Assembly: GCA_963664395.2 (NCBI GenBank)
Contig: OY761159.2
Span: 3,808,001-3,872,000, forward strand
Length of the DNA: 64,000 bases
Direction: 5' to 3'
Origin: Candidatus Binatia bacterium
GTDB taxonomy: Bacteria > Desulfobacterota > Binatia > Bin18
Shown: positions 1-64,000 of the stretch, piece by piece
How the letters are laid out: every line of letters starts with the position of its first letter
How positions within the stretch are numbered: position 1 is the first letter of the stretch
Translations under genes and position numbers: made by a program
Notes under the pieces: model-generated
Database searches by the model: none
What the model saw: the letters and a program-made list of their open reading frames with translations, nothing else
What the model was told of the DNA's origin: nothing

Positions 1-915
1 CGACCACCAGCCTATGAGAGGCTGGATAATAAGCATGGCGAGGCCCCAGCCTGAAAAGAACAGTCCGATGTGTTGGCGCGACCAACCCAGCCGGGAGAAC
101 TGGAGCGGGAGCAGTATCTCAATGGCCCCAAGTGTGGCGCAGGTCACGAGAATCACGCAGCAGGCGCACACGAGTTCACGCCGGAATCCGTCTCGGAAAA
201 AGGATGGAGCAGCCGCGTCGGGAACAGCCCTTTGGGTGGAGGGCGTAGAAGCTCTCGGGAGGAGGGCAAAGGCGCAGAGGGCCAAGCCCAACGGCACCCC
301 GGCAAAATACAGGAATGGGTCACGCACCTGACCCAGACTGCCGAGGGCCGGCCCGGCGACGACGCCAACGCTGAAGGCCATCATCAGGACACTCATTTCC
401 ACCCCACGCCGCTCTGTGGTGGCAAGCCGAGCCGCGAGGGGGAGGGCAGCCGCCCAGGTTGCGGACGCTGCGATCCCTTGCGTGACGCGGCAGCCGAGGA
501 GCGACCAGAATCCGCTTGCCTGCCAAAATCCGAGTGAGGCGAGTCCCAAGGTCAGCATGCCAACTGCCAGCCATCTCCGTTCGCCCCAGCGGTCAACCAG
601 TAGACCAAAGGGGAGATACAGGAGAAGGGAAATCAACCCGTATGAGGCATACAGGGTCCCCGCGCGGGTTTCTCCCAATCCCAATTCCGCCACAAAGCTC
701 GGCAGCGCCGGGATGATAATGGTATACCCCACGGCATCGGTAAAAATAATGGCAATCGCAAGGCTGAGCAAAAGCCAGCGCGGACACGCAGCCCGAGCGG
801 CGGGAGTGATAATGGCTGCTACGGATGGGGGTGAAGCTGAAAACGATACAGCGGGTTGAGAAGGAGAAGAAAGGGGGGCGCGCGCAGGTGGAGGGGAGGG
901 ATCAGACTGCTTCAT
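1..915 (-). CDS. MFS transporter (3' end runs off the window)
   Basis: Manual translation, absent from the ORF track: ATG at 915, open to base 1. Hydrophobic helices (WLLLSLAIAIIFTDAVGYTIIIPALP) and MFS motif A-like GLLVDRWGERR. Confidence 0.85.
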   Translation of the reverse strand, partial: MKQSDPSPPPARAPLSSPSQPAVSFSASPPSVAAIITPAARAACPRWLLLSLAIAIIFTDAVGYTIIIPALPSFVAELGLGETRAGTLYASYGLISLLLYLPFGLLVDRWGERRWLAVGMLTLGLASLGFWQASGFWSLLGCRVTQGIAASATWAAALPLAARLATTERRGVEMSVLMMAFSVGVVAGPALGSLGQVRDPFLYFAGVPLGLALCAFALLPRASTPSTQRAVPDAAAPSFFRDGFRRELVCACCVILVTCATLGAIEILLPLQFSRLGWSRQHIGLFFSGWGLAMLIIQPLIGWWS

Positions 916-1408
916 CGTTTTTTGCAGTGACAGGCGTGTTGGTATGGGAGGAGAAAAGGTCTGGATGTTGGGCAACAAAGACGCTCGGGTCACCCCGACT
1001 CAGCGCCTGGAGATAGGCTTGATTATGGTCATTCAGCCACTGTTTCTCAGAAATGATGTCAGCGGCGCGCTCGTCCGTGGGCTCGCCCTGTAGGCTCATT
1101 TCTTGTTTGAGCTGTAAGAGACGGTCAACGATAACGAGCGGATTCTGACCGGCGTTCTCTTCTTCTGTCTCCAGCAGCAGCTCGGACGTCCGTTTGTTCA
1201 AATAATCCAGCATCATGGTCCGCTGACGAGGTGTTGCCAGCTTGCCGGCGGCTCGTGCGGCGATTTTGGCATCCTCTTCACCAAGCAACGCGTAGACTTT
1301 TGCGGCATTGAAGAAATAGGAATGGACGCTATGGGTCTGTCCACGCCCTCGGGACCAGACATAGAAGAGGGCCAAGATGGTCAGTGTTGTTACGAGAATG
1401 ACGACCAT
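902..1408 (-). CDS. Hypothetical protein with N-terminal membrane anchor
   Basis: 168-aa ORF with hydrophobic N-terminus and AAGGA upstream; overlaps the MFS start by 14 nt. Confidence 0.65.
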   Translation of the reverse strand: MVVILVTTLTILALFYVWSRGRGQTHSVHSYFFNAAKVYALLGEEDAKIAARAAGKLATPRQRTMMLDYLNKRTSELLLETEEENAGQNPLVIVDRLLQLKQEMSLQGEPTDERAADIISEKQWLNDHNQAYLQALSRGDPSVFVAQHPDLFSSHTNTPVTAKNDEAV

Positions 1409-1497
1409 AATCGCAGGTCCTTAACCGCTTTTCCCACCCAGACTATAGCACCAACGCGAGGACAACGGTATGGCTGTCGAGCCCTTAAGCTGGCCGG

Positions 1498-2115
1498 CTA
1501 GGCTGCCAGCCGCTCGCGCACGCGGACCAGGCGCTCAGCGCCCCAGAACAGCTCTCCGTTGACCACATAGCTGGGGACGCCAAACACGCCTCCTTTTTCG
1601 GCCTCGGTTTGTATGCGCTCCAGATCGTGGCGCCCGTCGCCGCTCAGGTAATCGAGAAATCCTGGGGCATTGACGCCTACTTCTTCCAGCACGGCCTTCA
1701 GCACCTGGGGGTCTTCAATATCGAGTTCGCGTTTCCAAAACCGTTCATACACGACCTGGTGGTATGGTCGAAAATCGCCCTGCTGCTTGGCGTACAACAT
1801 GCCGATGTGGCCCAGTGAAGAGTCGAAAATATGTTGGGGGCCACGAATCGTAAGACCGCGTCGCGTGGCCTCCCGTCGGCAGTCCATATAGCTATACTTC
1901 ACCCGCCGCCACTGATGGGCATTACGCTCCTCGGTGATGACCTTGCCGGTTTCATCGACCTGGGCAGAACCCAGAAATTTGGGAATGTCCAACGTCAGCG
2001 GCAGAAAGTTTACCGTCACATCAAACTCGTTTTCGAGCTGAAAGGTTTCCTCTTGGGCGAGGTAGGCGTACGGGCTCTTATAATCAAAGTAATGGGTGAT
2101 GGTGGTGGTCGCCAT
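1498..2115 (-). CDS. DsbA-family protein / 2-hydroxychromene-2-carboxylate isomerase (kappa-GST-like)
   Basis: YFDYKSPYAYL and GVFGVPSYVVNGELFWGAERL motifs; start at ATG 2115 after a GGAG RBS. Confidence 0.9.
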   Translation of the reverse strand: MATTTITHYFDYKSPYAYLAQEETFQLENEFDVTVNFLPLTLDIPKFLGSAQVDETGKVITEERNAHQWRRVKYSYMDCRREATRRGLTIRGPQHIFDSSLGHIGMLYAKQQGDFRPYHQVVYERFWKRELDIEDPQVLKAVLEEVGVNAPGFLDYLSGDGRHDLERIQTEAEKGGVFGVPSYVVNGELFWGAERLVRVRERLAA

Positions 2116-2188
2116 ACGGGTACTCCTGTCTTCTCGGTCGCGGCTCGAACCTAGCCTATCCACCCGCACCCCTGCAAGGGAGCACCAT

Positions 2189-2317
2189 GTAGGGGCAACC
2201 CCGTGTGGTTGCCCGGTCCGTGTGGTTGCTCGGTCCGTGTGGTTGCTCGGTCCCTGTGGTTGCCCCTGTGGTTGCTCGGTCCCTGTGGTTGCTCGGTCCC
2301 TGTGGTTGCTCGGTCCC
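2189..2317 (+). repeat. GTAG-type REP-like hairpin followed by a tandem 17-bp array
   Basis: GTAGGGGCAACC-CCGTGT-GGTTGCCC (2189-2214); six TGTGGTTGCYCGGTCCS units plus one 12-bp truncated unit (2204-2317). Confidence 0.9.
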
Positions 2318-2372
2318 TGCGCCCTTGCCTCGGCGCTCTCTCCAGTGCAATACACAACACCAGGAGGACAGC

Positions 2373-3605
2373 ATGAGCAAGCGTATATCCACGGCGAAAA
2401 CGGAACCGCGCCGCAGGCGCTCCCCCCGGGTTGGCTCGCGCCAGGAACTCGTCCGCCGCGCCCAGGCGCTGGCGCCGATTCTTCGTCAACGCGCGCCGTA
2501 CACCGATGACATCCGCCGCTTACCCGATGAAACCCGCCAGGAGCTGCGGGCGTCCGGTCTCGCCCGGATTCTCCAGCCGGCGCGCTATGGTGGGTGTGAG
2601 GCCCACTTGTCCGGCATGGTCGATATTCTGACGACGATCGGCAGCGGCTGCGGTTCAACTGCCTGGTGTCTGGCTCAATACATCGGTCATAACTTCATGG
2701 TTGCGCAGTGGCCGGAACGCGCCCAAGAAGAAGTCTGGGGAACGAACCCGCAAAATCTGTTGAGCGGTGTTCTCATTCCCCTGTTGGGCCGGGCCAGAAA
2801 GGTCCGGGGCGGGTATGAGCTGTCCGGGCAGTTTCCCTTTGTGAGTGGTGTCATGACCTGTGACTGGTGCTTGTTTGCCGGCATGGTGGAAAACGGACCG
2901 GCCGGCAAGCCCGAAGAGCGCTATTTCATCCTGCCCCAGGGAGCATTCGAGATTCTCGATACCTGGGATGCAATCGGACTGCGTGGCTCAGCCAGCCACG
3001 ATGTCAAAGCCGAGCGTGTTTTTATCCCGACGTATATGACGCTGCCGCTTCGGCACCTGAAAGGTGGTGAGACAAGTCCGGGGCGCAAGGTTAATCATGC
3101 GCCGTTGTACCGTTCGCCCAGCTATATGACGTTCGGCATTCTCATCTCCAGCGCGTCGGTTGGTATCGCGGCTGGCATTGTTCGTGACTATGTTGAGCAA
3201 GTCAAAAGCCGGGTTGCACTCATGTCCGGCCGGGGCCTGCATGAGCAGGTGCTACAACACACGAAGATTTCAGAAGCCACGCTCGCGGTCGAAGCCGCCA
3301 CAGCGCTGCTGCATAGCAACTGCGACGAGATTATGCAGGTGCTCGAAGCGGGTGACCTGCCGTCGCCTGAGCAGCGGACAAAATATCGTGCTGCGGGGGC
3401 ATACGCCGGCAAGTTGGCGTTTCAAGCTGCGAATCTGGTATGGGATGCTGGCGGTGGACGCGGCGTGTATATGAATAATCCAATTGCGCGCGCCTATCGC
3501 GATATGTGTACCGCAACCCGTCATTTTACCCATAGTTGGGATGTAAACGGCGCGACGCACGGACGGGTCAGGGTCGGGCTGCCAATGGACAACCCGGCGT
3601 TGTGA
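2373..3605 (+). CDS. Flavin-dependent monooxygenase, acyl-CoA dehydrogenase fold (HsaA/HpaH-C2-like oxygenase component)
   Basis: GGAGGA RBS; GCGSTAW, DTWDAIGLRGSASHDV and ARAYRDM motifs typical of group D flavin monooxygenases. Confidence 0.88.
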   Translation: MSKRISTAKTEPRRRRSPRVGSRQELVRRAQALAPILRQRAPYTDDIRRLPDETRQELRASGLARILQPARYGGCEAHLSGMVDILTTIGSGCGSTAWCLAQYIGHNFMVAQWPERAQEEVWGTNPQNLLSGVLIPLLGRARKVRGGYELSGQFPFVSGVMTCDWCLFAGMVENGPAGKPEERYFILPQGAFEILDTWDAIGLRGSASHDVKAERVFIPTYMTLPLRHLKGGETSPGRKVNHAPLYRSPSYMTFGILISSASVGIAAGIVRDYVEQVKSRVALMSGRGLHEQVLQHTKISEATLAVEAATALLHSNCDEIMQVLEAGDLPSPEQRTKYRAAGAYAGKLAFQAANLVWDAGGGRGVYMNNPIARAYRDMCTATRHFTHSWDVNGATHGRVRVGLPMDNPAL

Positions 3606-3620
3606 GTACCAACGAACCGA

Positions 3621-4265
3621 TTAGGGTCCGTCCCGTCTTCCGTGTCGCCACAGGAGAAGCACAGTTCCCAAGACAAGCAGGTCCAGACAAAGATGCACGG
3701 CAGCCAGCAACTCCCGGGGGAGCGGCTGTGTTGTGGCCGCCAGGGGGACAAGGAGAGCCGGCGCAGAAGATTGGTCTGCCGCATGCTGTACCATCGTTGT
3801 CAGGAGCCGCCGCTGCTGCTGAACCGTATCCAGCGCGGTCCAGTGCCCATAGGCAAATGCACTGAAGGCCAGCGCCCAGAGTGACAAGAGGGCCGTGACT
3901 GTGCGGGGGCGAGACGTGAGCTGGACGAGTACGGTAGAAAAAATGATCAGCCCCAATCCAACACCAGCAAAGACGAACCAGAGTTGCCGGGCGGCTGCGG
4001 ACTGCTGAAACACCAGTCCGAGGATGTTGTGGGCCGTAATGATAGTAGTTGGGTCGAAGCCAACTTGGGGCGGCTCGATATGCGGGTCTATGCCAAGATC
4101 GGTCGTGGAATGGCCGCCCTCGTCTACGAGGCGAAAGCTCTCCTGGCCGAGTGTTGGCGGCCCGTCCGATTCGGTGGCAGCGCCGGGACTGCTACACAGT
4201 GCCGCGCCAATAACAAGCGTAAAAAACAGGGTGCGCAATTGACTGCCGTCCGGTCTGTGAGCCAT
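3621..4265 (-). CDS. Hypothetical membrane protein
   Basis: Signal-like N-terminus plus about 3 hydrophobic segments; start placed at ATG 4265 (uncertain). Confidence 0.6.
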   Translation of the reverse strand: MAHRPDGSQLRTLFFTLVIGAALCSSPGAATESDGPPTLGQESFRLVDEGGHSTTDLGIDPHIEPPQVGFDPTTIITAHNILGLVFQQSAAARQLWFVFAGVGLGLIIFSTVLVQLTSRPRTVTALLSLWALAFSAFAYGHWTALDTVQQQRRLLTTMVQHAADQSSAPALLVPLAATTQPLPRELLAAVHLCLDLLVLGTVLLLWRHGRRDGP

Positions 4266-4522
4266 GTGTCTGAAGTCGCTGTGGTATTTGCTCTTCTTTT
4301 TGCCAGGAACGACAGCGACGTGCCAGTGGGGGTGGGTGCTTCCGAACGTCTCGCGCGGGTTGCCACTGGTTAGATGAATGCTTGTCTGCGTATGGCTCGA
4401 AGACCTGGCCACCGATTGTGCAGAAGACGGAAGTATGCTTCTCTGTACGCTTGTACGCCGCTCAAGATTGTCGGCGCTGCCGGCTCGCCGATTAACCCGA
4501 TTGTGGTGAAATAGGAAAAACA

Positions 4523-5461
4523 ATGCCTCTCTTTAGGTTGCGGGTAGAAGGTGACGATATGTCCAATGCTGAACTCGTCATCGCGCAAGAAACAAATCTC
4601 AAACTTGAGCGCTATTTGGAGAGTTGGCTTGAAAATAGTCCTGGAGCACTGACCCAAGACGAGCTTATTCTTTGGATTGGTCGGCAAACGAGTGCCACAA
4701 CGGAGGAAGGTACTATCTTTCCTGATTTGCTTGGGGTGGATTCCGAAGGAAACCTTGTCATTGTCGAACTGAAGAGAGACCGAGCGCCACGCGACGTGGT
4801 AGCACAACTGCTGGAATACGCGGCATGGGCAAATGAACTTTCAGAGGATCAAGTTCATGAGATGGCGGAGGGGTACTTCCAGACTCGCGACGAGTTCCAA
4901 GGAAGGAGTTTCCATGATGTCTTCAATGATATCTTTGACCCCGACGAAGTCCCTGCGCTGAATCGGAGTTTGCGCTTATTTATTGTCGCGGAAGAAATAT
5001 CCCCGAGAGTATCGAGTGTTTGTCGATTCCTCCGAACTGCACATGGAATGGATATCAGTTGCATAGCTGTTTCAACGTTCCAGACGGAATCCGGAGAAGT
5101 GCTGGTCAATACGGAAGCAAAGGTTGGAGATGGAAACATTGGTGCTCCCAAAGCTCAGAGGCGGCTTGCCTCGCACATCTCGCAGTGGTCGGGTGACAAA
5201 TCGGTAAGAGAGGTGGTGTTGGAAGCAGTGCAGGAATTAACGGGAGGAGATACAAACGTTGAATTTACACCAAAAGAGGTCCGTGCACTCGTCTTGAAGA
5301 AGTATCCCAACTTCAATGAGGGTACAGTAGGAGCTCAGCTTTATATGGGAACTCAACTCTATAAGGGGACTTATCCTTATAAATATTATTGGCGGGTAGA
5401 AAAGGGGAAATACCGTCTGCACGATCTCAAAAGAGACAAGGTGCATAGGGGTGATGGGTAG
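4523..5461 (+). CDS. NucS/DUF91-like PD-(D/E)XK endonuclease with possible C-terminal winged-helix domain
   Basis: E..LE.YL, IGRQ, PDLLGVDSEGNLVIVELKR and VVAQLLEYA nuclease motifs. Confidence 0.8.
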   Translation: MPLFRLRVEGDDMSNAELVIAQETNLKLERYLESWLENSPGALTQDELILWIGRQTSATTEEGTIFPDLLGVDSEGNLVIVELKRDRAPRDVVAQLLEYAAWANELSEDQVHEMAEGYFQTRDEFQGRSFHDVFNDIFDPDEVPALNRSLRLFIVAEEISPRVSSVCRFLRTAHGMDISCIAVSTFQTESGEVLVNTEAKVGDGNIGAPKAQRRLASHISQWSGDKSVREVVLEAVQELTGGDTNVEFTPKEVRALVLKKYPNFNEGTVGAQLYMGTQLYKGTYPYKYYWRVEKGKYRLHDLKRDKVHRGDG

Positions 5462-5615
5462 GCTGACCAAAGATAGGAGCGCGCTAAGGGAGAGCGAAGG
5501 CGAGTGGCCTGAAGGGGAACTATTGCCAACGATATTGCAGGAATCTAGGTACATTGATCTACCTGGAATCTTGCAAATTAAAGAGAGGTGGACCCGAAGC
5601 CCATCCCTTGTATGA
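5454..5615 (+). CDS. Possible 53-aa ORF coupled to the nuclease gene
   Basis: ATG overlaps the nuclease stop by 8 nt; MGRLTKDRS...RSPSLV. It contains the hairpin below, so it may be spurious. Confidence 0.25.
   Translation: MGRLTKDRSALRESEGEWPEGELLPTILQESRYIDLPGILQIKERWTRSPSLV
5535..5576. terminator. Imperfect inverted repeat between convergent genes
   Basis: TTGCAGGA-A-TCTAGGTA / TACCTGGA-A-TCTTGCAA arms (two G-U pairs, one mismatch) with an 8-nt loop. Confidence 0.45.
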
Positions 5616-5650
5616 ATCCCGACTCTCCCTGTCCAAAAAGACCGACGAAA

Positions 5651-6553
5651 CTAGAGCCCTTGCAGAATTTTTGCGCGTTTGTCCTGGTACTCCGCGTCGG
5701 TCAGATAGCCTCTGTCATGCAAACGTTCAATCTCATCCAAACGTTCTTCGGTCGTGACGTACTGCACCGCAAGTCCTGACGCAGACGCGCTCCCATCCGT
5801 GCGGGTCTTGTAGCGGGCTTTAATAATTGCATCGACCTGACTGCCGTATTTTCGTAACGCATTGGCGCTGAGTGTGTTGAACAGGCGTGTCTGGCTGGTG
5901 TTTTCCTTGTCCTCGTCTCTGATGAGAGAGAGCGGCGCGTCCCAGATTTTTTGGGAGAGCGTTTTTTCATTACGCTGAACCCTGGTGCGGACTTTCCCCA
6001 GTTTCCGGTACGGCCGCGTTGGTGTCCCGGCCGTGACCACGACATCGACTGGAGACTTTTTGCCGGAATAGTCCCGTTCCTGCGTTGACGTTTGTGTCTG
6101 CACCACTTGCTTGGGCGGCTCATAATGCGTGGTCACATTGGCTTTGAGTGGAGCCAGCAACGGTTCGGGGAGCGAAGCAACACCGGAGCCAACCCGCACG
6201 ATACTGCCACTGTCGGAATTACTTTCAATAAAGACGTTCTGTTCGGACTTGCCGAGCGGTTTGTCCGGGTCGCGGACGGTCACCACCCAGCGGTCGTCGT
6301 TTTCAATTGCCTTTTGCTTGGGTACCCAGCCCTCAGCCTTGGCCGTTTTAATTAACAGCGCGGCCAGTTGTTGAGGCGGCGGCGAAAAATGCGCGGTTTG
6401 AGAGTCCGCATCGATTTTGCCCTCTTCTGTGAGCGGTGTGGTCGAAGCGGATTTGCCGGGGCTTGAGAGTTTTGGAATAAGGCTCTTACTGCACGCCGGC
6501 AGACTCAGTAAGAGCAGCGAGAGACACCCATAAAGCACAGCCCTGCGAATCAT
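5651..6553 (-). CDS. Lipoprotein with C-terminal SHOCT domain
   Basis: Lipobox LPAC after a hydrophobic stretch; C-terminal RLDEIERLHDRGYLTDAEYQDKRAKIL is SHOCT-like. Confidence 0.8.
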   Translation of the reverse strand: MIRRAVLYGCLSLLLLSLPACSKSLIPKLSSPGKSASTTPLTEEGKIDADSQTAHFSPPPQQLAALLIKTAKAEGWVPKQKAIENDDRWVVTVRDPDKPLGKSEQNVFIESNSDSGSIVRVGSGVASLPEPLLAPLKANVTTHYEPPKQVVQTQTSTQERDYSGKKSPVDVVVTAGTPTRPYRKLGKVRTRVQRNEKTLSQKIWDAPLSLIRDEDKENTSQTRLFNTLSANALRKYGSQVDAIIKARYKTRTDGSASASGLAVQYVTTEERLDEIERLHDRGYLTDAEYQDKRAKILQGL

Positions 6554-6772
6554 CTCTTCTCGTTTTTGTCCTGTAATCGATCTTCGCCCCATATTTCCCT
6601 TCATCCTTCTCGTAGTCTGGTGTGGAAATGTAGACTCGATTGTAAGCCAAGTCGAGTATGGGGACAACTCGGTCTGTCCGTGGAGTGGCCGGCGGGCACG
6701 CCATAGCCGCGCTCATGACCACAATGTTATAACGTGCGGTACGAATACTGTGAGCCTGGAAGGAGACTCTTC

Positions 6773-7812
6773 GTGAGCCAGAATATCAATCGACAATGGC
6801 GCTTGGCCTGCCGTCCGTACGGCATGGTCAAGGAATCGGACTTTGCGTATCACGAAGCCGATATCCCACAGCTTGAAGACGGTCAGTTTCTCGTCCGCAA
6901 TTTGTATCTGGCCTTTGAACCGGCCATGCGCGGCTGGATTGAAGACCGCAAGAGTTATATTCCGCCGGTGCGGATTGGTGAGGTCATGCGGGCGCTGAGC
7001 GTGGGGCAAGTTGTTGAGTCGTGCCATCCGAATTTTCGGCCGGGCGAGTGCGTGCAGGGTGGCTTTGGCTGGCAGGACTATGCCGCGGCAAGCGAACAGG
7101 GCGGCCTGATGCCGCCGACAAAAATTCCGGCTGATGCCTCATTAACCTGGCCGTTGGGTGTTCTTGGGGTGACGGGTCTTACGGCGTATTTCGGCATTCT
7201 GGACATCGGGCAGCCCAAAGCTGGTGAGACTTGTGTCGTATCAGGCGCGGCTGGGGCAACCGGCTCAGTTGCCGGACAGATTGCCAAGCTCAAAGGCTGC
7301 CGGGTCATCGGGATTGCCGGCGGACCGGAAAAATGTCGCTGGTTGACCGAAGAGGCCCACTACGATGCGAGCATCGATTACAAGGCTGAAGACGTGGAAG
7401 CCCGGCTCGGCGCGCTGTGCCCGGACGGCATCAATCTGTATTTTGATAATGTTGGTGGGGACATCCTTGATGCTGCGCTAGCTCACATTGCTCTGAACGC
7501 GCGGGTGGTGCTGTGTGGCGGAATTTCGCGCTACAACGAAGCAACGTACCGCCGCCCGGACCGAAAAACTATATGAATCTGGTGATCCAACGGGCGCGGA
7601 TGGAGGGTTTTATTGTCATCGATTACGCCGCCCGGTTTGGTCAGGCGGCCCAAGAGCTGACGGAATGGATTACCAGTGGCCGGTTGACCTTTCAGGAGGA
7701 CATTCAAGAGGGATTTGAAAACGCACCGCGCACGTTTCTGCGGCTGTTTGAAGGCAAGAATCGGGGCAAGCAATTGTTAAAAATCGCCGAGCCGTCATTA
7801 GACCGATTGTAA
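6773..7812 (+). pseudogene. NADP-dependent oxidoreductase (MDR, PTGR/CurA-like), one frameshift near 7547
   Basis: GTG start after AGGAG; VSGAAGATGSVAGQIAK and YFDNVGG motifs. The C-terminus (PPGPKNYMNL...GKNRGKQL) is in another frame. Confidence 0.85.
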
Positions 7813-7829
7813 TTTCCAGAGGAAGCGTC

Positions 7830-8783
7830 TCAGTCAGCAAACACCCGCTCCGGCCCTATCGGTACAATACCACTCGGGTTCACCTTCCGAATGGTGTAAT
7901 AGGTCCGTTTGATGTGCTCGAAATTCACCGTCTCGGCCACACCCGGCACGTCATACAGCCGTTTGAGATAGGCAGACAGGTTGGGATAGTCAATCAGGCG
8001 ACGGATATTGCACTTGAAGAGGCCGTAATAGGCGACGTCAAAACGAATCAGGGTCACAAACGCCCGCCAATCAGCCTCGGTGATACACTCGCCAAGGAGA
8101 TATGCCTGTCCCTCCAGCCGTTGCTCTAATTCGTCTAAACATTCGAACACATCGGCCACGGCCGCCTCATACGCCTCTTGGGTCACGGCAAAGCCAGTGC
8201 GGTATACGCCGTTGTTGAGGCCTTCGTAAATCCGTTCATTCAGGGCGTCGATCTCAGGCCGTAAGCCTTCAGGATAAAAATCGACTGCGGCATCTCCATA
8301 GGCGTTAAAAGCCGTATTCAGCATGCGGATGATGTCAGCCGATTCATTATTGACCATCGTGCTGCGCTGCTTATCCCATAGAACCGGAACGGTCGGTCGG
8401 CCGGTAAAATGGGGATCGGCGCGGGTGTAGAGTTCGTGGACGTAGCGGATATTGAACAGCGGGTCGGGAATGGAGCCTGGGTATGGACCAAAGCTATAGC
8501 CCTGGTCGGTGAATTCGGGGATGGCGATCGAAACCGAGATCGCATCCTCTAATTTTTTAAGCGTACGGTAGAGCAAGGCCCGACAGGCCCACGGGCAATT
8601 GTAGGCAATATACAAGTGATAGCGGCCCGACTCGGCCTGAAAGCCGCCGTCTCCAGTCGGGCCAGGGGAGCCGTCTGGGGTGATCCAATGCCGAAACGTA
8701 GATTCCTGCCGGATAAAGCGGCCCTGGGCGTCCGTACGCTTTTTCATCTGCCAGTCGTCTTCCCATTTCCCGTCTACGAGCAT
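7830..8783 (-). CDS. yqjG: Glutathionyl-hydroquinone reductase (Xi/omega-like GST)
   Basis: RYHLYIAYNCPWA, TVPVLWDK, NNESADII, NNGVYRTGFA and RFDVAY motifs. Confidence 0.92.
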   Translation of the reverse strand: MLVDGKWEDDWQMKKRTDAQGRFIRQESTFRHWITPDGSPGPTGDGGFQAESGRYHLYIAYNCPWACRALLYRTLKKLEDAISVSIAIPEFTDQGYSFGPYPGSIPDPLFNIRYVHELYTRADPHFTGRPTVPVLWDKQRSTMVNNESADIIRMLNTAFNAYGDAAVDFYPEGLRPEIDALNERIYEGLNNGVYRTGFAVTQEAYEAAVADVFECLDELEQRLEGQAYLLGECITEADWRAFVTLIRFDVAYYGLFKCNIRRLIDYPNLSAYLKRLYDVPGVAETVNFEHIKRTYYTIRKVNPSGIVPIGPERVFAD

Positions 8784-8854
8784 GGAGCCCTCCTTATGGC
8801 GTTCGTTCTGCCGGTCGGATGAGCGTGGCGTCATCCGACACCAAACGGCTAGAG

Positions 8855-9664
8855 CTATGTAGCGCTCTCTCTTGGCACCACCTCGACCGACTCCCCAACA
8901 GCAATGCTTCCTTCAGTCCGATGGATAATGTTCTGCCCAAAATAGACTTTTGTGCCGGCTCGACGATACGTCGCCAGGGTGCGCAGCGGCTCGACGCCAC
9001 GTTTGCCCGTAGCCTGGTCAGTAGTCGTGACTGCACAACGCTCGCACGGTTTTGCGACATCAAAGGTGATGGTGTTGATCTTCAACTGTTGCCAGCCGTC
9101 TTCGGCAAAGCGCTCGCAGCCGGTGACCACCAGATTGGGACGGAAACGGTTCATGGGCAGGGGGGTGTCGAGTCGCGCGTTGAGGTCGTCTAAGGAAGCC
9201 TCAGAAAGCAGCAGCAGGGGATAGCCGTCGGAGAAGCCGGTGAGCGCCGGCGTTTTTGCATAGCGCGGGTCAACCCGGCGCTTGGAAGTATCGGCCATTT
9301 TGACCAACCGGACGGATTCCCCCAGCCAGTCGGACAAGAACTGGGCGGCTGCGTCGCCTTGATCGACCGCCTCACACCAATCACGCCAGACCCGTACACG
9401 GCGCGTTGGCCCGACGACGCCCGTTGTTGGTATCGAGACGGTGTGTCCCTCAGGGGTTGTGAGGCGCAGCGTGTCGGCATCAAGCTGGGGTGTGAGAAGC
9501 GCCAGGCGGGGCTGCTCGCGTTGGGTCACGAACTCGTCGTGCCCATCCACGATCATCCAGCCGCGGTCATGCCGGAGTCCGCGCGCGTCGAGTATGGCCT
9601 GCTCACAGCGGATGCCGGCGCACGATTTCACGGGATAGATATAGAGCGCGGCAACTTCAACCAT
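8855..9664 (-). CDS. MOSC domain protein (YcbX/mARC-like)
   Basis: IYPVKSC, DRGWM, FSDGYP, RFRPNLVV and KPCERC motifs. Confidence 0.92.
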   Translation of the reverse strand: MVEVAALYIYPVKSCAGIRCEQAILDARGLRHDRGWMIVDGHDEFVTQREQPRLALLTPQLDADTLRLTTPEGHTVSIPTTGVVGPTRRVRVWRDWCEAVDQGDAAAQFLSDWLGESVRLVKMADTSKRRVDPRYAKTPALTGFSDGYPLLLLSEASLDDLNARLDTPLPMNRFRPNLVVTGCERFAEDGWQQLKINTITFDVAKPCERCAVTTTDQATGKRGVEPLRTLATYRRAGTKVYFGQNIIHRTEGSIAVGESVEVVPRESAT

Positions 9665-9811
9665 GCTGCTTCTTTTAGCGTGTTCGTGCCTGCAATAATA
9701 TCCGGGTAAGGGTTATGGTTGCATAAGTCCGAGTTGACGGGCAGGATGCCGGAACCGTCCTGAAGCTCGTTGACGCAAGTTCGAGGTGGAAATGGCTGCG
9801 AGAGGAGTACC

Positions 9812-10611
9812 ATGAGCGAGAGCTACAACATTGCCGAATACAGAGAAGAGATTGATGCGCTGCACTGAAAGCTAAAACTGGTCGGTTAGGAGATGTTTTT
9901 AGGGCAAGGTGACGATTCGCCGGGGAGATAGCAAGAGCGCTAGGTGTAGACACCTCGGGCTTTGTCTCCAACTACCGCAGGCATATTGCTGCGATTCAAG
10001 AGGGTAAGATACCGACCGCAATCATTACGGCGCTAGAAACGGCGAGGGCGGTGAGAGGATTCCTGAAAAAACACAAGGAGTTGCCGGAAAAAGCCCGGAT
10101 TGAACTTGAGAGGATTGCGGAGGAGTGCGACAGGCAGGCGCAAAACGAGGCCCTTGCGGAAAAGGAAGAAATCGAAAACAAGAAACGGAGCGAAGAACTA
10201 CTAAAACGGCCCGGCATATATGTGTATTCCTACCCTCACTACCGGAACCATCCACATATCCCGGACGAAGATGGCGTGACTGATGAAAGAATGATGATGA
10301 AGGTCGGCATGTCAGGGGTTGGTGCAAAGGAGCGGATATTTGGCCAGACAGCGGCCATGCCCGAAGAGCCAGTAATTTGTATCTGTTCACGGGAGTTGAG
10401 AAGGTAGAGTTTGCGGACAAGGAAGACGTTAGGCTTGGAGAAGTCGAAAAGCAGATTCATGACCATTTGGAGGCCATCGGACATAGGAGAAGGCGTGATG
10501 CTGGCGGGGGGAACGAGTGGTTTCTTACGAACATGGAAACCATAGCATCAACGGCGAGGTCTGCTTGATCTGGACATTACCTACGAATACAATCCCGGCG
10601 ACGACACTTAG
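9812..10611 (+). pseudogene. Disrupted T5orf172/GIY-YIG-like nuclease gene
   Basis: Stitched frames give GIYVYSY, MKVGMS, ERI..QT.AMPE, EKQIHDHL and GGNEWF; ATG 9812 after GAGGAG; lesions near 9860, 9910, 10377 and 10560. Confidence 0.7.
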
Positions 10612-10639
10612 GTTGCCGATTTCGCCAAGGTTCTACCCA

Positions 10640-10674
10640 CCCTCACCTCAGCCCTCTCCCAGGGGGAGAGGGAG
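10640..10674 (+). repeat. CCCTCTCCC/GGGAGAGGG extragenic palindrome
   Basis: CCCTCACCTCAGCCCTCTCCC-AGG-GGGAGAGGG between convergent genes; resembles a widespread REP-like family. Confidence 0.7.
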
Positions 10675-10705
10675 CAGAGCGGGGCGGTTCGCGTACCTTC
10701 CTTGT

Positions 10706-12238
10706 TTACGCTTGCGGCGGGCTGGGCGCGGCAAATACGTTTTTCTCGAACGCGTCTGCGGCGCGTAAGACGGTGGCGTCGTCCCCGTGCCGGCCAATCA
10801 GCATCATCCCAACCGGTAAGCCTTCCGAGACCGCGCAAGGGAGGGTAAGCGCGGGGTGGCCGGTCACATCAAACGGGCAGGTGTTGTGCAGCATTTCGAG
10901 CGCCCGATCGACATACTCTTCGCGGCTGGCGTCAGGTCCGGGAATTTCAGTTGCTTTCATTGGCAGGGTGGGCATGACTAGCAAGTCGTGGTCTTGCAGG
11001 GCTGTGTCGTAGGCTGCTTTGAGGGAACGCGCTATATTTTGGGCCTTGGCATAATAACGGCCATGATAGTTTTCCTGCATATAACGCCCGAGCAGGATGA
11101 CCAGTTTGACGGTTTCCGATAGGTCGTTCGGGCGTGTGAGCCGCCCGCGTGCCGCGGCATCAAGCAGGCTGGTTGTATAATGGCCCTTCCAATTCGTCCC
11201 CATGCCACCGCCTTCGACCATCAGCAGGGTCGGGCCTTCGGTGGCAATGCTGTTCCAGACATGCCGGCCATCGCGGTGCCAGGGCAACGACACGGTTTTG
11301 ACTGACGCGCCAAGTTGCTCAAATGCCTGCGCAGCTTCCCTGACACTGTCGTCTACGTCCGGTTCTGATACGTCCCAGCCAAAGCCTTCTTCTATCACGC
11401 CAATCCGCAGCCCGCTGATATCTCCGGTGAGTGCCTGGGTGTAGGCTTGGCCCTGGAGCCCTGCTTGCTGACGCGGGTCCAGGCCGTCCGGGCCGGCCAA
11501 CACCTCAAGCAGCAGGGCCGCATCATGTACGCTACGCGTCATCGGACCGGTATGATCGAGGGTGATTTCAATCGGCATGATGCCGGTATACGGAACCAGT
11601 CCGTAGGTTGGTTTATGGCCGTAGATGCCACACCACGAGGCGGGCATGCGGATCGAGCCCCCTTGGTCTCCGCCGATCGCCATGTCCACCACACCGGCGG
11701 CTACCAGTGCACCGCTGCCGCACGAAGAGCCTCCAGTTGTTCGGCTATGATTGTGTGGGTTGAGCACCGGCCCGGTGGCATTGGTGTGACTGCCGCCGGA
11801 GAAGCACAAATTCTCACACACCGCCTTGCCCATAATATGTCCGCCGGCATCAAGAATACGCGTCACAATGGTTGCATCGATTTCCGGGGTGTAGCCTTCG
11901 AGAATGCTACTGCCGTTCATCATGGGAACACCGGCGACACAGACGTTGTCCTTGATGGCGAGGGTTTTCCCGACCAGCGGTCCTGATGGCGCGCCCTTGA
12001 TGTCCGTCCGCCAGTACCAGGCCCTTAACGGATTGTCTTCAGGCTGCGGCCGATAGCCCGGCGTCCGAGGATAGGAGACCGGTAGGCTCGGCTCTGTGAG
12101 TTCATCCAATCGGGCGTAGGATGCCAGTACTCCACGCATCAGCCCCTGAAACGACTCCAAGTCTTCATCCGTCAGTTCCAAGCCGTAGCCTGTTGCAATA
12201 TCGGCGAGGTTATCAATGGTCGGGCGTTTGACTGCCAT
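10706..12238 (-). CDS. Amidase (amidase signature family)
   Basis: AIKDN, GGSSCGS and GGDQGGSIRMPASWCG motifs. Confidence 0.95.
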   Translation of the reverse strand: MAVKRPTIDNLADIATGYGLELTDEDLESFQGLMRGVLASYARLDELTEPSLPVSYPRTPGYRPQPEDNPLRAWYWRTDIKGAPSGPLVGKTLAIKDNVCVAGVPMMNGSSILEGYTPEIDATIVTRILDAGGHIMGKAVCENLCFSGGSHTNATGPVLNPHNHSRTTGGSSCGSGALVAAGVVDMAIGGDQGGSIRMPASWCGIYGHKPTYGLVPYTGIMPIEITLDHTGPMTRSVHDAALLLEVLAGPDGLDPRQQAGLQGQAYTQALTGDISGLRIGVIEEGFGWDVSEPDVDDSVREAAQAFEQLGASVKTVSLPWHRDGRHVWNSIATEGPTLLMVEGGGMGTNWKGHYTTSLLDAAARGRLTRPNDLSETVKLVILLGRYMQENYHGRYYAKAQNIARSLKAAYDTALQDHDLLVMPTLPMKATEIPGPDASREEYVDRALEMLHNTCPFDVTGHPALTLPCAVSEGLPVGMMLIGRHGDDATVLRAADAFEKNVFAAPSPPQA

Positions 12239-12449
12239 AGTGTTAGCCTCCTTGTCACCGGGTCGGTTGTGCTGTCGTCCTACGTAGCACAGGGACTGTT
12301 GCTTGGAGAAGGGCGGCAGCCGGAAGAAGGGTGGAGGCCGTTGCGTCCGTGACTCGTTGCAGCGGTGTTCTCGTCAGGGCCATGCATGATAGATACATCT
12401 GGATACGGGGGAGGAAACACACGTTCCGAACGACTCCGGGCCTAAGCGC

Positions 12450-12908
12450 ATGGCGACCTTTCTTATTGATATCGGCGACCGAGTGACGCTACGCGAACAA
12501 TCCATTCTGGATTTAGGCGGAGGGTTTCGGGTTGAAGGGCCGGACGCGGGCGAGGTGATTGATATCTCGGTTGGCATGGACGTGGTTGCCATTGAATGGA
12601 AGCGAGCACAGTTCCGTGGCTGGTATGATGTCGAAACGCTGTCTCGCGTGGTCAGCGTTGATACCTTCAAAGGAGCATCGCCGTGCCTCTCTCAGGCTGA
12701 GATGCTACGCTTTGCCTCAATTCAGGATTTACTTATACGGCTTGGATTTGAGGAAGATCAAGAGCATGCCTGCTTACGGCATCCGCGGCATAGCCACGTG
12801 GTTGGATTTGGCGCCATTATGGGTCAATCAATGCTCACCTTTGTCTCCAAAGGGCTCCGGGACGGCTGGCTGCGTACCTACCTGCAAGAATCCCCTCCAC
12901 CCTCTTAA
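12450..12908 (+). CDS. Hypothetical protein
   Basis: 152-aa ORF with globular-like composition; no recognised motif. Confidence 0.55.
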   Translation: MATFLIDIGDRVTLREQSILDLGGGFRVEGPDAGEVIDISVGMDVVAIEWKRAQFRGWYDVETLSRVVSVDTFKGASPCLSQAEMLRFASIQDLLIRLGFEEDQEHACLRHPRHSHVVGFGAIMGQSMLTFVSKGLRDGWLRTYLQESPPPS

Positions 12909-13021
12909 TGACGCTTCTCTTCGCGTGCGTCCGCCCAATCCGAAAGAGATGGTTCACTCCTTACAGGGAAAGGCTTGAGGGTCTATCCATTCTTCCATTG
13001 CCTGCTCGCCCCGTGTTTCTG

Positions 13022-13162
13022 CTACGTCTTACCTTTCGCCACGGGCTGCAGGGAATGGCTGTGGCGGTCTTGCTTCGACCTCACCTCGGCCGCGCTTCTC
13101 GCCTTGGCGGTATTCTTCTGCTTCTGGCCACGTTGTTTTGACTTCGGTGACTTGTCGCCCAT
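13022..13162 (-). CDS. Small basic protein (46 aa)
   Basis: Manual translation MGDKSPKSKQRGQKQKNTAKARSAAEVRSKQDRHSHSLQPVAKGKT; GGGGG RBS-like run; 48 nt downstream of hflC. Confidence 0.6.
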   Translation of the reverse strand: MGDKSPKSKQRGQKQKNTAKARSAAEVRSKQDRHSHSLQPVAKGKT

Positions 13163-13210
13163 TAATGCCCCCGTTCGATTTCCTGTGTTGCGATTTCTTG
13201 TGTTGATTAT

Positions 13211-14080
13211 CTATTGGCTACTCCCTCGTGCCGTGCCCGGACTTTGCAAGTATTCCAGCAGCTCTGAGTTGGAATTGAGGACTAAGGTTGTATCGCTACT
13301 CAGGATCTTCTCATACGCCTGGAGCCGACGGGTGAAGGCGTAGAATTCTGCATCTTTGCCAAAAGCGTTAGCATAAATACTGGTCGCCTCAGCATCGCCT
13401 CCCCCTTTGAGTTTTTCACTCGTCTCATACGCCGTGGCAAGGATCACTTCCCGTTCCCGGTCCGCTACCGCTCGCAGCTGTTGAGCTTGCTCTTCCCCCT
13501 CCGCCCGGTATCGCTTGGCAATGCGTTCCCGCTCCGCCCGCATCCTGGCGAACACGCTGGCCTGCACTTCGTCGGGCAGGTCGAGTCGCTTGATGCGAAC
13601 ATCGGTTACCTCAATCCCAAAGGTCTTGGCCGTCTCACGCGTAGCCTTGGTCACGGTTGCCATAATCTCTTCACGATTCTCGCGAATCAGATCGAGGAAA
13701 TCGTGCGTCGCTATTTCTTGCCGAAATCGGGCGGCAATCATGTCATCCAAGCGCGCCACTGCTCGTATTTGATCTCGTACGCTGCGATAGTATTGGAGGG
13801 GGTCTTGAATACGCCAGCGTGAGACATGATCGACGAGGACGCGTTTCTTATCAAGCGTAATGTATTCGGCCGCACGCGCATCGGTTGTGAGCACGCGCTT
13901 CTCAAAGCGCACCAGATTCTGGATACCGGGCAGCTTAAAATAGAGTCCCGGCTCTTGGATGATACGTTTGGGATTGCCAAACTGGACAACCATGCCTTGC
14001 TCCCACTCGCCAATGGTGAAGACGGTCTGCGTAGCAACAACGACAAAGACTAATCCCAATCCAACCAGTAATCGTGTCAT
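13211..14080 (-). CDS. hflC: Protease modulator HflC (SPFH family)
   Basis: PGLYFKLP, DVRIKRLDLP, RMRAERERIAKRYRAEGEE and FYAFTRRLQAY motifs. Confidence 0.92.
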   Translation of the reverse strand: MTRLLVGLGLVFVVVATQTVFTIGEWEQGMVVQFGNPKRIIQEPGLYFKLPGIQNLVRFEKRVLTTDARAAEYITLDKKRVLVDHVSRWRIQDPLQYYRSVRDQIRAVARLDDMIAARFRQEIATHDFLDLIRENREEIMATVTKATRETAKTFGIEVTDVRIKRLDLPDEVQASVFARMRAERERIAKRYRAEGEEQAQQLRAVADREREVILATAYETSEKLKGGGDAEATSIYANAFGKDAEFYAFTRRLQAYEKILSSDTTLVLNSNSELLEYLQSPGTARGSSQ

Positions 14081-14184
14081 CCTCTATCTCCATCTGATGG
14101 GCTGCCCCCTCTAGGGATTACTCCCAATGCTCAGGAAGCCGGCGCGTTCTTTCAACAAGAGATTCGTTTCGGACAGGTAAGTGA

Positions 14185-14344
14185 CGGACCTCCGCGTTGG
14201 GGGGGACGACCCCTCCACGCGGTGAGGCGTCATAAACCGGTCAACGATGGAGGACAGCGACTTAGTGCGGTGGATAAAGCGTTAAGCGGAGATCGCCCAA
14301 GGTTGGCTCATTCACCCTCCTCCTGTGTTGGAGTGCTGTCAAGG
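14185..14344 (-). promoter_or_regulatory. Repeated promoter-leader cassette, copy 1 (upstream of hflC)
   Basis: TTGACA (14342-14337), N17, GAGGGT, then blocks shared with copies 2 and 3. Confidence 0.8.
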
Positions 14345-14654
14345 GGAGAGTCGACGGACGTTGACGGATACGGTTTCTATCAGATGCCGGTAGTCTTTCT
14401 TTCTCCTAGCAATGGGAGGAATGGATTTATGACCTTCCGAAAAGTCCGGCAAGGGACAGGGCGTCGAAGGGCCGTCCAGAGGAAGGTCCAATTCTTCGGG
14501 TGGAGTAGGGAGGAGACAGCAGGCGGGTTTGACCCTGCCTCACAAAGTGAGACAGGGGGACTCTTATTTAATCATCGTCCTCGTCGCCATCCATCTCTTC
14601 AAAAGCGACAAGTATACTCTTACGGAAGCGGTTGGACAGCTCCGCTTACCTGCA

Positions 14655-14957
14655 CTACCAACGCCGCTCGCGACCGCCACCGGATGAGCGATTCCCTCCT
14701 GAGCGTGGCTCGCGAGGTTTTGCCTCGTTGACCTTCAAGGCTCGGCCTTGGAGCTCATAGCCATCGAACTGCTCGATGGCCGCTTGGGCTTCGCTTGCGC
14801 TCCCCATCTCGATAAACCCAAACCCACGCGAGCGACCAGTGTCTCTATCCATAATGATATTGGCGGACGTGACGGTCCCGGCCTGACCGAACAATGTCTC
14901 GAGGTCAGGAGTCGTCGTCTCAAAGGAGAGATTACCGATATACAAATTCGTTGCCAT
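14655..14957 (-). CDS. RNA-binding protein, single RRM with Gly/Arg tail
   Basis: RNP2 LYIGNL and RNP1 RGFGFIEM; GGAGG RBS. Confidence 0.95.
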   Translation of the reverse strand: MATNLYIGNLSFETTTPDLETLFGQAGTVTSANIIMDRDTGRSRGFGFIEMGSASEAQAAIEQFDGYELQGRALKVNEAKPREPRSGGNRSSGGGRERRW

Positions 14958-15284
14958 ACAAACCTCCATGCGAATATGAAAAGGCCCCAAGAACCACGAG
15001 TGCAGTTCCAGGGGCCTTGGCAATCTCGAACTAAACTCAGCGAACAAACAAAGTCAACTATACGTTTGTGATTAGCAGACTCTTAGTCTGGACACAAGCC
15101 ACGCAGGAGACTGGCTCAGCCATGACAATCCGGTCCACGCTGGCGTCCTGATTGGTAGCAGCCCCTCGGGCCGGTCAAAGTGACTCATCTTCGTCCTTGA
15201 GGGATTTACGATAAGGTTGGGGACAATGCTTGCCAGCGTTTCCTTTTCTCCATGCAGCCTCGACGTGACAGTGTGTGTTCTTGC

Positions 15285-15905
15285 TTAGACGACCCAGGCG
15301 AACGAGGTTGCCTCAGCAGGCAGAGGTTGCTCCTCTCGTCTCGTTCCTACAGGAAACGTGGACGAAGTAGGCTGGGCGTATCCACGCGGCAGGCCGGTAC
15401 GGATAAAATCCGGATCAAGATCGAGATACGAGCAGATACTCTCAAAGGCGTATAAGTGGTCCGTATCCCGTGCCCAAATCCACTCTTGGACCTCGCCGAA
15501 CAACCGTTGCCCCCGCCGCGTGTGGGCCTGGCAATATCTGTGGTAGGTATGGATCGCTTCCTTGAGGACTGCCAGTAACAGGCGTCGCTCTCCGGTCCAC
15601 ACCGCCAGCGATTCCCGAGCCGGGAGAGCAAACTGGTCTGGTGTTAAGATGTCCTGCTCCCATGGGGAGCGCTTCAAGCTCCTCGCACTTGGAGAACCCG
15701 TGGAACCTTGGCCAGAGGGTGGACTAGAGACAGACGTGCTGTTTGGGACGAGTTTGATTGTATCGGTAGCCGCGGCAATAGTCGGCTCCTCGTCGATGTC
15801 GTATCCCTGCGGCGGCTTTCCTTCGTTGCCGTCCACGTATGGAGGAATAGTGGAGCCGAGTTCTTTCAGTAATATATCCACTTTGGGCAGAGAGTCTTCT
15901 GACAC
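15285..15905 (-). CDS. Hypothetical protein, possible helical DNA-binding C-terminal domain
   Basis: GTG start after AAGGAG; P/S-rich N-half, then GERRLLLAVLKEAI...EVQEWI...FESICSYLDLDPDFIRTGL. Confidence 0.75.
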   Translation of the reverse strand: MSEDSLPKVDILLKELGSTIPPYVDGNEGKPPQGYDIDEEPTIAAATDTIKLVPNSTSVSSPPSGQGSTGSPSARSLKRSPWEQDILTPDQFALPARESLAVWTGERRLLLAVLKEAIHTYHRYCQAHTRRGQRLFGEVQEWIWARDTDHLYAFESICSYLDLDPDFIRTGLPRGYAQPTSSTFPVGTRREEQPLPAEATSFAWVV

Positions 15906-16066
15906 AACCGGAGCTCCTTGTCGAGGAAAGGGACACCTCCACACGGTGAGACGTTATAAACCGGTCAACAATGGAGGATGGCTGCTTAGTGAGAAGGAAG
16001 AAAATAAGCGTAAATCGCCCATAATTGGCCCGCTCACTCTCCTCCTATGCCGGAGTGGTGTCAAGG
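15906..16066 (-). promoter_or_regulatory. Repeated promoter-leader cassette, copy 2
   Basis: TTGACA (16064-16059), N17, GAGAGT, then a conserved leader ending at the GTG start at 15905. Confidence 0.8.
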
Positions 16067-16148
16067 GTAGGGCTGGCGAAGGCTGACGGATAGGAACCGG
16101 TTAAGAGACCGGGGCTATGCCAGCAGCATAAGGTGAAACCGTAACTTT

Positions 16149-16187
16149 CAGTGGCACCCAACAGTGGCACCCAACAGTGGCACCCAA
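16149..16187. repeat. Tandem repeat, 13 bp x3
   Basis: CAGTGGCACCCAA, three perfect copies. Confidence 0.95.
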
Positions 16188-16347
16188 GGAGGGAAAAACT
16201 ATGCGAGAGGAGGGCTGAACCATTTCAGCAAGGGAAATGTAATTGAGCGGAACACGGCCCGCTCGGTCAATCTTCTTCGCCATGCTGGCCCTGAGTGCAA
16301 GGCTGCCCATTGTCGTGAAAATACGACTCTGTGGTGCAATTCATTCG

Positions 16348-18309
16348 TTACTCCCCTAGAGCATGAAATTTCTCTACATAGAGCAGGACTGCCCAAACAA
16401 ATGCCGAGTGACTCCAGGTGAGCGGGGATACTGAAAGGGTATCCCCTTTTATGGGATGTACCTGCTCGGCCAGTACCCCTGAAGGAAGCGCATTCTTCGC
16501 GCACCATTCAAGGTACGGGAGCGCTTCGTGCAGTTGCTGAAGATTCTCTGTCCGCATGATTTCATATTCTCCTAACCAGAGCGTCGAGATAAACCAGGGA
16601 TTACCGGGAACATCCTGCGGAACGTCATGCGCCCGTTGATACTGGTTATTCTGATAGCGCGCGACCCCCCCGATTGGAGTATGCGACAAGAGATTGCGCC
16701 GGATGGCCTCGACCGTCTTAACGACCCGGGCATCCCTCGGAGGTAACACGCCGAAAGTCACCAGTCCGAGCAGGCTGACGTCAATGACTTCGTCAAGTAC
16801 ATAGCCGTTCGCAGTGCGGTACCCCGAGCGGGCATATCTTTGATACTCGGCATGGTACAGATGCTCGACAATGCCCTCCGTCATGTGATCGGCTACAGCG
16901 TTATACGCCTCCGCGCGGGACGAATCCTGAAACACGCTTGCAAAATGTGCTGCCCCGCGGAGGCCACTGATGACCGCCGCGACGGTATACGTGTGGACGC
17001 CGTACCGCTCTTCCCACAGGTCGTAGGAAGGCGTAGGCAAAAGAGTCTCCGCATCTCGATACGCAACCAGAAAATCTGCACATTTGAGAATAAATGTCTC
17101 GTACAGGGGACGGATGAACTCAATATCCTTTGAGCACTCGTAGTGAATCCAGAGGGCCCACAACAGCAATGCCGTCGAGTCTTCCTGGATGGGTAAAACC
17201 TCTTTGCCATCTAACACCCACGCATGCCAATTGCTGGCCAGCGACCCGTCCGGGTTATAGTGTTGAAAGAGATAGCCGCCTTCTGCAAGCGCCCGGCTAC
17301 AAAAGTTGAAGAATTGCCTACACAGCTCGGCATAGCCGGCCTTCTCCAGCGCGGCCGCGACAAAGGCGCCATCGCGGCCCCACATATAGGAATACGTGTC
17401 TCCGCCAAACCGCACGATGTCCGAATCATTGGCCGCGATAATGGCGCCCCGGTTGTCGATCTGAGAGCGTAAGACGAGCAGGCTGCGGTTGAAGATATGG
17501 GTAACGGTCGGTGGCAAGTCTCCAAAAGGGCGCGCTTCTTTTTGGACCCAGGCCCGCCAGTAGTTTGACGTTCGCTCAATCAGTGCTGGCGGTGTGTGTT
17601 CGACAACACGCCTATTGAGATCTGCCACTTCGTCGTAGTGCGTGCCGGCGGCCAGCCAGTAAAATGCGCTGCCGTTTCCCCCCGGAGGGAGTGCTAACTG
17701 TGCCCCAACAGTAGACTCGGCATATCCCCAAGCAATCGGACTCCCGACGAGTTCGCCATCTTCCGCGTCTTTCCAGGAAGAGGGCCTTCCTGCCGCGTCC
17801 TTCACGCCGCAGGAGAAATAATCGGCTACTTTACTTACCGCTGTACAACAATTGGCGAGGAAATAGCGGTTGAGCTTGTAGTGGATAATGGACTCGGTCC
17901 GCGGATCAAAATACGCTGTATCACCGATCTCGTGACCATACAGGTGAAAGTCATGGCTAAAAAAAAGCCGGACGTCTCGAGCGCGCTCCGCCAAATCTAT
18001 GACCTGGATATGCTTGACATACACATTCAGCTGGAAATCAACAGCATCCTGACAGCGTAGCGCTAAGCCTAACCTCTCGTGTTTCAGAAAGGTCTCGGTT
18101 ACGAGGCTATCATCTCGATACCGGAGGTCTTTTTCCCACTCCGGTCCCATCCAGGCGAAGCAACCATCTACCCAAATGCCGAATCGAAACTCATGGCCCT
18201 GCGTATGATTCTCTTGCCCTATCCAGGGAAAGTAGATGTCACGGATGCGGTAATCCAGGTCAAAATTGACCAGAAGATTTCCGTTGCTGACCGGAATGTC
18301 TCTGGGCAT
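16348..18309 (-). CDS. Glycoside hydrolase family 15 (glucoamylase/trehalase-like)
   Basis: GAIIAA, YSYMWGRDG, YDLWEE, LAEQV and PLTWSH motifs; start MPRDIPVSNG. Confidence 0.92.
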   Translation of the reverse strand: MPRDIPVSNGNLLVNFDLDYRIRDIYFPWIGQENHTQGHEFRFGIWVDGCFAWMGPEWEKDLRYRDDSLVTETFLKHERLGLALRCQDAVDFQLNVYVKHIQVIDLAERARDVRLFFSHDFHLYGHEIGDTAYFDPRTESIIHYKLNRYFLANCCTAVSKVADYFSCGVKDAAGRPSSWKDAEDGELVGSPIAWGYAESTVGAQLALPPGGNGSAFYWLAAGTHYDEVADLNRRVVEHTPPALIERTSNYWRAWVQKEARPFGDLPPTVTHIFNRSLLVLRSQIDNRGAIIAANDSDIVRFGGDTYSYMWGRDGAFVAAALEKAGYAELCRQFFNFCSRALAEGGYLFQHYNPDGSLASNWHAWVLDGKEVLPIQEDSTALLLWALWIHYECSKDIEFIRPLYETFILKCADFLVAYRDAETLLPTPSYDLWEERYGVHTYTVAAVISGLRGAAHFASVFQDSSRAEAYNAVADHMTEGIVEHLYHAEYQRYARSGYRTANGYVLDEVIDVSLLGLVTFGVLPPRDARVVKTVEAIRRNLLSHTPIGGVARYQNNQYQRAHDVPQDVPGNPWFISTLWLGEYEIMRTENLQQLHEALPYLEWCAKNALPSGVLAEQVHPIKGDTLSVSPLTWSHSAFVWAVLLYVEKFHALGE

Positions 18310-18316
18310 GACTTCC

Positions 18317-19555
18317 TTACGGGGTGAGGTGCCACTGACGGAGTGGCACATTGAGTGCCAAGGGCTGTCCGACCGAGCTAAACACGGGTCTGGGGGCGAG
18401 TTGCTCATACAAGGCGGCGTACCCCTCGGCCATTCTTTGAATGGAAAAATATGTTTTGACGTGCCTCCGACAATTCCAACGATTAATCTGTTCGATGCGT
18501 CCGACCGCCTGCACCATAGCCTCGACTGAATCCACGACAAACCCGGTCTCTCCATGTTTCACGATCTCAGGAACAGAGCCTTCGCCGAACGCCAGGACGG
18601 GGGTGCCAGACGCCATTGATTCAATCAAGACGAGCCCAAAAGGCTCACCCCAGCGGATCGGGAATAGGGTTGCCTGTGCGTGCCGATACCAGTGCTTCGT
18701 CGCCGCAGTGTCGAGTTCTCCAATATAGATAATCTGTTTGTCAGAGGACAGGAGCGGCTTCATCACCCTGTCGTAATAGTCGCCATTTACAGGCTGTTGG
18801 CCAACGTCAACAGTAAGATCAATCGAGTGCTGCAAACGCGTAAAAAAGGCCCTGTCTTCTTTCTTGTTCTGGACGCAGCCGGCAAGGATCAGCTTTGCTC
18901 CAGACTGTTTCGCCACTGCTATGGCGAGATCCTGTCCCTTGACCTCGGCGATCCGTCCAATGCTGAAAAGATAATTCCCCCTATTCGATTCTTTTTTGAA
19001 TAAATAGTCTTCCACGTCTATCCCGTGCGGGACGGTTTTCGTCACCGGCAGCAGGCCAGTATACTGCCGTCTCTGATAATCGCTTATCGCAACGCAATGC
19101 AGCAAAGGGCGCGGCAATGGACCGGGGTGCTGCTCATGGAACTCAGGGACACCGCTGTACTGACCGGGTACGTGCAGAGTCATCACGATGGGCACGGGCG
19201 AATGAAAGCTGCCCGTGTACACGCGATTAAACCATTCGTGCATATGTATGATGTCGATGTCACCCATCTGCGCGCGCGCCAACGCCTGTGAGAGATGGCG
19301 ATCAACCAGAGCCTGTCCCTCCGGGGTATCTACGTGGCAATAGTTGCCAAGGCTGTGCGCAACGGTCTCGTACTTTTCACCGGTCACTGTAGACTCTGCA
19401 GAGCACGCCACGATTGACCGGTGTCCAAGGGCATGAAGACCTTTATCAATATTGTAAATGACTGCTTCTATAGGGCCATAACCGCTCTGGGACGTAATCG
19501 GCTTACTGAGGGTCGCCACGTGCAGAATAGTGAACCGTTTCGATGCTGCGGGCAT
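18317..19555 (-). CDS. Glycosyltransferase family 4
   Basis: GRIAEVKG and EPFGLVLIESMASGTPV motifs; 7 nt upstream of the GH15 gene. Confidence 0.92.
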   Translation of the reverse strand: MPAASKRFTILHVATLSKPITSQSGYGPIEAVIYNIDKGLHALGHRSIVACSAESTVTGEKYETVAHSLGNYCHVDTPEGQALVDRHLSQALARAQMGDIDIIHMHEWFNRVYTGSFHSPVPIVMTLHVPGQYSGVPEFHEQHPGPLPRPLLHCVAISDYQRRQYTGLLPVTKTVPHGIDVEDYLFKKESNRGNYLFSIGRIAEVKGQDLAIAVAKQSGAKLILAGCVQNKKEDRAFFTRLQHSIDLTVDVGQQPVNGDYYDRVMKPLLSSDKQIIYIGELDTAATKHWYRHAQATLFPIRWGEPFGLVLIESMASGTPVLAFGEGSVPEIVKHGETGFVVDSVEAMVQAVGRIEQINRWNCRRHVKTYFSIQRMAEGYAALYEQLAPRPVFSSVGQPLALNVPLRQWHLTP

Positions 19556-19879
19556 ACTTTTGCTATCCTCCTACCGCTCGATATGAGCGCGTCGTTGTCA
19601 GGGGTTTCCGCTTCAGTTCTGGCACGCACGACGAGAAGGGGCTGGTCGCTTTGCGCCACTATCCCTGTGGGTCCGCCCATACGGGAATGTCATTGCTCTC
19701 CCCGCGGAGAGGGTTCCAATGGGGTTGTCGACTCTGGGGTTGTCGACTCTGGTGTTCTCGCCACCCGGTCTGTTATGACCGTCTCCGGCGGTGAACGGTT
19801 TAGGACAAGAGCGGAACACCCGGGTTGGGGCGCAGCGTAAGACATATTTTTACGCTGCACGTCGTTTGTCTTAGTGTGG

Positions 19880-20167
19880 TCAGAATGAGAGGGTTCCCGT
19901 CGGGAGCGGGGAGTACAAGCTGAGCTCACTCCGTGTCACGTTCACGAGCGCCACAAGGAGTAACCATCCCCACCGCTGGCCTGAAGCGCCATCGCGGTCC
20001 AGTGGTCCTGCTCCGTCAGCGAGCAGCTCAACTGTGGCGAGAGCCTGACGTAACCGGAGACCGGCTGTTTGTATAACGGTTTTGTCATTTCTCGACCCGC
20101 GCGCCTGACGGAACCGGTCGAGTTCTTCACGGAGAGAAACCACTCGGGACAGAAAATCTTCTGTCAT
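19880..20167 (-). CDS. Hypothetical protein
   Basis: 95-aa ORF from ATG 20167 with AGGTGG upstream; no known motif. Confidence 0.4.
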   Translation of the reverse strand: MTEDFLSRVVSLREELDRFRQARGSRNDKTVIQTAGLRLRQALATVELLADGAGPLDRDGASGQRWGWLLLVALVNVTRSELSLYSPLPTGTLSF

Positions 20168-20427
20168 ACCTACCACCTTTCTTAAGTGAAGGACGCCTGC
20201 GGGCCGCGAGGTGTCAGCCACTGGTAAGCAACAATGGATGATAGGTACGTATGGGATGGGAAACGTATGGGGTACGGACCGTCCAAGGCTGGTAGGAGCA
20301 CCCTCGTCTCAATACGCCTGCTTGTCAAGCGACACAAAAGATTTTCTCAGATAGGAGAATACTTATGGGAGAGATGTTCATCTTATATCGGGTACAGCTA
20401 TCACTTTATACGATATTTTAAGAGTCG

Positions 20428-20590
20428 CCTTGACACGGCGACGGCTCAGGCGGAGAGTGGTTAAGCCAACCCTGGGTGATCCCGGCTTACATCTTTTCCC
20501 GTCACACTAAGCAGCTATCTTCCATTGTTGACCGGTTTTTGACTCCTCACCGTGTGGAGGTGTCGCTTTCTCCGACACGGAGGTCCGGTC
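20428..20590 (+). promoter_or_regulatory. Repeated promoter-leader cassette, copy 3
   Basis: TTGACA (20430-20435), N17, GAGAGT (20453-20458), then a conserved leader and GGAGG before ATG 20591. Confidence 0.8.
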
Positions 20591-20671
20591 ATGTCCGTCA
20601 ACGCTCTGTCCAAAGCGCATAATGGGGTGCCCCCTCTGGCGCGTGCTCTTCCTGATCTGGCTCTCCTCTAA
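20591..20671 (+). CDS. 26-aa leader peptide or truncated paralog of 15285-15905
   Basis: MSVNALSKAHNGVPPLARALPDLALL; good RBS; N-terminus resembles MSEDSLPKV. Confidence 0.4.
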   Translation: MSVNALSKAHNGVPPLARALPDLALL

Positions 20672-20917
20672 TGACTCCGGCTAGCTCCTGTAGAGGTACA
20701 CTATGTCTATCCCGACTATGCTGTTCGCGAGCTGGCGATATTTCCGGGCAAAATTCAACCTGGATGACCACCAAAAGTGTAGCCGCACGTACTGCGCCAG
20801 AGGGCCTGCATTGACATTATTTCATCGCTGCATGCCACGGGAGAAAATCCGTGCCGAGAAAGCGACCTCTGAAACGACAGCAGTGTTGAATGGTTTTTCA
20901 CTTTGGGAGACACTAGC

Positions 20918-21238
20918 ATGAACGAGGGAGAGGCAGGATTATTTGTGGGGATAAAAATCTCACCGCGGCTACAGAGGGAGTTGGATAACTGTAACCGTGG
21001 GACCGAGCGCTACCTCAAAGAGGGTCAGCCCGAGGCGCTCAAGATTGTGACTCTGGGGAGGGACAAGCTTATTGGCCGGTTCTTGCGAGACGGATTCCCC
21101 GTTAGTGGCCTCGATAATGTCAGTCGTAATGTTCGCAGCGTCGTCACACGCATGACTCAGGGGCTCCGGTTAGCGGAGGATGCCGTCTGTATATACGCCG
21201 ACTCCACCGTTCCTCTATCACCTTTGGGACACGAGTAA
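20918..21238 (+). CDS. Hypothetical protein
   Basis: 106 aa; GGGAGA RBS; 5 nt before the SPFH gene. Confidence 0.7.
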
Positions 21239-21243
21239 CCGAT

Positions 21244-22038
21244 ATGTTCGGCATAGGGCCACTCGTAATATTCTTGGTCATCGCGGTCGGATTACTGATT
21301 GGCGGGGTGAAGATTCTCCAGGAGTATGAGCGCGCGGTTATTTTCCGCCTTGGACGGTTCGTGCCCTACCGCGGACCTGGGATTATCTACGTGATCCCCC
21401 TCGTGGAGCGCATGGTCAGAGTAGACTTGCGCACCATCACCATGGACACCCCTCCGCAGGACGTGATCACCCGTGATAATGTCTCGGTCGAGGTGAACGC
21501 GGTGCTCTACTTTCGGGTGCTTGATCCGGGCAAAGCGATCGTAGAAATCGAGAACTATCTCTTTGCCACTGCGCAGTTGGCGCAAACCACTCTGCGCAGT
21601 GTGTGCGGTCAGGCGCAGCTCGACGATCTACTGACGAACCGCGATAAGATTAACGCCCAACTACAGGATATTATTGATTCCCAGACCGACCCCTGGGGAG
21701 TGAAGGTGTCTCTGGTCGAGGTCAAGAATATTGACTTGCACCAGGACATGCAGCGGGTGATTGCCAGACAAGCGGAGGCGGAACGCGAACGCCGGGCCAA
21801 GGTCATCAACGCTGAGGGAGAATTCCAGGCGGCGCAACGGTTGGCCGACGCGGCACTGATCATCGAGCTGCACCCGGTTGCGCTCCAGTTGCGCTACCTC
21901 CAGACTCTCTCCGAAATCGCGACAAAGAATAACTCGACCATCCTGTTCCCTATACCAATTGATGTGCTTCGGCCTTTTCTTGGTAGCCTGGGCGGATCGT
22001 CATCACCCGGCGACTCGACCGATAGTGCAACCACGTAA
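21244..22038 (+). CDS. Stomatin-like SPFH/slipin protein
   Basis: [44 protein letters not shown] and [10 protein letters not shown] motifs. Confidence 0.95.
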
Positions 22039-22067
22039 AGCATTCCCCCTTATTAATGCGCCGTAGT

Positions 22068-22180
22068 GAAGCGTCCACTGTTTGAAAAGAAATTTGTCCC
22101 CCTGGTTCAGCTTGGTCTTCTGGGGCGTATTGGTCTCTTAGGGGAAGCAGGCCCAGAAGCGTCCACTGTTTGAAAAGAAA
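22068..22180. repeat. 25-bp direct repeat pair just 3' of tRNA-Ala
   Basis: GAAGCGTCCACTGTTTGAAAAGAAA at 22068-22092 and 22156-22180. Confidence 0.9.
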
Positions 22181-22182
22181 AG

Positions 22183-22255
<73 letters not shown>

Positions 22256-22395
22256 ACAGGAAAGATATCTGGCAGGTCGGATGGGTAGGGGGCTGCCAGA
22301 AGAATTCCGAACAGGCTAGCAGTCGCTTTTAGGCTTTGCAAGGGTGAACAAAGCACCCTTGGGAGTGGAATTTGAGGGCGCTTTTGGAAGAAAGG

Positions 22396-23607
22396 TTAGA
22401 CGAGGCCGACTTCCAAGTAGGTGAGTATCCCGCGCAGGCCGGAGGCATCGAAACGAGCGTTGAGGCGAGAGCGGAAAATAAAGTGATAAAAACCATCGTC
22501 GGATTTTGCTTCCGGCGGTGGATTTTCGTCCCACGCCCCCTGCTGGCAGGCGTCCAAAAGACTCTCATCAACCGCATAACTTCCAGAGCGGGTATGCAAG
22601 GTAACACCGCGCAGATCGCCCTTGTCGTCTAGCTTGGCTTGGATCTGAACGTAGTTGCGGGCTGCCACTACATCGTCAACCTGTAGATTGCGTCGCTGAC
22701 GAATCAAGAGATGCTGAAACACGCGTTGGGCAACCCGGCGGACAAACGGCGCAAAGCGACTCGCTTTGGTATTGAGAAAGGTGAGGTTGCCTTTGCGGAC
22801 GTCAGGCAGGTAGTCGAGGGTGCCGCGCGGTCCTGGCATGGTGAGGAAATTTTCGCGGGCCGGCGGTGGAGCCATGGCCAGGAGTTCATTGCCCGAGGGT
22901 GGGGTGCGCTGGGCTTCTTCTTCATCTTCGGCGTCGCCGTCTGTTGACAGCCAGCCTTTTGCCAATACGTCATCCGGCCGGGCAAAGAGTTGCGGCTTGG
23001 CTTTGCGCGCCTTGGGGTCGCCTTGCAGTGGCGAACGCTTGTGTTTGGCGTCCTTCAGCGCTTCTTCCAAGGGATTGTCAACCGGTGGTTTGCGACTGCG
23101 TCCCGGGGTGTTGAGGGCAAGCTGGGTCGGCTCTTTCTGGGCGACTGTGTCCGCCTTGTCGGGCGTCTGCTGTTTTTTTTCTTCGGGCGGCTTGGTCAGC
23201 GGTGTCCCGACTGCGACGGTCTGCTCTTTGACCGCGGTATTCCGATCGCTGAGAAAACGTGTCTTGTCTGGAACCTGCTCATTGACCTCATCTGGAACGC
23301 TGACGATCTGTTGTTCTGGAACTGCCGGCGGTGGCTTTTGTTCCTCTTTGGGTTGTTCCTCTTTGGGTGGCTCTGGCTCTTTGACTTGTGGAGGAACCTG
23401 CGCGACTTGGGGCGGGGTGAGTGCCTCCGGAGGCAGCAACTCAACGGCCGTCAATTGTTCTTGCGGCGGCGCTTGGGCGCGTTTGAATTGGGGCCACAAC
23501 AGGAGCAGGATAAGATGGAGGAGGAGAGAGAACAGCAGGAAGAGCACGAGCGGGTCACGCTGTGCGGGACGGAGAAGTGTTGAGGCCGCAACCGACATTT
23601 GAGGCAT
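22396..23607 (-). CDS. TonB-family energy transducer-like protein
   Basis: N-terminal TM with SLLLH, Pro/Glu/Lys-rich linker, TonB-C-like SGSYAVDES; start uncertain (23634/23607/23598). Confidence 0.75.
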
Positions 23608-23695
23608 TCTAGCTGTCTGGAAGAAGGGCCGCAAGGAAACGCTGAGGCGTCTGGGTCTTGCTCGGCGGCGCGGGCCAGCTTATGGTGGGCATATT

Positions 23696-23896
23696 ATGTT
23701 TGGTCTTGGTGTTGGCGAACTGGCTATTATTCTCGTCATTGTCCTTATCATATTCGGGGCGGGGAAGCTGCCGGAGATAGGTGAGGGACTTGGCAAGGGC
23801 ATACGCAGCTTTCGAAAAGCCGTCAAAACCCCAGACGAAATAGACGTCACTCCCGAGCAGGGAGCAGGCGACGGACCCAGCGAAAAGCCTCAATAG
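23696..23896 (+). CDS. tatA: Twin-arginine translocase TatA/E
   Basis: MFGLGVGEL...[23 protein letters not shown]. Confidence 0.95.
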
Positions 23897-25053
23897 GGCC
23901 GACCGAATTGAGCCGCGACAATACGGCTGCTAAATTCCACGACCTGCTCGGGCGGCTCGGTAAAAGTAATCAGAAAATCAACCCCTTCTCCTGCCGGGAC
24001 CCGGAATTGCTTAGGCGGCATGAGACTCTGTAATATCTGCACCTGCCGGCGCGTGAGACTTTCGAGCACTTCCGGTGCGGTCTCGGTCCCGCAGAAAATG
24101 TGTCGCTGTCCTAACGTCTTGCCGCTGACGCTGAGCAGCGTGCCTTCGATTTGAATACTCTGTACGGGAACGCCGGCTTGATTCACCGCCCTGCCTGCAA
24201 TAGCAAAGATCTGGTGCCCATCGTTTGTGTGCCAGAAGCTTCCCCGCATTTTTGTGAGGGCAATATGCCGTGCGGAAGGACGTTCGGCATCGAGTAGGGG
24301 ACCGAGTACAGGCACGTGGGAAAACACTGCCGCGGTCTCCTCCAAGTAAGAGAACGCGACAAAGGTACAGCCAGCATATCCGGCGACGATCAGGCCGAGG
24401 AGCAAGACGAGCAACTTCAGTGAAAAAACTGTCTCTCGCGGGGTTGGGGTTGGGAGGGGCGTAAGCTCAATTCTGCCTTCGTTGGTTTGGTCTTCGTCAA
24501 AGAAGGGTGTCTCGGTTGACGGAAAGTTATCCCGCTCTGGCTGCCTGGCCGGGTTGAAATGGTCTGTTTCTGCTCGTCTATTCGAGTGTGCAGACTGTGC
24601 GAAATCGGTTGAATCTGTCGCTTCTGCTGCTGCATCAGTGGCAAGGTCAGGGGATATGCTATCCGACCAGTCTTGATCAGCTTGCTCCCGCAGGTTTTGC
24701 TCAGCAGACAGATCAGAAACAGAAGGCTGCGTCGTAAGAGCGTCAGAAGAGGATAAGGAATTAGAAAACGTGAAGGCGGGATCATCAGCAGGAGCCTGAG
24801 CAGGAGCCTGAGCAGGAATCTGAGCGGGAACCTGAGAGAGTGTGGCTTCCGGCTCACTGTGTTGTTCTGGCAGGTGGTCTATTTGGACAACAGGCGGGAC
24901 AGACTGGAAAACATGCCCACAGTCTGCTTGCGAACATTCAAAAAACGTTGTTTCATCAACTGCCCCTGCCACCTCGGTCCGATAACGAGTATGGCAGGAA
25001 GGGCATTCCACAATCACACGCCACCTCCTCAGGTCCATAGCGATTGTATGCAC
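23890..25053 (-). CDS. Zinc-ribbon and DUF3426-like membrane protein
   Basis: CPSC...[10 protein letters not shown] zinc ribbon, acidic linker, one TM, beta-rich C-terminal domain; start uncertain. Confidence 0.75.
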
Positions 25054-25075
25054 AAGTGAAGAAAAATCAAATATA

Positions 25076-25105
25076 TTGACGGCGAGTTGGAGAAAAAACT
25101 ATAAT
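25076..25105 (+). promoter_or_regulatory. Sigma70-type promoter of the plsC-rnj-ftsK operon
   Basis: TTGACG-N18-TATAAT. Confidence 0.6.
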
Positions 25106-25144
25106 GTTGGGACGATTAGTGGAGAGAGAAAAGAGGAGTAGTAT

Positions 25145-25978
25145 TTGAGCATCCTTGCCACACTACGCATGGCATTCATTGTCCTGCATACCATATTCTG
25201 GGGAGGTCTGATCTATATCCTCTCTTTTCTTGACTCCTATCCCTATGCTGAGCGTGCGGCCCGCCTCCTCCGATTCTGGGCAAAAGGAAATCTGTGGGTG
25301 TGCCGTGTGTCTGTCCGCGTGCAAGGCCTGAGTCAGCTGAACCCCCACTCGGCCTATCTTTTCATGTCCAATCACCAGAGCCAGTTTGATATACTCGCTC
25401 TCATGTCTGCCCTGGAAGATTTCCCCTTGCGTTGGGTTGCCAAGCATGAACTGCGCAAAGTGCCCATCTTAGGCGCGTGTATGCAGCGTACCCATCAAAT
25501 ATTGGTAGACCGAGGGAACCGGACCCAGACAGTTGCCACAGTGCGTAAGGTCAAGGAACTGCTCCGCGCTCATATCTCAGTATTGTTTTTCCCTGAGGGG
25601 ACGCGCGGAGAAAACGGTCGTCTCTTGCCGTTTAAGCCTGGCGGCTTTATGGCCGCAGTGGAAGCGGGGGTGCCGGTCGTCCCCATCACGATTAACGGCA
25701 GCCGGTCAATCCTACCATCCGGGGATTGGAAAGTCCGCCCTGGAGAAATTGAGATTGTCATTGGTACACCTATTCCGATTCATCGAGACGGCACGCGAAA
25801 GGCCGCCCGCACCGCTCTGTTGACGCAGGTCGAGGCGGCGATTGCGGCCCGGTTGAAAACCGATGAGTCCACTCCGGCGGCATACGCTGAGAGGTCGGCC
25901 GCCCTGCCGCAATCTGTACACCCGGCCCGTCTTTCTGAACAAGACGGGCGTGAGAGTGAGTATGGGGTGGCACGATGA
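25145..25978 (+). CDS. plsC: 1-acyl-sn-glycerol-3-phosphate acyltransferase
   Basis: NHQSQFD and FPEGTR motifs. Confidence 0.9.
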   Translation: MSILATLRMAFIVLHTIFWGGLIYILSFLDSYPYAERAARLLRFWAKGNLWVCRVSVRVQGLSQLNPHSAYLFMSNHQSQFDILALMSALEDFPLRWVAKHELRKVPILGACMQRTHQILVDRGNRTQTVATVRKVKELLRAHISVLFFPEGTRGENGRLLPFKPGGFMAAVEAGVPVVPITINGSRSILPSGDWKVRPGEIEIVIGTPIPIHRDGTRKAARTALLTQVEAAIAARLKTDESTPAAYAERSAALPQSVHPARLSEQDGRESEYGVAR

Positions 25979-27642
25979 GTGAAGGCTGCCTGCGTATTGT
26001 GCCATTAGGCGGCTTGGGCGAGATTGGACTTAATCTGATGTTGATTGAGTACTGTCCGGCCGGCTCTGCAGAAACCGTGGCTATCGCCATAGACTGCGGG
26101 CTCATGTTTCCGGAACAGGAAATGTTGGGGATAGACATCGTCATTCCTGACTTGAGCTATCTCCGAGAGCAGCACCATCTGCAAGCTGTGGTGCTGACGC
26201 ATGGGCATGAAGACCATATCGGCGCGCTGCCGTATGTCCTGAAAGAATTTAACGTCCCGGTGTATGGGACGCCGTTTACCCTTGGCCTGGTGCGTGACAA
26301 ACTGCGCGAACATCGCCTCTTGGACAGTGTTGAACTACATGAATTCCGGCCTCGGGAGTCCTGGGATATCGGTCCTTTTGGTCTTGAAGGAATTCATGTC
26401 ACGCACAGTATTGTGGATGCTTCCGCCTTAGCCATTACCACTCCTCTTGGGACGATAATTCATACCGGAGATTTTCGGTTCGATCAGACGCCCATAGACG
26501 GCCGCCCGTCCGATTTGAACCGTTTTGCCGAATGGGGAGAACGGGGCGTGCTGCTGCTGCTGTCCGACTCGACCAATGTCGAACGAGCCGGCTCGACCCG
26601 GTCCGAACGGACGGTCACCCGACCGCTTGAGGATATTATTGCCCACGCTCAGGGCAAAGTCCTGGTGGCAACCTTTGCCTCACATATTCACCGTATTCGC
26701 CAAGTTATTGATTTATCAGTCAAACAGGGCCGTCACGTCGGCTTCGTAGGCAGACGACTGGTGGGCAATATCGGCATTGCCGAGGAGACCGGGCACTTAC
26801 CTCTGCCACAAGAGGCTCTGATTGATATTGCGACCGTACGGGGCCGCGCCCCGCACACCGTGACCTTGCTCACAACCGGATCGCAAGGCGAGCCCCTTTC
26901 GGCCCTGTCGCGGATTGCTGCCGGAGGCCATAAGCAGGTGCAGCTTGAGGTCGGAGACACGGTTATCTTGTCGTCACGGGTCATTCCCGGCAACGAGCGC
27001 ACAATTGCGCGGCTGATTGATCATCTCTCCCGACGGGGAGCTGAGGTGTATTATGAGGCCATTGCCTGTGTGCATGTGTCCGGCCATGCGGCTCAGGATG
27101 AATTGCGCTTGATGCTCAATCTGGTCCGCCCGCAGTATTTTGTTCCCATACACGGTGAATATCGTTTCCTGGCGCGCCATTGTGCGCTGGCCCGAGAAGT
27201 CGGAGTCGATCCCAACGGCGTCTTTCTTCTCGAAGATGGACACGTGTTGGAAATCAATGCGCAGGAAGCCCGACAGACTGATTCCGTCACCGCGGGGCGC
27301 GTCTTTGTTGACGGGCTGGCCGGAATCGAAGAAGAAGTCCTGCGTGATCGCCGGCATGTGGCTGAGGATGGCCTGGTTGTCGCCATCATCGGGCTGGAGC
27401 AACAGACCGGAGAACTCTTGAGTGGACCCGATTTGCTCTCGCGCGGCTTTCTGCCGTCAACAAACGGAGATGGATATGCAGCCGCAAAAGAGGCCGTGCG
27501 CACCACGCTTGATGCGCTACCGGCCGAGTCCCGGACTGATGTCGGTGTCGTGAAGGAGCAGGTTCGGCTGGCCTTGCGGCGCCATTTTCGCAAGACACTT
27601 GGGCGCCGGCCCGTAGTCTTGCCGTTTGTCATGGAGATGTAG
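25975..27642 (+). CDS. rnj: Ribonuclease J
   Basis: PLGGLGEIG, THGHEDHIG, SDSTN and HVSGHA motifs. Confidence 0.96.
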   Translation: MSEGCLRIVPLGGLGEIGLNLMLIEYCPAGSAETVAIAIDCGLMFPEQEMLGIDIVIPDLSYLREQHHLQAVVLTHGHEDHIGALPYVLKEFNVPVYGTPFTLGLVRDKLREHRLLDSVELHEFRPRESWDIGPFGLEGIHVTHSIVDASALAITTPLGTIIHTGDFRFDQTPIDGRPSDLNRFAEWGERGVLLLLSDSTNVERAGSTRSERTVTRPLEDIIAHAQGKVLVATFASHIHRIRQVIDLSVKQGRHVGFVGRRLVGNIGIAEETGHLPLPQEALIDIATVRGRAPHTVTLLTTGSQGEPLSALSRIAAGGHKQVQLEVGDTVILSSRVIPGNERTIARLIDHLSRRGAEVYYEAIACVHVSGHAAQDELRLMLNLVRPQYFVPIHGEYRFLARHCALAREVGVDPNGVFLLEDGHVLEINAQEARQTDSVTAGRVFVDGLAGIEEEVLRDRRHVAEDGLVVAIIGLEQQTGELLSGPDLLSRGFLPSTNGDGYAAAKEAVRTTLDALPAESRTDVGVVKEQVRLALRRHFRKTLGRRPVVLPFVMEM

Positions 27643-27658
27643 AGGTGGGGAGGATGGT

Positions 27659-30154
27659 ATGGGAGGCAGGAAAAAATCGCGTCGGCAAGACGAAGGCGCC
27701 GAGCGGGAACGCGCGACTGTTCAGGAACGCTCCGTTGCTCAGGAGCGCTCCGCTTTTGGTGAGGGGGTTGGCGTTCTGTGTGTGACGCTGACTATTTTTT
27801 TCGGATTGGCCTTTTCTTCGTACCAGCCCGGGGCTGCTGAGGGGAATCAGGTGGGCCAGGTCGGCTATTTTCTCGCCGATCTTTTTTGTCGGACATTCGG
27901 TCTCGCCTCCTATCTGTTCCCGTCCGTCTTGGTGTACGTGATGGCGCTCAGGTTCCGCTGGCTGCGTTGCCCGGCACCGTTCATCCAAGGCATCTGGTGT
28001 GTTGTCTTTACGCTGTCGGTCGCGGCCTTTCTTGCGCTCTGGTTCGATGGTCGGCCTTTCTTCCAGGCCGGAGGCTGGGTTGGTGGCTTCTTGGCCCTCC
28101 ATCTGCGCCAAGCTGGTAATCTTGTCGGCGCCTACTTACTCTTGTTCCCGGTTTTACTGGTCTCTTTTATGGGCATGACGCGGCTCTCGCTGCTCAAGGC
28201 CGGCGTTGCGCTGCTCGCCGGCGGGCGTGCAACCGCACGCCTGGCCTGGCCTGGCTTCCAGACCGGCGCAGGTCAGGTCTCAGCCTGGGTCACTCAGCTC
28301 GTTACCCGCGGCACGACATGGTGGGCGGGGTGGCGTGGTGCGCCATCGGAAAGCCTGTTATCCGCAGGGGATATGTCCAAAGAGGATGCCTTCGAGGCCT
28401 ACATGCTCGAAAAAGAGCCGCCGCGGTCTCGGGCGACGCCAAAGAAAAAAAAGCGCCCAGCCATACAAGCAGTTGAATCCAGATCGCCTGACGATCTGGA
28501 TGAGCCAGCAGAGAGTAAGCCGCCTATTATTATCAGTCGGCCCCTCTCAACAGTGGACAAGGACGAACCTGCCTCTCCGGCGTATTCTCCAAGCCCAACC
28601 GGTGGTGCGGACAATCGACCGTATGAGTTGCCTGCCCTGGCCCTGCTTGATCCACCTGTCCGTTTAGCGGTGAAGGTTGATGAAGAAGCGCTGCACGCCA
28701 GCTCTCAGATATTGGAAAATAAGCTGGGCGATTTTGGCGTTTCCGGCAGCGTGGTCGCAGTGCGGCCTGGCCCGGTCATTACGACCTATGAGTTTGAACC
28801 TGCGCCCGGTGTCAAGGTCAATCGCGTGGTGGCGTTAGCCGATGATCTGCAAATGGCCTTACGCGCCGTGTCCGTCCGCATCCTGGCCCCGATTCCGGGT
28901 AAAGCCGTAGTGGGTATCGAAGTCTCCAATCCCAAGCGCGAGAAAGTGTGTTTGCGAGAAATCCTCGACAGTACGGTCTGCCGGCAGACCGAGTCGCCCC
29001 TGGCCCTGGCGTTAGGCAAGGATACGGTGGGCAATCCTGTTGTGACGGACTTGGCGCGTATGCCCCATCTGCTTGTAGCCGGGGCAACCGGGACCGGAAA
29101 GTCAGTCTCGCTCAATGTGATGATTATGAGTATTCTGGCCCGCGCGACACCGCGCGATGTTCGCTTTATCATGATCGATCCCAAGATGCTGGAACTCTCC
29201 TTATACGAGGGTCTGCCGCACCAACTGTCGCATGTTATTACCAATCCCAAGGAAGCCGGTGTCGCCCTCCAGGAGGTCGTGCGGCGTATGGAGTACCGCT
29301 ATAAGCTGCTCAAAGATAAAGGGGTGCGGAATATTGCGGCCTATAACCGAGCGCTCGAAACCGGCGAAACGGACACCGACGGGATTATTAAGCTGACAGA
29401 GATCGTCCACGACGATGAAGACGACATGACCGCTGTTCGACCCAAACCGAGGTCCAAGCCCCAGCTTGAACTCGACCATCAACGCTTACCCTATCTCATT
29501 GTCCTGGTCGATGAATTAGCGGATCTGATGTTGACGGTCGGTCGGGAAATCGAGGAGCCGATTACCCGGCTGGCCCAGATGGGGCGCGCGGCTGGCATTC
29601 ATCTGATTCTGGCAACCCAGCGACCGTCTGTTGATGTGATCACCGGATTGATTAAAGCGAACTTTCCGGCCCGGGTTTCCTTTCAGGTCTCCTCTCGTAT
29701 CGACTCCCGGACAATCCTGGACGCCATGGGTGCCGAGCGTCTGCTGGGCGACGGCGATATGCTGTTCCTCCCACCGGGCAGCGCCAAACCACAGCGTATT
29801 CATGGCGCCTTTGTCTCAGAACCCGAGATCAGGAAGCTTGCCTTGGCGATTAAGAAGCAGGGCAAGCCGGTGTTCGATGCGGACTTGGTCACTGCGCTCG
29901 AATCCGCGCGGACGCAGAAGGGGGCTGGTCCGCAGGAGGAAGAGGATTACGATGAAATGTATGAGCAGGCACGCGAACTGGTTATTGAGAGTGACCAAGC
30001 CTCTATTTCCTGGCTACAACGTCGCTTGCGCGTCGGCTATAACCGGGCCGCGCGCATGATTGAGCGGATGGAGCGCGAAGGTCTCATCGCGCCTGCTGGT
30101 GAAGCCGGGAAACCGCGGGCGGTCCTGGTGCAAGCGCAGGCCAAGGCTGAGTAG
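27659..30154 (+). CDS. ftsK: DNA translocase FtsK
   Basis: 4TM N-terminus, GATGTGKS, ATQRPSVDVITG, gamma domain LQRRLRVGYNRAAR. Confidence 0.97.
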   Translation: MGGRKKSRRQDEGAERERATVQERSVAQERSAFGEGVGVLCVTLTIFFGLAFSSYQPGAAEGNQVGQVGYFLADLFCRTFGLASYLFPSVLVYVMALRFRWLRCPAPFIQGIWCVVFTLSVAAFLALWFDGRPFFQAGGWVGGFLALHLRQAGNLVGAYLLLFPVLLVSFMGMTRLSLLKAGVALLAGGRATARLAWPGFQTGAGQVSAWVTQLVTRGTTWWAGWRGAPSESLLSAGDMSKEDAFEAYMLEKEPPRSRATPKKKKRPAIQAVESRSPDDLDEPAESKPPIIISRPLSTVDKDEPASPAYSPSPTGGADNRPYELPALALLDPPVRLAVKVDEEALHASSQILENKLGDFGVSGSVVAVRPGPVITTYEFEPAPGVKVNRVVALADDLQMALRAVSVRILAPIPGKAVVGIEVSNPKREKVCLREILDSTVCRQTESPLALALGKDTVGNPVVTDLARMPHLLVAGATGTGKSVSLNVMIMSILARATPRDVRFIMIDPKMLELSLYEGLPHQLSHVITNPKEAGVALQEVVRRMEYRYKLLKDKGVRNIAAYNRALETGETDTDGIIKLTEIVHDDEDDMTAVRPKPRSKPQLELDHQRLPYLIVLVDELADLMLTVGREIEEPITRLAQMGRAAGIHLILATQRPSVDVITGLIKANFPARVSFQVSSRIDSRTILDAMGAERLLGDGDMLFLPPGSAKPQRIHGAFVSEPEIRKLALAIKKQGKPVFDADLVTALESARTQKGAGPQEEEDYDEMYEQARELVIESDQASISWLQRRLRVGYNRAARMIERMEREGLIAPAGEAGKPRAVLVQAQAKAE

Positions 30155-30226
30155 GCTGGGGGCAGTCGTGTCGTTCTTTCCAGCGGTCAGGGCCGCGTCG
30201 TGTTCTCATCATGTGCGAAGTAGTGT

Positions 30227-30973
30227 ATGCGCTTTTTTGTAACCGGCCTGATGGCCCTCCTGCTTTCCTTGACTGAGGGATATCTCTTTGCCTCTCCTTC
30301 AGTCGAGGAGCCCGAAGAGTCCGAAGAGTCCGAGGAGCCCGAAGAGTCCGCTGGACAATCTTCCGGAGGCCGTGCCCCTGATGATACGACTGTCAGTGAG
30401 ACAGTCGCGGCCCGTCTCCAAGCACGCTACGACGAAACCGATGGTTTCCGGGCCGACTTTGTCCAAGAGGTCACCTCCGCAACACTGGGACAGACACTCA
30501 CGTCTCGTGGGCGGGTGTTCTTCAAGAAACCGGGCCGTATGCGTTGGGAGTTTGTGGAACCGCGGCAGCTCGTGGTCGCCGATGGCAGCGCCCTGTGGCT
30601 GTACCAGCCCTCAGAGCAGCAAGTTGTGAAAACGCCTTTTCAATACGCCTTCAACTCGCAGACGCCGGTGTCGTTTTTAACCGGAGTCGGGCGCTTGGAG
30701 GACGATTTCTTCGTCCTTTCCCGCGGTGAGACAAACGCCGTATATCAGCTCCGTCTCATGCCCAAGCAGGCGGCTGAGGCGATTGGCCGATTGGATATCG
30801 AAGTGAGTAAGGACACGTTTGACATTCTTCAAGCCATGATCACTGACCCGCTGGGGAATATGACGCGTGTGCGCTTCACACACATTGAGCGTGAAATAGA
30901 AATGGACGACGCGCTGTTCAGGTTCAAGTTGCCGCCTGGGGTTGATCTGGTTGAACCCATACCCGGCTCGTAA
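30227..30973 (+). CDS. lolA: Outer-membrane lipoprotein carrier LolA
   Basis: ADFVQ, KKPGRMRWE and VADGSALWLY motifs; follows ftsK. Confidence 0.9.
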   Translation: MRFFVTGLMALLLSLTEGYLFASPSVEEPEESEESEEPEESAGQSSGGRAPDDTTVSETVAARLQARYDETDGFRADFVQEVTSATLGQTLTSRGRVFFKKPGRMRWEFVEPRQLVVADGSALWLYQPSEQQVVKTPFQYAFNSQTPVSFLTGVGRLEDDFFVLSRGETNAVYQLRLMPKQAAEAIGRLDIEVSKDTFDILQAMITDPLGNMTRVRFTHIEREIEMDDALFRFKLPPGVDLVEPIPGS

Positions 30974-31081
30974 ACGCCGCGTGCCGACAGGCGGTTTGCC
31001 CGGTGCGTCTTGCACGCGGGTAGGGATGATGACAAGAACAGCGGAGCGCTGAAATTCGCAAAGACTGAGGGGAGGAGAGCT

Positions 31082-32251
31082 ATGGAATCGCTCCGAGGAA
31101 AAGTCGCCCTTGTGGGTGCGGCGGATACTGAGGTTGGGGTTGTACCTCACTTGAGTGCCACCCAACTCTACGTCAATGCGGCCAAACGCGCGCTGGATGA
31201 CGCGGGCATCACAAAGAATGATGTCGATGGCTTGATTACCTGCAATTCGTTTGTAGAGCCGTATATGTATCACGCGGAGATGATCGCCGAGTATATGCAG
31301 ATCTTCCCGCGCTATTGTCTCAATGTCGCCACCGGCGGCGGGACGACGTTGGCGATTATGCACCATGCGGCCGCAGCCATTGCCAATGGGATGTGCCACA
31401 CGGTGCTCATTACTATGGCGGACAACATGCTGTCCGGTCTGTCCCGGGACCGGGCGATTGAAGCCATGTCGACTGCCGGGCATGCCCAGTTTGAACGACC
31501 CTACGGTCCTCCCATCCCCGCGTTTTACGCCCTGATTGCGCAGGCGCATATGCATGCCTATGGGACCACCAGTGAGCAACTGGCTGCTGTGGCCGTGGCC
31601 TGCCGGCGACACGCTTCGATGAACCCGGCTGCGCAGATGCGTGACCCGATTACGGTTGACGATGTGGCGAACTCAAAGATGATTGCGTCGCCCTTGCATC
31701 TGCTGGACTGCTCGCTGGTGTCCGACGGCGGAGCCGCCATTATTCTCACCTCAGCCGAACGCGCCAAGGATTTTCCACATCCTCCGGTTTATATTCTGGG
31801 GGTAGGCGAGGGGCATTCGCACGAACACATCAGTCAAGCTCGAAACCTCACAACATCAGCGGCAAAAGAGGCCGGCGAACGCGCCTATGCCATGGCCGGG
31901 CTGGGGCCGCAGGATATTGACGTGGCGGAACTGTATGACTGCTTTACGCCGGTCGTGGTCATTGAATTGGAAGACCTCGGCTTTTGTCCCAAGGGAGAAG
32001 GCGGCCGTTTTGTTGAGGGCGGCCGTATTGAGTTAGGCGGTGAGCTCCCGGTGAACACGCATGGCGGGATGATGTCGCATTGCCATCCCGGTCATCCCGG
32101 CTCGATGTTTTCAGTGACTGAAGCGGTCTTTCAACTGCGGGGAACATGTGGACCGCGTCAGGTCAAAGACGCCACCGTCGCTTTTGTCCATGCGCAGGGT
32201 GGGATCATGTCCACCCATTGCTCCATGATTCTTGGGAAGGAGGGTGCGTAA
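31082..32251 (+). CDS. Thiolase-superfamily protein (SCP2/Ltp2-like)
   Basis: DCSLVSDGGAA, ELYDCF and PVNTHGG motifs; the canonical N-terminal Cys is not evident (VATGGGT). Confidence 0.9.
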   Translation: MESLRGKVALVGAADTEVGVVPHLSATQLYVNAAKRALDDAGITKNDVDGLITCNSFVEPYMYHAEMIAEYMQIFPRYCLNVATGGGTTLAIMHHAAAAIANGMCHTVLITMADNMLSGLSRDRAIEAMSTAGHAQFERPYGPPIPAFYALIAQAHMHAYGTTSEQLAAVAVACRRHASMNPAAQMRDPITVDDVANSKMIASPLHLLDCSLVSDGGAAIILTSAERAKDFPHPPVYILGVGEGHSHEHISQARNLTTSAAKEAGERAYAMAGLGPQDIDVAELYDCFTPVVVIELEDLGFCPKGEGGRFVEGGRIELGGELPVNTHGGMMSHCHPGHPGSMFSVTEAVFQLRGTCGPRQVKDATVAFVHAQGGIMSTHCSMILGKEGA

Positions 32252-32667
32252 TGACAACGCCACTAGAAAAGGTCCTGCCCGTTCCGACTGGCGAAACGCA
32301 ACCTTTCTGGGAGGGCTGTCGGAATCATGAGCTGCGTATCCAGCAGTGCATCGCCTGCGGCCAGTATCAATTTTACCCCCGTCTCTACTGTACTGCCTGC
32401 ATGAGCGAGCAGGTCGAGTGGGTCAAGGCGTCCGGCCGTGGGACGGTATTATCGTATACCGTTGTCTATCGCCCTGTGACCAAAGCGTTTGCTGAGGATG
32501 TGCCGTATGTTGTGGCTCTTGTCACTTTGGAGGAAGGCCCGCAGATGATGAGTAATATTGTCGAGTGTGACCCTGAGCGGGTGGCGATTGGGATGCTGGT
32601 GACGATTACTTTTGAAGACTGGTCCGAAGATATCTCGGTGCTGAAGTTTCGACCGGTCGCGGCCTGA
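32251..32667 (+). CDS. DUF35 Zn-ribbon/OB-fold protein
   Basis: PFWEG, CIAC, CTAC and LEEGPQMMSNI motifs; TAATG coupling with the thiolase gene. Confidence 0.92.
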   Translation: MTTPLEKVLPVPTGETQPFWEGCRNHELRIQQCIACGQYQFYPRLYCTACMSEQVEWVKASGRGTVLSYTVVYRPVTKAFAEDVPYVVALVTLEEGPQMMSNIVECDPERVAIGMLVTITFEDWSEDISVLKFRPVAA

Positions 32668-32808
32668 ATATGGCGAGGGGTGCAGCCAGGGCGCGTGCCC
32701 GAGGCTCTTGTTTGGGTAGGTCTTGTCTGCACAGGTATGGAAGCCGGGGCGGTTGGTCTGCCGCTTGGCCGCGGTGTCTCTCTCCCCGTTAGGAATAACG
32801 GAGTGACT

Positions 32809-33294
32809 TTAGAGCATGTCTTCTGACACCGGCCGAAAACCTTCAAGTTCCGACAGGCGGCCCTGTCCCAAGACTTGAACAACCCACTGATGCCCCTCTT
32901 GTGCTTCTTGGTGTTCCCGCCACTGTAAGCCATACTCTGCCTGAGCGTCCTCTGCGACTTCTTGGTCTGCTCCGTGCACGGCATAGACGGCTGTTCCGAA
33001 CTGCATGCCTCCCTGCCTTTTCGACTGGCGAACGAGATACGGCGGGTACCGCTGCGTTGACACAATATACTGCTGATCGTTATGAGCGACCTGTTCTTCC
33101 CACCCGCGCGGTTGCCATATGGGACTAAAGCCATAATACCAAGACAAGAGACCGCTGGCGAAAAGGAGTACGAAACTGCCGAGAGCCATGGATGCCCCAA
33201 ACGGAGAATTGTACACCCAGGCTAAGCCGCCAAAGAATAAGCCGGCGAGTCCGGTGACAACGCCGGTATGAGCAAAAATAGTAATGAGTCGCAC
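32809..33294 (-). CDS. Hypothetical membrane protein
   Basis: Two N-terminal hydrophobic helices and a soluble C-terminal part. Confidence 0.55.
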   Translation of the reverse strand: MRLITIFAHTGVVTGLAGLFFGGLAWVYNSPFGASMALGSFVLLFASGLLSWYYGFSPIWQPRGWEEQVAHNDQQYIVSTQRYPPYLVRQSKRQGGMQFGTAVYAVHGADQEVAEDAQAEYGLQWREHQEAQEGHQWVVQVLGQGRLSELEGFRPVSEDML

Positions 33295-33490
33295 TCGAAA
33301 TGCCCTTCTCTACAAAAAGCCGGTGTCGACGAGGCTCGGGTGTATCGTGTTTTTTTGTCCCCGACCACTCCCCTCTTATAGTGGGCTCTTCCTGCATATG
33401 GTAAATATACGAGGAGCGGCTTTGTGCGTTTACCCTCCAAGAGGAATATGTTATCCATGTCAGGAAATTCTATGCCGGGAGGAGACGGTC

Positions 33491-34243
33491 ATGTCCGGCC
33501 ATTCCAAGTGGAGCACGATTAAGCATAAGAAGGCAGTCAAGGATGCCCGCCGCGGCAAGATGTTCACCAAACTGATTAAGGACCTCTCTATTGCGGCCCG
33601 GATAGGTGGGAGCGACCCGACTGCCAATCCCCGCCTGCGTACGGCGATTGCCGCGGCCAAGGCTGCCAGCATGCCCGGAGATACGATAGACCGCGCCGTA
33701 AAAAAGGGTGCTGGCGAGCTTGAGGGCGTGAGCTATGAAGAGGTGATCTACGAAGGGCACGCGCCAGGTGGGGCGGCAATCCTGCTTCAGACGCTGACGG
33801 ATAATAAAAATCGAACCGTTTCTGAAGTGCGCCATCTCTTTACCAAAAACGGTGGGAATCTGGGTCAGCCCAATTCGGTCGCGTGGATGTTCACCCTCAA
33901 GGGCATCCTGACCATAGAAAAAGATCAGGTGGATGAAGACCAACTCATGGAGGTCGCCCTTGATGCCGGGGCAGAGGATATCATAGCTGGTACGGACATG
34001 TTTGAGGTGGTGACCGCCCCGGACGATCTCGAAGAGGTCCGTCAGGCCCTGGAGCACGCCAGTATTACTTTACTGTCTGCCGAAGCGACCATGGTCCCCC
34101 AAAACACGGTCAGTCTGGCCGGCAAAGAAGCCGAGCGGGCGTTACGTCTGCTCGACGCACTCCAAGAGCTTGATGATGTCCAGACCGTTTCAGCCAATGT
34201 AGAAATTGCCGAAGAAGAGATGGAACGATTCAGCGCGGCCTAG
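33491..34243 (+). CDS. yebC: YebC/PmpR family protein
   Basis: MSGHSKWSTIKHKK and TDNKNRT motifs; GGAGG RBS. Confidence 0.97.
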   Translation: MSGHSKWSTIKHKKAVKDARRGKMFTKLIKDLSIAARIGGSDPTANPRLRTAIAAAKAASMPGDTIDRAVKKGAGELEGVSYEEVIYEGHAPGGAAILLQTLTDNKNRTVSEVRHLFTKNGGNLGQPNSVAWMFTLKGILTIEKDQVDEDQLMEVALDAGAEDIIAGTDMFEVVTAPDDLEEVRQALEHASITLLSAEATMVPQNTVSLAGKEAERALRLLDALQELDDVQTVSANVEIAEEEMERFSAA

Positions 34244-34309
34244 GTAAGGGGGCAGACAATCGACTCTTCCGACTCTCGCGACTCTCGTAACCCGCGTGCT
34301 CCACTGCGT

Positions 34310-34921
34310 GTGTTGGGGGTAGACCCTGGCACGCTCCGGACGGGGTGGGGTGTGGTTGATAAGACGCGCCAGGGGCTGACCTTCTGTGCCGGGGATGTCG
34401 TCTCCGTCAAAGGATTCCGCTCTCTCCCCGAACGCCTGCGTCTCATCTATGAAGAGATCGTTGCTGTTATTGACCACTGGACTCCCCATGTCTTGAGTCT
34501 TGAAAAAGCCTTTGTTGCGTATAACGTTCAGAGCGCTCTTCGCCTGGGCGAGGCGCGTGGCATTGTTCTCCTTGCGGCCGCCCAAGCCGGTCTGCGGATT
34601 GCCGAGTATAATCCGACGGAGATTAAAACGGCTGTGACCGGCTATGGCCGGGCAGGAAAAATGCAGGTCCAAAAGGCTGTCTTTGCCCAACTTCGCCATC
34701 CGGATGGCAAAGTTGGCGTCTTTCCGTCAAGCCAGGATGCAACGGACGCGCTAGCCACAGCCATTTGTTACTGCGGTGCTGCTGGCTTGCCCGACATGCT
34801 CCGCCAGGCTGGCGCGCAGCAGCGGCATACTAGCGGGAGGCAGGCTCGTTCCTTGCGTGAGGTCTTTACCGAACAGAGGGTAGCCCAGATGCTTGCCGCA
34901 GAACAGAAAAAGCGTGGATAA
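34310..34921 (+). CDS. ruvC: Holliday junction resolvase RuvC
   Basis: LGVDPG, LGEARG, IKTAVTGYGRAGK and DATDALA motifs; start uncertain. Confidence 0.95.
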   Translation: MLGVDPGTLRTGWGVVDKTRQGLTFCAGDVVSVKGFRSLPERLRLIYEEIVAVIDHWTPHVLSLEKAFVAYNVQSALRLGEARGIVLLAAAQAGLRIAEYNPTEIKTAVTGYGRAGKMQVQKAVFAQLRHPDGKVGVFPSSQDATDALATAICYCGAAGLPDMLRQAGAQQRHTSGRQARSLREVFTEQRVAQMLAAEQKKRG

Positions 34922-34930
34922 CAGGCTCGC

Positions 34931-35530
34931 ATGGCAATACGTATGATTGCGCGCCTGCACGGAGTGCTACACGAAAAGACCCCTGAGCAGCTTATTGTCG
35001 ATGTGGGCGGGGTAGGCTATCAGGTGTTAGTGTCGTTACAAACCTTCTATCATCTGCCAGGAGTCGGGGAACAGGTCAGCCTGCTCATCCATACGCATAC
35101 GCGAGAAGATACGCTCCAGCTGTTCGGCTTCCTTGAAGAAAAGGAAAAGTTGTATTTTCTGCTGCTTCGGAGCGTGAGTGGTATTGGTCCACGCTTGGCC
35201 TTAAACATTCTGTCGGGCATTTCAGTTGATGAGCTTGAGACGGCGCTTCACGCTCGCGACGTGACACGCTTGGTCGCAACTCCGGGTGTCGGAAAGAAGA
35301 CGGCTGAGCGTCTGGTGGTCGAATTGCAGGAAAAGGTAGGGGCGGGGGAAGCGGGGAGCGGCACTCTCCCGGAAACGCCCAGTCCACTCTCGACTGAAGC
35401 GGTCTCTGCTCTGGTGCATCTTGGCTATCGTCAGGCTCAAGCGGAGCGGACGGTGCGGGTGGTCGTACAGAATGGAGCAACTGCCATTGCAGATGTTATC
35501 CGAGAATCGTTACGGAGGCTCAGCGCATGA
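34931..35530 (+). CDS. ruvA: Holliday junction branch migration protein RuvA
   Basis: [16 protein letters not shown] and [10 protein letters not shown] motifs. Confidence 0.96.
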
Positions 35531-36639
35531 GCCAGGAAGTGAAGGACCTGAAAAACGGGCAGGACGAAAGTCTGGAAAGTCCAGGCTGGGACCTGCTTGA
35601 TCCGACCCGCGCTCCGCTCGACGTCGGGCTGGAAGAAGAGGCTGTCTGGCCTAACGAACACCGCGTCAAGGGATCGCTCCGCCCCCGCAGCCTTGAAGAG
35701 TATATCGGCCAAGAGGGAACAAAGCAGAATCTTGCGATAGCGATTGAAGCGGCCAAGCAGCGGGCTGACGTCCTTGACCATCTGCTCTTCTGTGGGCCGC
35801 CCGGATTAGGAAAGACGTCCCTGGCGTATATCATTGCGCGTGAAATGGACGTCGCGATTCGAGCGACAACCGGACCGGTCGTTGAGCGGCCCGGCGACTT
35901 GGCCGCTATTCTGACCAACCTTGAAGAAGGGGATGTCCTCTTCATTGACGAAATCCATCGACTCAACCATGTGGTTGAGGAGTTTATGTATCCGGCAATG
36001 GAGGACTTTGAACTTGACCTGGTTGTTGGCCAAGGCCCATCCGCGCGGACGGTAAAGTTGCCCTTGAAGCATTTCACCCTAGTCGGCGCCACTACTCGTG
36101 CCGGGCTCTTGACCTCACCGCTCCGGGATCGTTTTGGAGCAACGTTTCGATTGGATTTTTACCAGGTGGCCGAGTTGGAACAGATCATTCGTCGATCGGC
36201 CTCAATTCTTGAGGTCGAAATCGATGCGGGCGGAACCGTGGAAATCGCGCGTCGCGCGCGGGGAACGCCTCGGATTGCCAATCGCTTACTCCGACGGGTC
36301 CGTGATTATGCCCAAGTGAAGAAAGAGCCTGTTGTGACTCAAGAAGTGGCCCATGTCGCCCTCACGCTGGTTGAAGTGGATGAGGCCGGGTTTGACAAAA
36401 TGGACCTGGCGATTCTGCGGACGATTATCGAGAAATTCAATGGTGGACCGGTCGGTGTCGAGACCATAGCCGCGGCCATTGGCGAAGAGAAGAACACAAT
36501 TGAAGATGTCTACGAGCCGTATCTTTTGCAAGAGGGTTTTTTGCAGCGCACGCCACGGGGACGTTTGGCCACCCTCAAAGCATACCAACATTTGCACATT
36601 GACCGACCTGGTAAAAAAGAGCGGGGCGATTTGTTCTAA
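35527..36639 (+). CDS. ruvB: Holliday junction helicase RuvB
   Basis: [22 protein letters not shown] and [11 protein letters not shown] motifs. Confidence 0.98.
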
Positions 36640-36819
36640 CGAAAGCGTCCAAAACGAACGATGGTGGAACGTGACAGAACATTTTGGCTCGGGCACCGTG
36701 GGGGTCTCTCGATTCAAGGCGAGCGGGTCGCATTCCACTTCCCCTTCACGACCGGTCTGATTGTGAGTATTGATATATCCCTGTTTTTCTTGCTGCCGAG
36801 ACGATAAGAGCGAGAGAGT

Positions 36820-39144
36820 ATGGAAGCCTCAGTCCACGAGAGTCGTTCACACGAGAGTCGCTCACACGAGAGTCGCTCACACGAGAGTCGTTCAGGGGAG
36901 CACAAACGCCGCCAGCTCCGAGAAATATTTGTCATCCTCGCCGCTGCCCTCGGCGTTTTCTTGTTTGCCTTTCTCCAAAGTCGGTCTCCACAATTAAGCG
37001 ATAGCGAAAGCCTGGCCAGCAATATCATTTTCATTCTGCTGATCAATCTCAATATCATTCTGCTTGTTTTGCTCGTTTTTCTTGTTTGTCGGAACCTGCT
37101 GAAGCTGTTCTACGAGCGACGAGGGAAGCTCCCCGGTGCCCACCTCCGTTCTCGGCTCGTTCTCGCTTTTTTAGGAATTTCCCTTTTCCCGGCGGTACTC
37201 CTGTTTTTTATCGGTATCGGCTTTATGACGAAGTCGATCGAGAATTGGTTCTCTTTACGTGTTGAGCACTCGTTAAGTAGTTCGCTTGAGGTCGTTGATG
37301 GTGTCTATACGCGTCTTGCTGATGAGGCGCTCACGCACGCACGGGCAATCGCCCAGACGATTATCTCCCAAGATTTCCTTGAGCCGACGCGCTACGAGAG
37401 TCTGCAAGCCCGTATGAGTATCGAGCAGCACGAACGTGGCTTGGCTCAGCTCGTTGTGTATTCTCCTGCTCTCACCCTTTTGGCCAACGCGCCGGAGACA
37501 AGTGGGGCGCTGACGGCTCCCCAGCTCACCGAGGCCCTCTTGGAACGTGTCCGGTCTGAGACCCAAGAGGTTCAGCAAATCGTGACCATGGAGCAGGCAG
37601 AGCTGGTGTACGGAGGTGTACCGGTCATCGTTGGAGAACACCGTGTTGGTATTGTCGTGGCCGGCACTCAGGTTCCCGTGGACGTGGTCAGACAAGGCTT
37701 GCAGGTGGTTGAGGCGTTGAGGGAGTATCGCCAACTCAAAATTTTGAAACAGCCAATTAAAAACAATTATGTGATTACGATGTTCCTGGTCACCCTCGTC
37801 GTCATCTTCTCGGCGATCTGGGTCGGCGTGTATGTCGCGAAAAAAATTACTGTTCCGCTCCAACAATTATCGGCTGCGACGCGGGAGGTTGCGCGGGGCC
37901 ACTGGGCGCACCGGATTGAGGGAGAAGGGGAGGACGAAATAGGCACGCTCGTCTCCGCGTTCAATCGGATGACCGTCGAACTCCAGCAGAGTCACCAAGA
38001 ACTTGAGGCCCGACGGCGCTATATGGAGATTCTGCTCGGGAATATCAATGCTGGCGTGGTCTCGTTTGATCGGGACGGGCGGCTCTCCACCCTGAACCGG
38101 GCGGCAGAGCAGTTGCTTCATTTGCGTGCAGACAACGTGATTGGCCAGGACTATCGTGTCATCTTCTCCTCAAACGAGTTCCAAGAAGTGCAGCGCATCG
38201 TGCGCGAGCTCCTTCCGGTGCAATACGGCAATGGTAACGACGACAGCCACGAACAGCAGGGCCAGCTCCGTTTGGATCACCATGGACAAGTCCATTCCCT
38301 CTTGATAACAGGAACCCCTTTGCCTGATGACCGGGATAATGCGCTCGGTGTGCTGTGCTTTTTTGAGGATGTGACTCAGATCGTCCAAGTCGAACGCCTG
38401 GAAGCCTGGCGAGAGGTAGCCCGTCGGATTGCGCATGAAATTAAAAATCCGCTCACGCCCATTCAGCTTGCCGCTCAGCGTCTACACCGCCGCTTTGCTC
38501 CCCAGATTACAGACGGGAGCGGGGTGTTTGACGAGTGCGTGCAGAGCATTGTGCATGAAGTCGATGCTATTAAAAAACTCGTCAACGAATTTTCCACCTT
38601 CGCTCGTCTGCCGGCCGGAGAGCATAGTCCGCATGACGTGAATGCGTTGGCGCAAGAGACGCTTGTCCTGCTCGCTGAAGCCTACCGTGATTTGGATTTC
38701 GTCTTTACGCCGGATCGTTCGTTGCCGGTGTTCGAGCTTGATCGCGAGGGTATGCGTCGTGTCATTCGCAATCTGTTAGACAATGCAGTCGTAGCGTGTC
38801 GGGAAGGCGCGAATGGGACTCCGGGACGTATCGAAATCACGACTCGATATTTGCGCCCGCTTGGCATTGTACGCATCGAAGTCGCCGATAATGGCTGTGG
38901 GATCCCGCCCGAAGTAAAGGGACGATTGTTCGAGCCGTATTTTTCAACCAAAAGGGACGGGACCGGATTAGGGCTGGCGATTGTTGCAACCGTGGTGGCT
39001 GATCATCAAGCCTTTATCCGGGTGCGGGACAATGCGCCACGCGGCAGCCGGTTTGTGATTGAAATGCCGGTGCGCAGAAGTGCGCGTCAGACAAATCTGA
39101 GGCGTGAGAGACCCTCGTCGCCATCAATTGAAAACGTAGCGTGA
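36820..39144 (+). CDS. NtrY-like sensor histidine kinase (TM-HAMP-PAS-HisKA-HATPase)
   Basis: AWREVARRIAHEIKNPLTPIQL H-box, DNGCG and GTGLGL motifs; NtrY-type N-terminal TMs. Confidence 0.93.
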   Translation: MEASVHESRSHESRSHESRSHESRSGEHKRRQLREIFVILAAALGVFLFAFLQSRSPQLSDSESLASNIIFILLINLNIILLVLLVFLVCRNLLKLFYERRGKLPGAHLRSRLVLAFLGISLFPAVLLFFIGIGFMTKSIENWFSLRVEHSLSSSLEVVDGVYTRLADEALTHARAIAQTIISQDFLEPTRYESLQARMSIEQHERGLAQLVVYSPALTLLANAPETSGALTAPQLTEALLERVRSETQEVQQIVTMEQAELVYGGVPVIVGEHRVGIVVAGTQVPVDVVRQGLQVVEALREYRQLKILKQPIKNNYVITMFLVTLVVIFSAIWVGVYVAKKITVPLQQLSAATREVARGHWAHRIEGEGEDEIGTLVSAFNRMTVELQQSHQELEARRRYMEILLGNINAGVVSFDRDGRLSTLNRAAEQLLHLRADNVIGQDYRVIFSSNEFQEVQRIVRELLPVQYGNGNDDSHEQQGQLRLDHHGQVHSLLITGTPLPDDRDNALGVLCFFEDVTQIVQVERLEAWREVARRIAHEIKNPLTPIQLAAQRLHRRFAPQITDGSGVFDECVQSIVHEVDAIKKLVNEFSTFARLPAGEHSPHDVNALAQETLVLLAEAYRDLDFVFTPDRSLPVFELDREGMRRVIRNLLDNAVVACREGANGTPGRIEITTRYLRPLGIVRIEVADNGCGIPPEVKGRLFEPYFSTKRDGTGLGLAIVATVVADHQAFIRVRDNAPRGSRFVIEMPVRRSARQTNLRRERPSSPSIENVA
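36835..36894 (+). repeat. 15-bp coding tandem repeat x4 (HESRS)
   Basis: CACGAGAGTCGYTCA, four copies. Confidence 0.95.
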
Positions 39145-39163
39145 GGAAGGGGAGGGACGCCTA

Positions 39164-40474
39164 ATGGAAGAGCTGATTCTCATTGTAGATGACGAAGAAC
39201 AAATCCGGACGACGTTACGCGGGATTTTACAAGATGAAGGGTTCCGTACGCTCGAAGCGGACTCGGGTGAGGGCGTGGTAAACTTAGTCGCCACGTGGCA
39301 TCCGCGTCTCGTGCTCCTCGACATCTGGATGCCACACATTGACGGGATCGCCCTCCTTGAACAGCTTCAGTCTCAAAACCCCGACTTGCCTATTATTGTG
39401 ATTTCCGGCCATGGAACGATCGAAACAGCAGTCCGTGCCACAAAACTAGGAGCGGCCGATTTCCTTGAAAAACCCTTCTCGCTGGAAACCTTACTCCGTT
39501 CGGTCCATCGTGCCCTGGGAAAAGAGCCGGGCCACACCACCTCTGCACAGATAGCCGCCGCTACGGCTGATGCTGACTTCCCTGCGGTGCACGCTACGCG
39601 AAAAATCCCGGCTCGGACCATTCGTCAGAGTGTTGTCGTGCATGGCCGGGGGCTCCACTCGGGGGTCCGCACGGGAATTATTTTCCATCCCTTATCGCCG
39701 GGTAGCGGCATTGTTTTTGGCACGTTGTCCTCAGACATTATGATTCCGGCCACCGTCGAGTATGTCCAATCGACCGGCTACGCAACCAGCCTGTATCGAG
39801 CGGGTACGGGGGTGAAAACGGTTGAACATCTGCTCTCGGCCTTGCATGGCTATGGCATCACTAACCTCCTCATTAAAATGCAAGGAGAGGTTCCCATTCT
39901 CGATGGCTCGGCGCTGGAATTTTGTCAATTGCTCGAGAGTGCTGGCATTGTTGAACAAGACGAAGAGGTGGAAGCCTTGAGTGTGGACCGGACGTATCAG
40001 GTCGGCGACCACAGTGCCGGGAAGTTCCTCCGCATTGAGCCCTCAGAGCAGCTTGAGATATCCTACTGCTTAGAATATCCGGAGCCAGTTGGGAGACAGG
40101 AGTTCCACTACGTCCATGGTGATGCTGACCGCTACCGTGAGACTATCGCGCCGGCGCGTACATTTGGCTTTCTCAAGGAGATTGAGGCACTTGAAGAGAT
40201 GGGCCTTGCCAATGGGGGTCGGCTGAATAACTGCCTCGTGATAGGCGAGCAAGGCATCATCAATCCGCCCCTCCGCTTTGATGATGAGCTTGTCCGTCAC
40301 AAGATTCTTGATTTGCTCGGCGATCTCTATTTATTAGGCCAGCCCATCCGCGGCAAAGTGACTGCCTACCGGACAGGACATGGGGACAACGTCGCTTTGC
40401 TGCGGGCAATTCGAGAGGAGCAGACGCCGCGCGTGCCAGAGCCTCCGTCAAGGGTACCCTCGGCTCTCCAGTGA
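39164..40474 (+). CDS. lpxC: Receiver domain fused to UDP-3-O-acyl-GlcNAc deacetylase LpxC
   Basis: REC: IVDDE, LLDIWMP, ISGHG, FLEKPF. LpxC: GRGLHSG, TVEHLLSAL, EVPILDGSA, PARTFGF, RHKILDLLGDL, GH. Confidence 0.93.
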   Translation: MEELILIVDDEEQIRTTLRGILQDEGFRTLEADSGEGVVNLVATWHPRLVLLDIWMPHIDGIALLEQLQSQNPDLPIIVISGHGTIETAVRATKLGAADFLEKPFSLETLLRSVHRALGKEPGHTTSAQIAAATADADFPAVHATRKIPARTIRQSVVVHGRGLHSGVRTGIIFHPLSPGSGIVFGTLSSDIMIPATVEYVQSTGYATSLYRAGTGVKTVEHLLSALHGYGITNLLIKMQGEVPILDGSALEFCQLLESAGIVEQDEEVEALSVDRTYQVGDHSAGKFLRIEPSEQLEISYCLEYPEPVGRQEFHYVHGDADRYRETIAPARTFGFLKEIEALEEMGLANGGRLNNCLVIGEQGIINPPLRFDDELVRHKILDLLGDLYLLGQPIRGKVTAYRTGHGDNVALLRAIREEQTPRVPEPPSRVPSALQ

Positions 40475-40478
40475 CCCC

Positions 40479-41780
40479 TTACGGTGTCACCCGCTCTAAC
40501 ATTCTGGGAAATGGAATTGATTCTCGGACGTGATGCAGACCGCACAGCCAGGTGACCAGCCGCTCAATACCCATGCCGAAACCTGCATGGGGAACGGAGC
40601 CGTAGCGTCTCAGGTCAAGATACCAAGAGAAGGCTTCTGCGGGCAGGTCATGCGCCTCTATCTTCCCTTGTAGGACGGAGAGGTCGTCTTCACGTTGTCC
40701 GCCCCCTATGATCTCGCCATAGCCCTCTGGCGCTAAGACGTCCATGCATAAGGCAACTCTAGCATCATGAGGGTCGGTCTTCATATAAAAGGCTTTGTTT
40801 TCTGTCGGGTAGCGATGGATCATAACCGGACGGTCAAATTGTTCGGATAAGATGGTCTCGTCATCGCCGCCAAAGTCATCCCCCCACTGAATGTCAACGC
40901 CTTTCGCTTGCAGGCGTTCGACAGCCTCGCTGTAGCTAATACGTGGAAACGGCTTCTTCACCTGAACGAGTTTGGCCGTATCACGCTCAAGTGCTTGGAG
41001 TTCAGCTTGTCGGTTGGCCAGGACGCGCTGGACAACGGCCTCCAGAAAATCTTCGGCGAGATCCATGTCGTCATTCAAGTCGCAGTAGGCAACTTCGGGC
41101 TCAATCATCCAGAACTCGGTCAGATGGCGACGCGTTTTGGATTTCTCGGCACGAAAGGTAGGACCACAGCAGTAGACTTTGCCAAACGCCATGGCGCCGG
41201 CTTCCATATAAAGCTGGCCGCTTTGGGTGAGATAGACGGTGTCATCGAAATATTCGACCGGAAAAAGTGTGGTTGTCCCTTCACAGGCGGCGGGCGTGAA
41301 GATCGGGGCATCGAGGAGGGTAAAGCCATGAGCATCGAAGTAGTCTCGACAAGCCTTTATGACTTCACTGCGAATACGAAGCAAGGCATGCTGGCGTGAG
41401 GAGCGAAGCCACAGGTGGCGGTGGTCGAGCAGAAAGGCAATACCGTGTTCTTTGGGGGTAATGGGATAGTCGTGGGCCTGCTGAGTGACTTTTAAGTCGG
41501 TCACGCCGAGTTCAAATCCAATGGGTGAGCGGGGATCAGCCCGGACCGTGCCCTGTACGACAACGGACGATTCCTGTGTAAGGTCATGCCCTAAGGCAAA
41601 TGTCTCAGCAGAGAGGTCACCCTTGAATACCACACACGGGATCGTGCCGGTGCCGTCGCGGACTTGAAGAAAATGCAATTTTCCGCTGGATCGCTTGTTA
41701 TACAGCCAGCCTCGGAGCTCGACCTCTTGCCCTTCGTATGGCGCGATATCCCTTACATAAACCCACTCAGGCATAGGCAT
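40479..41780 (-). CDS. asnS: Asparagine-tRNA ligase
   Basis: [35 protein letters not shown] and [11 protein letters not shown] motifs. Confidence 0.97.
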
Positions 41781-41842
41781 TCCCTTCCTGGATTGTCGGA
41801 TGCTACTCGGAGGAGCACTATAGCATAAAGGAAAAGGAAGAC

Positions 41843-42841
41843 ATGCGGCCGAGTCGGATAGTCGTATATGCCTCTCTGTTGCTCTTCCTGCTCACGACAG
41901 GTGGAGCACCGACACACGTGTGGTCGTCGGAGTGCATCTCTTCGTGGGACTATCTCCGCTGTCAGTTGCATATTGTTCAAATAGAGCGGGTTGCACGGCG
42001 TCTGCTTGAAGCGGTTCCTCAGCCGCCTCCTGTCCAGTTTATACTGGCCGTCGGCGAGCCGACGATTAACGCTGGAGCAACCTTTGGCAAAGTCATACTC
42101 TCCTCTGGAATGATGGAATTCCTTCGCTCGGACGATGAACTGGCGATGATTCTGGGACACGAACTGGCGCATATTACCCAGGGACACGTTGCCCGAGGAG
42201 CGACGAACAACGTCCTGTTGGATATCGGAAATGCCTTAGCCAGCGCTGTTCTCCCTGGATCGGGTGTGTTGGTCGATATGGTTGGCCAGCTTTTTCTGAA
42301 TCATTTTAATCAAGATCAGGAGATGGAAGCTGACCGGGTAGGGCTCCAGTATGCGGCTGATGCCGGCTATGATCCACGAGCGGGTGAGGCGGTGATGCGC
42401 CGCCTGGCCGAAGAGGTTCCTCAGAGTGCGACTGCGGGGTTTTTCTCTTCTCATCCGTCTTCCGTAGAACGGGCGAGCGCACTGAAGAAGAGGGCGGGCC
42501 GGCTGACCAGGCGAGCGGACGGCGTGCGGCGAACGAAGAGCGTGACCCGGTTTGGCCGGGATGAAGCGGCGTGTCGCCGGGCAAAGCCATATTTTTACCG
42601 TGCTCGGGAGAGTCTGAATTTAACCTGGAAAGCCGCGCTCTATCGTCGAGGCTTAGGCCAGTGCCCGGAGAGTCCACGCGCCCATTTTGAACTGGCCGAG
42701 ACCTATATCCAGCTGGGCCAGGATCGGCGGGCTGCTGCGGAACTGCGCGCGGTGCTGCGCTATGACTCGGGGTATCCGCGCGCCCAACGTCGGCTGCGTG
42801 AAGTTGAGGGCCGTCTCGCGTCGGGAAAAAGTCGAAAATAA
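41843..42841 (+). CDS. M48 metallopeptidase with C-terminal TPR
   Basis: Signal peptide, INA, HELAH, EMEAD and SSHP motifs. Confidence 0.9.
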
Positions 42842-42876
42842 GCGGGCAAACGCCCGGCGACCTCGTCCTGTGAGTG

Positions 42877-43473
42877 CTATTGTTCCGGTTGAGCGTGCGT
42901 CCGAGCCAGGAGGACCTCTTGCACCATAGAAGACAATGATTGAGGTGGCTTTTCTGGCGTCTGCGAGGGTTTTGCGGTTGGAGCGACGAGGAGGCGAAAG
43001 AGGCTGGACTCGCGCTGGAAGAATCCCTCAGTGTGGTAGGATTCCCGAAAGTGGAAGTAGGTATAGTCCAAATGGTGGCAGATTTCATGCAACAAGGTCC
43101 GGAGAAAGGTTCGAAACGCAACCGTTTGTTTTCGTTTTGCCGTTCGCATCCAAACTTGGATCGAATCATTTTTACTGCCACCGCTGTATTGCGTATAGAG
43201 CCCGTGGAGTTCTCCCTGTCGGTTTGACGGACGAGTCCCGTGTACGCGGACCTGGACCGTGCGGACATTCAGCCGCCAGCAGATGTGATTGACAATTGTT
43301 TGGGAGAGCGCTGCGACGCGTGCTTGTTCTTCTGCCACGAGAGCTGCAGGTAATGCCTTTACCGCCGCTCGAAGTTGCGACGTGAGGTCAAGTTCAATCG
43401 TTGTGACCGCAGTGCTACGGTCAAAGATCCGCTGCTGAAAAGGAGTAAGTTTTGCACGCCAGTGTTGCCGCAT
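42877..43473 (-). CDS. Hypothetical HEXXH (zincin-like) protein
   Basis: TLLHEICHHLDY...HTEGF; GGAGG RBS before ATG 43473. Confidence 0.75.
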   Translation of the reverse strand: MRQHWRAKLTPFQQRIFDRSTAVTTIELDLTSQLRAAVKALPAALVAEEQARVAALSQTIVNHICWRLNVRTVQVRVHGTRPSNRQGELHGLYTQYSGGSKNDSIQVWMRTAKRKQTVAFRTFLRTLLHEICHHLDYTYFHFRESYHTEGFFQRESSLFRLLVAPTAKPSQTPEKPPQSLSSMVQEVLLARTHAQPEQ

Positions 43474-43583
43474 TGCACCCTCCTGTACACCCCAACTTAT
43501 TGTGACCTGAAAGGAGCTGGACGGCAAGAGAGGGGGAGGGGTAGAAATCCTTTTCTTTTGTCTGAAAATTACATAGACTGCGA

Positions 43584-44156
43584 GTGGCAAGCTTTTGGAA
43601 AAAGGACAAGACGATACGGGTATGTCGAACAGCTGCGCTCTGGGTCCCTCTCTTCACCGGGGCGGTATTCCTCTATCTCAGCGTGGAGGTGTGGGCTGAT
43701 GCATTTGTTCGCTTTTTTGCAAACCAAAAAGTCGGACAAGAGATTACTGTCACAGGCGGTTTCCGACGTTTCCCTGATCGGGACAAACGACGGTATTTTA
43801 TACGAGATACCCAGACTGGTGATGTCGAGTATGTGGAATACTATGGGATGACGATGCTCCCGACACTGGTTGTAGGCAATGGTGCCGTTTCCATGAAGGC
43901 AAGTATCATGGACAGGATGCTGCTGTTCTACTCGGACCGGGATATTGTGAAAGATATCCCCCTCAAGGGTGAGTCCTACTGGTTTACCGGGACGTTGATC
44001 GGCTACCAGTATGGGACTATGGGGATCACGCGGGGAATGGGCATTGGTGGAGACCCGTATATTTTGCTCAGGAGTGTCTCGGCCAACCCCCCGGATCATC
44101 TCCCTTCGCCACCGCAAAAGAAAGAAAAAGAAGACTCTCCCCCAACTAAAAAATAG
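43584..44156 (+). CDS. Hypothetical exported or membrane-anchored protein
   Basis: N-terminal hydrophobic segment and beta-rich body. Confidence 0.65.
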   Translation: MASFWKKDKTIRVCRTAALWVPLFTGAVFLYLSVEVWADAFVRFFANQKVGQEITVTGGFRRFPDRDKRRYFIRDTQTGDVEYVEYYGMTMLPTLVVGNGAVSMKASIMDRMLLFYSDRDIVKDIPLKGESYWFTGTLIGYQYGTMGITRGMGIGGDPYILLRSVSANPPDHLPSPPQKKEKEDSPPTKK

Positions 44157-44475
44157 AAAGGGCGCTGCCGGTTTGAAACCGTGGTTTCCCTCTTCTCGAA
44201 GTCCCCTTCATTGCGTACTCGTTCTGTCGTCATGATGGACGGTAGGCCGGGCAAAGATAGAGCTCGGCTCAGAGTCTGGGGGACGTGGCCAACTTTCACT
44301 CCTCCCCTCAGTCTCAGTACGCGTCTAATCAGCACGGCCCCACTATACGTTGCTGGTATATGAAAGTAAGCGTCCAGAGTCATCCGAGACTCACCGGAAC
44401 CTGGATGCCAGCGAGTAATTTTTTTACAGCTATGGACATGAGAGCCCGCTAGCGGAGGCGAAGGACACGAGCGGT

Positions 44476-45270
44476 ATGAGTTGGGAGGCGTGGTTTACGC
44501 TTGGTTATGACTGGGCTGGGCATCGTGGGGGACAGCGGATTAGTGGGAAAATTGGAGACATTGTGCTCCATGCTGGCGATACCCTGCTGCTTGAGACGGC
44601 GTCTAGATTTGCCCGCGCGTACCGGAATTCTCCGGATTTCTACCTCGTGTCAGAAATACATGACAGTGCGCCGCCACGCTACGAGAAAGCTGTTCCGGCC
44701 CTGATTGTCCTCATCATTCTGGTCGCAGCCGTGACCTTTGGCCTCTTGCCCATGGTCACGGCTGCGCTGCTGGCTGCATGGACGCTTGTTCTCCTGGGCT
44801 GCCTCTCTATTGGTGAAACGCGCGGCGTTGTGGATATGTCTGTCCTCATCCTTATTGCCGCAGCGTTTGGGGTAGGGAAGGCACTGGAGAAAACCGGAGC
44901 GGCAGAAATCCTTGCCTCAACCCTTGTTGATATCGGTACCGGCTTAGGTCCTATTGGGGTGCTGGCTGCGGTATACCTCGCCACCGCGGCCTTCTCGGAA
45001 GTCATCTCAAATGCGGCTGCTGTGGCTCTCGTCTTTCCCATAGCAGGTGAGGCCGCACTCCAGTTCGGGGTCGATGCCAGACCGTTTGCGATTGCCGTGA
45101 TCGCCGCCGCGTCGTCGAGCTTTGCTTCCCCACTTGGGTATCAAACCAACCTCATGGTCTATGGAGCGGGTGGGTACCGTTTTCTGGATTTTGTGAAGAT
45201 CGGTATTCCGCTCAAGATCCTCCTTTTTATGGTGTCTATGATTTGCATTCCGTACGCGTGGCCCTTTTAA
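44476..45270 (+). pseudogene. SLC13/TrkA-C permease with an apparent large internal deletion
   Basis: MSWEAWFTLG joined directly to a partial TrkA-C domain (IVLHAGDTLLL) and the C-terminal half (SNAAA, SPLGYQTNLMVYG.GGYRF.DF). Confidence 0.75.
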
Positions 45271-45440
45271 TGTGCAACGCAACCATTCTTGAATCGGTCA
45301 CCTGGGCTTGATAATGAGGACTCTACGGGTCTACATTTACACAGGTCTCATCGTATCCGATGTATTTACGCCACAAAGGCACCCAGAGGGTCAGTGAGAG
45401 CAGAGAGCAACAGCACATCCGACGCTGAGGAGGATACTGC

Positions 45441-46538
45441 GTGGGCGAACAAAACACTCCCGACATTCACACCCGTATTACTGAGCGACTCAAGCAGATT
45501 CAATATCCAGGCTCACAGCGGGATATTGTGACGTTGGGACTTGTTGGAAAGGTCCAAGTCCAGGCGGAGAGTGTTGTGATGCACATTCGGGCAAGCAGTA
45601 TCAAAGAAGAGGTACTCCGACACCTGCGCGGACGCATAACGCAGGAGTTGACTACCTTGCCTGAGATCGCGCACGTTCATATACACGCTTTCTCCGCTCA
45701 AACCGGGCAACCAAGCCAAGCTGGTCAAGCTGGTCAAGCTGGCAACCAAGCCGTGCGAGAGCGGGCGGATATTCCCGGTGTTCGGCGCATTCTTGCTGTG
45801 GCCAGTGGCAAAGGTGGGGTCGGGAAATCCACGGTTGCTGTCAACCTGGCCCTGGCGTTGGGATCGTTAGGACATAAAGTTGGGCTGCTTGATGCCGACA
45901 TCTATGGGCCGAGTGTGCCCCTTATGATGGGGACCGAAGCCACACCACGTGCCGGGCAGGATAAAAAGATTTATCCAGTTGAAAAGTATGGGGTGAGTCT
46001 CATTTCGATGGGCCTTTTTCTCGATGACCAATCACCGGTGATCTGGCGCGGCCCAATCGTTATGAGTATTGTCCGCCAATTCCTGCGCGACGTGATCTGG
46101 AATGACTTGGATTATCTCCTTGTAGATCTCCCGCCGGGCACAGGGGATATTGCCTTAACGCTAGCGCAGGAGGTTCCGCTGCATGGTGGGGTTGTTGTCA
46201 CGACGCCACAAGACGTGGCGTTGCTTGATGTCCAGCGTGGGATCGGCATGTTCAAACAAGTCAATGTTCCCATTCTCGGAGTAATCGAGAATATGAGTTT
46301 TTACGAGTGCCCGGTCTGCCACGAAAAAGAAGAGGTTTTTGGCCATGGCGGAGCGCGGAAGACGGGACTAAAAGTGCTGGGCGAGGTGCCTCTTGTTGAA
46401 GAGATACGGGCGGGCGGAGATAGTGGCAAACCACTGCTCCTTACAGACCCTGAACACCCTGTTTCCCTAGAGTTTTTTGGGATTGCCCGGCAGGTCGCAG
46501 AAGCAGAAGAAATGCAGTTGCGCCAGGCGATACACTAG
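45441..46538 (+). CDS. Mrp/ApbC/NBP35 Fe-S carrier ATPase, copy 1
   Basis: DUF59-like N-terminus, SGKGGVGKST, DLPPGTGD and ENMS..CPVC motifs. Confidence 0.95.
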   Translation: MGEQNTPDIHTRITERLKQIQYPGSQRDIVTLGLVGKVQVQAESVVMHIRASSIKEEVLRHLRGRITQELTTLPEIAHVHIHAFSAQTGQPSQAGQAGQAGNQAVRERADIPGVRRILAVASGKGGVGKSTVAVNLALALGSLGHKVGLLDADIYGPSVPLMMGTEATPRAGQDKKIYPVEKYGVSLISMGLFLDDQSPVIWRGPIVMSIVRQFLRDVIWNDLDYLLVDLPPGTGDIALTLAQEVPLHGGVVVTTPQDVALLDVQRGIGMFKQVNVPILGVIENMSFYECPVCHEKEEVFGHGGARKTGLKVLGEVPLVEEIRAGGDSGKPLLLTDPEHPVSLEFFGIARQVAEAEEMQLRQAIH

Positions 46539-46572
46539 ACGTGCCCCTGAGGATTACGTAAGGATACCGGCT

Positions 46573-46890
46573 ATGCCTACCCCCCTTCTCCTGACACCGA
46601 TTCCGGAAGACGAAATTCTGCGTGTTCTGTGGGACGATGACGCTATGAGTGATTATCCCTTTGCCTATCTGCGGGGCTGGTGTCCGTGTGCGGTCTGCCA
46701 AGGTCATGGCGGTGAACGTCGCTTTGTTGAGGTTGAAAAACCACAGCTGGTGAGTATCAGTATGGTCGGCAATTATGCGCTCAACCCCACCTGGGACGAT
46801 GGCCACGAAACCGGTATTTATACGTTCGAATATTTACGGAGTTTGGGCGAAAACTTAGACGGTCAGGATACTGCGGAGGGGACACAGTAA
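46573..46890 (+). CDS. DUF971 domain protein
   Basis: LRGWCPCAVC, VGNYAL and WDDGHETGIY motifs. Confidence 0.92.
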   Translation: MPTPLLLTPIPEDEILRVLWDDDAMSDYPFAYLRGWCPCAVCQGHGGERRFVEVEKPQLVSISMVGNYALNPTWDDGHETGIYTFEYLRSLGENLDGQDTAEGTQ

Positions 46891-46900
46891 AGGTTCACTT

Positions 46901-47968
46901 ATGTCAACACCGCCAACACCCCAGGAATTATTAGAAGCCCTTAAGCAGGTCAAATATCCTGGCTTTAGCCGAGATATTGTCGCCTTTGGTGTGGTTAAGG
47001 ACATCGCCGTCGGTGGAGCCGCCGTCACAGTGGAACTCGCACCTTCTACTGGTAACGCTGAGGTCATCGAAAATATTCGGCGGGGGGTGATTGAAGCGCT
47101 GCGCCCGCTTGTGCAACTTCCCGTGGAGATTTCTATCCAGCAGCCGGCGGCGCCAAAATCGGTGTCCAATGCCAAGCCTGAAATTCCGGGCGTGCGGCAC
47201 GTGATCGCGGTGGCCAGTGGAAAAGGCGGAGTTGGTAAATCAACGGTCTCTGTGAACCTTGCAACCGCGCTTGCCCAAATAGGTCAACGAGTTGGAGTAA
47301 TGGATGCCGACGTCTATGGGCCGAGTATCCCGCTGATGTTGGGGATTAGCGATAAACCCAAGAGTACCGAAGATAAGCGGCTGATCCCAGTCACAAAATA
47401 TGACATGCGGGTCATGTCTATGGGGTTTCTTGTACCAGACGGCCATGCCGTTATCTGGCGTGGGCCAATGATTGATAAGCTGCTGACTGAGTTCATCACA
47501 AAAGTAGAATGGGGAGAATTAGATGTGCTCGTCGTTGACCTCCCTCCGGGAACCGGTGATGCTCAGCTCACTATCATGCAAAAGGTACCCCTCGCTGGTG
47601 GTGTGATTGTGACAACGCCGCAGGACGTTGCTTTGCTTGATGTGCGTCGAGGCATCAAGATGTTTGAGGAAGTCGGAGTCCCGGTCTTAGGCGTTGTCGA
47701 AAATATGAGTTATCTGGTATGCCGTTCCTGTGGGCATAAGGCGCATGTTTTTGATCATGGCGGCGGTGCGAAGATTGCCGAGCAGTTTAACCTGCCGCTC
47801 CTTGGTGAGATTCCTTTAGTACGCGATATTGTGGCTGGCGGGGACGCTGGAACGCCGCTTGTTATAGCCCAACCAGACCACCCGCAGAGTCAGACTTTTC
47901 TTGAGATTGCACAGCAGGTCCTGAAGCAGATCGAAACACCGTCTGTCCACCCCGGGACTCTACAATAG
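46901..47968 (+). CDS. Mrp/ApbC/NBP35 Fe-S carrier ATPase, copy 2
   Basis: YPGFSRDIV, SGKGGVGKST, DLPPGTGD and ENMS..CRSC motifs. Confidence 0.95.
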   Translation: MSTPPTPQELLEALKQVKYPGFSRDIVAFGVVKDIAVGGAAVTVELAPSTGNAEVIENIRRGVIEALRPLVQLPVEISIQQPAAPKSVSNAKPEIPGVRHVIAVASGKGGVGKSTVSVNLATALAQIGQRVGVMDADVYGPSIPLMLGISDKPKSTEDKRLIPVTKYDMRVMSMGFLVPDGHAVIWRGPMIDKLLTEFITKVEWGELDVLVVDLPPGTGDAQLTIMQKVPLAGGVIVTTPQDVALLDVRRGIKMFEEVGVPVLGVVENMSYLVCRSCGHKAHVFDHGGGAKIAEQFNLPLLGEIPLVRDIVAGGDAGTPLVIAQPDHPQSQTFLEIAQQVLKQIETPSVHPGTLQ

Positions 47969-47987
47969 ATCAACGTCCGTTCATTAT

Positions 47988-48341
47988 ATGGCAAAGTTAT
48001 ACGTCTCGTTTGAAAACGGAAATCCTGAACAGGTCATTGAATTTGATCCCTCCCAAGCGCCTTTTCATCATGACGGAGAGCCGGGTTCCATACTCGATAT
48101 CCTGCTCGGACATGGCATTGAGCTCGAACACGCGTGTGGCGGCAACTGTGCCTGCACAACCTGCCATGTGATTGTAACGCAGGGTATGGCGCATTTGACT
48201 GAGAACGAAGAGGAAGAAGACGACCTGCTCGACAAGGCACCTGGTTTGCGATTGACGTCGCGGCTTGGCTGCCAGGCGGTTATGGATGCAGGTGAAGTGA
48301 AGATTCGTATTCCGCGCTATACCATTAACCAACAGGTATAA
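47988..48341 (+). CDS. fdx: ISC/adrenodoxin-type 2Fe-2S ferredoxin
   Basis: HACGGNCACTTCH and SRLGCQ motifs. Confidence 0.92.
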   Translation: MAKLYVSFENGNPEQVIEFDPSQAPFHHDGEPGSILDILLGHGIELEHACGGNCACTTCHVIVTQGMAHLTENEEEEDDLLDKAPGLRLTSRLGCQAVMDAGEVKIRIPRYTINQQV

Positions 48342-48350
48342 TCGAGAGCA

Positions 48351-49079
48351 GTGGCGCGCATGTCTTCCTCGCCGACCTTTGAAGCAACCATTGAGCGGAT
48401 TATTGAACGAACCCCAGATACCCGCTCCTTTTTTCTCCGTGTTGCGAATGGCCGGAATCTACCGTTTCTTCCGGGCCAATTCCTCTCGTTTCTGCTCCCG
48501 ATTGGTGGAGAGACGATAACCCGCGCATACACGATTGCTTCATTGCCTGAAGAAGAGGAATATCTTGAGATTTGTTTGAATCAGGTTGTTGACGGTCCTG
48601 GTTCCTCATACCTCTTTAGCCTGAAAGAAGCTGATGTCCTTCGCTTCACCGGCCCGTGGGGGACTTTTGTCCTTGGCCAACCAATGGACACTGAATATAT
48701 TTTTATTGCCGACCGAGTTGGTGTCGTGCCTTTTCGTTCTATGATTGCACGTCTACTGACTGCCAGCGGGAATAGTACCACCCAGTTGCTGTATGGTGCG
48801 CCACACGCAAGAGACTTGCTTTATACTCCTGAGTGGCAAGGGTGGGAACGCCGGTGCGCTCATTTTTCCTTCCGACCACTGATCAATGAGGGCGAGCCAG
48901 AGGGATATTCAATAGAAAATACACTTTTGCCTTATATCGAACAGAATTTTGTTAAAGAGGTCAGCCCTCGTAACCGGCAATTTTATATCTGCGGGCTAGG
49001 GAGGCCGATTCTGTTATTGAAAGACCTCCTCCGTGGAGCTGGCTATGAGCGCCGGGCTGTGAAATATGAGAAATGGTAG
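48351..49079 (+). CDS. FNR-like FAD-binding oxidoreductase
   Basis: PGQF, RAYTIAS, GPGSSYL, GPWGTF, YICG and terminal EKW; the NAD(P) loop is atypical. Confidence 0.85.
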   Translation: MARMSSSPTFEATIERIIERTPDTRSFFLRVANGRNLPFLPGQFLSFLLPIGGETITRAYTIASLPEEEEYLEICLNQVVDGPGSSYLFSLKEADVLRFTGPWGTFVLGQPMDTEYIFIADRVGVVPFRSMIARLLTASGNSTTQLLYGAPHARDLLYTPEWQGWERRCAHFSFRPLINEGEPEGYSIENTLLPYIEQNFVKEVSPRNRQFYICGLGRPILLLKDLLRGAGYERRAVKYEKW

Positions 49080-49146
49080 AGCTATGTTATGTTGAACAAC
49101 TTCTTCAGAGAAGAGCCCGTATCATGTTCTTCTCATAGCGGTACGG

Positions 49147-49200
49147 TTGACAAGTTGGATTTGAGAACTCTATCATCGAAATAACTAATGAACTAGGGAT
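49147..49200 (+). promoter_or_regulatory. Sigma70 promoter of iscU with candidate operator
   Basis: TTGACA-N18-TATCAT, then the imperfect palindrome ATAACTAATGAACTAGGGAT (49181-49200). Confidence 0.55.
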
Positions 49201-49244
49201 TTTCTGCCTGAATACAGCTTTCTGTTTATGAGGAGGACATCGCG

Positions 49245-49658
49245 ATGGCATACACAGAGAAAGTGATAGCGCATTTTGAGCAGCCGCGGAACGTGGGAAG
49301 TTTTGGGGCGGGGGAAGGGAATGTGGGGACGGGCGTAGTGGGGGCGCCGGAGTGTGGGGACGTGATGAAGTTGCAGTTGAAGATCAATCCGGAGACGGAA
49401 GTGATCGAAGATGCGAAGTTCAAGACCTTTGGGTGTGGGTCGGCGATTGCGTCGTCGAGTTATGTGACGGAGTTAGTGAAGGGGAAGACGGTGGCGGAGG
49501 CGTTTGAGATCAAGAACACGGAGATCGTGGCGGAGCTATCGCTGCCGCCGGTGAAGATACATTGTTCGGTGTTAGCGGAGGATGCGATCAAGGCGGCGGT
49601 AGCGGACTGGCGGGAGCGGGGGGCGTCCAACGTCTCCATCTCGAAGAACGCCGCTTAG
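49245..49658 (+). CDS. iscU: Fe-S scaffold IscU
   Basis: PRNVG, GAPECGDVM, FKTFGCGSAIASSS and LPPVKIHCS motifs. Confidence 0.97.
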   Translation: MAYTEKVIAHFEQPRNVGSFGAGEGNVGTGVVGAPECGDVMKLQLKINPETEVIEDAKFKTFGCGSAIASSSYVTELVKGKTVAEAFEIKNTEIVAELSLPPVKIHCSVLAEDAIKAAVADWRERGASNVSISKNAA

Positions 49659-49699
49659 GATACCGAGCTCAACGCATTCAGTATGGATACGGGGAAGAT

Positions 49700-50230
49700 A
49701 TGGAAAACAACGCCACGCAAGTAACGGCCACACGGCTACAGGGCGGAGAGGAAGCCTTGCTGGGTGATGCGGCTGTTCTGACCCAATTGGATAAAGCCAT
49801 TGGTTGGGCCCGGAAGTATTCGATTTTTCCTTACCCATTCGCAACGGCGTGCTGTGCCATGGAGTATATGTCGCTGTCGATGACGCCGTATGATATCGAT
49901 CGTTTTGGTGCATTACTGCCCCGTTTTAGTCCCAGACAAGCCGATTTGCTGATGGTGATTGGAACGGTGACATGCCGTCAGGCCCCTATCCTGAAACGCG
50001 TATACGAGCAAATGACAGAGCCGAATTGGGTGATGGCTTTTGGGGCCTGTGCCTCAACCGGTGGGTTTTATGATAACTACACCACAGTCGCGGGCATTGA
50101 CCGTATTGTCCCTGTTGATGTGTATGTACCTGGCTGTCCACCCCGTCCTGAGAATGTTTTAGACGCCCTTATGGCTTTGCAACGTAAAATTCAAAGCCAT
50201 AAGCAGAAATTCCGTGGAGTTGAACTGTAG
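49700..50230 (+). CDS. nuoB: NADH-quinone oxidoreductase subunit B, stand-alone paralog
   Basis: TACCAME, SPRQAD, GACASTGG and PGCPPRPE motifs. Confidence 0.92.
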   Translation: MENNATQVTATRLQGGEEALLGDAAVLTQLDKAIGWARKYSIFPYPFATACCAMEYMSLSMTPYDIDRFGALLPRFSPRQADLLMVIGTVTCRQAPILKRVYEQMTEPNWVMAFGACASTGGFYDNYTTVAGIDRIVPVDVYVPGCPPRPENVLDALMALQRKIQSHKQKFRGVEL

Positions 50231-50329
50231 AGATCATGTAACGAACGTAATTGGACCTCGACAGAGACACTGAAAAGTGAGGCTATGGGTATTGGAGCAT
50301 CCTCAAGATCAACTGAGCGCAGCTCTCTG

Positions 50330-50818
50330 ATGAATATCGGACGGCGGGTAGACTACGCTGTTCGTGCGCTGACGTATCTTGCCGCCCAGCCTCAGGACAG
50401 GGTTATCCCCAGGCGAGAGATCCAGACAAAACAAGATATCCCCGCGCATTTCCTGTCTAAGATTATGAAACAGCTTGCGAGTGGAGGATTGGTTGAGTCC
50501 CATATGGGGGCCCGTGGCGGGTTTACGCTCAAGAAGCCTGCGTCTGATATCAGCTTGCGAGCGGTGTATGAGTGTTTAGAAGGGCCCCTGCTGCTGATGG
50601 AATGTCTCGACGAAGACGGGAATGCCTGCTGCTATCATCCGGTGTGTAACCAGATCTCCGTATGGGGGGAGGCGCAACGATTGCTGGGATCGTATTTGGC
50701 TGATGTCTCCATCGGACAAATCGCAAATAAGATTGGGTTGCGAGAGGAGCTTGCCCATCGCGAGCAGGGAGAGTATACAGAATCTGCTCGTCATCACATT
50801 GCTGAGCCGCCGCTCTGA
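50330..50818 (+). CDS. Rrf2-family transcriptional regulator, probably Fe-S binding
   Basis: DYAVRAL, GARGGF and LEG...ECLDEDGNACCYHPVC motifs. Confidence 0.92.
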   Translation: MNIGRRVDYAVRALTYLAAQPQDRVIPRREIQTKQDIPAHFLSKIMKQLASGGLVESHMGARGGFTLKKPASDISLRAVYECLEGPLLLMECLDEDGNACCYHPVCNQISVWGEAQRLLGSYLADVSIGQIANKIGLREELAHREQGEYTESARHHIAEPPL

Positions 50819-50887
50819 AGGTGGAACACTCTCCACTGGAAGAATGGAAACCTAAGAGAGCCCCATTGAACCGAAGGAGCTTTTACG

Positions 50888-51328
50888 GTGCTGTTTAATC
50901 TCGGGAACGTCCTTGTTTTTTCCATCCTTGCAATTGCGTTCTGTGCCGTGCATCTCGCGCTGGGAAAGCTTTTGCGCCCGCACAATCCAGAAGCGAAGAA
51001 GCTGACCACGTATGAGTGTGGAGAGCCGCCTACCGGTAGTGCATGGATTAATTTTAATATTCGTTTCTATCTGATCGCCCTCGTGTTTGTGATCTTTGAA
51101 ATTGAGGTTGTCTTTATTTTCCCAGTTGCCGTAGCTTTTCGTGACTGGCTGCTCAAGGGGCAAGGGCTCTTTGCGCTCACTGAGATATTGATCTTTCTGG
51201 GTATTCTTGTTGTTGGACTGGTCTATGTCTGGGCCAAGCGTGATCTCGAATGGCTCAAGCGACTGCAACCAACCGCAGCCGAAGCTGAGACAGCAGTGGA
51301 AGAGTCCGAATTACCGAAGGCAGCCTGA
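50888..51328 (+). CDS. nuoA: Complex I subunit A
   Basis: TYECGE and RFYLIALVFVIFEIE motifs. Confidence 0.96.
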   Translation: MLFNLGNVLVFSILAIAFCAVHLALGKLLRPHNPEAKKLTTYECGEPPTGSAWINFNIRFYLIALVFVIFEIEVVFIFPVAVAFRDWLLKGQGLFALTEILIFLGILVVGLVYVWAKRDLEWLKRLQPTAAEAETAVEESELPKAA

Positions 51329-51337
51329 GGAGAAAGT

Positions 51338-51838
51338 ATGTCACTGATCAATAGCATTCCAGAGATGGTGGTCACAACCAAGCTTGATGAGGTCCTCAAT
51401 TGGACGCGTAAATCATCCGTATGGTACATGCTATTCGGCCTTGCGTGTTGTGCTATTGAGCTCATGCAAACCGGTGGCCCACGGGCGGATTTGGATCGTT
51501 TCGGGGCGGCTCCACGGGCCACCCCGCGCCAGTCTGACATGATGATTATTGCCGGGACGCTCACATTGAAGATGGCACTCCGGACTAAAGTCCTCTATGA
51601 TCAAATGCCTGACCCCAAATATGTGATTTCCATGGGGAGTTGTTCAAATTGTGGTGGGCTGTTTCAGTTAGCGTACTCAGTCTGTGATGGCGTCGATAAA
51701 GTGATTCCCGTTGACGTCTATGTTCCTGGATGTCCGCCCCGTCCCGAAGCCCTGACAGAGGGTCTGCTCAAACTCCAAGAAAAGATGATGCAGGAGCGAT
51801 GGCTGGTGAAGGGCTCTTCTGCGCAAGCTGCGGCATAA
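51338..51838 (+). CDS. nuoB: Complex I subunit B
   Basis: [13 protein letters not shown] and PGCPPRPE motifs. Confidence 0.96.
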
Positions 51839-51892
51839 AAGAGCTTGTAGACAAGCGACACAACAGGAAGAGCACGGCATTGTGTGTGAGCT

Positions 51893-52387
51893 ATGAGTCC
51901 CACAGAGATACACCGGAAATTACAAGACCAGCATAACGACGCAATTGAATCCTTTGATGCTGACGCCCTTGATCCTTTCGTGCTTGTCAAGCCAGACCCT
52001 ATCGTTGAGGTTTGTCAATTTCTTCACGACGATCCAGATTTGGCCTTCGACTGTTTGACTAATATGTCTGGGGTTGACTTCTTAAAAGAGAGACATATTC
52101 AAGTTGTCCTCCATCTCTACTCCTATACTCATCGACATATGATAGTGGTCAAGGTCAATGTTTCGCGCGAAGAGCCCAGCATGCCTTCTGTGGAAACGGT
52201 CTGGAAGGCAGCCAATTGGCTGGAACGCGAGATCTATGACTTGCTTGGTGTCATTTTTACCGGACACTCGGACTTGAGACGTTTGTTAATGCCGGAAGAC
52301 TGGATTGGGCATCCGCTCCGCAAGGATTTTGTCGAGCCCGAAGAGTACCATGGAATCAGCACGCGTCGAGAGAGCTTGCTGAAATAA
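51893..52387 (+). CDS. nuoC: Complex I subunit C
   Basis: [11 protein letters not shown] and GHPLRKDF motifs. Confidence 0.96.
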
Positions 52388-52462
52388 GTACACGCCCGTG
52401 TTCCACCCCACCCTCGTCTTTTCTATAGCCCCTTTTATTCAAACCCAAAGCGGGAGAAGCGT

Positions 52463-53617
52463 ATGAGCCTGGCAGGGTATGAGTTCGAAGTCCAACGTGA
52501 CGATGGTTTAGCAACGGAAGAAATGACTCTGAATATGGGCCCCCAACATCCGAGTACGCATGGTGTGTTGCGTTTTGTGGTCAAGGCTGATGGTGAAATC
52601 ATGCGTACGGCGCTCCCCGATGTTGGCTACCTGCATCGCTCCATAGAAAAGATATCCGAGAAGGTCGGCTATCACGGCTTCATGCCCTATACGGATCGAG
52701 TCGACTATGTATCGGCCATGCAGTGTAACCAAGGCTGGGCCATGGTCTGCGAGCGGGCTGCTGGGATTGAAGTTCCTCGGCGGGGGGAGTTTTGCAGAGT
52801 GATCGCTTGCGAGTTGGGCCGGATCGCCAGTCACCTGCTCTCGGTTGGTACCATGGTTATGGATATCGGTGGGATGACACCATTTACGCACGCGCTTCGG
52901 GAGCGGGAGAAGGTTAACAACCTGCTTGAAGATCTGTGCGGGGCGCGTTTGACCTTCAACTATATGCGCATTGGTGGCGTAGCCTGGGATTTGCCACCAG
53001 ACTACGAAGAACAAGTGACTGCATTCCTGGATCAATTTGAATCCTTCATCGCCGAATACAATGACCTGATCTCCTACAATAAGATCTATATCGAACGCTT
53101 AGCCAATGTTGCTGCGGTCAGTAAAGAAGAGGCGATTAACTACAACTTGGTTGGACCAAATCTGCGTGGCTGCGGTTTTCAGTATGATGTGCGCCGGGAT
53201 GAGCCATATTCGATTTACCCAGAGTTAGACTTTGATGTACCAGTTGGGACTGGAGAATTCGGCACCCTTGGCGATTGCTTTGACCGCTACATGGTGCGGA
53301 TTAAAGAGCTAAAAGAATCGTGTAAAATGGTCCGCCAATGCTTGAATATGATTCCTGAAGGGCCGGTCTTGGCGAAAGTTGCAAAGAAACTTAAACCGCC
53401 TGTTGGCGATGCTCACGTCCGTGTCGAAGCCTCTCGGGGGGATATGGGCTGGTATGTGGTCAGTGATGGGAGTGAGTTTCCCTACCGAACAAAAATTAGG
53501 ACCGGGTCGTTTTCAGCGATGGGTATTGTGGAGAAGCTCAGTCGCGGCCTTATGCTTGCTGACTTGATTGCGCTGATTGCCAGTCTTGATGTGGTGGCCC
53601 CTGAAGTTGACCGTTAA
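52463..53617 (+). CDS. nuoD: Complex I subunit D
   Basis: [22 protein letters not shown] and terminal EVDR motifs. Confidence 0.96.
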
Positions 53618-53644
53618 AGGGAAATAGGGTACGAGTGCGGCGCT

Positions 53645-54835
53645 ATGCAGAGCTTTATTGACGGCTTAATTGCCAGTGGAGCGTTTGGCGGGCTACCTGC
53701 GGAGGCAGTCTACCCCGCCATTATGTTTCTTTTTGCCTCCCTCGTTGTCTTCGGCTTTGTTTTACCCCTTGTGACCATCACTGTTTGGCTTGAGCGGCGG
53801 GTTTGGGCGCGCATCCAGTCGCGCGTTGGGCCAAATCGCGTTGGGCCACAAGGCGTTCTGCAAGGGCTGGCTGACGGGGTGAAAAATATCCTGAAAGAAG
53901 ATGTGGTTCCTGATGCTGCAGATCGTCCGCTGTTTATGTTTGCGCCCTATCTGCTGGTCTGGGGATTTTTGGCTACATTTGTCGTTATTCCGTTCAGCAG
54001 CGCGCTCATTATTGCTGACCTCAATGTGGGTATTCTCTATATCACGGCGATCGTTGCGCTCTCCGCCGTTGGTGTCCTCATGGCGGGCTGGGCATCAAAT
54101 AATAAATGGTCCCTGCTGGGCGGCATTCGATCTGCCGCCCAGGTCGTGAGTTATGAAATTCCTGCTGGGCTGGCGTTGCTACCCGTTGTGCTTCTGACTG
54201 GAACACTGAGCACGCAAGGCATTATTCAAGCGCAGGGCTGGGCCCCCTGGGACTGGTTCATGTTCCATAGCCCGTTTACGTTCATTGCCGCCTGTGCTTT
54301 CTACATTTCAGCTCTTGCGGAAACCAATCGTACGCCTTTTGACATTCCGGAGGCGGAATCGGAATTGGTGGCTGGATTTGCGACCGAGTACAGCGGTTTC
54401 CGGTTTGCTCTATTCTTTTTGGCAGAGTGGGGAAGCTTGTACGTGACGGGTGCCATCATGACCGTATTATTCTTAGGTGGATGGCAGATCCCGACCGGAT
54501 GGACACATAATACGGTTGTGTTGAACATCGCGCAGTTGGCGGTCTTTTTCCTCAAGGCATATTTCTGGGTCTTCCTCGCCATGTGGATACGCGGCACACT
54601 GCCTCGTATCCGGGTGGATCAGATGATGTCGTTGTGTTGGAAGTATTTAGTGCCGCTTGGATTTGTGAATTTGATTGGCACAGCGGTGTGGATGGTGATA
54701 TGGCCTGAGGGAAACCCGTTGGTACCGTATCTCATGGTTGTCGGTACGCTTGTTGTTGGTGTCATTTTCTTACGGCGAGTCCTGTATCATTTACGTCGGG
54801 CTAAGCCGGAACTCTATTTTAATCCAGCAATCTAA
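53645..54835 (+). CDS. nuoH: Complex I subunit H
   Basis: RVGPNRVGP and ETNRTPFDIPEAESELVAG motifs. Confidence 0.97.
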   Translation: MQSFIDGLIASGAFGGLPAEAVYPAIMFLFASLVVFGFVLPLVTITVWLERRVWARIQSRVGPNRVGPQGVLQGLADGVKNILKEDVVPDAADRPLFMFAPYLLVWGFLATFVVIPFSSALIIADLNVGILYITAIVALSAVGVLMAGWASNNKWSLLGGIRSAAQVVSYEIPAGLALLPVVLLTGTLSTQGIIQAQGWAPWDWFMFHSPFTFIAACAFYISALAETNRTPFDIPEAESELVAGFATEYSGFRFALFFLAEWGSLYVTGAIMTVLFLGGWQIPTGWTHNTVVLNIAQLAVFFLKAYFWVFLAMWIRGTLPRIRVDQMMSLCWKYLVPLGFVNLIGTAVWMVIWPEGNPLVPYLMVVGTLVVGVIFLRRVLYHLRRAKPELYFNPAI

Positions 54836-54858
54836 AGCAACTACTAAAGGAACTCTCC

Positions 54859-55440
54859 ATGGCGAATGGTATTGGCCAATATCTGAAGCATGCCAAAGAT
54901 GCGGTTGCCACGATTTTCGAAGGGATGAGTGTAACCATGTCCCACTTCGTGCGCAAGCCATATACTATTCAGTACCCTGACCGGATCGCGGTACGAGTCC
55001 AAGATACGCTTCCCCTGCGCTATCGAGGCATTCTTGAAGTTGACTTAGAGATTTGTACTGGCTGTTTGGCGTGCGAGCGGGCGTGTCCGATTGACTGTAT
55101 TGTTATTGATGCGCCAAAAGACAAGGAGACCCGGGTGATGCTCCTGAGCCGCTTTGACATAGACATTGCCAAATGCATGTACTGTGGTCTCTGCAGTGAG
55201 GTATGTCCCACCGGCTCGATCCATCATACGACCGAGTTTGAGGGGGCGGATTACTCACTGGAGAGTATGATCCGCCGTTTCGTGAAGGACCCTATATTGG
55301 CCTATAAGGCGAAGAAAGGGGAGGAGACTGATCCTCTGATTGCCCCGGTCTTAGACCGAGGCATGGAATTCCTTGCGGAATGGGCAGAGCCTGTTGATAT
55401 GAAGAAATATAAAAAAGGGCAAGAAGAGGCTGCCTCATAA
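54859..55440 (+). CDS. nuoI: Complex I subunit I
   Basis: CTGCLACERACP and CMYCGLCSEVCP motifs. Confidence 0.96.
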   Translation: MANGIGQYLKHAKDAVATIFEGMSVTMSHFVRKPYTIQYPDRIAVRVQDTLPLRYRGILEVDLEICTGCLACERACPIDCIVIDAPKDKETRVMLLSRFDIDIAKCMYCGLCSEVCPTGSIHHTTEFEGADYSLESMIRRFVKDPILAYKAKKGEETDPLIAPVLDRGMEFLAEWAEPVDMKKYKKGQEEAAS

Positions 55441-55463
55441 GTCGCAGGTGAGGAGATATAGGA

Positions 55464-55979
55464 ATGCCTTTGGAAGCGTTTATTTTCTATCTTCTGGCTG
55501 CCTTGACCATAGGGTCGGCGCTCATCGTAGCTCTCTCACACAACTTGGTGCACTCTGCCTTCGCTCTGTTGGGAACATTTATGGGAGTGGCTGGCTTGTA
55601 CGCTATGTTAGCCGCTGACTTTGTCGCGGTTATTCAGGTCATGCTCTACATTGGCGGCATTCTTGTACTCATCCTTTTTGCGGTGATGCTGACCCATCGT
55701 ATCGCTGACGTAGAGGTCTCGAATCGGACGGTCGGACGTATTCCCGCCGCGTTGCTTCTCGGTGTTGTCGGGACAGTCATGGGGGTCTGCATTGGGGAGG
55801 CTGAATGGGTACAGCATGCTGACCCTGCTGCCGAGCCTACGACGTTCGGTATTGGCCAGGCATTTCTTGGGCCGTATATCTTGCCGTTCGAGCTCGCTTC
55901 AGTCGTATTGCTCGTTGCGTTGATTGGGGCGGTTGTGGTGTCACGGAAGGAGCTGCGTGGGCCCATGGTTGACGGATGA
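55464..55979 (+). CDS. nuoJ: Complex I subunit J
   Basis: QVMLYIGGI and PFELASVVLLVALIGA motifs. Confidence 0.95.
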   Translation: MPLEAFIFYLLAALTIGSALIVALSHNLVHSAFALLGTFMGVAGLYAMLAADFVAVIQVMLYIGGILVLILFAVMLTHRIADVEVSNRTVGRIPAALLLGVVGTVMGVCIGEAEWVQHADPAAEPTTFGIGQAFLGPYILPFELASVVLLVALIGAVVVSRKELRGPMVDG

Positions 55980-56067
55980 TTGCCTGGTCAAGTACAGGCG
56001 ATCTCTCGACGGCCTCCCTTGATTTTTTTCCTACTCCCATTTAAGACGGGACAACCTCACTCTACGA

Positions 56068-56397
56068 ATGATTATGGATGGACTACTGCTCGATATAGGG
56101 CTACGGCACTTTCTGTTTGTCAGTCTTATTATTTTTGTGCTTGGCCTCTATTGTGTCCTGACCAGGAAGAACGCCATTGGAATTCTTTTGGGTGTGGAGT
56201 TGATTCTGAACTCCGCAAACATTAACTATATTGCCTTTTCACACTTTTCTTCCGGCAATTACGATGGCCAGGTGTTTGCGATCTTCGTGATTATGCTGGC
56301 TGCTGCCGAAGCGGTTATTGGCCTGGCTATCGTGCTTGGGATATACCAGAACTTTTCGTCGATCGACATTGAAGCAATCGATAGCTTGCAAGGCTAG
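56068..56397 (+). CDS. nuoK: Complex I subunit K
   Basis: ELILNSAN and AAAEAVIGLA motifs. Confidence 0.95.
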   Translation: MIMDGLLLDIGLRHFLFVSLIIFVLGLYCVLTRKNAIGILLGVELILNSANINYIAFSHFSSGNYDGQVFAIFVIMLAAAEAVIGLAIVLGIYQNFSSIDIEAIDSLQG

Positions 56398-56400
56398 TCT

Positions 56401-58581
56401 ATGGATCACCCGCTTCTCGTGTCCTATCTGCGCTGGATCGTCCTCTTCCCCCTTTTAGGCGCCGTTATCAATGGTATTGTCGGTGCGAAGATCCAGGAGC
56501 GTTTTGGGAAGAACGGGATCAGTATCGTTGCCTGCTCTGCTGTTGGTCTTGCCTTTCTCTTTGCGCTGTGTGCCTTCTTTCAGCTCGCCAGCGTAGAACC
56601 TGAAGAGCGCTATCTTCTCGATACGCTCCTGCGTTGGATACATATCGGCTCGCTTCAGGTCGATATTGCGTTCGCTGTTGATCCCCTGTCCAGCATGATG
56701 GTCCTGATCGTCACCGGCATTGGCGGCCTGATTCATCTGTATTCGATCGGCTATATGCATGACGACGAAGCGTACTGGCGTTTTTTCGCCTATCTCAATC
56801 TTTTTACTGCGGCAATGCTGACCCTGGTGCTAGCCGATAACCTGTTGCTGATGTTTGTGGGCTGGGAAGGCGTTGGACTGTGCTCATATGGACTGATTGG
56901 ATTTTGGTATAAAGAGCATGCGAACACCACTGCTGGAAACAAAGCCTTTATTGTCAACCGGATTGGTGACGCAGGTTTTACGCTGGGTATTTTTATTATT
57001 TTCTGGAGTCTCTTTGAAGCGGGACACGGGACTACGGCGGTCTTTCGTGACCTGAGTCATCTTATTCATCATCTGGAAGGTCAGATGGTCTGGGGTGTCC
57101 CTGCGGCGACGCTAGCGGCGCTGTGTCTTTTTGTCGGGGCGACTGGGAAATCTGCCCAAATTCCGCTCTATGTCTGGTTGCCTGATGCTATGGCTGGACC
57201 GACTCCTGTGAGTGCCTTGATCCATGCGGCGACCATGGTGACTGCCGGCGTGTATATGATGGCTCGGATGCACTTTCTCTTTTCCATGTCGCCGGTTGCG
57301 CTCGGCGTGGTGGCGACGGTTGGGGCCCTCACCGCGCTGGTTGCGGCAACCATTGGCCTCGCCCAGTTTGATATTAAGAAAGTGCTCGCGTATTCAACTG
57401 TCAGTCAGCTCGGTTATATGGTACTTGGCGTCGGTGTTGGCGCGTATGGCGCCGCTGTTTTTCATCTGATGACGCATGCCTTTTTTAAAGCCTGCCTGTT
57501 TCTTGGATCGGGAAGCGTCATTCACGCCATGGGTGATGAGCAGGATATGCGCAAGATGGGCGGTCTCAGAGAGAAAATGCCGCTCACCTTTTGGACATTC
57601 TTGATCTCAACTATCGCTATTGCAGGTATCCCGCCACTGGCCGGATTTTTCTCAAAAGACGAAATTCTGTGGCTGACGTTTTCGGGTGGACATCCGCTCC
57701 TGTGGTTGATCGGATTTGCTGCTGCCGGGATGACCGCGTTCTATATGTTTCGTCAGGTCTTCATGGTGTTTTTTGGAGAGAATCGTGCGGATGAGCACAC
57801 CAAAGAGCATTTGCATGAGTCTCCTCCAGTGATGACCTCCCCCTTGATTATTCTGGCCGTGGGTGCGGTCTTTGCCGGTTTTCTTGGGGTGCCCCCAGCC
57901 CTCGGCGGGAGTAATATCTTGGAACACTGGTTGGCGCCCGTCTTTGCCGCTGGTCATGGCGGCGGCCATACTGCCCATCAGGTTGAAGCGATTGAGTATG
58001 TTCTTATGGCGGCCTCCGTTGGGATTGCCGCGGTCGGTATATTCCTCGCCTATCTGATTTACTATCGGCAGTCCGTATCCGCCGACACGTTTACTACGGT
58101 CGGAGGCGGTATACCGTATCAAGCCGTGTTCAACAAATACTATATTGACGAACTCTACCATGCGACGGCCGTCCGAGGGACGCTGGCTGTCAGCTGGTTG
58201 TGTTCCGCCTTTGACCGTCATGTCATAGATTTTATCGTAAATGGCGTTGCCAAGCTAACCGGCCTAGTGGGCTGGGCGGTTGGCCGGTTCGACCACTACG
58301 TCATTGATGGGCTGGTGAACGGACTGGCCGATGTCATTTTTGGTATCGGCAATCGGTTGCGTCAAATCCAGACTGGCAACCTCAGTATTTATCTGTATGT
58401 CATTGTTGGTACGATTGCCGTCTCCCAATTCTTACCGCGTATAGGAGCAGACGTATTATTTCCTGTCGTTATTGTGTTTCTCTCCCTGGTGGTCGTGGTT
58501 GGAATAGCGCTGTGGTTCTCCACCAGACGAATCCCGTGGCGTCTGATGTTTACAAAAGAGGGAGTCTCGGAACTCCGGTGA
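56401..58581 (+). CDS. nuoL: Complex I subunit L with extended C-terminus
   Basis: GWEGVG and GKSAQIPLYVWLPDAMAGPTPVSALIHAATMV motifs. Confidence 0.97.
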   Translation: MDHPLLVSYLRWIVLFPLLGAVINGIVGAKIQERFGKNGISIVACSAVGLAFLFALCAFFQLASVEPEERYLLDTLLRWIHIGSLQVDIAFAVDPLSSMMVLIVTGIGGLIHLYSIGYMHDDEAYWRFFAYLNLFTAAMLTLVLADNLLLMFVGWEGVGLCSYGLIGFWYKEHANTTAGNKAFIVNRIGDAGFTLGIFIIFWSLFEAGHGTTAVFRDLSHLIHHLEGQMVWGVPAATLAALCLFVGATGKSAQIPLYVWLPDAMAGPTPVSALIHAATMVTAGVYMMARMHFLFSMSPVALGVVATVGALTALVAATIGLAQFDIKKVLAYSTVSQLGYMVLGVGVGAYGAAVFHLMTHAFFKACLFLGSGSVIHAMGDEQDMRKMGGLREKMPLTFWTFLISTIAIAGIPPLAGFFSKDEILWLTFSGGHPLLWLIGFAAAGMTAFYMFRQVFMVFFGENRADEHTKEHLHESPPVMTSPLIILAVGAVFAGFLGVPPALGGSNILEHWLAPVFAAGHGGGHTAHQVEAIEYVLMAASVGIAAVGIFLAYLIYYRQSVSADTFTTVGGGIPYQAVFNKYYIDELYHATAVRGTLAVSWLCSAFDRHVIDFIVNGVAKLTGLVGWAVGRFDHYVIDGLVNGLADVIFGIGNRLRQIQTGNLSIYLYVIVGTIAVSQFLPRIGADVLFPVVIVFLSLVVVVGIALWFSTRRIPWRLMFTKEGVSELR

Positions 58582-58631
58582 ACCAGACTTTTTATCAAGC
58601 CCATTGTGTGGATGTGCGGTAAGGAGCTGCT

Positions 58632-60203
58632 GTGGAGTCCTCTATTCTTACCTTAATGATTTTCTTTCCCCTGGCGGGTATGGTCACCGTCTTCTGCCTG
58701 CCGAGCCAAGCGAAAGATTTAATCAGGTGGACTGCTTTTGCCTTTACCCTGCCAGCATTCTTTTTGGGAATCTGGCTCTACCAGAACTTTGATACCACGA
58801 CCACAGCGCTTCAGTTTGTGGTGAATGTCCCGTGGATTGAATCATTTAATATCCGCTACTTTGTTGGCGTCGATGGAGTCAGCATATCCATGATTTTGCT
58901 GACCGCCGTTCTGTGCCCTATCTGCATTCTTGCTTCGTGGAATATTGAGCGGGCCGAGAAGGGCTATTTCGCCTTGTTCCTGCTGTTGGATACGGCCATG
59001 ACGGGTGTTTTTTGCGCCATGGACTTCTTCCTGTTTTTTATCTTCTGGGAGTTGATGCTGCTGCCGATGTATTTCCTGATTGGCATATGGGGTGGGCCGC
59101 GGCGTGAATATGCCGCCATCAAATTTTTTCTGTATACCATGTTCGGCAGTGCGCTGATGTTGGTGTGTATGCTGGTCTTCTACTTTCAGGCTGGGGCTGT
59201 CGAAGGCGTCGGCTACACTTTTGATCTGACTCAGCTCCCCGCCGTGGCGCAGCACTTTCAGGCCGAGCCGGTCTTGTTTGGCTTCTCTTTGCCAGAGATC
59301 ATGTGGCTTGCGCTCTTTATTAACTTTGCCGTAAAAATCCCAGCCTTCCCCTTCCATACGTGGTTGCCTGACGCGCACGTCGAAGCGCCAACCGCGATCT
59401 CTGTCATTCTGGCGGGCGTGCTGCTGAAAATGGGAACATATGGGATTTTGCGCGTCAATTATCCCCTGCTCCCGGCAGAAACCTTCTTTTTTGCGCCGTA
59501 CTTTTTGGCGGCCTTAGGCGCCTGGAACATCGTCTATGGGGCCTTCTGCGCCTTAGCCCAGTGTTTTACCGAGCCCAAGGATCTGAAAAAGCTCGTGGCC
59601 TATTCCAGTATCAGCCACATGGGGTATGTCATGTTGGGTATGGCATCGTTTACTCCACAAGGGATCAATGGTGCGGTCTTACAGATGTTCAATCACGGCA
59701 CGATTACTGCCATGCTCTTCCTCATTGTCGGAGTAATCTATGATCGGGCCCACCACCGCCGCATTGACGGGTTTGGCGGCTTAGCTTCTGTCATGCCGGT
59801 CTATACCGGCGTGATGGGCCTCGCTTTCTTTGCCGCCATGGGACTCCCTGGTTTGTCGGCCTTTATTTCTGAGGTCCTGTGTCTACTCGGCGCATGGCAT
59901 ACGCATAAAATCCCCACCTTACTTGGCGCTCTTACCGTAATTATCACAGCGAGTTATCTACTCTGGACAATCCAACAAATGTTTCTCGGAAAACCACGTG
60001 ATGAGTACGCCGAGATGCATCTTTCGGAAATCAATACGAGAGAACTGTGTATGTTAGTCCCGCTTGGGGTTATTGTTGTGGTCCTGGGATTTTATCCGCA
60101 TGCCGTTCTGGACCTTATCGACGTCTCGCTCCAGGGGCTCAACGAGGTCGTGCTGTCTGCAAGTGCAAGCAGTCATGATGCAGCGGCAGTTGCTCTTCGC
60201 TAG
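58632..60203 (+). CDS. nuoM: Complex I subunit M
   Basis: FWELML, PFHTWLPDAHVEAPT and AYSSISHMG motifs. Confidence 0.97.
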   Translation: MESSILTLMIFFPLAGMVTVFCLPSQAKDLIRWTAFAFTLPAFFLGIWLYQNFDTTTTALQFVVNVPWIESFNIRYFVGVDGVSISMILLTAVLCPICILASWNIERAEKGYFALFLLLDTAMTGVFCAMDFFLFFIFWELMLLPMYFLIGIWGGPRREYAAIKFFLYTMFGSALMLVCMLVFYFQAGAVEGVGYTFDLTQLPAVAQHFQAEPVLFGFSLPEIMWLALFINFAVKIPAFPFHTWLPDAHVEAPTAISVILAGVLLKMGTYGILRVNYPLLPAETFFFAPYFLAALGAWNIVYGAFCALAQCFTEPKDLKKLVAYSSISHMGYVMLGMASFTPQGINGAVLQMFNHGTITAMLFLIVGVIYDRAHHRRIDGFGGLASVMPVYTGVMGLAFFAAMGLPGLSAFISEVLCLLGAWHTHKIPTLLGALTVIITASYLLWTIQQMFLGKPRDEYAEMHLSEINTRELCMLVPLGVIVVVLGFYPHAVLDLIDVSLQGLNEVVLSASASSHDAAAVALR

Positions 60204-60230
60204 TGTATTGAACGAGATGGAAAGAGTGCC

Positions 60231-61745
60231 ATGAACCTCGGCAGTATTGAAAGCCTGGTATATTTCTACCCTGAAGGGACTCTCGTTCTCTCTATTCTGA
60301 CGGTTTTTATTGTAGACCTCTTTGTGGAAGATAAGGAGCGGCTCGGCAACATTGCACTTGTTGGAGCCGCTCTGGCCTTAGTCTTTACTTCAGGTCTGTC
60401 CTTCTTTGGTGTCCGCTTTATCGAAGGATTGCAAGGAGCTGGGGAAGGGTGGCTGTTTCATCGCATGATTGCGCTGGACAGTTTTGCGATTTTCTTTAAG
60501 GTGATTCTTTCCTTGTCTGTGGTGGGAGCCATCTGGATGTCTCTTGGCTCAAAGGAGATCAAGGGGCCAAATCAGGGGGAATATTATGGAATTCTGTTGG
60601 CGAGCGGACTCGGCATGTTTTTTATGGCCTCGGCAACGAATCTGCTCCTGGCCTACCTTTCTTTGGAGTTCGTCAGTCTGACATCTTATGTCCTGACGGG
60701 GTATTTGACGCGAAATCGAAGATCTGGAGAAGCCGCGCTCAAATATTTAATTTACGGTGGTGTGGCATCCGGAACCATGATCTATGGCATGAGCTGGATA
60801 TTTGGTTTGACCGGAAGTTTGGATTACGCGGAGATTAATGTTGCTCTGCTGCAAAATGCTCCAGATCAACTTACGCTATTTATTGCCCTTGTCCTCATGT
60901 TGGCAGGGTTCGGCTATAAGATTGCTGCCGTTCCCTTCCATATGTGGGCTCCCGATGTCTACCACGGGGCGCCCATTCCCGTGACGGCTTTTCTTTCGGT
61001 AGGCTCAAAGGCAGCTGGCTTCGCTCTCCTCATGCGATTTTTCTATCCAGCGCTCTCTCAACGTGGAGACGCCGGTATGTGGCAATTCGTCCCCGGTGTC
61101 GAGTGGCCACAGCTTATGCTTATCGTTGCTATGGTGACAATGACTCTTGGGAACTTAGCAGCCCTCAACCAGCATAATGTGAAGCGTCTCTTAGCCTATT
61201 CCAGCATCGCTCACGCCGGCTACATTCTTATGGGGTTCGTTGTTCTCAGCGACGAAGGGCTGCGGGCCATGTTGTTCTACATCATCGTCTATTATTTGAT
61301 GAACCTTGGCGCGTTTATCGTCGTCATGGTTGTGGCGAATAATACTGACCGCGAAGATATCGAGGGCTTTCGTGGGCTTGCCTGGCGAGGTGGCGCCTTG
61401 CCTGCAGCAGCGATGGCAATTTTCCTCTTTTCGCTTACGGGCCTTCCTCCGTTTGCGGGCTTCATCGGAAAATTTTATCTCTTTGCCGCCGTGATCAAAG
61501 GACAATTCTATTGGCTTGCCGTGGTTGGGATATTGAATAGTGTTGTGTCCCTCTATTATTACGCTCGCATTGTAAAGACGATGTTCCTTGATGAGCCGTC
61601 TGATGCAGAGGGTGAAGTTGCTCTCGACCCACACAATGGATCTTTACTTGTGATCCTGAGCGTTGCGACTGTTGTCCTTGGAGTGTATTGGGCACCTGTC
61701 TTCGATTTTGCTGACCGTTCGACACACTTTTTCCTAGGCAGCTAG
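60231..61745 (+). CDS. nuoN: Complex I subunit N
   Basis: EAALKY, VPFHMWAPDVY and KRLLAYSSIAHAGY motifs. Confidence 0.97.
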   Translation: MNLGSIESLVYFYPEGTLVLSILTVFIVDLFVEDKERLGNIALVGAALALVFTSGLSFFGVRFIEGLQGAGEGWLFHRMIALDSFAIFFKVILSLSVVGAIWMSLGSKEIKGPNQGEYYGILLASGLGMFFMASATNLLLAYLSLEFVSLTSYVLTGYLTRNRRSGEAALKYLIYGGVASGTMIYGMSWIFGLTGSLDYAEINVALLQNAPDQLTLFIALVLMLAGFGYKIAAVPFHMWAPDVYHGAPIPVTAFLSVGSKAAGFALLMRFFYPALSQRGDAGMWQFVPGVEWPQLMLIVAMVTMTLGNLAALNQHNVKRLLAYSSIAHAGYILMGFVVLSDEGLRAMLFYIIVYYLMNLGAFIVVMVVANNTDREDIEGFRGLAWRGGALPAAAMAIFLFSLTGLPPFAGFIGKFYLFAAVIKGQFYWLAVVGILNSVVSLYYYARIVKTMFLDEPSDAEGEVALDPHNGSLLVILSVATVVLGVYWAPVFDFADRSTHFFLGS

Positions 61746-61863
61746 CGAGCGAGTATTCGTTAGGGTGGTAGAAGAACCTGAATTGTCCGGTGCTTGACAG
61801 CATGTTACGGTAGGAGAGCGAGAACATGACACAATTTTACGTTCAGCAGGAACTGAACCATGT

Positions 61864-61937
61864 CGGGGCGTAGCGCAGCCTGGTAGCGCACCTGCCTTGG
61901 GAGCAGGGGGTCGGCCGTTCAAATCGGCTCGCCCCGA
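61864..61937 (+). tRNA. tRNA-Pro(TGG)
   Basis: Cloverleaf; anticodon arm CCTGC-CTTGGGA-GCAGG. Confidence 0.96.
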
Positions 61938-61994
61938 TACGACGTTACGGTCAGGAGGAAAAACCCAATGCCCCTGACCGGCTAGGTCTTGAGG

Positions 61995-62068
<74 letters not shown>

Positions 62069-62071
62069 TAG

Positions 62072-62145
62072 GGTGGGTGTAGCTCAGTCGGTAGAGCACT
62101 GGGTTGTGGTCCCAGGAGTCGAGGGTTCAATCCCCTTCACCCACC
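62072..62145 (+). tRNA. tRNA-His(GTG)
   Basis: G-1/C73; anticodon arm CTGGG-TTGTGGT-CCCAG. Confidence 0.96.
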
Positions 62146-62237
62146 TCTTCCCTTCCCTCTATATCATGATTCTCTAGCTGACGAATGCTGCCGTGGCTCC
62201 AGTTGCCATGACCAAGAATAGTGGTTATGGTGCCCGT

Positions 62238-62310
<73 letters not shown>

Positions 62311-62340
62311 CCGCCCTTGGCTGGGGCATATGGGAGAGTG

Positions 62341-62425
62341 GCGAGAGTGGCGAAATTGGCAGACGCGCTAGACTTAGGATCTAGTCCGCTTGTAGCGGAT
62401 GGGGGTTCAAGTCCCCCCTCTCGCA
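62341..62425 (+). tRNA. tRNA-Leu(TAG)
   Basis: Anticodon arm CTAGA-CTTAGGA-TCTAG; long variable arm. Confidence 0.96.
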
Positions 62426-62489
62426 TTCACGTTTCATCCGAGCGGGATTGAGGGGTCCGTTTATATTCCGAAAATTAGGTAATTGCTGT

Positions 62490-63821
62490 ATGAATATTTC
62501 GATTGAGAGGCTGAGCTCGGTCCAGAAAAAAATTGCTTTCGAGATTCCTGCGGACCAAGTGCAAGCTGGGTTGGAGAAGGCGTATCGCGCTTATCAAAAC
62601 CACGTCCGACTGAAAGGCTTTCGTGCTGGACGGGTGCCAAGGCAAGTACTCGAACGTCGTTTTGGGGAGCAGATTGCTGCAGAAGTGAGTTCCTCTTTGG
62701 TTGAGGAGTCTCTTGCTAAAGCAATAGAAGAGCACGAACTTGCCATTGTCACAAAGCCCCACATTGTGACCGAGCGCCTGGTCGCGGGAAATCCTTTTTG
62801 TTATTCCGCAACTGTCGAGACTAAGCCTGAAGTCAAAAATGTCGATTACGAGGGGATAGAAGTTGAAAAAGTTGTCTCATCAGTAGAGGAGAAGGAGGTT
62901 GACGAATCCTTAGCTCGACTTGCTGAATCCCTTGCTCAGCTTCACCCCGTAACGGATCGCGATCAGGTTGAATCGGAAGATGTTATCACCCTGGACTACC
63001 GTGCAGCGCAGAATGGGCAATCCATTCCGGGGCTCGAAGGGAAGGGGCGATTGGTTGAAATGGGGAAAGAGTCTCTCCTGCCCGGGTTTCAGGAGCAGCT
63101 CATTGGCATCCAGAAAGGGCAGACTGTTGAATTTTCGCTGCCATTACCTCTACCTCAGGGGCCTCAAGAGGAAAACTCCGATCAGCAGGAGCAGGAGGCC
63201 ATTACCGCTCATTTTCGAGTAACAATACATGATATCGCTAAAAAGGAAGTACCTCTTTTAGACGATGAGTTTGCTAAAGACCACGGGGAGTGTGATACCC
63301 TTGAAGAGTTACGTGCCAAGGTTCGGGATAATATGGAAAAGATGGCGGAGCGGAGAGCCGAAGGGCAGATGTATGATGCTGTGCTGAGCCAAATGCTCAA
63401 CAAAAATCCCTTTGAGGTCCCTCCTGGTCTTATTCGTGAACAAGCGCAGCAGTTGTTCGTTGAATCGGGCATGCAGGGGCAGGGTAATATCACTTTTGAT
63501 GATCAGACTATTCCTGATGCTATACGTAAGGACTTTTCCCAGCGGGCCCAGAGGCAGATTGAGACGACAGTACTCCTCGATGCACTGGTGGAGCAACTGA
63601 GTGTAACAAGCACAGAGGAAGAGGTTGATCTGAAAATTGAAGATTTTGGATCGGTAAGTGCCGAACATCGACAGCAGATTGAAGCACTGTATGCTAATCC
63701 GACGAACCGTCAGATGCTGAAAGGGCGACTGCTCAGAGAAAAGGCGCTTCAGGCGGTTATAGAGAAGGTACACATTCGAACGGTCCAGAAAGACGTTGCT
63801 GGTGCCGAGGAAAACGATTAG
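62490..63821 (+). CDS. tig: Trigger factor
   Basis: GFRAGRVP ribosome-binding motif, FKBP-like core (LPGFQEQLIG) and LDDEFAK. Confidence 0.93.
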   Translation: MNISIERLSSVQKKIAFEIPADQVQAGLEKAYRAYQNHVRLKGFRAGRVPRQVLERRFGEQIAAEVSSSLVEESLAKAIEEHELAIVTKPHIVTERLVAGNPFCYSATVETKPEVKNVDYEGIEVEKVVSSVEEKEVDESLARLAESLAQLHPVTDRDQVESEDVITLDYRAAQNGQSIPGLEGKGRLVEMGKESLLPGFQEQLIGIQKGQTVEFSLPLPLPQGPQEENSDQQEQEAITAHFRVTIHDIAKKEVPLLDDEFAKDHGECDTLEELRAKVRDNMEKMAERRAEGQMYDAVLSQMLNKNPFEVPPGLIREQAQQLFVESGMQGQGNITFDDQTIPDAIRKDFSQRAQRQIETTVLLDALVEQLSVTSTEEEVDLKIEDFGSVSAEHRQQIEALYANPTNRQMLKGRLLREKALQAVIEKVHIRTVQKDVAGAEEND

Positions 63822-64000
63822 TATGGACCCTCAGTGAAGGACCTTTTCCACACCCTGTGCGATTGGGCTGACAGATGAAAACCTTTCTATATATCAGGCG
63901 ACTGTCCAGTAAGGGTAGGTGAGTTAGCATGGATACCGCTTTTTCTTCCGAGCGAGAGGACACAGCGATAACATGGAGCATGCATCTCTATGCCGTGTGG

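What the first reader, a model, noticed from the sequence alone, without database searches (positions are those of the whole stretch)
14185..20590. Three diverged copies of an unrecognised ~160-nt promoter plus structured 5' leader cassette
Seen: copies at 14185-14344(-), 15906-16066(-) and 20428-20590(+). All read CC-TTGACA-N17-GAGRGT ... GCCAA ... TGGGYGAT ... GCTTA-(pyrimidine-rich loop)-CACTAAG ... TCYTCCATYGTTGACCGGTTTWTRACKYCTCACCGYGTGGAGG-KGTC ... GGAG, leading to the start region. Loop and spacer sequences vary while these blocks are kept. CTTA/TAAG and CYTCCAT/GTGGAGG can pair in all copies, and TGTC/GACA in two. The CYTCC anti-SD could pair with either the internal GGAGG or the true RBS. 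Copies 1 and 2 also share TATCCGTCA exactly 19 nt upstream of the -35 box. Inference: a candidate new cis-regulatory RNA (thermometer, riboswitch or protein-bound switch) behind a promoter with a non-consensus -10, possibly bound by the RRM protein encoded between copies 1 and 2. I do not recognise it as a known RNA family.
Basis: partly seen in the sequence, partly recalled or inferred. Interest (0 to 1): 0.82.

Follow-up and report, generated by a model that had tools for sequence, protein, structure and literature searches.

The report
Repeated structured mRNA leader in Binatia
A promoter plus a roughly 125-base folded mRNA leader, not in any RNA family library, sits in front of five different genes in this uncultured sponge-associated bacterium and probably controls their translation by alternately hiding and exposing the ribosome-binding site.

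Summary
The genome holds five copies, not three. Four are in the window; the new one is at 20170-20297(-). The fifth lies elsewhere on the chromosome, in front of a 35-aa membrane peptide.

With that peptide it is conserved as a single copy in 23 of 101 related genomes, in two genera of Candidatus Binatia. No convincing copy was found elsewhere. No Rfam family matches.

All five copies fold alone into the same irregular 5' hairpin, P1. Its loop varies from about 8 to 23 nt, and a second hairpin, P2, follows.

Column-wise covariation is weak because the sequence is nearly invariant. The invariant 3' strand of P1 is complementary to each copy's own Shine-Dalgarno and start region. This match is lineage-specific: the true pairing ranks 3rd of 720 permutations. 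In 8 of 9 leaders that alternative fold is predicted to be 4-7.5 kcal/mol more stable than the P1 fold.

Best reading: a new cis-acting translational switch built from three parts. The ribosome site is masked by a complementary strand, and that strand is in turn masked inside P1. The trigger is unknown.

Metatranscriptome contigs cover the leaders and stop at +7 to +16. The proposed RRM-protein link is untested. The ancestral copy occurs in genomes that lack that RRM paralogue.

The parts
14362..14370 (-). Upstream motif TATCCGTCA of copy c1, 19 nt before the -35 box
   Evidence: Read. Kept in the c1-type orthologues listed.
14314..14342 (-). c1 promoter-like site: TTGACA (14342-14337), 17-nt spacer, GAGGGT (14319-14314)
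   Evidence: A simple sigma-70 scan does not call it because the -10 hexamer matches only 3 of 6.
14186..14311 (-). c1 leader: P1 hairpin, ACCGGUUU linker, P2 hairpin and an SD-like GGAGG whose start codon has been lost
   Evidence: CM R1, 131.9 bits. P1 is the MFE fold of the isolated segment. RNA contigs cover 14138-14301 and 14006-14292.
13211..14080 (-). hflC-like SPFH gene, the first intact ORF after c1. Its SD region GAUGGAG is complementary to CUCCAUC in the c1 block.
   Evidence: TIGR01932 hflC, 241.6 bits against a cutoff of 134.4. Duplex energy -16.8 kcal/mol.
14655..14957 (-). RRM-type RNA-binding protein gene (100 aa) between c1 and c2. It has its own, different leader.
   Evidence: Pfam RRM_1, E 9.8e-21. 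Orthologues at >= 95% identity occur only in the 7 island genomes.
16084..16092 (-). Upstream motif TATCCGTCA of copy c2
16036..16064 (-). c2 promoter-like site: TTGACA (16064-16059), 17-nt spacer, GAGAGT (16041-16036)
   Evidence: RNA contigs from two studies stop at 16015 and 16014, which is 14-15 nt after the predicted start of about 16029.
15906..16033 (-). c2 leader (P1, linker, P2, SD AAGGAG)
   Evidence: CM R1, 127.3 bits. P1 is the MFE fold. Cognate block:TIR duplex -18.3 kcal/mol.
15285..15905 (-). c2 gene: a 206-aa protein of unknown function with a GTG start (MSEDSLPKV...)
   Evidence: No Pfam or NCBIfam family. The Atlas lists only hypothetical Binatota clusters.
20300..20328 (-). 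c5 promoter-like site: TTGACA (20328-20323), 17-nt spacer, GAGGGT (20305-20300)
20170..20297 (-). c5 leader, a diverged fourth copy in the window. P1 is kept, with a different apical stem (CGUA/UACG).
   Evidence: nhmmer E 1.1e-6. CM R1, 91.9 bits. MFE fold. UACCUAUCAUC pairs with GGUGGUAGGUA of its own TIR over 11 bp, -18.3 kcal/mol.
19880..20167 (-). c5 gene: a 95-aa protein of unknown function (MTEDFLSRV...). It shares only about the first 16 residues with the c2 protein.
20430..20458 (+). c3 promoter-like site: TTGACA (20430-20435), 17-nt spacer, GAGAGT (20453-20458)
   Evidence: An RNA contig starts at 20480, 15 nt after the predicted start of about 20465.
20461..20590 (+). c3 leader (P1, linker, P2, SD GGAGG)
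   Evidence: CM R1, 142.2 bits. P1 is the MFE fold.
20591..20671 (+). Short ORF of 26 codons directly after c3 (MSVNALSKA...). It is also present in G021.
20703..22038 (+). Genes downstream of c3: a ferritin-like gene truncated here to 72 aa, a 111-aa ORF, and an SPFH/Band_7 gene (21244-22038)
   Evidence: G021 has an intact 249-aa version, with weak Ferritin/Rubrerythrin/EncB hits. Band_7, E 4.9e-38. RNA contigs carry 644 extra letters at 20775.

Best explanation
Each copy is a transcription unit head. It consists of a sigma-70-like promoter (perfect TTGACA, 17 nt, weak -10 RANRGT) followed by a roughly 125-nt 5' leader that acts in cis on translation initiation.

The leader can adopt two mutually exclusive folds:
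- Fold A is a long irregular 5' hairpin, P1. Its stems are CCAAC/GUUG, UGGG/UCCA, GAU/AUC and GCUUA/UAAGC, around a pyrimidine-rich loop. A hairpin P2 follows.
- In fold B, the 3' strand of P1 (..AUCCUCCAUYGUUG..) and the linker (UUGACCGG) leave P1. They pair with the copy's own Shine-Dalgarno/start region and with a downstream CCGGU segment. The freed 5' strand makes a small hairpin (GGGCG-N5-CGCUU).

So the 3' strand of P1 is an anti-TIR (TIR = translation initiation region: the Shine-Dalgarno site plus start codon). The 5' strand of P1 is an anti-anti-TIR.

P1 is made first during transcription, which would leave the ribosome site more open. The thermodynamically favoured state is the closed one. 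What decides between the two states is not known. Candidates are the kinetics of refolding, which could be temperature-dependent as in cspA mRNA, a protein, or 5' processing.

Shown here: the copies, their conservation, their presence in RNA contigs, the shared P1 fold and the cognate complementarity. Inferred: transcription start, switching, and the effect on translation.
For: 1. Copies and spread.
- There are five copies in the genome.
- 23 of 101 related genomes carry the element. These fall only in genus g1 (18 of 27) and genus g3 (4 of 8).
- 70 matches give 42 distinct sequences.
- The copy on C1 at 2.28 Mb is the widespread single-copy form. It always sits with a 35-aa peptide gene. The peptide was found strongly (E <= 6.9e-11) in 14 of 201 class genomes, all of them in g1 or g3.

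2. The same P1 fold is the MFE of the isolated segment in all 5 own copies. RNAalifold also gives it as the consensus for 17 orthologues.
- 95.3% of cells are paired, against 36-63% when the partner strand is slid.
- Length changes are confined to the apical loop, including a deletion in G012 that leaves the stem intact.
- c5 keeps an apical stem with a different sequence.

3. The block pairs best with its own TIR.
- Cognate duplexes are -15.7 to -18.3 kcal/mol in 5 of 6 lineages.
- The true assignment ranks 2nd of 720 permutations, and 3rd of 720 when the real hflC TIR is used for c1.
- It beats composition-matched shuffles at p <= 0.032 in 5 of 6 lineages.
- Against 1500 genomic GGAG-bearing TIRs, p is 0.003-0.049 in 4 of 6 lineages.

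4. With either fold enforced, fold B is 4-7.5 kcal/mol more stable in 8 of 9 leaders. It equals the free MFE in 4 of 9.

5. RNA contigs from 4 metatranscriptome runs (3 studies) cover the leaders contiguously with the downstream genes. They end at +15 or +16 (4 ends) or +7 (1 end) of c1, c2 and c3.

6. Within genus g1 the first 126 nt are 91% identical. The upstream intergenic DNA is 75% identical, and third codon positions of the neighbouring gene are 88% identical.
Against: - Column-wise covariation is weak. Only 3 of 23 pairs change on both sides (143 of 500 shuffles do as well). P1 stems vary only by one-sided, wobble-compatible changes.
- P1 alone is not unusually stable: z-scores are -0.26 to -2.77.
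- Copy c3 does not fit. Its cognate duplex is -10.4 kcal/mol (p 0.17 and 0.46), and its P1 fold is 11.5 kcal/mol more stable than fold B.
- For c1 the background test gives p = 0.19.
- The block:TIR registers differ between lineages, so the test rests on duplex energies chosen after seeing the data, across six lineages that share ancestry.
- Even with P1 enforced, the TIR is often predicted to be partly paired.
- The A/B energy gap hardly changes between 15 and 45 C, so there is no equilibrium thermometer behaviour.
- The -10 hexamer fails a simple consensus scan.
- One run's contigs read through both promoters, and contigs give no strand.
- Chimeric c2/c3 leaders suggest gene conversion, which inflates similarity between paralogues.
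Confidence: 0.55

Rival explanations
1. The leader is a platform for a trans-acting factor. That factor could be an RRM protein, another RNA-binding protein, a small RNA or a small-molecule ligand. On this view the near-invariance of the 22-nt block and linker reflects factor binding, not pairing with the ribosome site. The factor would set the expression of the whole gene set.
For: - The block AUCCUCCAUYGUUGACCGGUUU is almost invariant across paralogues and across two genera. That is more conservation than helices alone need.
- The P1 loop is always pyrimidine-rich.
- An RRM gene sits inside the island and travels with it: it is found at >= 95% identity in exactly the 7 island genomes.
- Every genome of the genus has 3-7 RRM paralogues.
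Against: - Nothing tested here shows binding.
- The ancestral copy occurs in at least 11 genomes without the island RRM paralogue.
- Loop sequence and length are free to vary, and most of the loop is deleted in one genome.
- Double duty in two folds already accounts for the conserved bases.
- There is no multi-helix junction with conserved unpaired bases of the kind typical of ligand aptamers.
Confidence: 0.2
2. The leader mainly controls mRNA processing or stability. A discrete cleavage near +16, inside the 5' strand of P1, removes the anti-anti-TIR and commits the mRNA to the closed state or to decay.
For: Four of five RNA-contig ends fall at +15 or +16 of three different copies. They come from three runs of three studies with different library types. 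That position lies in the loop of the alternative 5' hairpin.
Against: Contigs cannot show true ends. Loss of the first 10-20 nt in cDNA libraries, or breaks in the assembly graph at shared sequence, could give the same picture. One contig ends at +7, and one run reads through.
Confidence: 0.1
3. The conservation acts on DNA. The region would be an extended promoter or operator region, or initially transcribed sequence, bound by a transcription factor, and the RNA folds would be incidental.
For: The -35 box, the spacer length and the -10 box are conserved together with the leader. GCTTA...TAAGC and ACCGGT are inverted repeats. c1 and c2 share an upstream TATCCGTCA motif.
Against: - The conserved stretch is about 130 nt long.
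- The distance between GCTTA and TAAGC varies from about 8 to 23 nt. That suits a hairpin loop but not operator half-sites.
- Changes in the P1 5' strand are all pairing-compatible.
- Lineage-specific complementarity to the ribosome site has no DNA-level explanation.
Confidence: 0.07
4. The copies are neutral remnants of recent segmental duplications, homogenised by gene conversion, or they are a small protein-coding ORF.
For: - The duplicated unit includes the first ~16 codons of an ORF (MSEDSLPKV / MTEDFLSRV / MSVNALSKA).
- c1 has lost its start codon.
- Chimeric c2/c3 leaders exist.
- Among the three original copies, substitutions in the block fall mostly in one codon phase (read).
Against: - The single-copy form is conserved across two genera, while its flanks cannot be aligned.
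- It is more conserved than the upstream intergenic DNA.
- No conserved start codon exists.
- Genus g3 changes the would-be peptide completely.
- 1-nt indels occur in the P1 loop (L014, L017-L019), the linker (L023) and the P2 loop (L077).
Confidence: 0.05

Closest known systems
Three-element translational switches (anti-anti-SD / anti-SD / SD), as in the expression platforms of translational riboswitches and in leaders opened by small RNAs
   Same: There are two mutually exclusive folds. An anti-SD strand (CCUCC) is either held in an upstream hairpin or paired with the ribosome-binding site.
   Different: No aptamer-like junction and no ligand are evident. No Rfam family matches. The same cassette serves five unrelated genes. 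The comparison itself is from general knowledge.
E. coli cspA-family cold-shock mRNA 5' UTR (an RNA thermosensor with alternative folds)
   Same: It is a long conserved 5' UTR shared by several paralogous transcription units. Here the fold made first is predicted to be more translatable than the stable fold. According to the abstracts of PMC6386945 and PMC9947658 (abstracts only), cspA mRNA is a thermosensor that adopts a translation-competent conformation in the cold.
   Different: There is no sequence or Rfam match, and the downstream genes are not csp genes. The predicted energy gap between the folds barely changes from 15 to 45 C. Temperature dependence is untested.
ROSE-type RNA thermometers of rhizobia (a conserved ~100-nt element between a sigma-70 promoter and several heat-shock operons)
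   Same: It is a multi-copy conserved leader between a promoter and the start codon, with SD masking. One downstream gene is an hflC-like gene. The ROSE description is recalled, not from a call.
   Different: The SD is not inside a conserved local hairpin with the ROSE signature, and no ROSE family of Rfam matches. Masking is long-range and competes with an upstream hairpin.
Structured 5' UTRs of type I toxin mRNAs (hok, tisB, zorO and similar; recalled)
   Same: The ancestral copy precedes a 35-aa single-helix hydrophobic peptide with a charged tail. Its leader of about 170 nt is predicted to close the ribosome site. The unit is present or absent among close relatives.
   Different: No antisense RNA was looked for or seen. 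The same leader also heads an hflC-like gene, a ferritin-like gene and two unknown genes. The locus is syntenic in the five g1 genomes checked, not scattered.

Membership tests
Any Rfam 15 family | A covariance-model match at the family's gathering score | tested here: not met
   The whole window at gathering score gives only 6 tRNAs. At E <= 10 on 13900-21000 there are 3 chance hits, none on a copy. At E <= 10 on L001, L020 and L009 there are 6 hits, all below gathering. The only one over a leader is on the opposite strand (sR30, E 1.2).
ROSE / heat-type RNA thermometer | SD and start codon inside a conserved, imperfect local hairpin that melts as temperature rises | tested here: not met
   The conserved hairpins P1 and P2 do not contain the true SD. 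The predicted preference for the closed fold persists from 15 to 45 C. There is no Rfam ROSE match.
cspA-type cold-shock 5' UTR | A csp gene downstream; a cold box; alternative folds whose balance depends on temperature | tested here: inconclusive
   There are no csp genes downstream and no Rfam match. Alternative folds are predicted. A kinetic temperature dependence cannot be computed with these tools.
Riboswitch | A ligand-binding aptamer with conserved junction bases and covarying stems, coupled to an expression platform | tested here: inconclusive
   An expression-platform-like alternative pairing is present. Stems show little two-sided covariation. No multi-helix junction was found. Ligand binding cannot be tested here.
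Sigma-70-type promoter | -35 and -10 hexamers at 16-18 nt spacing, and a transcript start about 7 nt after the -10 | tested here: inconclusive
   TTGACA is present in 33 of the 34 sequences listed (TTGAAA in L024), with a 17-nt spacer. The -10 hexamer RANRGT matches 3 of 6, so the simple scan finds 0 sites. RNA contigs end 7-16 nt after the predicted start, but contigs cannot show true ends.
   The widespread form is single-copy in most genomes, and its upstream gene is the same in the 5 g1 genomes checked. Copies always point into a gene. Of 51 genome stretches and 35 metagenome stretches with the exact 18-mer, only the 23 and 4 from this lineage match the model. The rest are at chance level.
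Type I toxin-antitoxin locus (ancestral copy only) | A small hydrophobic toxic peptide plus an antisense or divergent antitoxin RNA | not tested
   The peptide is 35-38 aa with one hydrophobic helix. No search for an antisense RNA was made, and toxicity is unknown.

The most novel reading that the evidence does not exclude
The cassette may be the operator of a small stress regulon run at the RNA level by a dedicated trans factor. The regulon would comprise an hflC-like gene, an SPFH gene, a ferritin-like gene, a membrane peptide and two unknown proteins. The factor could be one of the 3-7 bacterial RRM proteins of this genus, or an unknown ligand. It would bind P1 or the invariant block and decide between the open and closed folds. 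That would make this a new class of bacterial RNA switch and the first defined target set for a bacterial RRM protein.
Probability: 0.15. Interest if true: 0.8.

Novelty: new member of a known kind. Interest (0 to 1): 0.55.

Why it matters
Binatia (phylum Binatota) are uncultured, and searching for 'Binatia' together with 'riboswitch' found no paper. This is a clean candidate RNA regulator for that lineage. It is found in only two genera but is conserved there, is multi-copy, and appears in sponge and other metatranscriptomes. Its layout makes clear mutational predictions.

It also shows how a regulatory cassette spreads. The promoter, the leader and the first ~16 codons were copied in front of unrelated genes, and each copy then re-tuned its complementarity to its own ribosome site.

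If a trans factor is involved, the cassette gives a handle on the largely unknown function of bacterial RRM proteins.

Tried and rejected
- **Coding hypothesis.** In the three original copies, substitutions in the block fall mostly in one codon phase. I rejected this reading. There is no conserved start codon, genus g3 changes the would-be peptide, and 1-nt indels occur in the P1 loop, the linker and the P2 loop.
It is not the consensus fold and is not kept in c5.
- **Equilibrium thermometer.** The A/B energy gap is nearly constant from 15 to 45 C.
- **Wider relatives.**
  - Model R2 on 40 family genomes gave only marginal new hits.
  - The G038 hit lies inside a gene that reads like mraY (my reading; no family search was run), so it is chance.
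  - The G032 hit (L138:394-474) shares 18 of 19 bases with the block but is unresolved.
  - G013, at E 0.04, was not followed further.
- **Exact 18-mer scans.** Outside this lineage, 28 genome stretches and 31 metagenome stretches lack the element. I estimate about 35 chance matches in the genome collection.
- **Column-based covariation for the block:TIR helix.** This was not usable because the pairing register shifts between lineages (read from A7). Duplex energies were used instead.
- **Function of the c2 protein.** Pfam, NCBIfam and the Atlas give nothing.
- **RNA depth.** Differences between the island and the neighbouring glycosyl-hydrolase genes are not used, because contig depth cannot rank genes.
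- **Parts of the window without RNA cover** are not interpreted.

Full report
**1. The observation**

The three copies are at the stated coordinates. They align over about 165 nt with 76% mean column identity, and sequence outside that stretch is unrelated. The shared TATCCGTCA lies 19 nt upstream of the -35 box in copies 1 and 2. The RRM gene lies between them (Pfam RRM_1, E 9.8e-21).

A profile of the three copies finds five places in the 5.04-Mb genome at E <= 1.1e-6, and nothing else below E 1.6. The two extra copies are:
- c5, at window 20170-20297(-), transcribed divergently from copy 3.
- c4, at G000:C1:2280617-2280744(+), outside the window (locus L001).

**2. Known families**

Rfam 15 gives only tRNAs at gathering score for the whole window. 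At E <= 10 on 13900-21000 there is nothing on any copy. At E <= 10 on three c4-type loci there is nothing on the leader strand. The element does not behave like an IS or MITE end (see section 3).

**3. Distribution**

A covariance model of the five copies (R1) matches 23 of 101 related genomes. These fall in genus g1 (18 of 27) and genus g3 (4 of 8), with none in the other 45 genera sampled. That search used the stricter filters.

Most genomes have one copy, the orthologue of c4. It always precedes a 35-38-aa ORF (MFGIPLEA...YRADQKRK) that lies about 45 nt beyond the conserved 126-nt part. A profile of that peptide hits strongly (E <= 6.9e-11) in 14 of 201 genomes of the class, all in g1 or g3. 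Three further hits at E 0.005-0.009 lie inside long open frames and look like noise.

Extra copies occur in 7 genomes: G000, G001, G006, G012, G016, G018 and G021. Only G000 and G021 have all five copies.

Scanning all species genomes for the invariant 18-mer gave 51 stretches. The model confirms 23 of them, with 28 matches at E <= 1.5e-19. All are labelled Candidatus Binatia or Binatota except one labelled Thermodesulfobacteriota. The other 28 stretches lack the element. I estimate about 35 chance matches for that pattern in 596 Gb. In the metagenome collection, 4 of 35 stretches are real.

A second model built from 70 matches (R2) found no convincing new member in 40 genomes of the family. 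One candidate lies inside a gene that reads like mraY. One in genus g6 shares 18 of 19 bases with the block and stays open.

The organism is therefore a Binatia MAG lineage. Runs holding the locus include sponge metagenome libraries. Background on the phylum comes from PMC8262859 and PMC9999580, seen only as search listings and abstract starts.

**4. What follows each copy**

| Copy | What follows |
|---|---|
| c1 | A decayed ORF start with no start codon, then an hflC-like gene 105 nt further on (TIGR01932, 241.6 bits) |
| c2 | A 206-aa protein with no family |
| c5 | A 95-aa protein with no family |
| c3 | A 26-codon ORF, then a ferritin-like gene, a 111-aa ORF and an SPFH gene |
| c4 | The membrane peptide |

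The ferritin-like gene is intact in G021 at 249 aa, with only weak Ferritin/Rubrerythrin/EncB hits.

c2, c5 and c3 share only the first ~16 codons (MSEDSLPKV / MTEDFLSRV / MSVNALSKA), and c1 keeps a remnant of them. BLASTP finds nothing further between the c2 and c5 proteins. So the copied unit was the promoter, the leader and the first codons.

**5. Structure**

RNAalifold on four copies and on 17 c4-type orthologues gives the same 5' hairpin, P1. It consists of CCAAC/GUUG, UGGG/UCCA, GAU/AUC and GCUUA/UAAGC, separated by small internal loops, with a pyrimidine-rich apical loop. An 8-bp hairpin, P2, follows (GACNCCUC...GAGGNGUC).

Each of the five own copies, folded alone over P1, gives this architecture as its MFE. 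Energies are -11.9 to -16.5 kcal/mol and z-scores are only -0.26 to -2.77.

Across 42 distinct sequences, 95.3% of cells are paired. Only 1 of 500 shuffles reaches that, and sliding the partner strand gives 36-63%. However, only 3 of 23 pairs change on both sides (143 of 500 shuffles do as well), and the covariation score is reached by 6 of 500 shuffles (earlier count). P1 stems vary only by A-U to G-U or C-G to U-G changes on the 5' strand.

Three observations give indirect support:
- Indels are confined to the apical loop, which runs from about 8 to 23 nt. This includes a deletion in G012 that keeps the stem.
- c5 replaces the apical stem GCUUA/UAAGC by CGUA/UACG.
- P2 in genus g3 carries a two-sided change.

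Fold A is therefore consistent and conserved, but it is not proven by covariation.

**6. Why the 3' strand is invariant**

The 3' strand of P1 is complementary to each copy's own translation initiation region (TIR). The matching segments are:

| Lineage | P1 3' strand | Own TIR |
|---|---|---|
| c4, genus g1 | CAUCU and AUCCUCC | GGAGGAU and AGGAUG |
| c4, genus g3 | CUCCU-UCUUCC | GGAAGA-AGGAG |
| c5 | UACCUAUCAUC | GGUGGUAGGUA (11 bp) |
| c2 | UUGUUG, CUCC and AAGCAG | CGACAA, GGAG and the start region |
| c1 | CUCCAUC | GAUGGAG at the hflC SD |

Cognate duplex energies are -15.7 to -18.3 kcal/mol, except for c3 at -10.4. The true block-to-TIR assignment ranks 2nd of 720 permutations, or 3rd of 720 when the hflC TIR is used for c1. 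Against 1000 composition-preserving shuffles, p <= 0.032 in 5 of 6 lineages, with c3 at 0.17. Against 1500 genomic GGAG-N5-9-ATG sites, the values are c5 0.003, c4-g3 0.026, c4-g1 0.039, c2 0.049, c1 0.19 and c3 0.46.

The linker UUGACCGG also finds a downstream partner:
- CCGGUCGA in c4 of g1
- CCGGUCA in c3
- CCGGUU in c2

In c5 both sides are changed: CUUA..AGUGG pairs with UCACUUAAG (read).

In fold B the freed 5' strand forms GGGCG-N5-CGCUU. This would explain why C24, which is unpaired in P1, is kept in 5 of 6 lineages.

With either fold enforced, fold B is 4-7.5 kcal/mol more stable in 8 of 9 leaders, and it is the free MFE in 4 of 9. c3 is the exception, with P1 favoured by 11.5 kcal/mol. 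The gap hardly changes between 15 and 45 C.

**7. Expression**

Contigs of four metatranscriptome runs from three studies cover all four window copies contiguously with the downstream genes. Taking +1 as the G of GCCAAC, about 7 nt after the -10, the contig ends are:

| Copy | Run | End |
|---|---|---|
| c2 | X1 | +15 |
| c2 | X5 | +16 |
| c3 | X1 | +16 |
| c1 | X9 | +16 |
| c1 | X5 | +7 |

Run X2 reads through both promoter regions. Contigs give no strand and no true ends. This is a weak hint that transcripts begin at or just before these points. A real end near +16, from processing, cannot be excluded.

The simple sigma-70 scan does not call the promoters because the -10 hexamer matches only 3 of 6. 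The same scan flags the alternative 5' hairpin of c2 plus its U-rich loop as terminator-like. I do not build on that.

**8. Selection**

Among five g1 genomes the first 126 nt of the leader are 91% identical. For comparison:
- rest of the leader: 81%
- upstream intergenic DNA: 75%
- third codon positions of the neighbouring oxidoreductase gene: 88%
- third positions of the peptide ORF: 89%

Between g1 and g3 the leader still aligns while the upstream DNA does not. Chimeric c2/c3 leaders indicate gene conversion among paralogues. Similarity between paralogues therefore overstates selection.

**9. Interpretation**

The best-supported reading is a cis-acting translational control leader built as anti-anti-TIR (P1 5' strand), anti-TIR (P1 3' strand plus linker) and TIR. 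P1 forms first during transcription, and the closed fold is the stable one.

This works like the expression platform of a translational riboswitch, or like the cspA mRNA thermosensor (PMC6386945 and PMC9947658, abstracts only). It is a member of neither.

The trigger is open. The RRM idea rests only on co-location. The island RRM paralogue (>= 95% identity) is in exactly the 7 island genomes. Two further genomes have versions at 85-87%. All 28 genomes of the genus have 3-7 RRM paralogues. The ancestral leader copy exists without the island paralogue.

**10. Limits**

- Supplements of papers were not consulted.
- No raw reads were available, so no start site, strand or expression level is shown.
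- The duplex-energy tests were designed after the complementarity had been seen, and they use six lineages that share ancestry.

Noticed in passing
window 20703-20921 (break at about 20775): The ferritin-like gene after c3 is cut to 72 aa here, against 249 aa in G021. RNA contigs of runs X1 and X2 carry about 644 extra letters at 20775. A contig of run X5 spans the site without them, so both alleles exist in nature.
   Followed up: partly
G000:C1:2280790-2280894 (L001:2291-2398): A 35-aa single-helix peptide (MFGIPLEA...YRADQKKK) always accompanies the ancestral leader copy. It is present or absent among close relatives. Its size, hydrophobicity and closed leader recall type I toxins. No antisense RNA was searched for.
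   Followed up: partly
window 14958-15040(-): The RRM gene has its own leader. It contains a GC-rich hairpin plus a U run (terminator-like hit at 14995-14983) just upstream of its SD. This is a possible attenuator or autoregulatory site.
   Followed up: no
window 16149-16187: A perfect tandem repeat of 13 nt x 3 (CAGTGGCACCCAA) lies about 85 nt upstream of the c2 -35 box.
   Followed up: no
window 19720-19760: A tandem repeat of 15 nt x 2.7. RNA contigs of three runs lack one 15-nt unit, so this is a copy-number polymorphism.
   Followed up: no
genus-wide; for example G000:C1:2827358-2827975: Every genome of the genus carries 3-7 RRM-domain paralogues, some as adjacent pairs. That is an unusually large set for a bacterium.
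   Followed up: no
L138:394-474 (G032, genus g6): A short element with UCUUCCAUUGCUGACCGGU (18 of 19 bases of the block) and a much reduced P1, upstream of an ORF whose TIR is GAGAAGAAGGAU. It may be a distant relative or may be chance.
   Followed up: partly
L024 (G019:C1:699264-699387): A degenerate c4-type copy (36 bits with R1). The peptide ORF starts with ATA instead of ATG, so it is probably decaying.
   Followed up: no
window 61864-62425 and 22183-22255: A cluster of five tRNA genes and one separate tRNA gene.
   Followed up: no

Follow-up and report, generated by a model that had tools for sequence, protein, structure and literature searches.

LpxC is the committing enzyme of outer-membrane lipid A synthesis. 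To our knowledge, its regulation is well understood in enterobacteria only, and there by proteolysis: the LpxC of E. coli undergoes regulated degradation by FtsH via a C-terminal degron, with LapB (YciM) as adaptor and YejM taking part in the control. Receivers whose phosphorylation gates an enzymatic output domain are familiar from the CheB methylesterase, the GGDEF proteins PleD and WspR, and the HD-GYP protein RpfG; their outputs are signaling enzymes, whereas LpxC catalyzes a biosynthetic step in an essential pathway. Nature has joined LpxC to a second domain in one other case that we know of, the bifunctional LpxC-FabZ protein (NF009667), which carries a metabolic partner at the C-terminus, in contrast to the N-terminal signaling domain of the receiver (REC)-LpxC protein described here.

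Loss of ntrYX in R. sphaeroides raised lpxC mRNA 8.8-fold, according to one study (PMC7240162), and a 2025 review describes NtrYX as an inhibitor of lpxC transcription in two alphaproteobacteria (PMC12444477). As far as these texts describe them, the NtrY/NtrX systems of R. sphaeroides and Caulobacter crescentus share with the present locus the HAMP-PAS-HisKA-HATPase_c order of the kinase, an NtrX-like receiver, and LpxC as a target, but NtrX is a DNA-binding protein that acts on lpxC at the level of transcription (indirectly in R. sphaeroides) and regulates dozens of genes, lpxC among them. The fusion, by contrast, has lost the AAA+ and helix-turn-helix (HTH) domains of NtrX, and a covalent bond links its receiver to the enzyme. 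A second parallel comes from a related deltaproteobacterial lineage, where lpxC is the single mapped target of the D. vulgaris NtrC-type regulator DVU2934 and adjoins the orthologous regulator operon in Syntrophobacter, as described in the source (PMC3333781); clusters resembling the latter arrangement, with unfused lpxC, occur in the present phylum as well (see below). Compared by that description, DVU2931-DVU2934 is likewise a two-component system dedicated to lpxC, but its regulator binds DNA upstream of a separate lpxC gene.

The window analyzed here is a 64,000-nt stretch of a Candidatus Binatia bacterium genome (GCA_963664395.2, contig OY761159.2, positions 3,808,001 to 3,872,000, forward strand); all features named below lie on its forward strand and are numbered from its first nucleotide. 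Within it, the gene for an NtrY-like membrane sensor histidine kinase (36820..39144, 774 amino acids) is followed by the gene for the REC-LpxC fusion (39164..40474, 436 amino acids plus stop). The TGA stop codon of the kinase (39142-39144) and the ATG of the fusion at 39164 are set apart by 19 nt (39145..39163) containing a GGAGG ribosome-binding site. A promoter and terminator scan of 36500-40700 returned no terminator-like site separating the two genes and was otherwise uninformative, and the list of ORFs places no further regulator gene in the unit. The kinase and the receiver-LpxC fusion thus form a two-gene operon.

Pfam analysis divided the fusion into an N-terminal receiver (Response_reg, PF00072, 108.1 bits against a cut-off of 30.2; amino acids 5-114, 39176..39505) and a C-terminal LpxC deacetylase (PF03331, 291.6 bits against a cut-off of 27; amino acids 151-416, 39614..40411) that covers model positions 2-266 of 268 and also exceeds the cut-off of the NCBIfam lpxC model TIGR00325 (261.6 versus 187.25 bits). 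Between them lies an unconserved linker predicted to be disordered (amino acids 123-147, 39530..39604), and the protein ends in a tail of the same description (amino acids 423-436, 40430..40471). Receiver residues D9, D10, D53 (the phospho-acceptor, in LLDIWMP), S81 (in ISGH), F100, and K103 (in EKPF) are all present. On the LpxC side, E221, H222, T333, H379, K380, D383, D387, and H406 align with Aquifex aeolicus LpxC; we take them to be the zinc ligands (His, His, Asp), the catalytic Glu/His, and the active-site Thr and Lys. The Pfam scan of the fusion listed neither an AAA+ nor an HTH family, and the linker matched neither HTH_8 nor any other credible family. The sequence-only reading of this window had described the 19-nt spacing, the 436-amino-acid ORF, the receiver and LpxC motifs (including EH, HK...D, and the final GH), and a lack of AAA+ and HTH domains, and each of these was borne out by the ORF list, the sequence, and Pfam.

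An AF2 model of the fusion reached a pLDDT of 87.9 and a pTM of 0.85, with pLDDT below 50 for amino acids 123-144; the pTM weakly hints at a defined interdomain arrangement despite the disordered linker. When superposed on A. aeolicus LpxC chains, the model gave target-normalized TM scores of 0.94-0.96 and rmsd values of 1.4-1.6 Å (best 0.96 and 1.4 Å). Foldseek searches against the PDB matched the LpxC part alone (TMq ~0.6), and none of the listed hits spanned both domains. Among NCBIfam models, LpxC-FabZ (NF009667) aligned to the LpxC part only and RssB models to the REC region only. The best REC match was to the NtrX model NF051870 (positions 4-123), where a score of 125.3 bits against a cut-off of 600, together with the missing AAA+ and HTH domains, rules out that the protein is NtrX. 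Judged by its sequence, the fusion descends from an NtrX-like regulator, yet is no NtrX itself.

The fusion could in principle result from a frameshift or a chimeric contig that joined two genes, but nothing was found to favor this explanation, and the following observations refute it. A contig from an independent assembly made in a different study covers 36877-40600 with 22 substitutions and no indels; the contigs of that assembly break up at 36835-36906, around four tandem 15-nt units (HESRS x4, 36835..36894) in the 5'-terminal part of the kinase ORF as annotated. Both domains occur in one protein in 120/120 relatives listed, a sample of 201 genomes from the phylum holds about 48 with a fusion, and 25 fusion loci were found among genome contigs, many of them closed chromosomes. 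Contigs from RNA libraries of two studies span both the kinase/fusion and the receiver/LpxC boundaries, so that the ORF as originally read, and its junction, are confirmed by several independent sources, and the architecture clearly extends beyond one assembly. The RNA-library contigs also hint at expression of the kinase and fusion, short of proof of transcription because such libraries can hold DNA.

In the host genome (96% complete), the fusion is the one match to PF03331 and hence the only LpxC; 5/5 other fusion-bearing genomes examined likewise hold a single match. LpxA (two matches) and LpxB (one match) are encoded as well, so the lipid A pathway exists in this genome. That the sole LpxC stands alongside LpxA and LpxB argues, at the level of gene content, that the fusion is an active deacetylase. 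Public records label the fusions simply 'UDP-3-O-acyl-N-acetylglucosamine deacetylase', and the signaling domain is therefore easily missed.

The kinase contains HAMP (339-390), PAS (405-518), HisKA (530-600), and HATPase_c (641-752) domains, all above their Pfam cut-offs, behind an N-terminal transmembrane/extracytoplasmic region; its relatives align only from residue 27. NtrY_N matched residues 39-325 at 22.9 bits, just under the cut-off of 23.2, and scored 38 bits, above the cut-off, on a related kinase from a cluster in which lpxC and the regulator are unfused (locus L109). When the NtrY-like kinase of another unfused cluster (L119) was searched against the host genome, the window kinase was the only strong match (481 bits, next best 97.8). 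The receiver of the fusion shares 51.7% identity with the REC of the unfused cluster's regulator and at most 39% with RECs elsewhere in its own genome. An NtrY-like kinase sits directly upstream of the fusion in 24/24 Binatia-type loci, with kinase identities of 38-87%, which upholds the proposed linkage. Across the phylum sample, a kinase adjoins the fusion in 6/20 loci but not in the other 14 (one of which, L094, stops at a contig edge), nor does it in a Spirochaetota fusion locus, and the linkage is therefore lineage-specific.

Conservation was counted over 55 fusions, of which 34 are short (as in the window) and 21 are long forms that retain an AAA+ module between receiver and enzyme. D53 is kept in 33/34 short and 20/21 long forms, D10 and K103 each in 34/34 and 20/21, and a Ser or Thr at position 81 in all 55, with D9 and F100 also conserved; these receiver phospho-residues persist down to about 33% identity. 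In the LpxC domain, E221, H222, H379, K380, D383, D387, and H406 are invariant (55/55), and position 333 is Thr in 53 fusions and Ser in 2. Conservation of the linker, by comparison, is near zero and the tail is unconserved. Estimates of dN/dS, based on 190 pairs with 17-26 discarded as saturated, were low in the receiver (0.09) and in LpxC (0.07) and higher in the linker (0.54) and the tail (0.65). On these sequence comparisons, receiver and LpxC are both under strong purifying selection. Short forms have linkers of ~20 to ~110 residues, and long forms have an entire AAA+ module in that position, which speaks against any mechanism dependent on an exact tether.

We consider it probable that a housekeeping LpxC is built here as a response regulator, with kinase-driven phosphorylation of the receiver altering LpxC output. 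In the proposed scheme, the NtrY-like kinase would phosphorylate D53, and the phosphorylation state of the receiver would shift LpxC output after translation, most likely because the receiver contacts LpxC differently or the fusion takes up another oligomeric state, as in CheB-like gating. Lipid A flux would then track an envelope or redox signal read by the kinase, and such control would replace both NtrYX-type control of lpxC transcription and E. coli-type FtsH/LapB proteolysis. By analogy with the repression of lpxC by NtrYX in alphaproteobacteria, the phosphorylated fusion may be the less active form. CheB, PleD, WspR, and RpfG, each a receiver joined through a flexible linker to an enzyme, offer the best analogy for the mechanism; Pfam returned no CheB methylesterase catalytic domain here, and the likeness is one of architecture and proposed mechanism only. 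The sequence-only reading knew of no characterization of this mode of LPS control, and the literature that we searched held no description of a REC-LpxC fusion or of LpxC as an output domain.

Other roles for the receiver have to be weighed against this. That it is a leftover of an NtrX-LpxC fusion and no longer regulates anything, leaving LpxC constitutive, draws on the long forms, in which the AAA+ module is degenerate and has been lost several times, so that decay of the regulator part is ongoing in the family. We nevertheless regard this as very unlikely: the dN/dS of the receiver is close to that of LpxC and far below that of the linker, the phospho-acceptor, acidic pocket, Ser/Thr, and Lys are kept in about 53-55 of the 55 fusions, and the kinase is retained beside the fusion in every Binatia-type locus. 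Somewhat less remote, though still improbable, is that the receiver docks LpxC to the membrane kinase, and so positions the enzyme at the inner membrane, or that it drains phosphate from a kinase whose true output is a different regulator. Searching the host genome with the NtrX model returned, besides the fusion's receiver, five matches, none above the cut-off, which are possible alternative targets: three NtrC-family regulators of full length, a fourth match without the C-terminal part, and a stretch of AAA+ alone. In Neisseria, according to the review, a LapB homologue may act by localizing LpxC to the inner membrane (PMC12444477). However, the operon offers no other regulator, the REC identities given above mark the window receiver clearly as the ortholog of an NtrY-paired regulator, and a pure sink needs no fusion to an essential enzyme across many lineages.

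The strongest competitor, which we still judge unlikely, holds that receiver phosphorylation governs the abundance of LpxC, either by exposing or hiding a degradation signal or by serving as a handle for a protease adaptor. Proteolysis by FtsH/LapB sets the level of LpxC in E. coli, RssB couples phosphorylation to delivery to ClpXP, and the RssB models match this receiver. The host genome encodes two FtsH-type M41 proteases. LapB was not detected in it, at 96% completeness: Zn_ribbon_LapB, a nonspecific model that fires in 10/14 control genomes, Gram-positives included, gave no matches, and the best score with NF008757 was 38 bits, TPR-type, against a cut-off of 363. LpxC would therefore have to be targeted by other means. 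The review links Lon to LpxC control in some alphaproteobacteria (PMC12444477), and at the Spirochaetota locus L025 the gene immediately upstream of the fusion codes for a protein with a Lon substrate-binding domain. Against this stand the lack of conservation in the C-terminal tail, the site of the E. coli degron, and the restriction of the Lon-domain neighbor to that one locus. The unconserved tail and the undetected LapB also set the fusion apart from control by FtsH, LapB, and YejM as in E. coli. Control of abundance and control of activity are compatible readings, and the observations fit either one.

If control of LpxC by its fused receiver is borne out, outer-membrane synthesis would be under kinase-driven control after translation, and the receiver on a sole LpxC makes this a directly testable case. 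The fusion family ties NtrYX-type systems physically to LpxC and would give a mechanistic anchor to the hitherto indirect envelope phenotypes of NtrYX in alphaproteobacteria and Desulfovibrio. We see an even chance that LpxC is a genuine two-component output domain and that the series from unfused cluster through NtrX-LpxC to REC-LpxC is a 'Rosetta stone' for LPS homeostasis as an ancient core job of NtrYX-type systems.

Long forms consist of REC, Sigma54_activat, AAA_lid, and LpxC and align to positions 3-448 of 452 of the NtrX model at 303.8 bits, below the cut-off of 600. GAFTGA and the Walker B DE are missing from 21/21 long forms, whereas both are present in 4/4 unfused regulators. In two long forms, the stretch from the AAA+ lid to LpxC matched no HTH_8 or other credible Pfam family, although the NtrX model still aligns. 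Sequence relationships thus place REC-LpxC as the reduced end of a family whose longer members are NtrX-like regulators fused to LpxC. An origin by deletion within an ancestral ntrX-lpxC pair, as first suggested, gains from the existence of REC-AAA+-LpxC proteins in the same clade, but the gene order of the unfused clusters (lpxC-DUF4390-kinase-regulator, in 5/20 plain-LpxC loci of the phylum) means that a rearrangement was required as well as a deletion. In the LpxC tree, a branch with SH-aLRT support of 96 sets the fused LpxC domains on one side, with the long forms in the same clade, and the AAA+ module was lost several times. Five LpxC-only rows (P0148, P0152, P0161, P0163, and P0196) also fall inside the fused clade; either their gene calls are truncated at the N-terminus, or the receiver may have been lost secondarily.

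The window carries two adjacent forward-strand open reading frames, an NtrY-like histidine kinase (36820-39144, 774 aa) followed by a fusion of a receiver (REC) to LpxC (39164-40474, 436 aa), exactly as the sequence-only reading had claimed. The TGA stop of the kinase (39142-39144) and the ATG of the fusion (39164) are separated by a 19-nt gap with GGAGG, and a scan for terminator-like sites found none between the two genes. Pfam matches in the kinase comprised HAMP (residues 339-390), PAS (405-518), HisKA (530-600), and HATPase_c (641-752), while residues 39-325 scored 22.9 bits against NtrY_N, slightly below the 23.2-bit cut-off. In the fusion, Response_reg covered aa 5-114 at 108.1 bits, and LpxC covered aa 151-416 at 291.6 bits, matching positions 2-266 of the 268-position model; neither an AAA+ nor an HTH family was among the reported Pfam matches, consistent with the earlier claim that the protein has neither domain. 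Among NCBIfam models, the fusion scored 261.6 bits against the lpxC equivalog (cut-off, 187.25), and among receiver-only matches the top one was to NtrX, at 125.3 bits over model positions 4-123. The annotated 5' end of the kinase frame contains four tandem 15-nt units (36835-36894), encoding HESRS x4. Kinases of relatives align with the window kinase only from residue 27, and contigs of the public sequencing run X9 fragment exactly at this repeat, which suggests that either its copy number varies or the kinase start codon is uncertain.

Contigs from public runs were mapped onto positions 36700-40600. Run X4, which may be the source sample, covers this entire interval with 2 differences, and a 5,298-nt contig of X9, from a different study, spans 36877-40600 with 22 substitutions and 0 indels. 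The junctions are also bridged by RNA-library contigs from two metatranscriptome studies: X15 record 6 (38798-39811) runs from within the kinase gene, past its stop and the start of the fusion, to beyond the receiver/LpxC boundary, and X16 record 10 covers 39145-39684. RNA-library contigs may contain DNA, so these hint at expression but do not prove it. PF03331 and PF00072 occurred together in 120 of 120 best relatives listed (66-100% identity). A separate search returned 25 loci with a full-length fusion; 24 bear labels such as Binatia, Binataceae or 'Deltaproteobacteria', and 1 is labelled Spirochaetota. Relatives at 80-89% identity carry the title Candidatus Binatia MAG. The junction is thus borne out by sequencing data, the same architecture is present in many independent assemblies, and an artefactual origin of the fusion is excluded. 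One Binatia-type ruvAB-kinase-fusion locus, at ~80% identity, is labelled 'uncultured Enterobacteriaceae bacterium' (L016); the taxonomic label of this bin is almost certainly wrong.

The window's genome (5.04 Mb, 14 contigs, 95.9% complete) contains exactly 1 PF03331 match, so that the fusion is its only lpxC, a point that the sequence-only reading had left for checking. Also encoded are 2 LpxA-type matches, 1 LpxB, and 2 FtsH-type proteases; LapB was not detected in this genome with two models, the first of them unspecific. The fusion was likewise the sole LpxC in all five other fusion-bearing genomes examined (3 with the short form, REC-linker-LpxC, and 2 with the long form, REC-AAA+-LpxC). 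Within the phylum sample, G034 carries a plain, unfused LpxC in addition to the fusion, and a second copy in G199 is broken by TAA. Linkage to the kinase was also upheld: immediately upstream of the fusion, 24/24 Binatia-type loci (L002-L024, L027) encode a kinase homologous to that of the window (38-87% identity), which is absent from the Spirochaetota fusion locus. Across 20 loci sampled from the GTDB phylum, a kinase homolog adjoins the fusion in 6 (L082, L083, L084, L093, L098, L099), a different kinase is near it in L095, and L094 stops at a contig edge. In closer relatives the genes run yebC-ruvC-ruvA-ruvB-kinase-fusion, and a class II aminoacyl-tRNA synthetase gene comes next in convergent orientation.

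In a sample of 201 genomes of this phylum, 26 gave a collinear full-length match to the fusion. A further 22 held an LpxC part 47-59% identical to it inside open frames of 450-837 aa, and the other matching genomes carried plain LpxC (36-45% identity among the rows listed). Ten of the 22 open-frame cases were examined; six encode 685-795 aa with REC, Sigma54_activat, AAA_lid_14, and LpxC, and four encode 453-479 aa with a linker of ~50-60 aa. The best 150 matches from 1.84 billion cluster representatives included 15 clusters of the REC-AAA+-LpxC type and some two dozen with full-length REC-LpxC. Some family members carry NCBI labels of Nitrospinota, Spirochaetota, and Methylomirabilota; labels of MAGs are uncertain. 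Aligned with the NtrX equivalog model, the long form at L082 covers positions 3-448 of 452 (303.8 bits, under the 600-bit cut-off), and this end-to-end alignment identifies it as an NtrX-like regulator bearing LpxC at its C terminus. Neither a GAFTGA loop nor a hydrophobic-DE Walker B motif was found in any of the 21 long forms, and both GAFTGA and the Walker B DE are present in 4/4 regulators from clusters with unfused lpxC. Judged by these motifs, the AAA+ module of the long forms is degenerate and is predicted to lack ATPase activity.

The sequence-only reading had proposed that the fusion arose by deletion within an ancestral ntrX-lpxC pair. In an unrooted maximum likelihood tree, built by a quick search from 132 LpxC domains, a branch with SH-aLRT 96 splits 66 rows from 66 plain LpxCs. 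All short (24), long-linker (12), long (21), and N-truncated AAA-LpxC (4) rows fall on the fused side, as do 5 LpxC-only rows, possibly fragments. Architectures are interspersed within this group, with at least 6-7 changes per label when strongly supported branches alone are counted, and a single fusion event with subsequent repeated loss of the AAA+ module would fit. In five of 20 loci with plain LpxC from this phylum, genes for an NtrY-like kinase and a REC-AAA+-HTH_8 regulator come after lpxC on its strand, and in a sixth the kinase is 3.8 kb from lpxC. The unfused-cluster kinases share 37-40% identity with the window kinase, and that of L109 scores 38 bits against NtrY_N. All three clusters tested carry a DUF4390 gene between lpxC and the kinase (L109, 6921-7496; L110, 5422-5979; L119, 5684-6244); a tblastn search of the window's genome with the L119 copy gave no DUF4390 homolog. 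When that genome was searched with an unfused-cluster kinase, the window kinase scored 481 bits and all else ≤98 bits. Between the receiver of the cluster regulator and that of the fusion, identity is 51.7%; the fusion receiver shares ≤39% identity with other receivers in its own genome. Together with the NtrX likeness of the long forms, these kinase and receiver matches support descent from an ntrX-lpxC ancestor, but gene order differs between unfused and fused loci. Two NtrC-family regulator loci in the window's genome, on two contigs (C7:10053-11375 and C1:2129091-2130413), each beside a kinase, have near-identical scores and could represent a duplicated region or bin redundancy (contamination, 5.4%).

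Residue conservation was assessed in an alignment of 34 short and 21 long fusions, with identity to the window protein down to ~33%. The acidic-pocket D10 is retained in 34 short and 20 long forms, the phospho-acceptor D53 in 33 and 20, the switch S/T81 in 34 and 21, and K103 in 34 and 20. The LpxC part was aligned against Aquifex aeolicus LpxC, and E221, H222, H379, K380, D383, D387, and H406, whose roles are those given in the LpxC literature, are present in all fusions of both forms. In a comparison of 20 close Binatia orthologs, dN/dS was low in the receiver (0.09) and LpxC (0.07) and higher in the linker (0.54) and the C-terminal tail (0.65) (Nei-Gojobori, 190 pairs; 17-26 saturated pairs dropped per region; dS high). 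An AlphaFold2 model from a 51-sequence alignment had a mean pLDDT of 87.9 and a pTM of 0.85, with pLDDT <50 at residues 123-144 and 423-436, and its LpxC part superimposed on A. aeolicus LpxC with TM 0.96 and rmsd 1.4 Å. For a chain of two domains whose linker is disordered, this pTM is a hint that the domains are arranged in a defined way relative to each other.

By these features both domains look functional: a receiver with the residues for phosphorylation is fused to the sole LpxC, itself intact in its catalytic residues, and is co-inherited with an NtrY-like kinase. That the receiver is vestigial is unlikely in view of the dN/dS values. The kinase would phosphorylate D53, and this phosphorylation would alter LpxC output. 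We favor a mechanism in which LpxC activity is controlled by contact between the domains or by an altered oligomeric state, because receivers commonly gate enzyme domains in these ways. The main rival is that phosphorylation controls LpxC stability, which is compatible with control of activity. Because the receiver controls assembly in NtrC-family proteins, short and long forms could, by analogy, share one receiver mechanism.

In Desulfovibrio vulgaris, lpxC is the only target mapped for the NtrC-type regulator DVU2934, and in Syntrophobacter lpxC adjoins an operon orthologous to the DVU2934 system (PMC3333781; PMC4114195; 10.1101/2021.11.05.467447). Deletion of ntrYX in R. sphaeroides raised lpxC mRNA 8.8-fold and increased LPS, apparently indirectly (PMC7240162). 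A review from 2025 on how lipid A is regulated (PMC12444477) states that lpxC transcription in R. sphaeroides and C. crescentus is inhibited by NtrYX; it nowhere uses the words fusion, fused, or receiver. No description of the REC-LpxC architecture was found in the searchable literature, whose coverage excludes most subscription-journal papers. The fusion is a real, conserved variant of two known kinds of system: the response regulator with an enzymatic output, and LpxC regulation.

Other features of the surroundings were also recorded. A gene for a Peptidase_M48 and TPR protein (41843-42841, forward strand) lies 1.4 kb 3' of the fusion, past the convergent tRNA synthetase gene, and is syntenic in several relatives; its domain pair may resemble that of BepA, an outer-membrane/LptD quality-control protease. 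In the Spirochaetota MAG (L025), where no kinase is alongside, a 225-aa protein consisting of the Lon substrate-binding domain only (5179-5856, forward strand) lies directly upstream of the fusion, and this neighbor, at a single locus, may point to a link to proteolysis. At 54-62 kb of the window, AT skew is strongly negative and GC is lower, coinciding with three forward-strand Proton_antipo_M genes (56401-61745) for membrane subunits like NuoL/M/N of complex I, which is an ordinary explanation.
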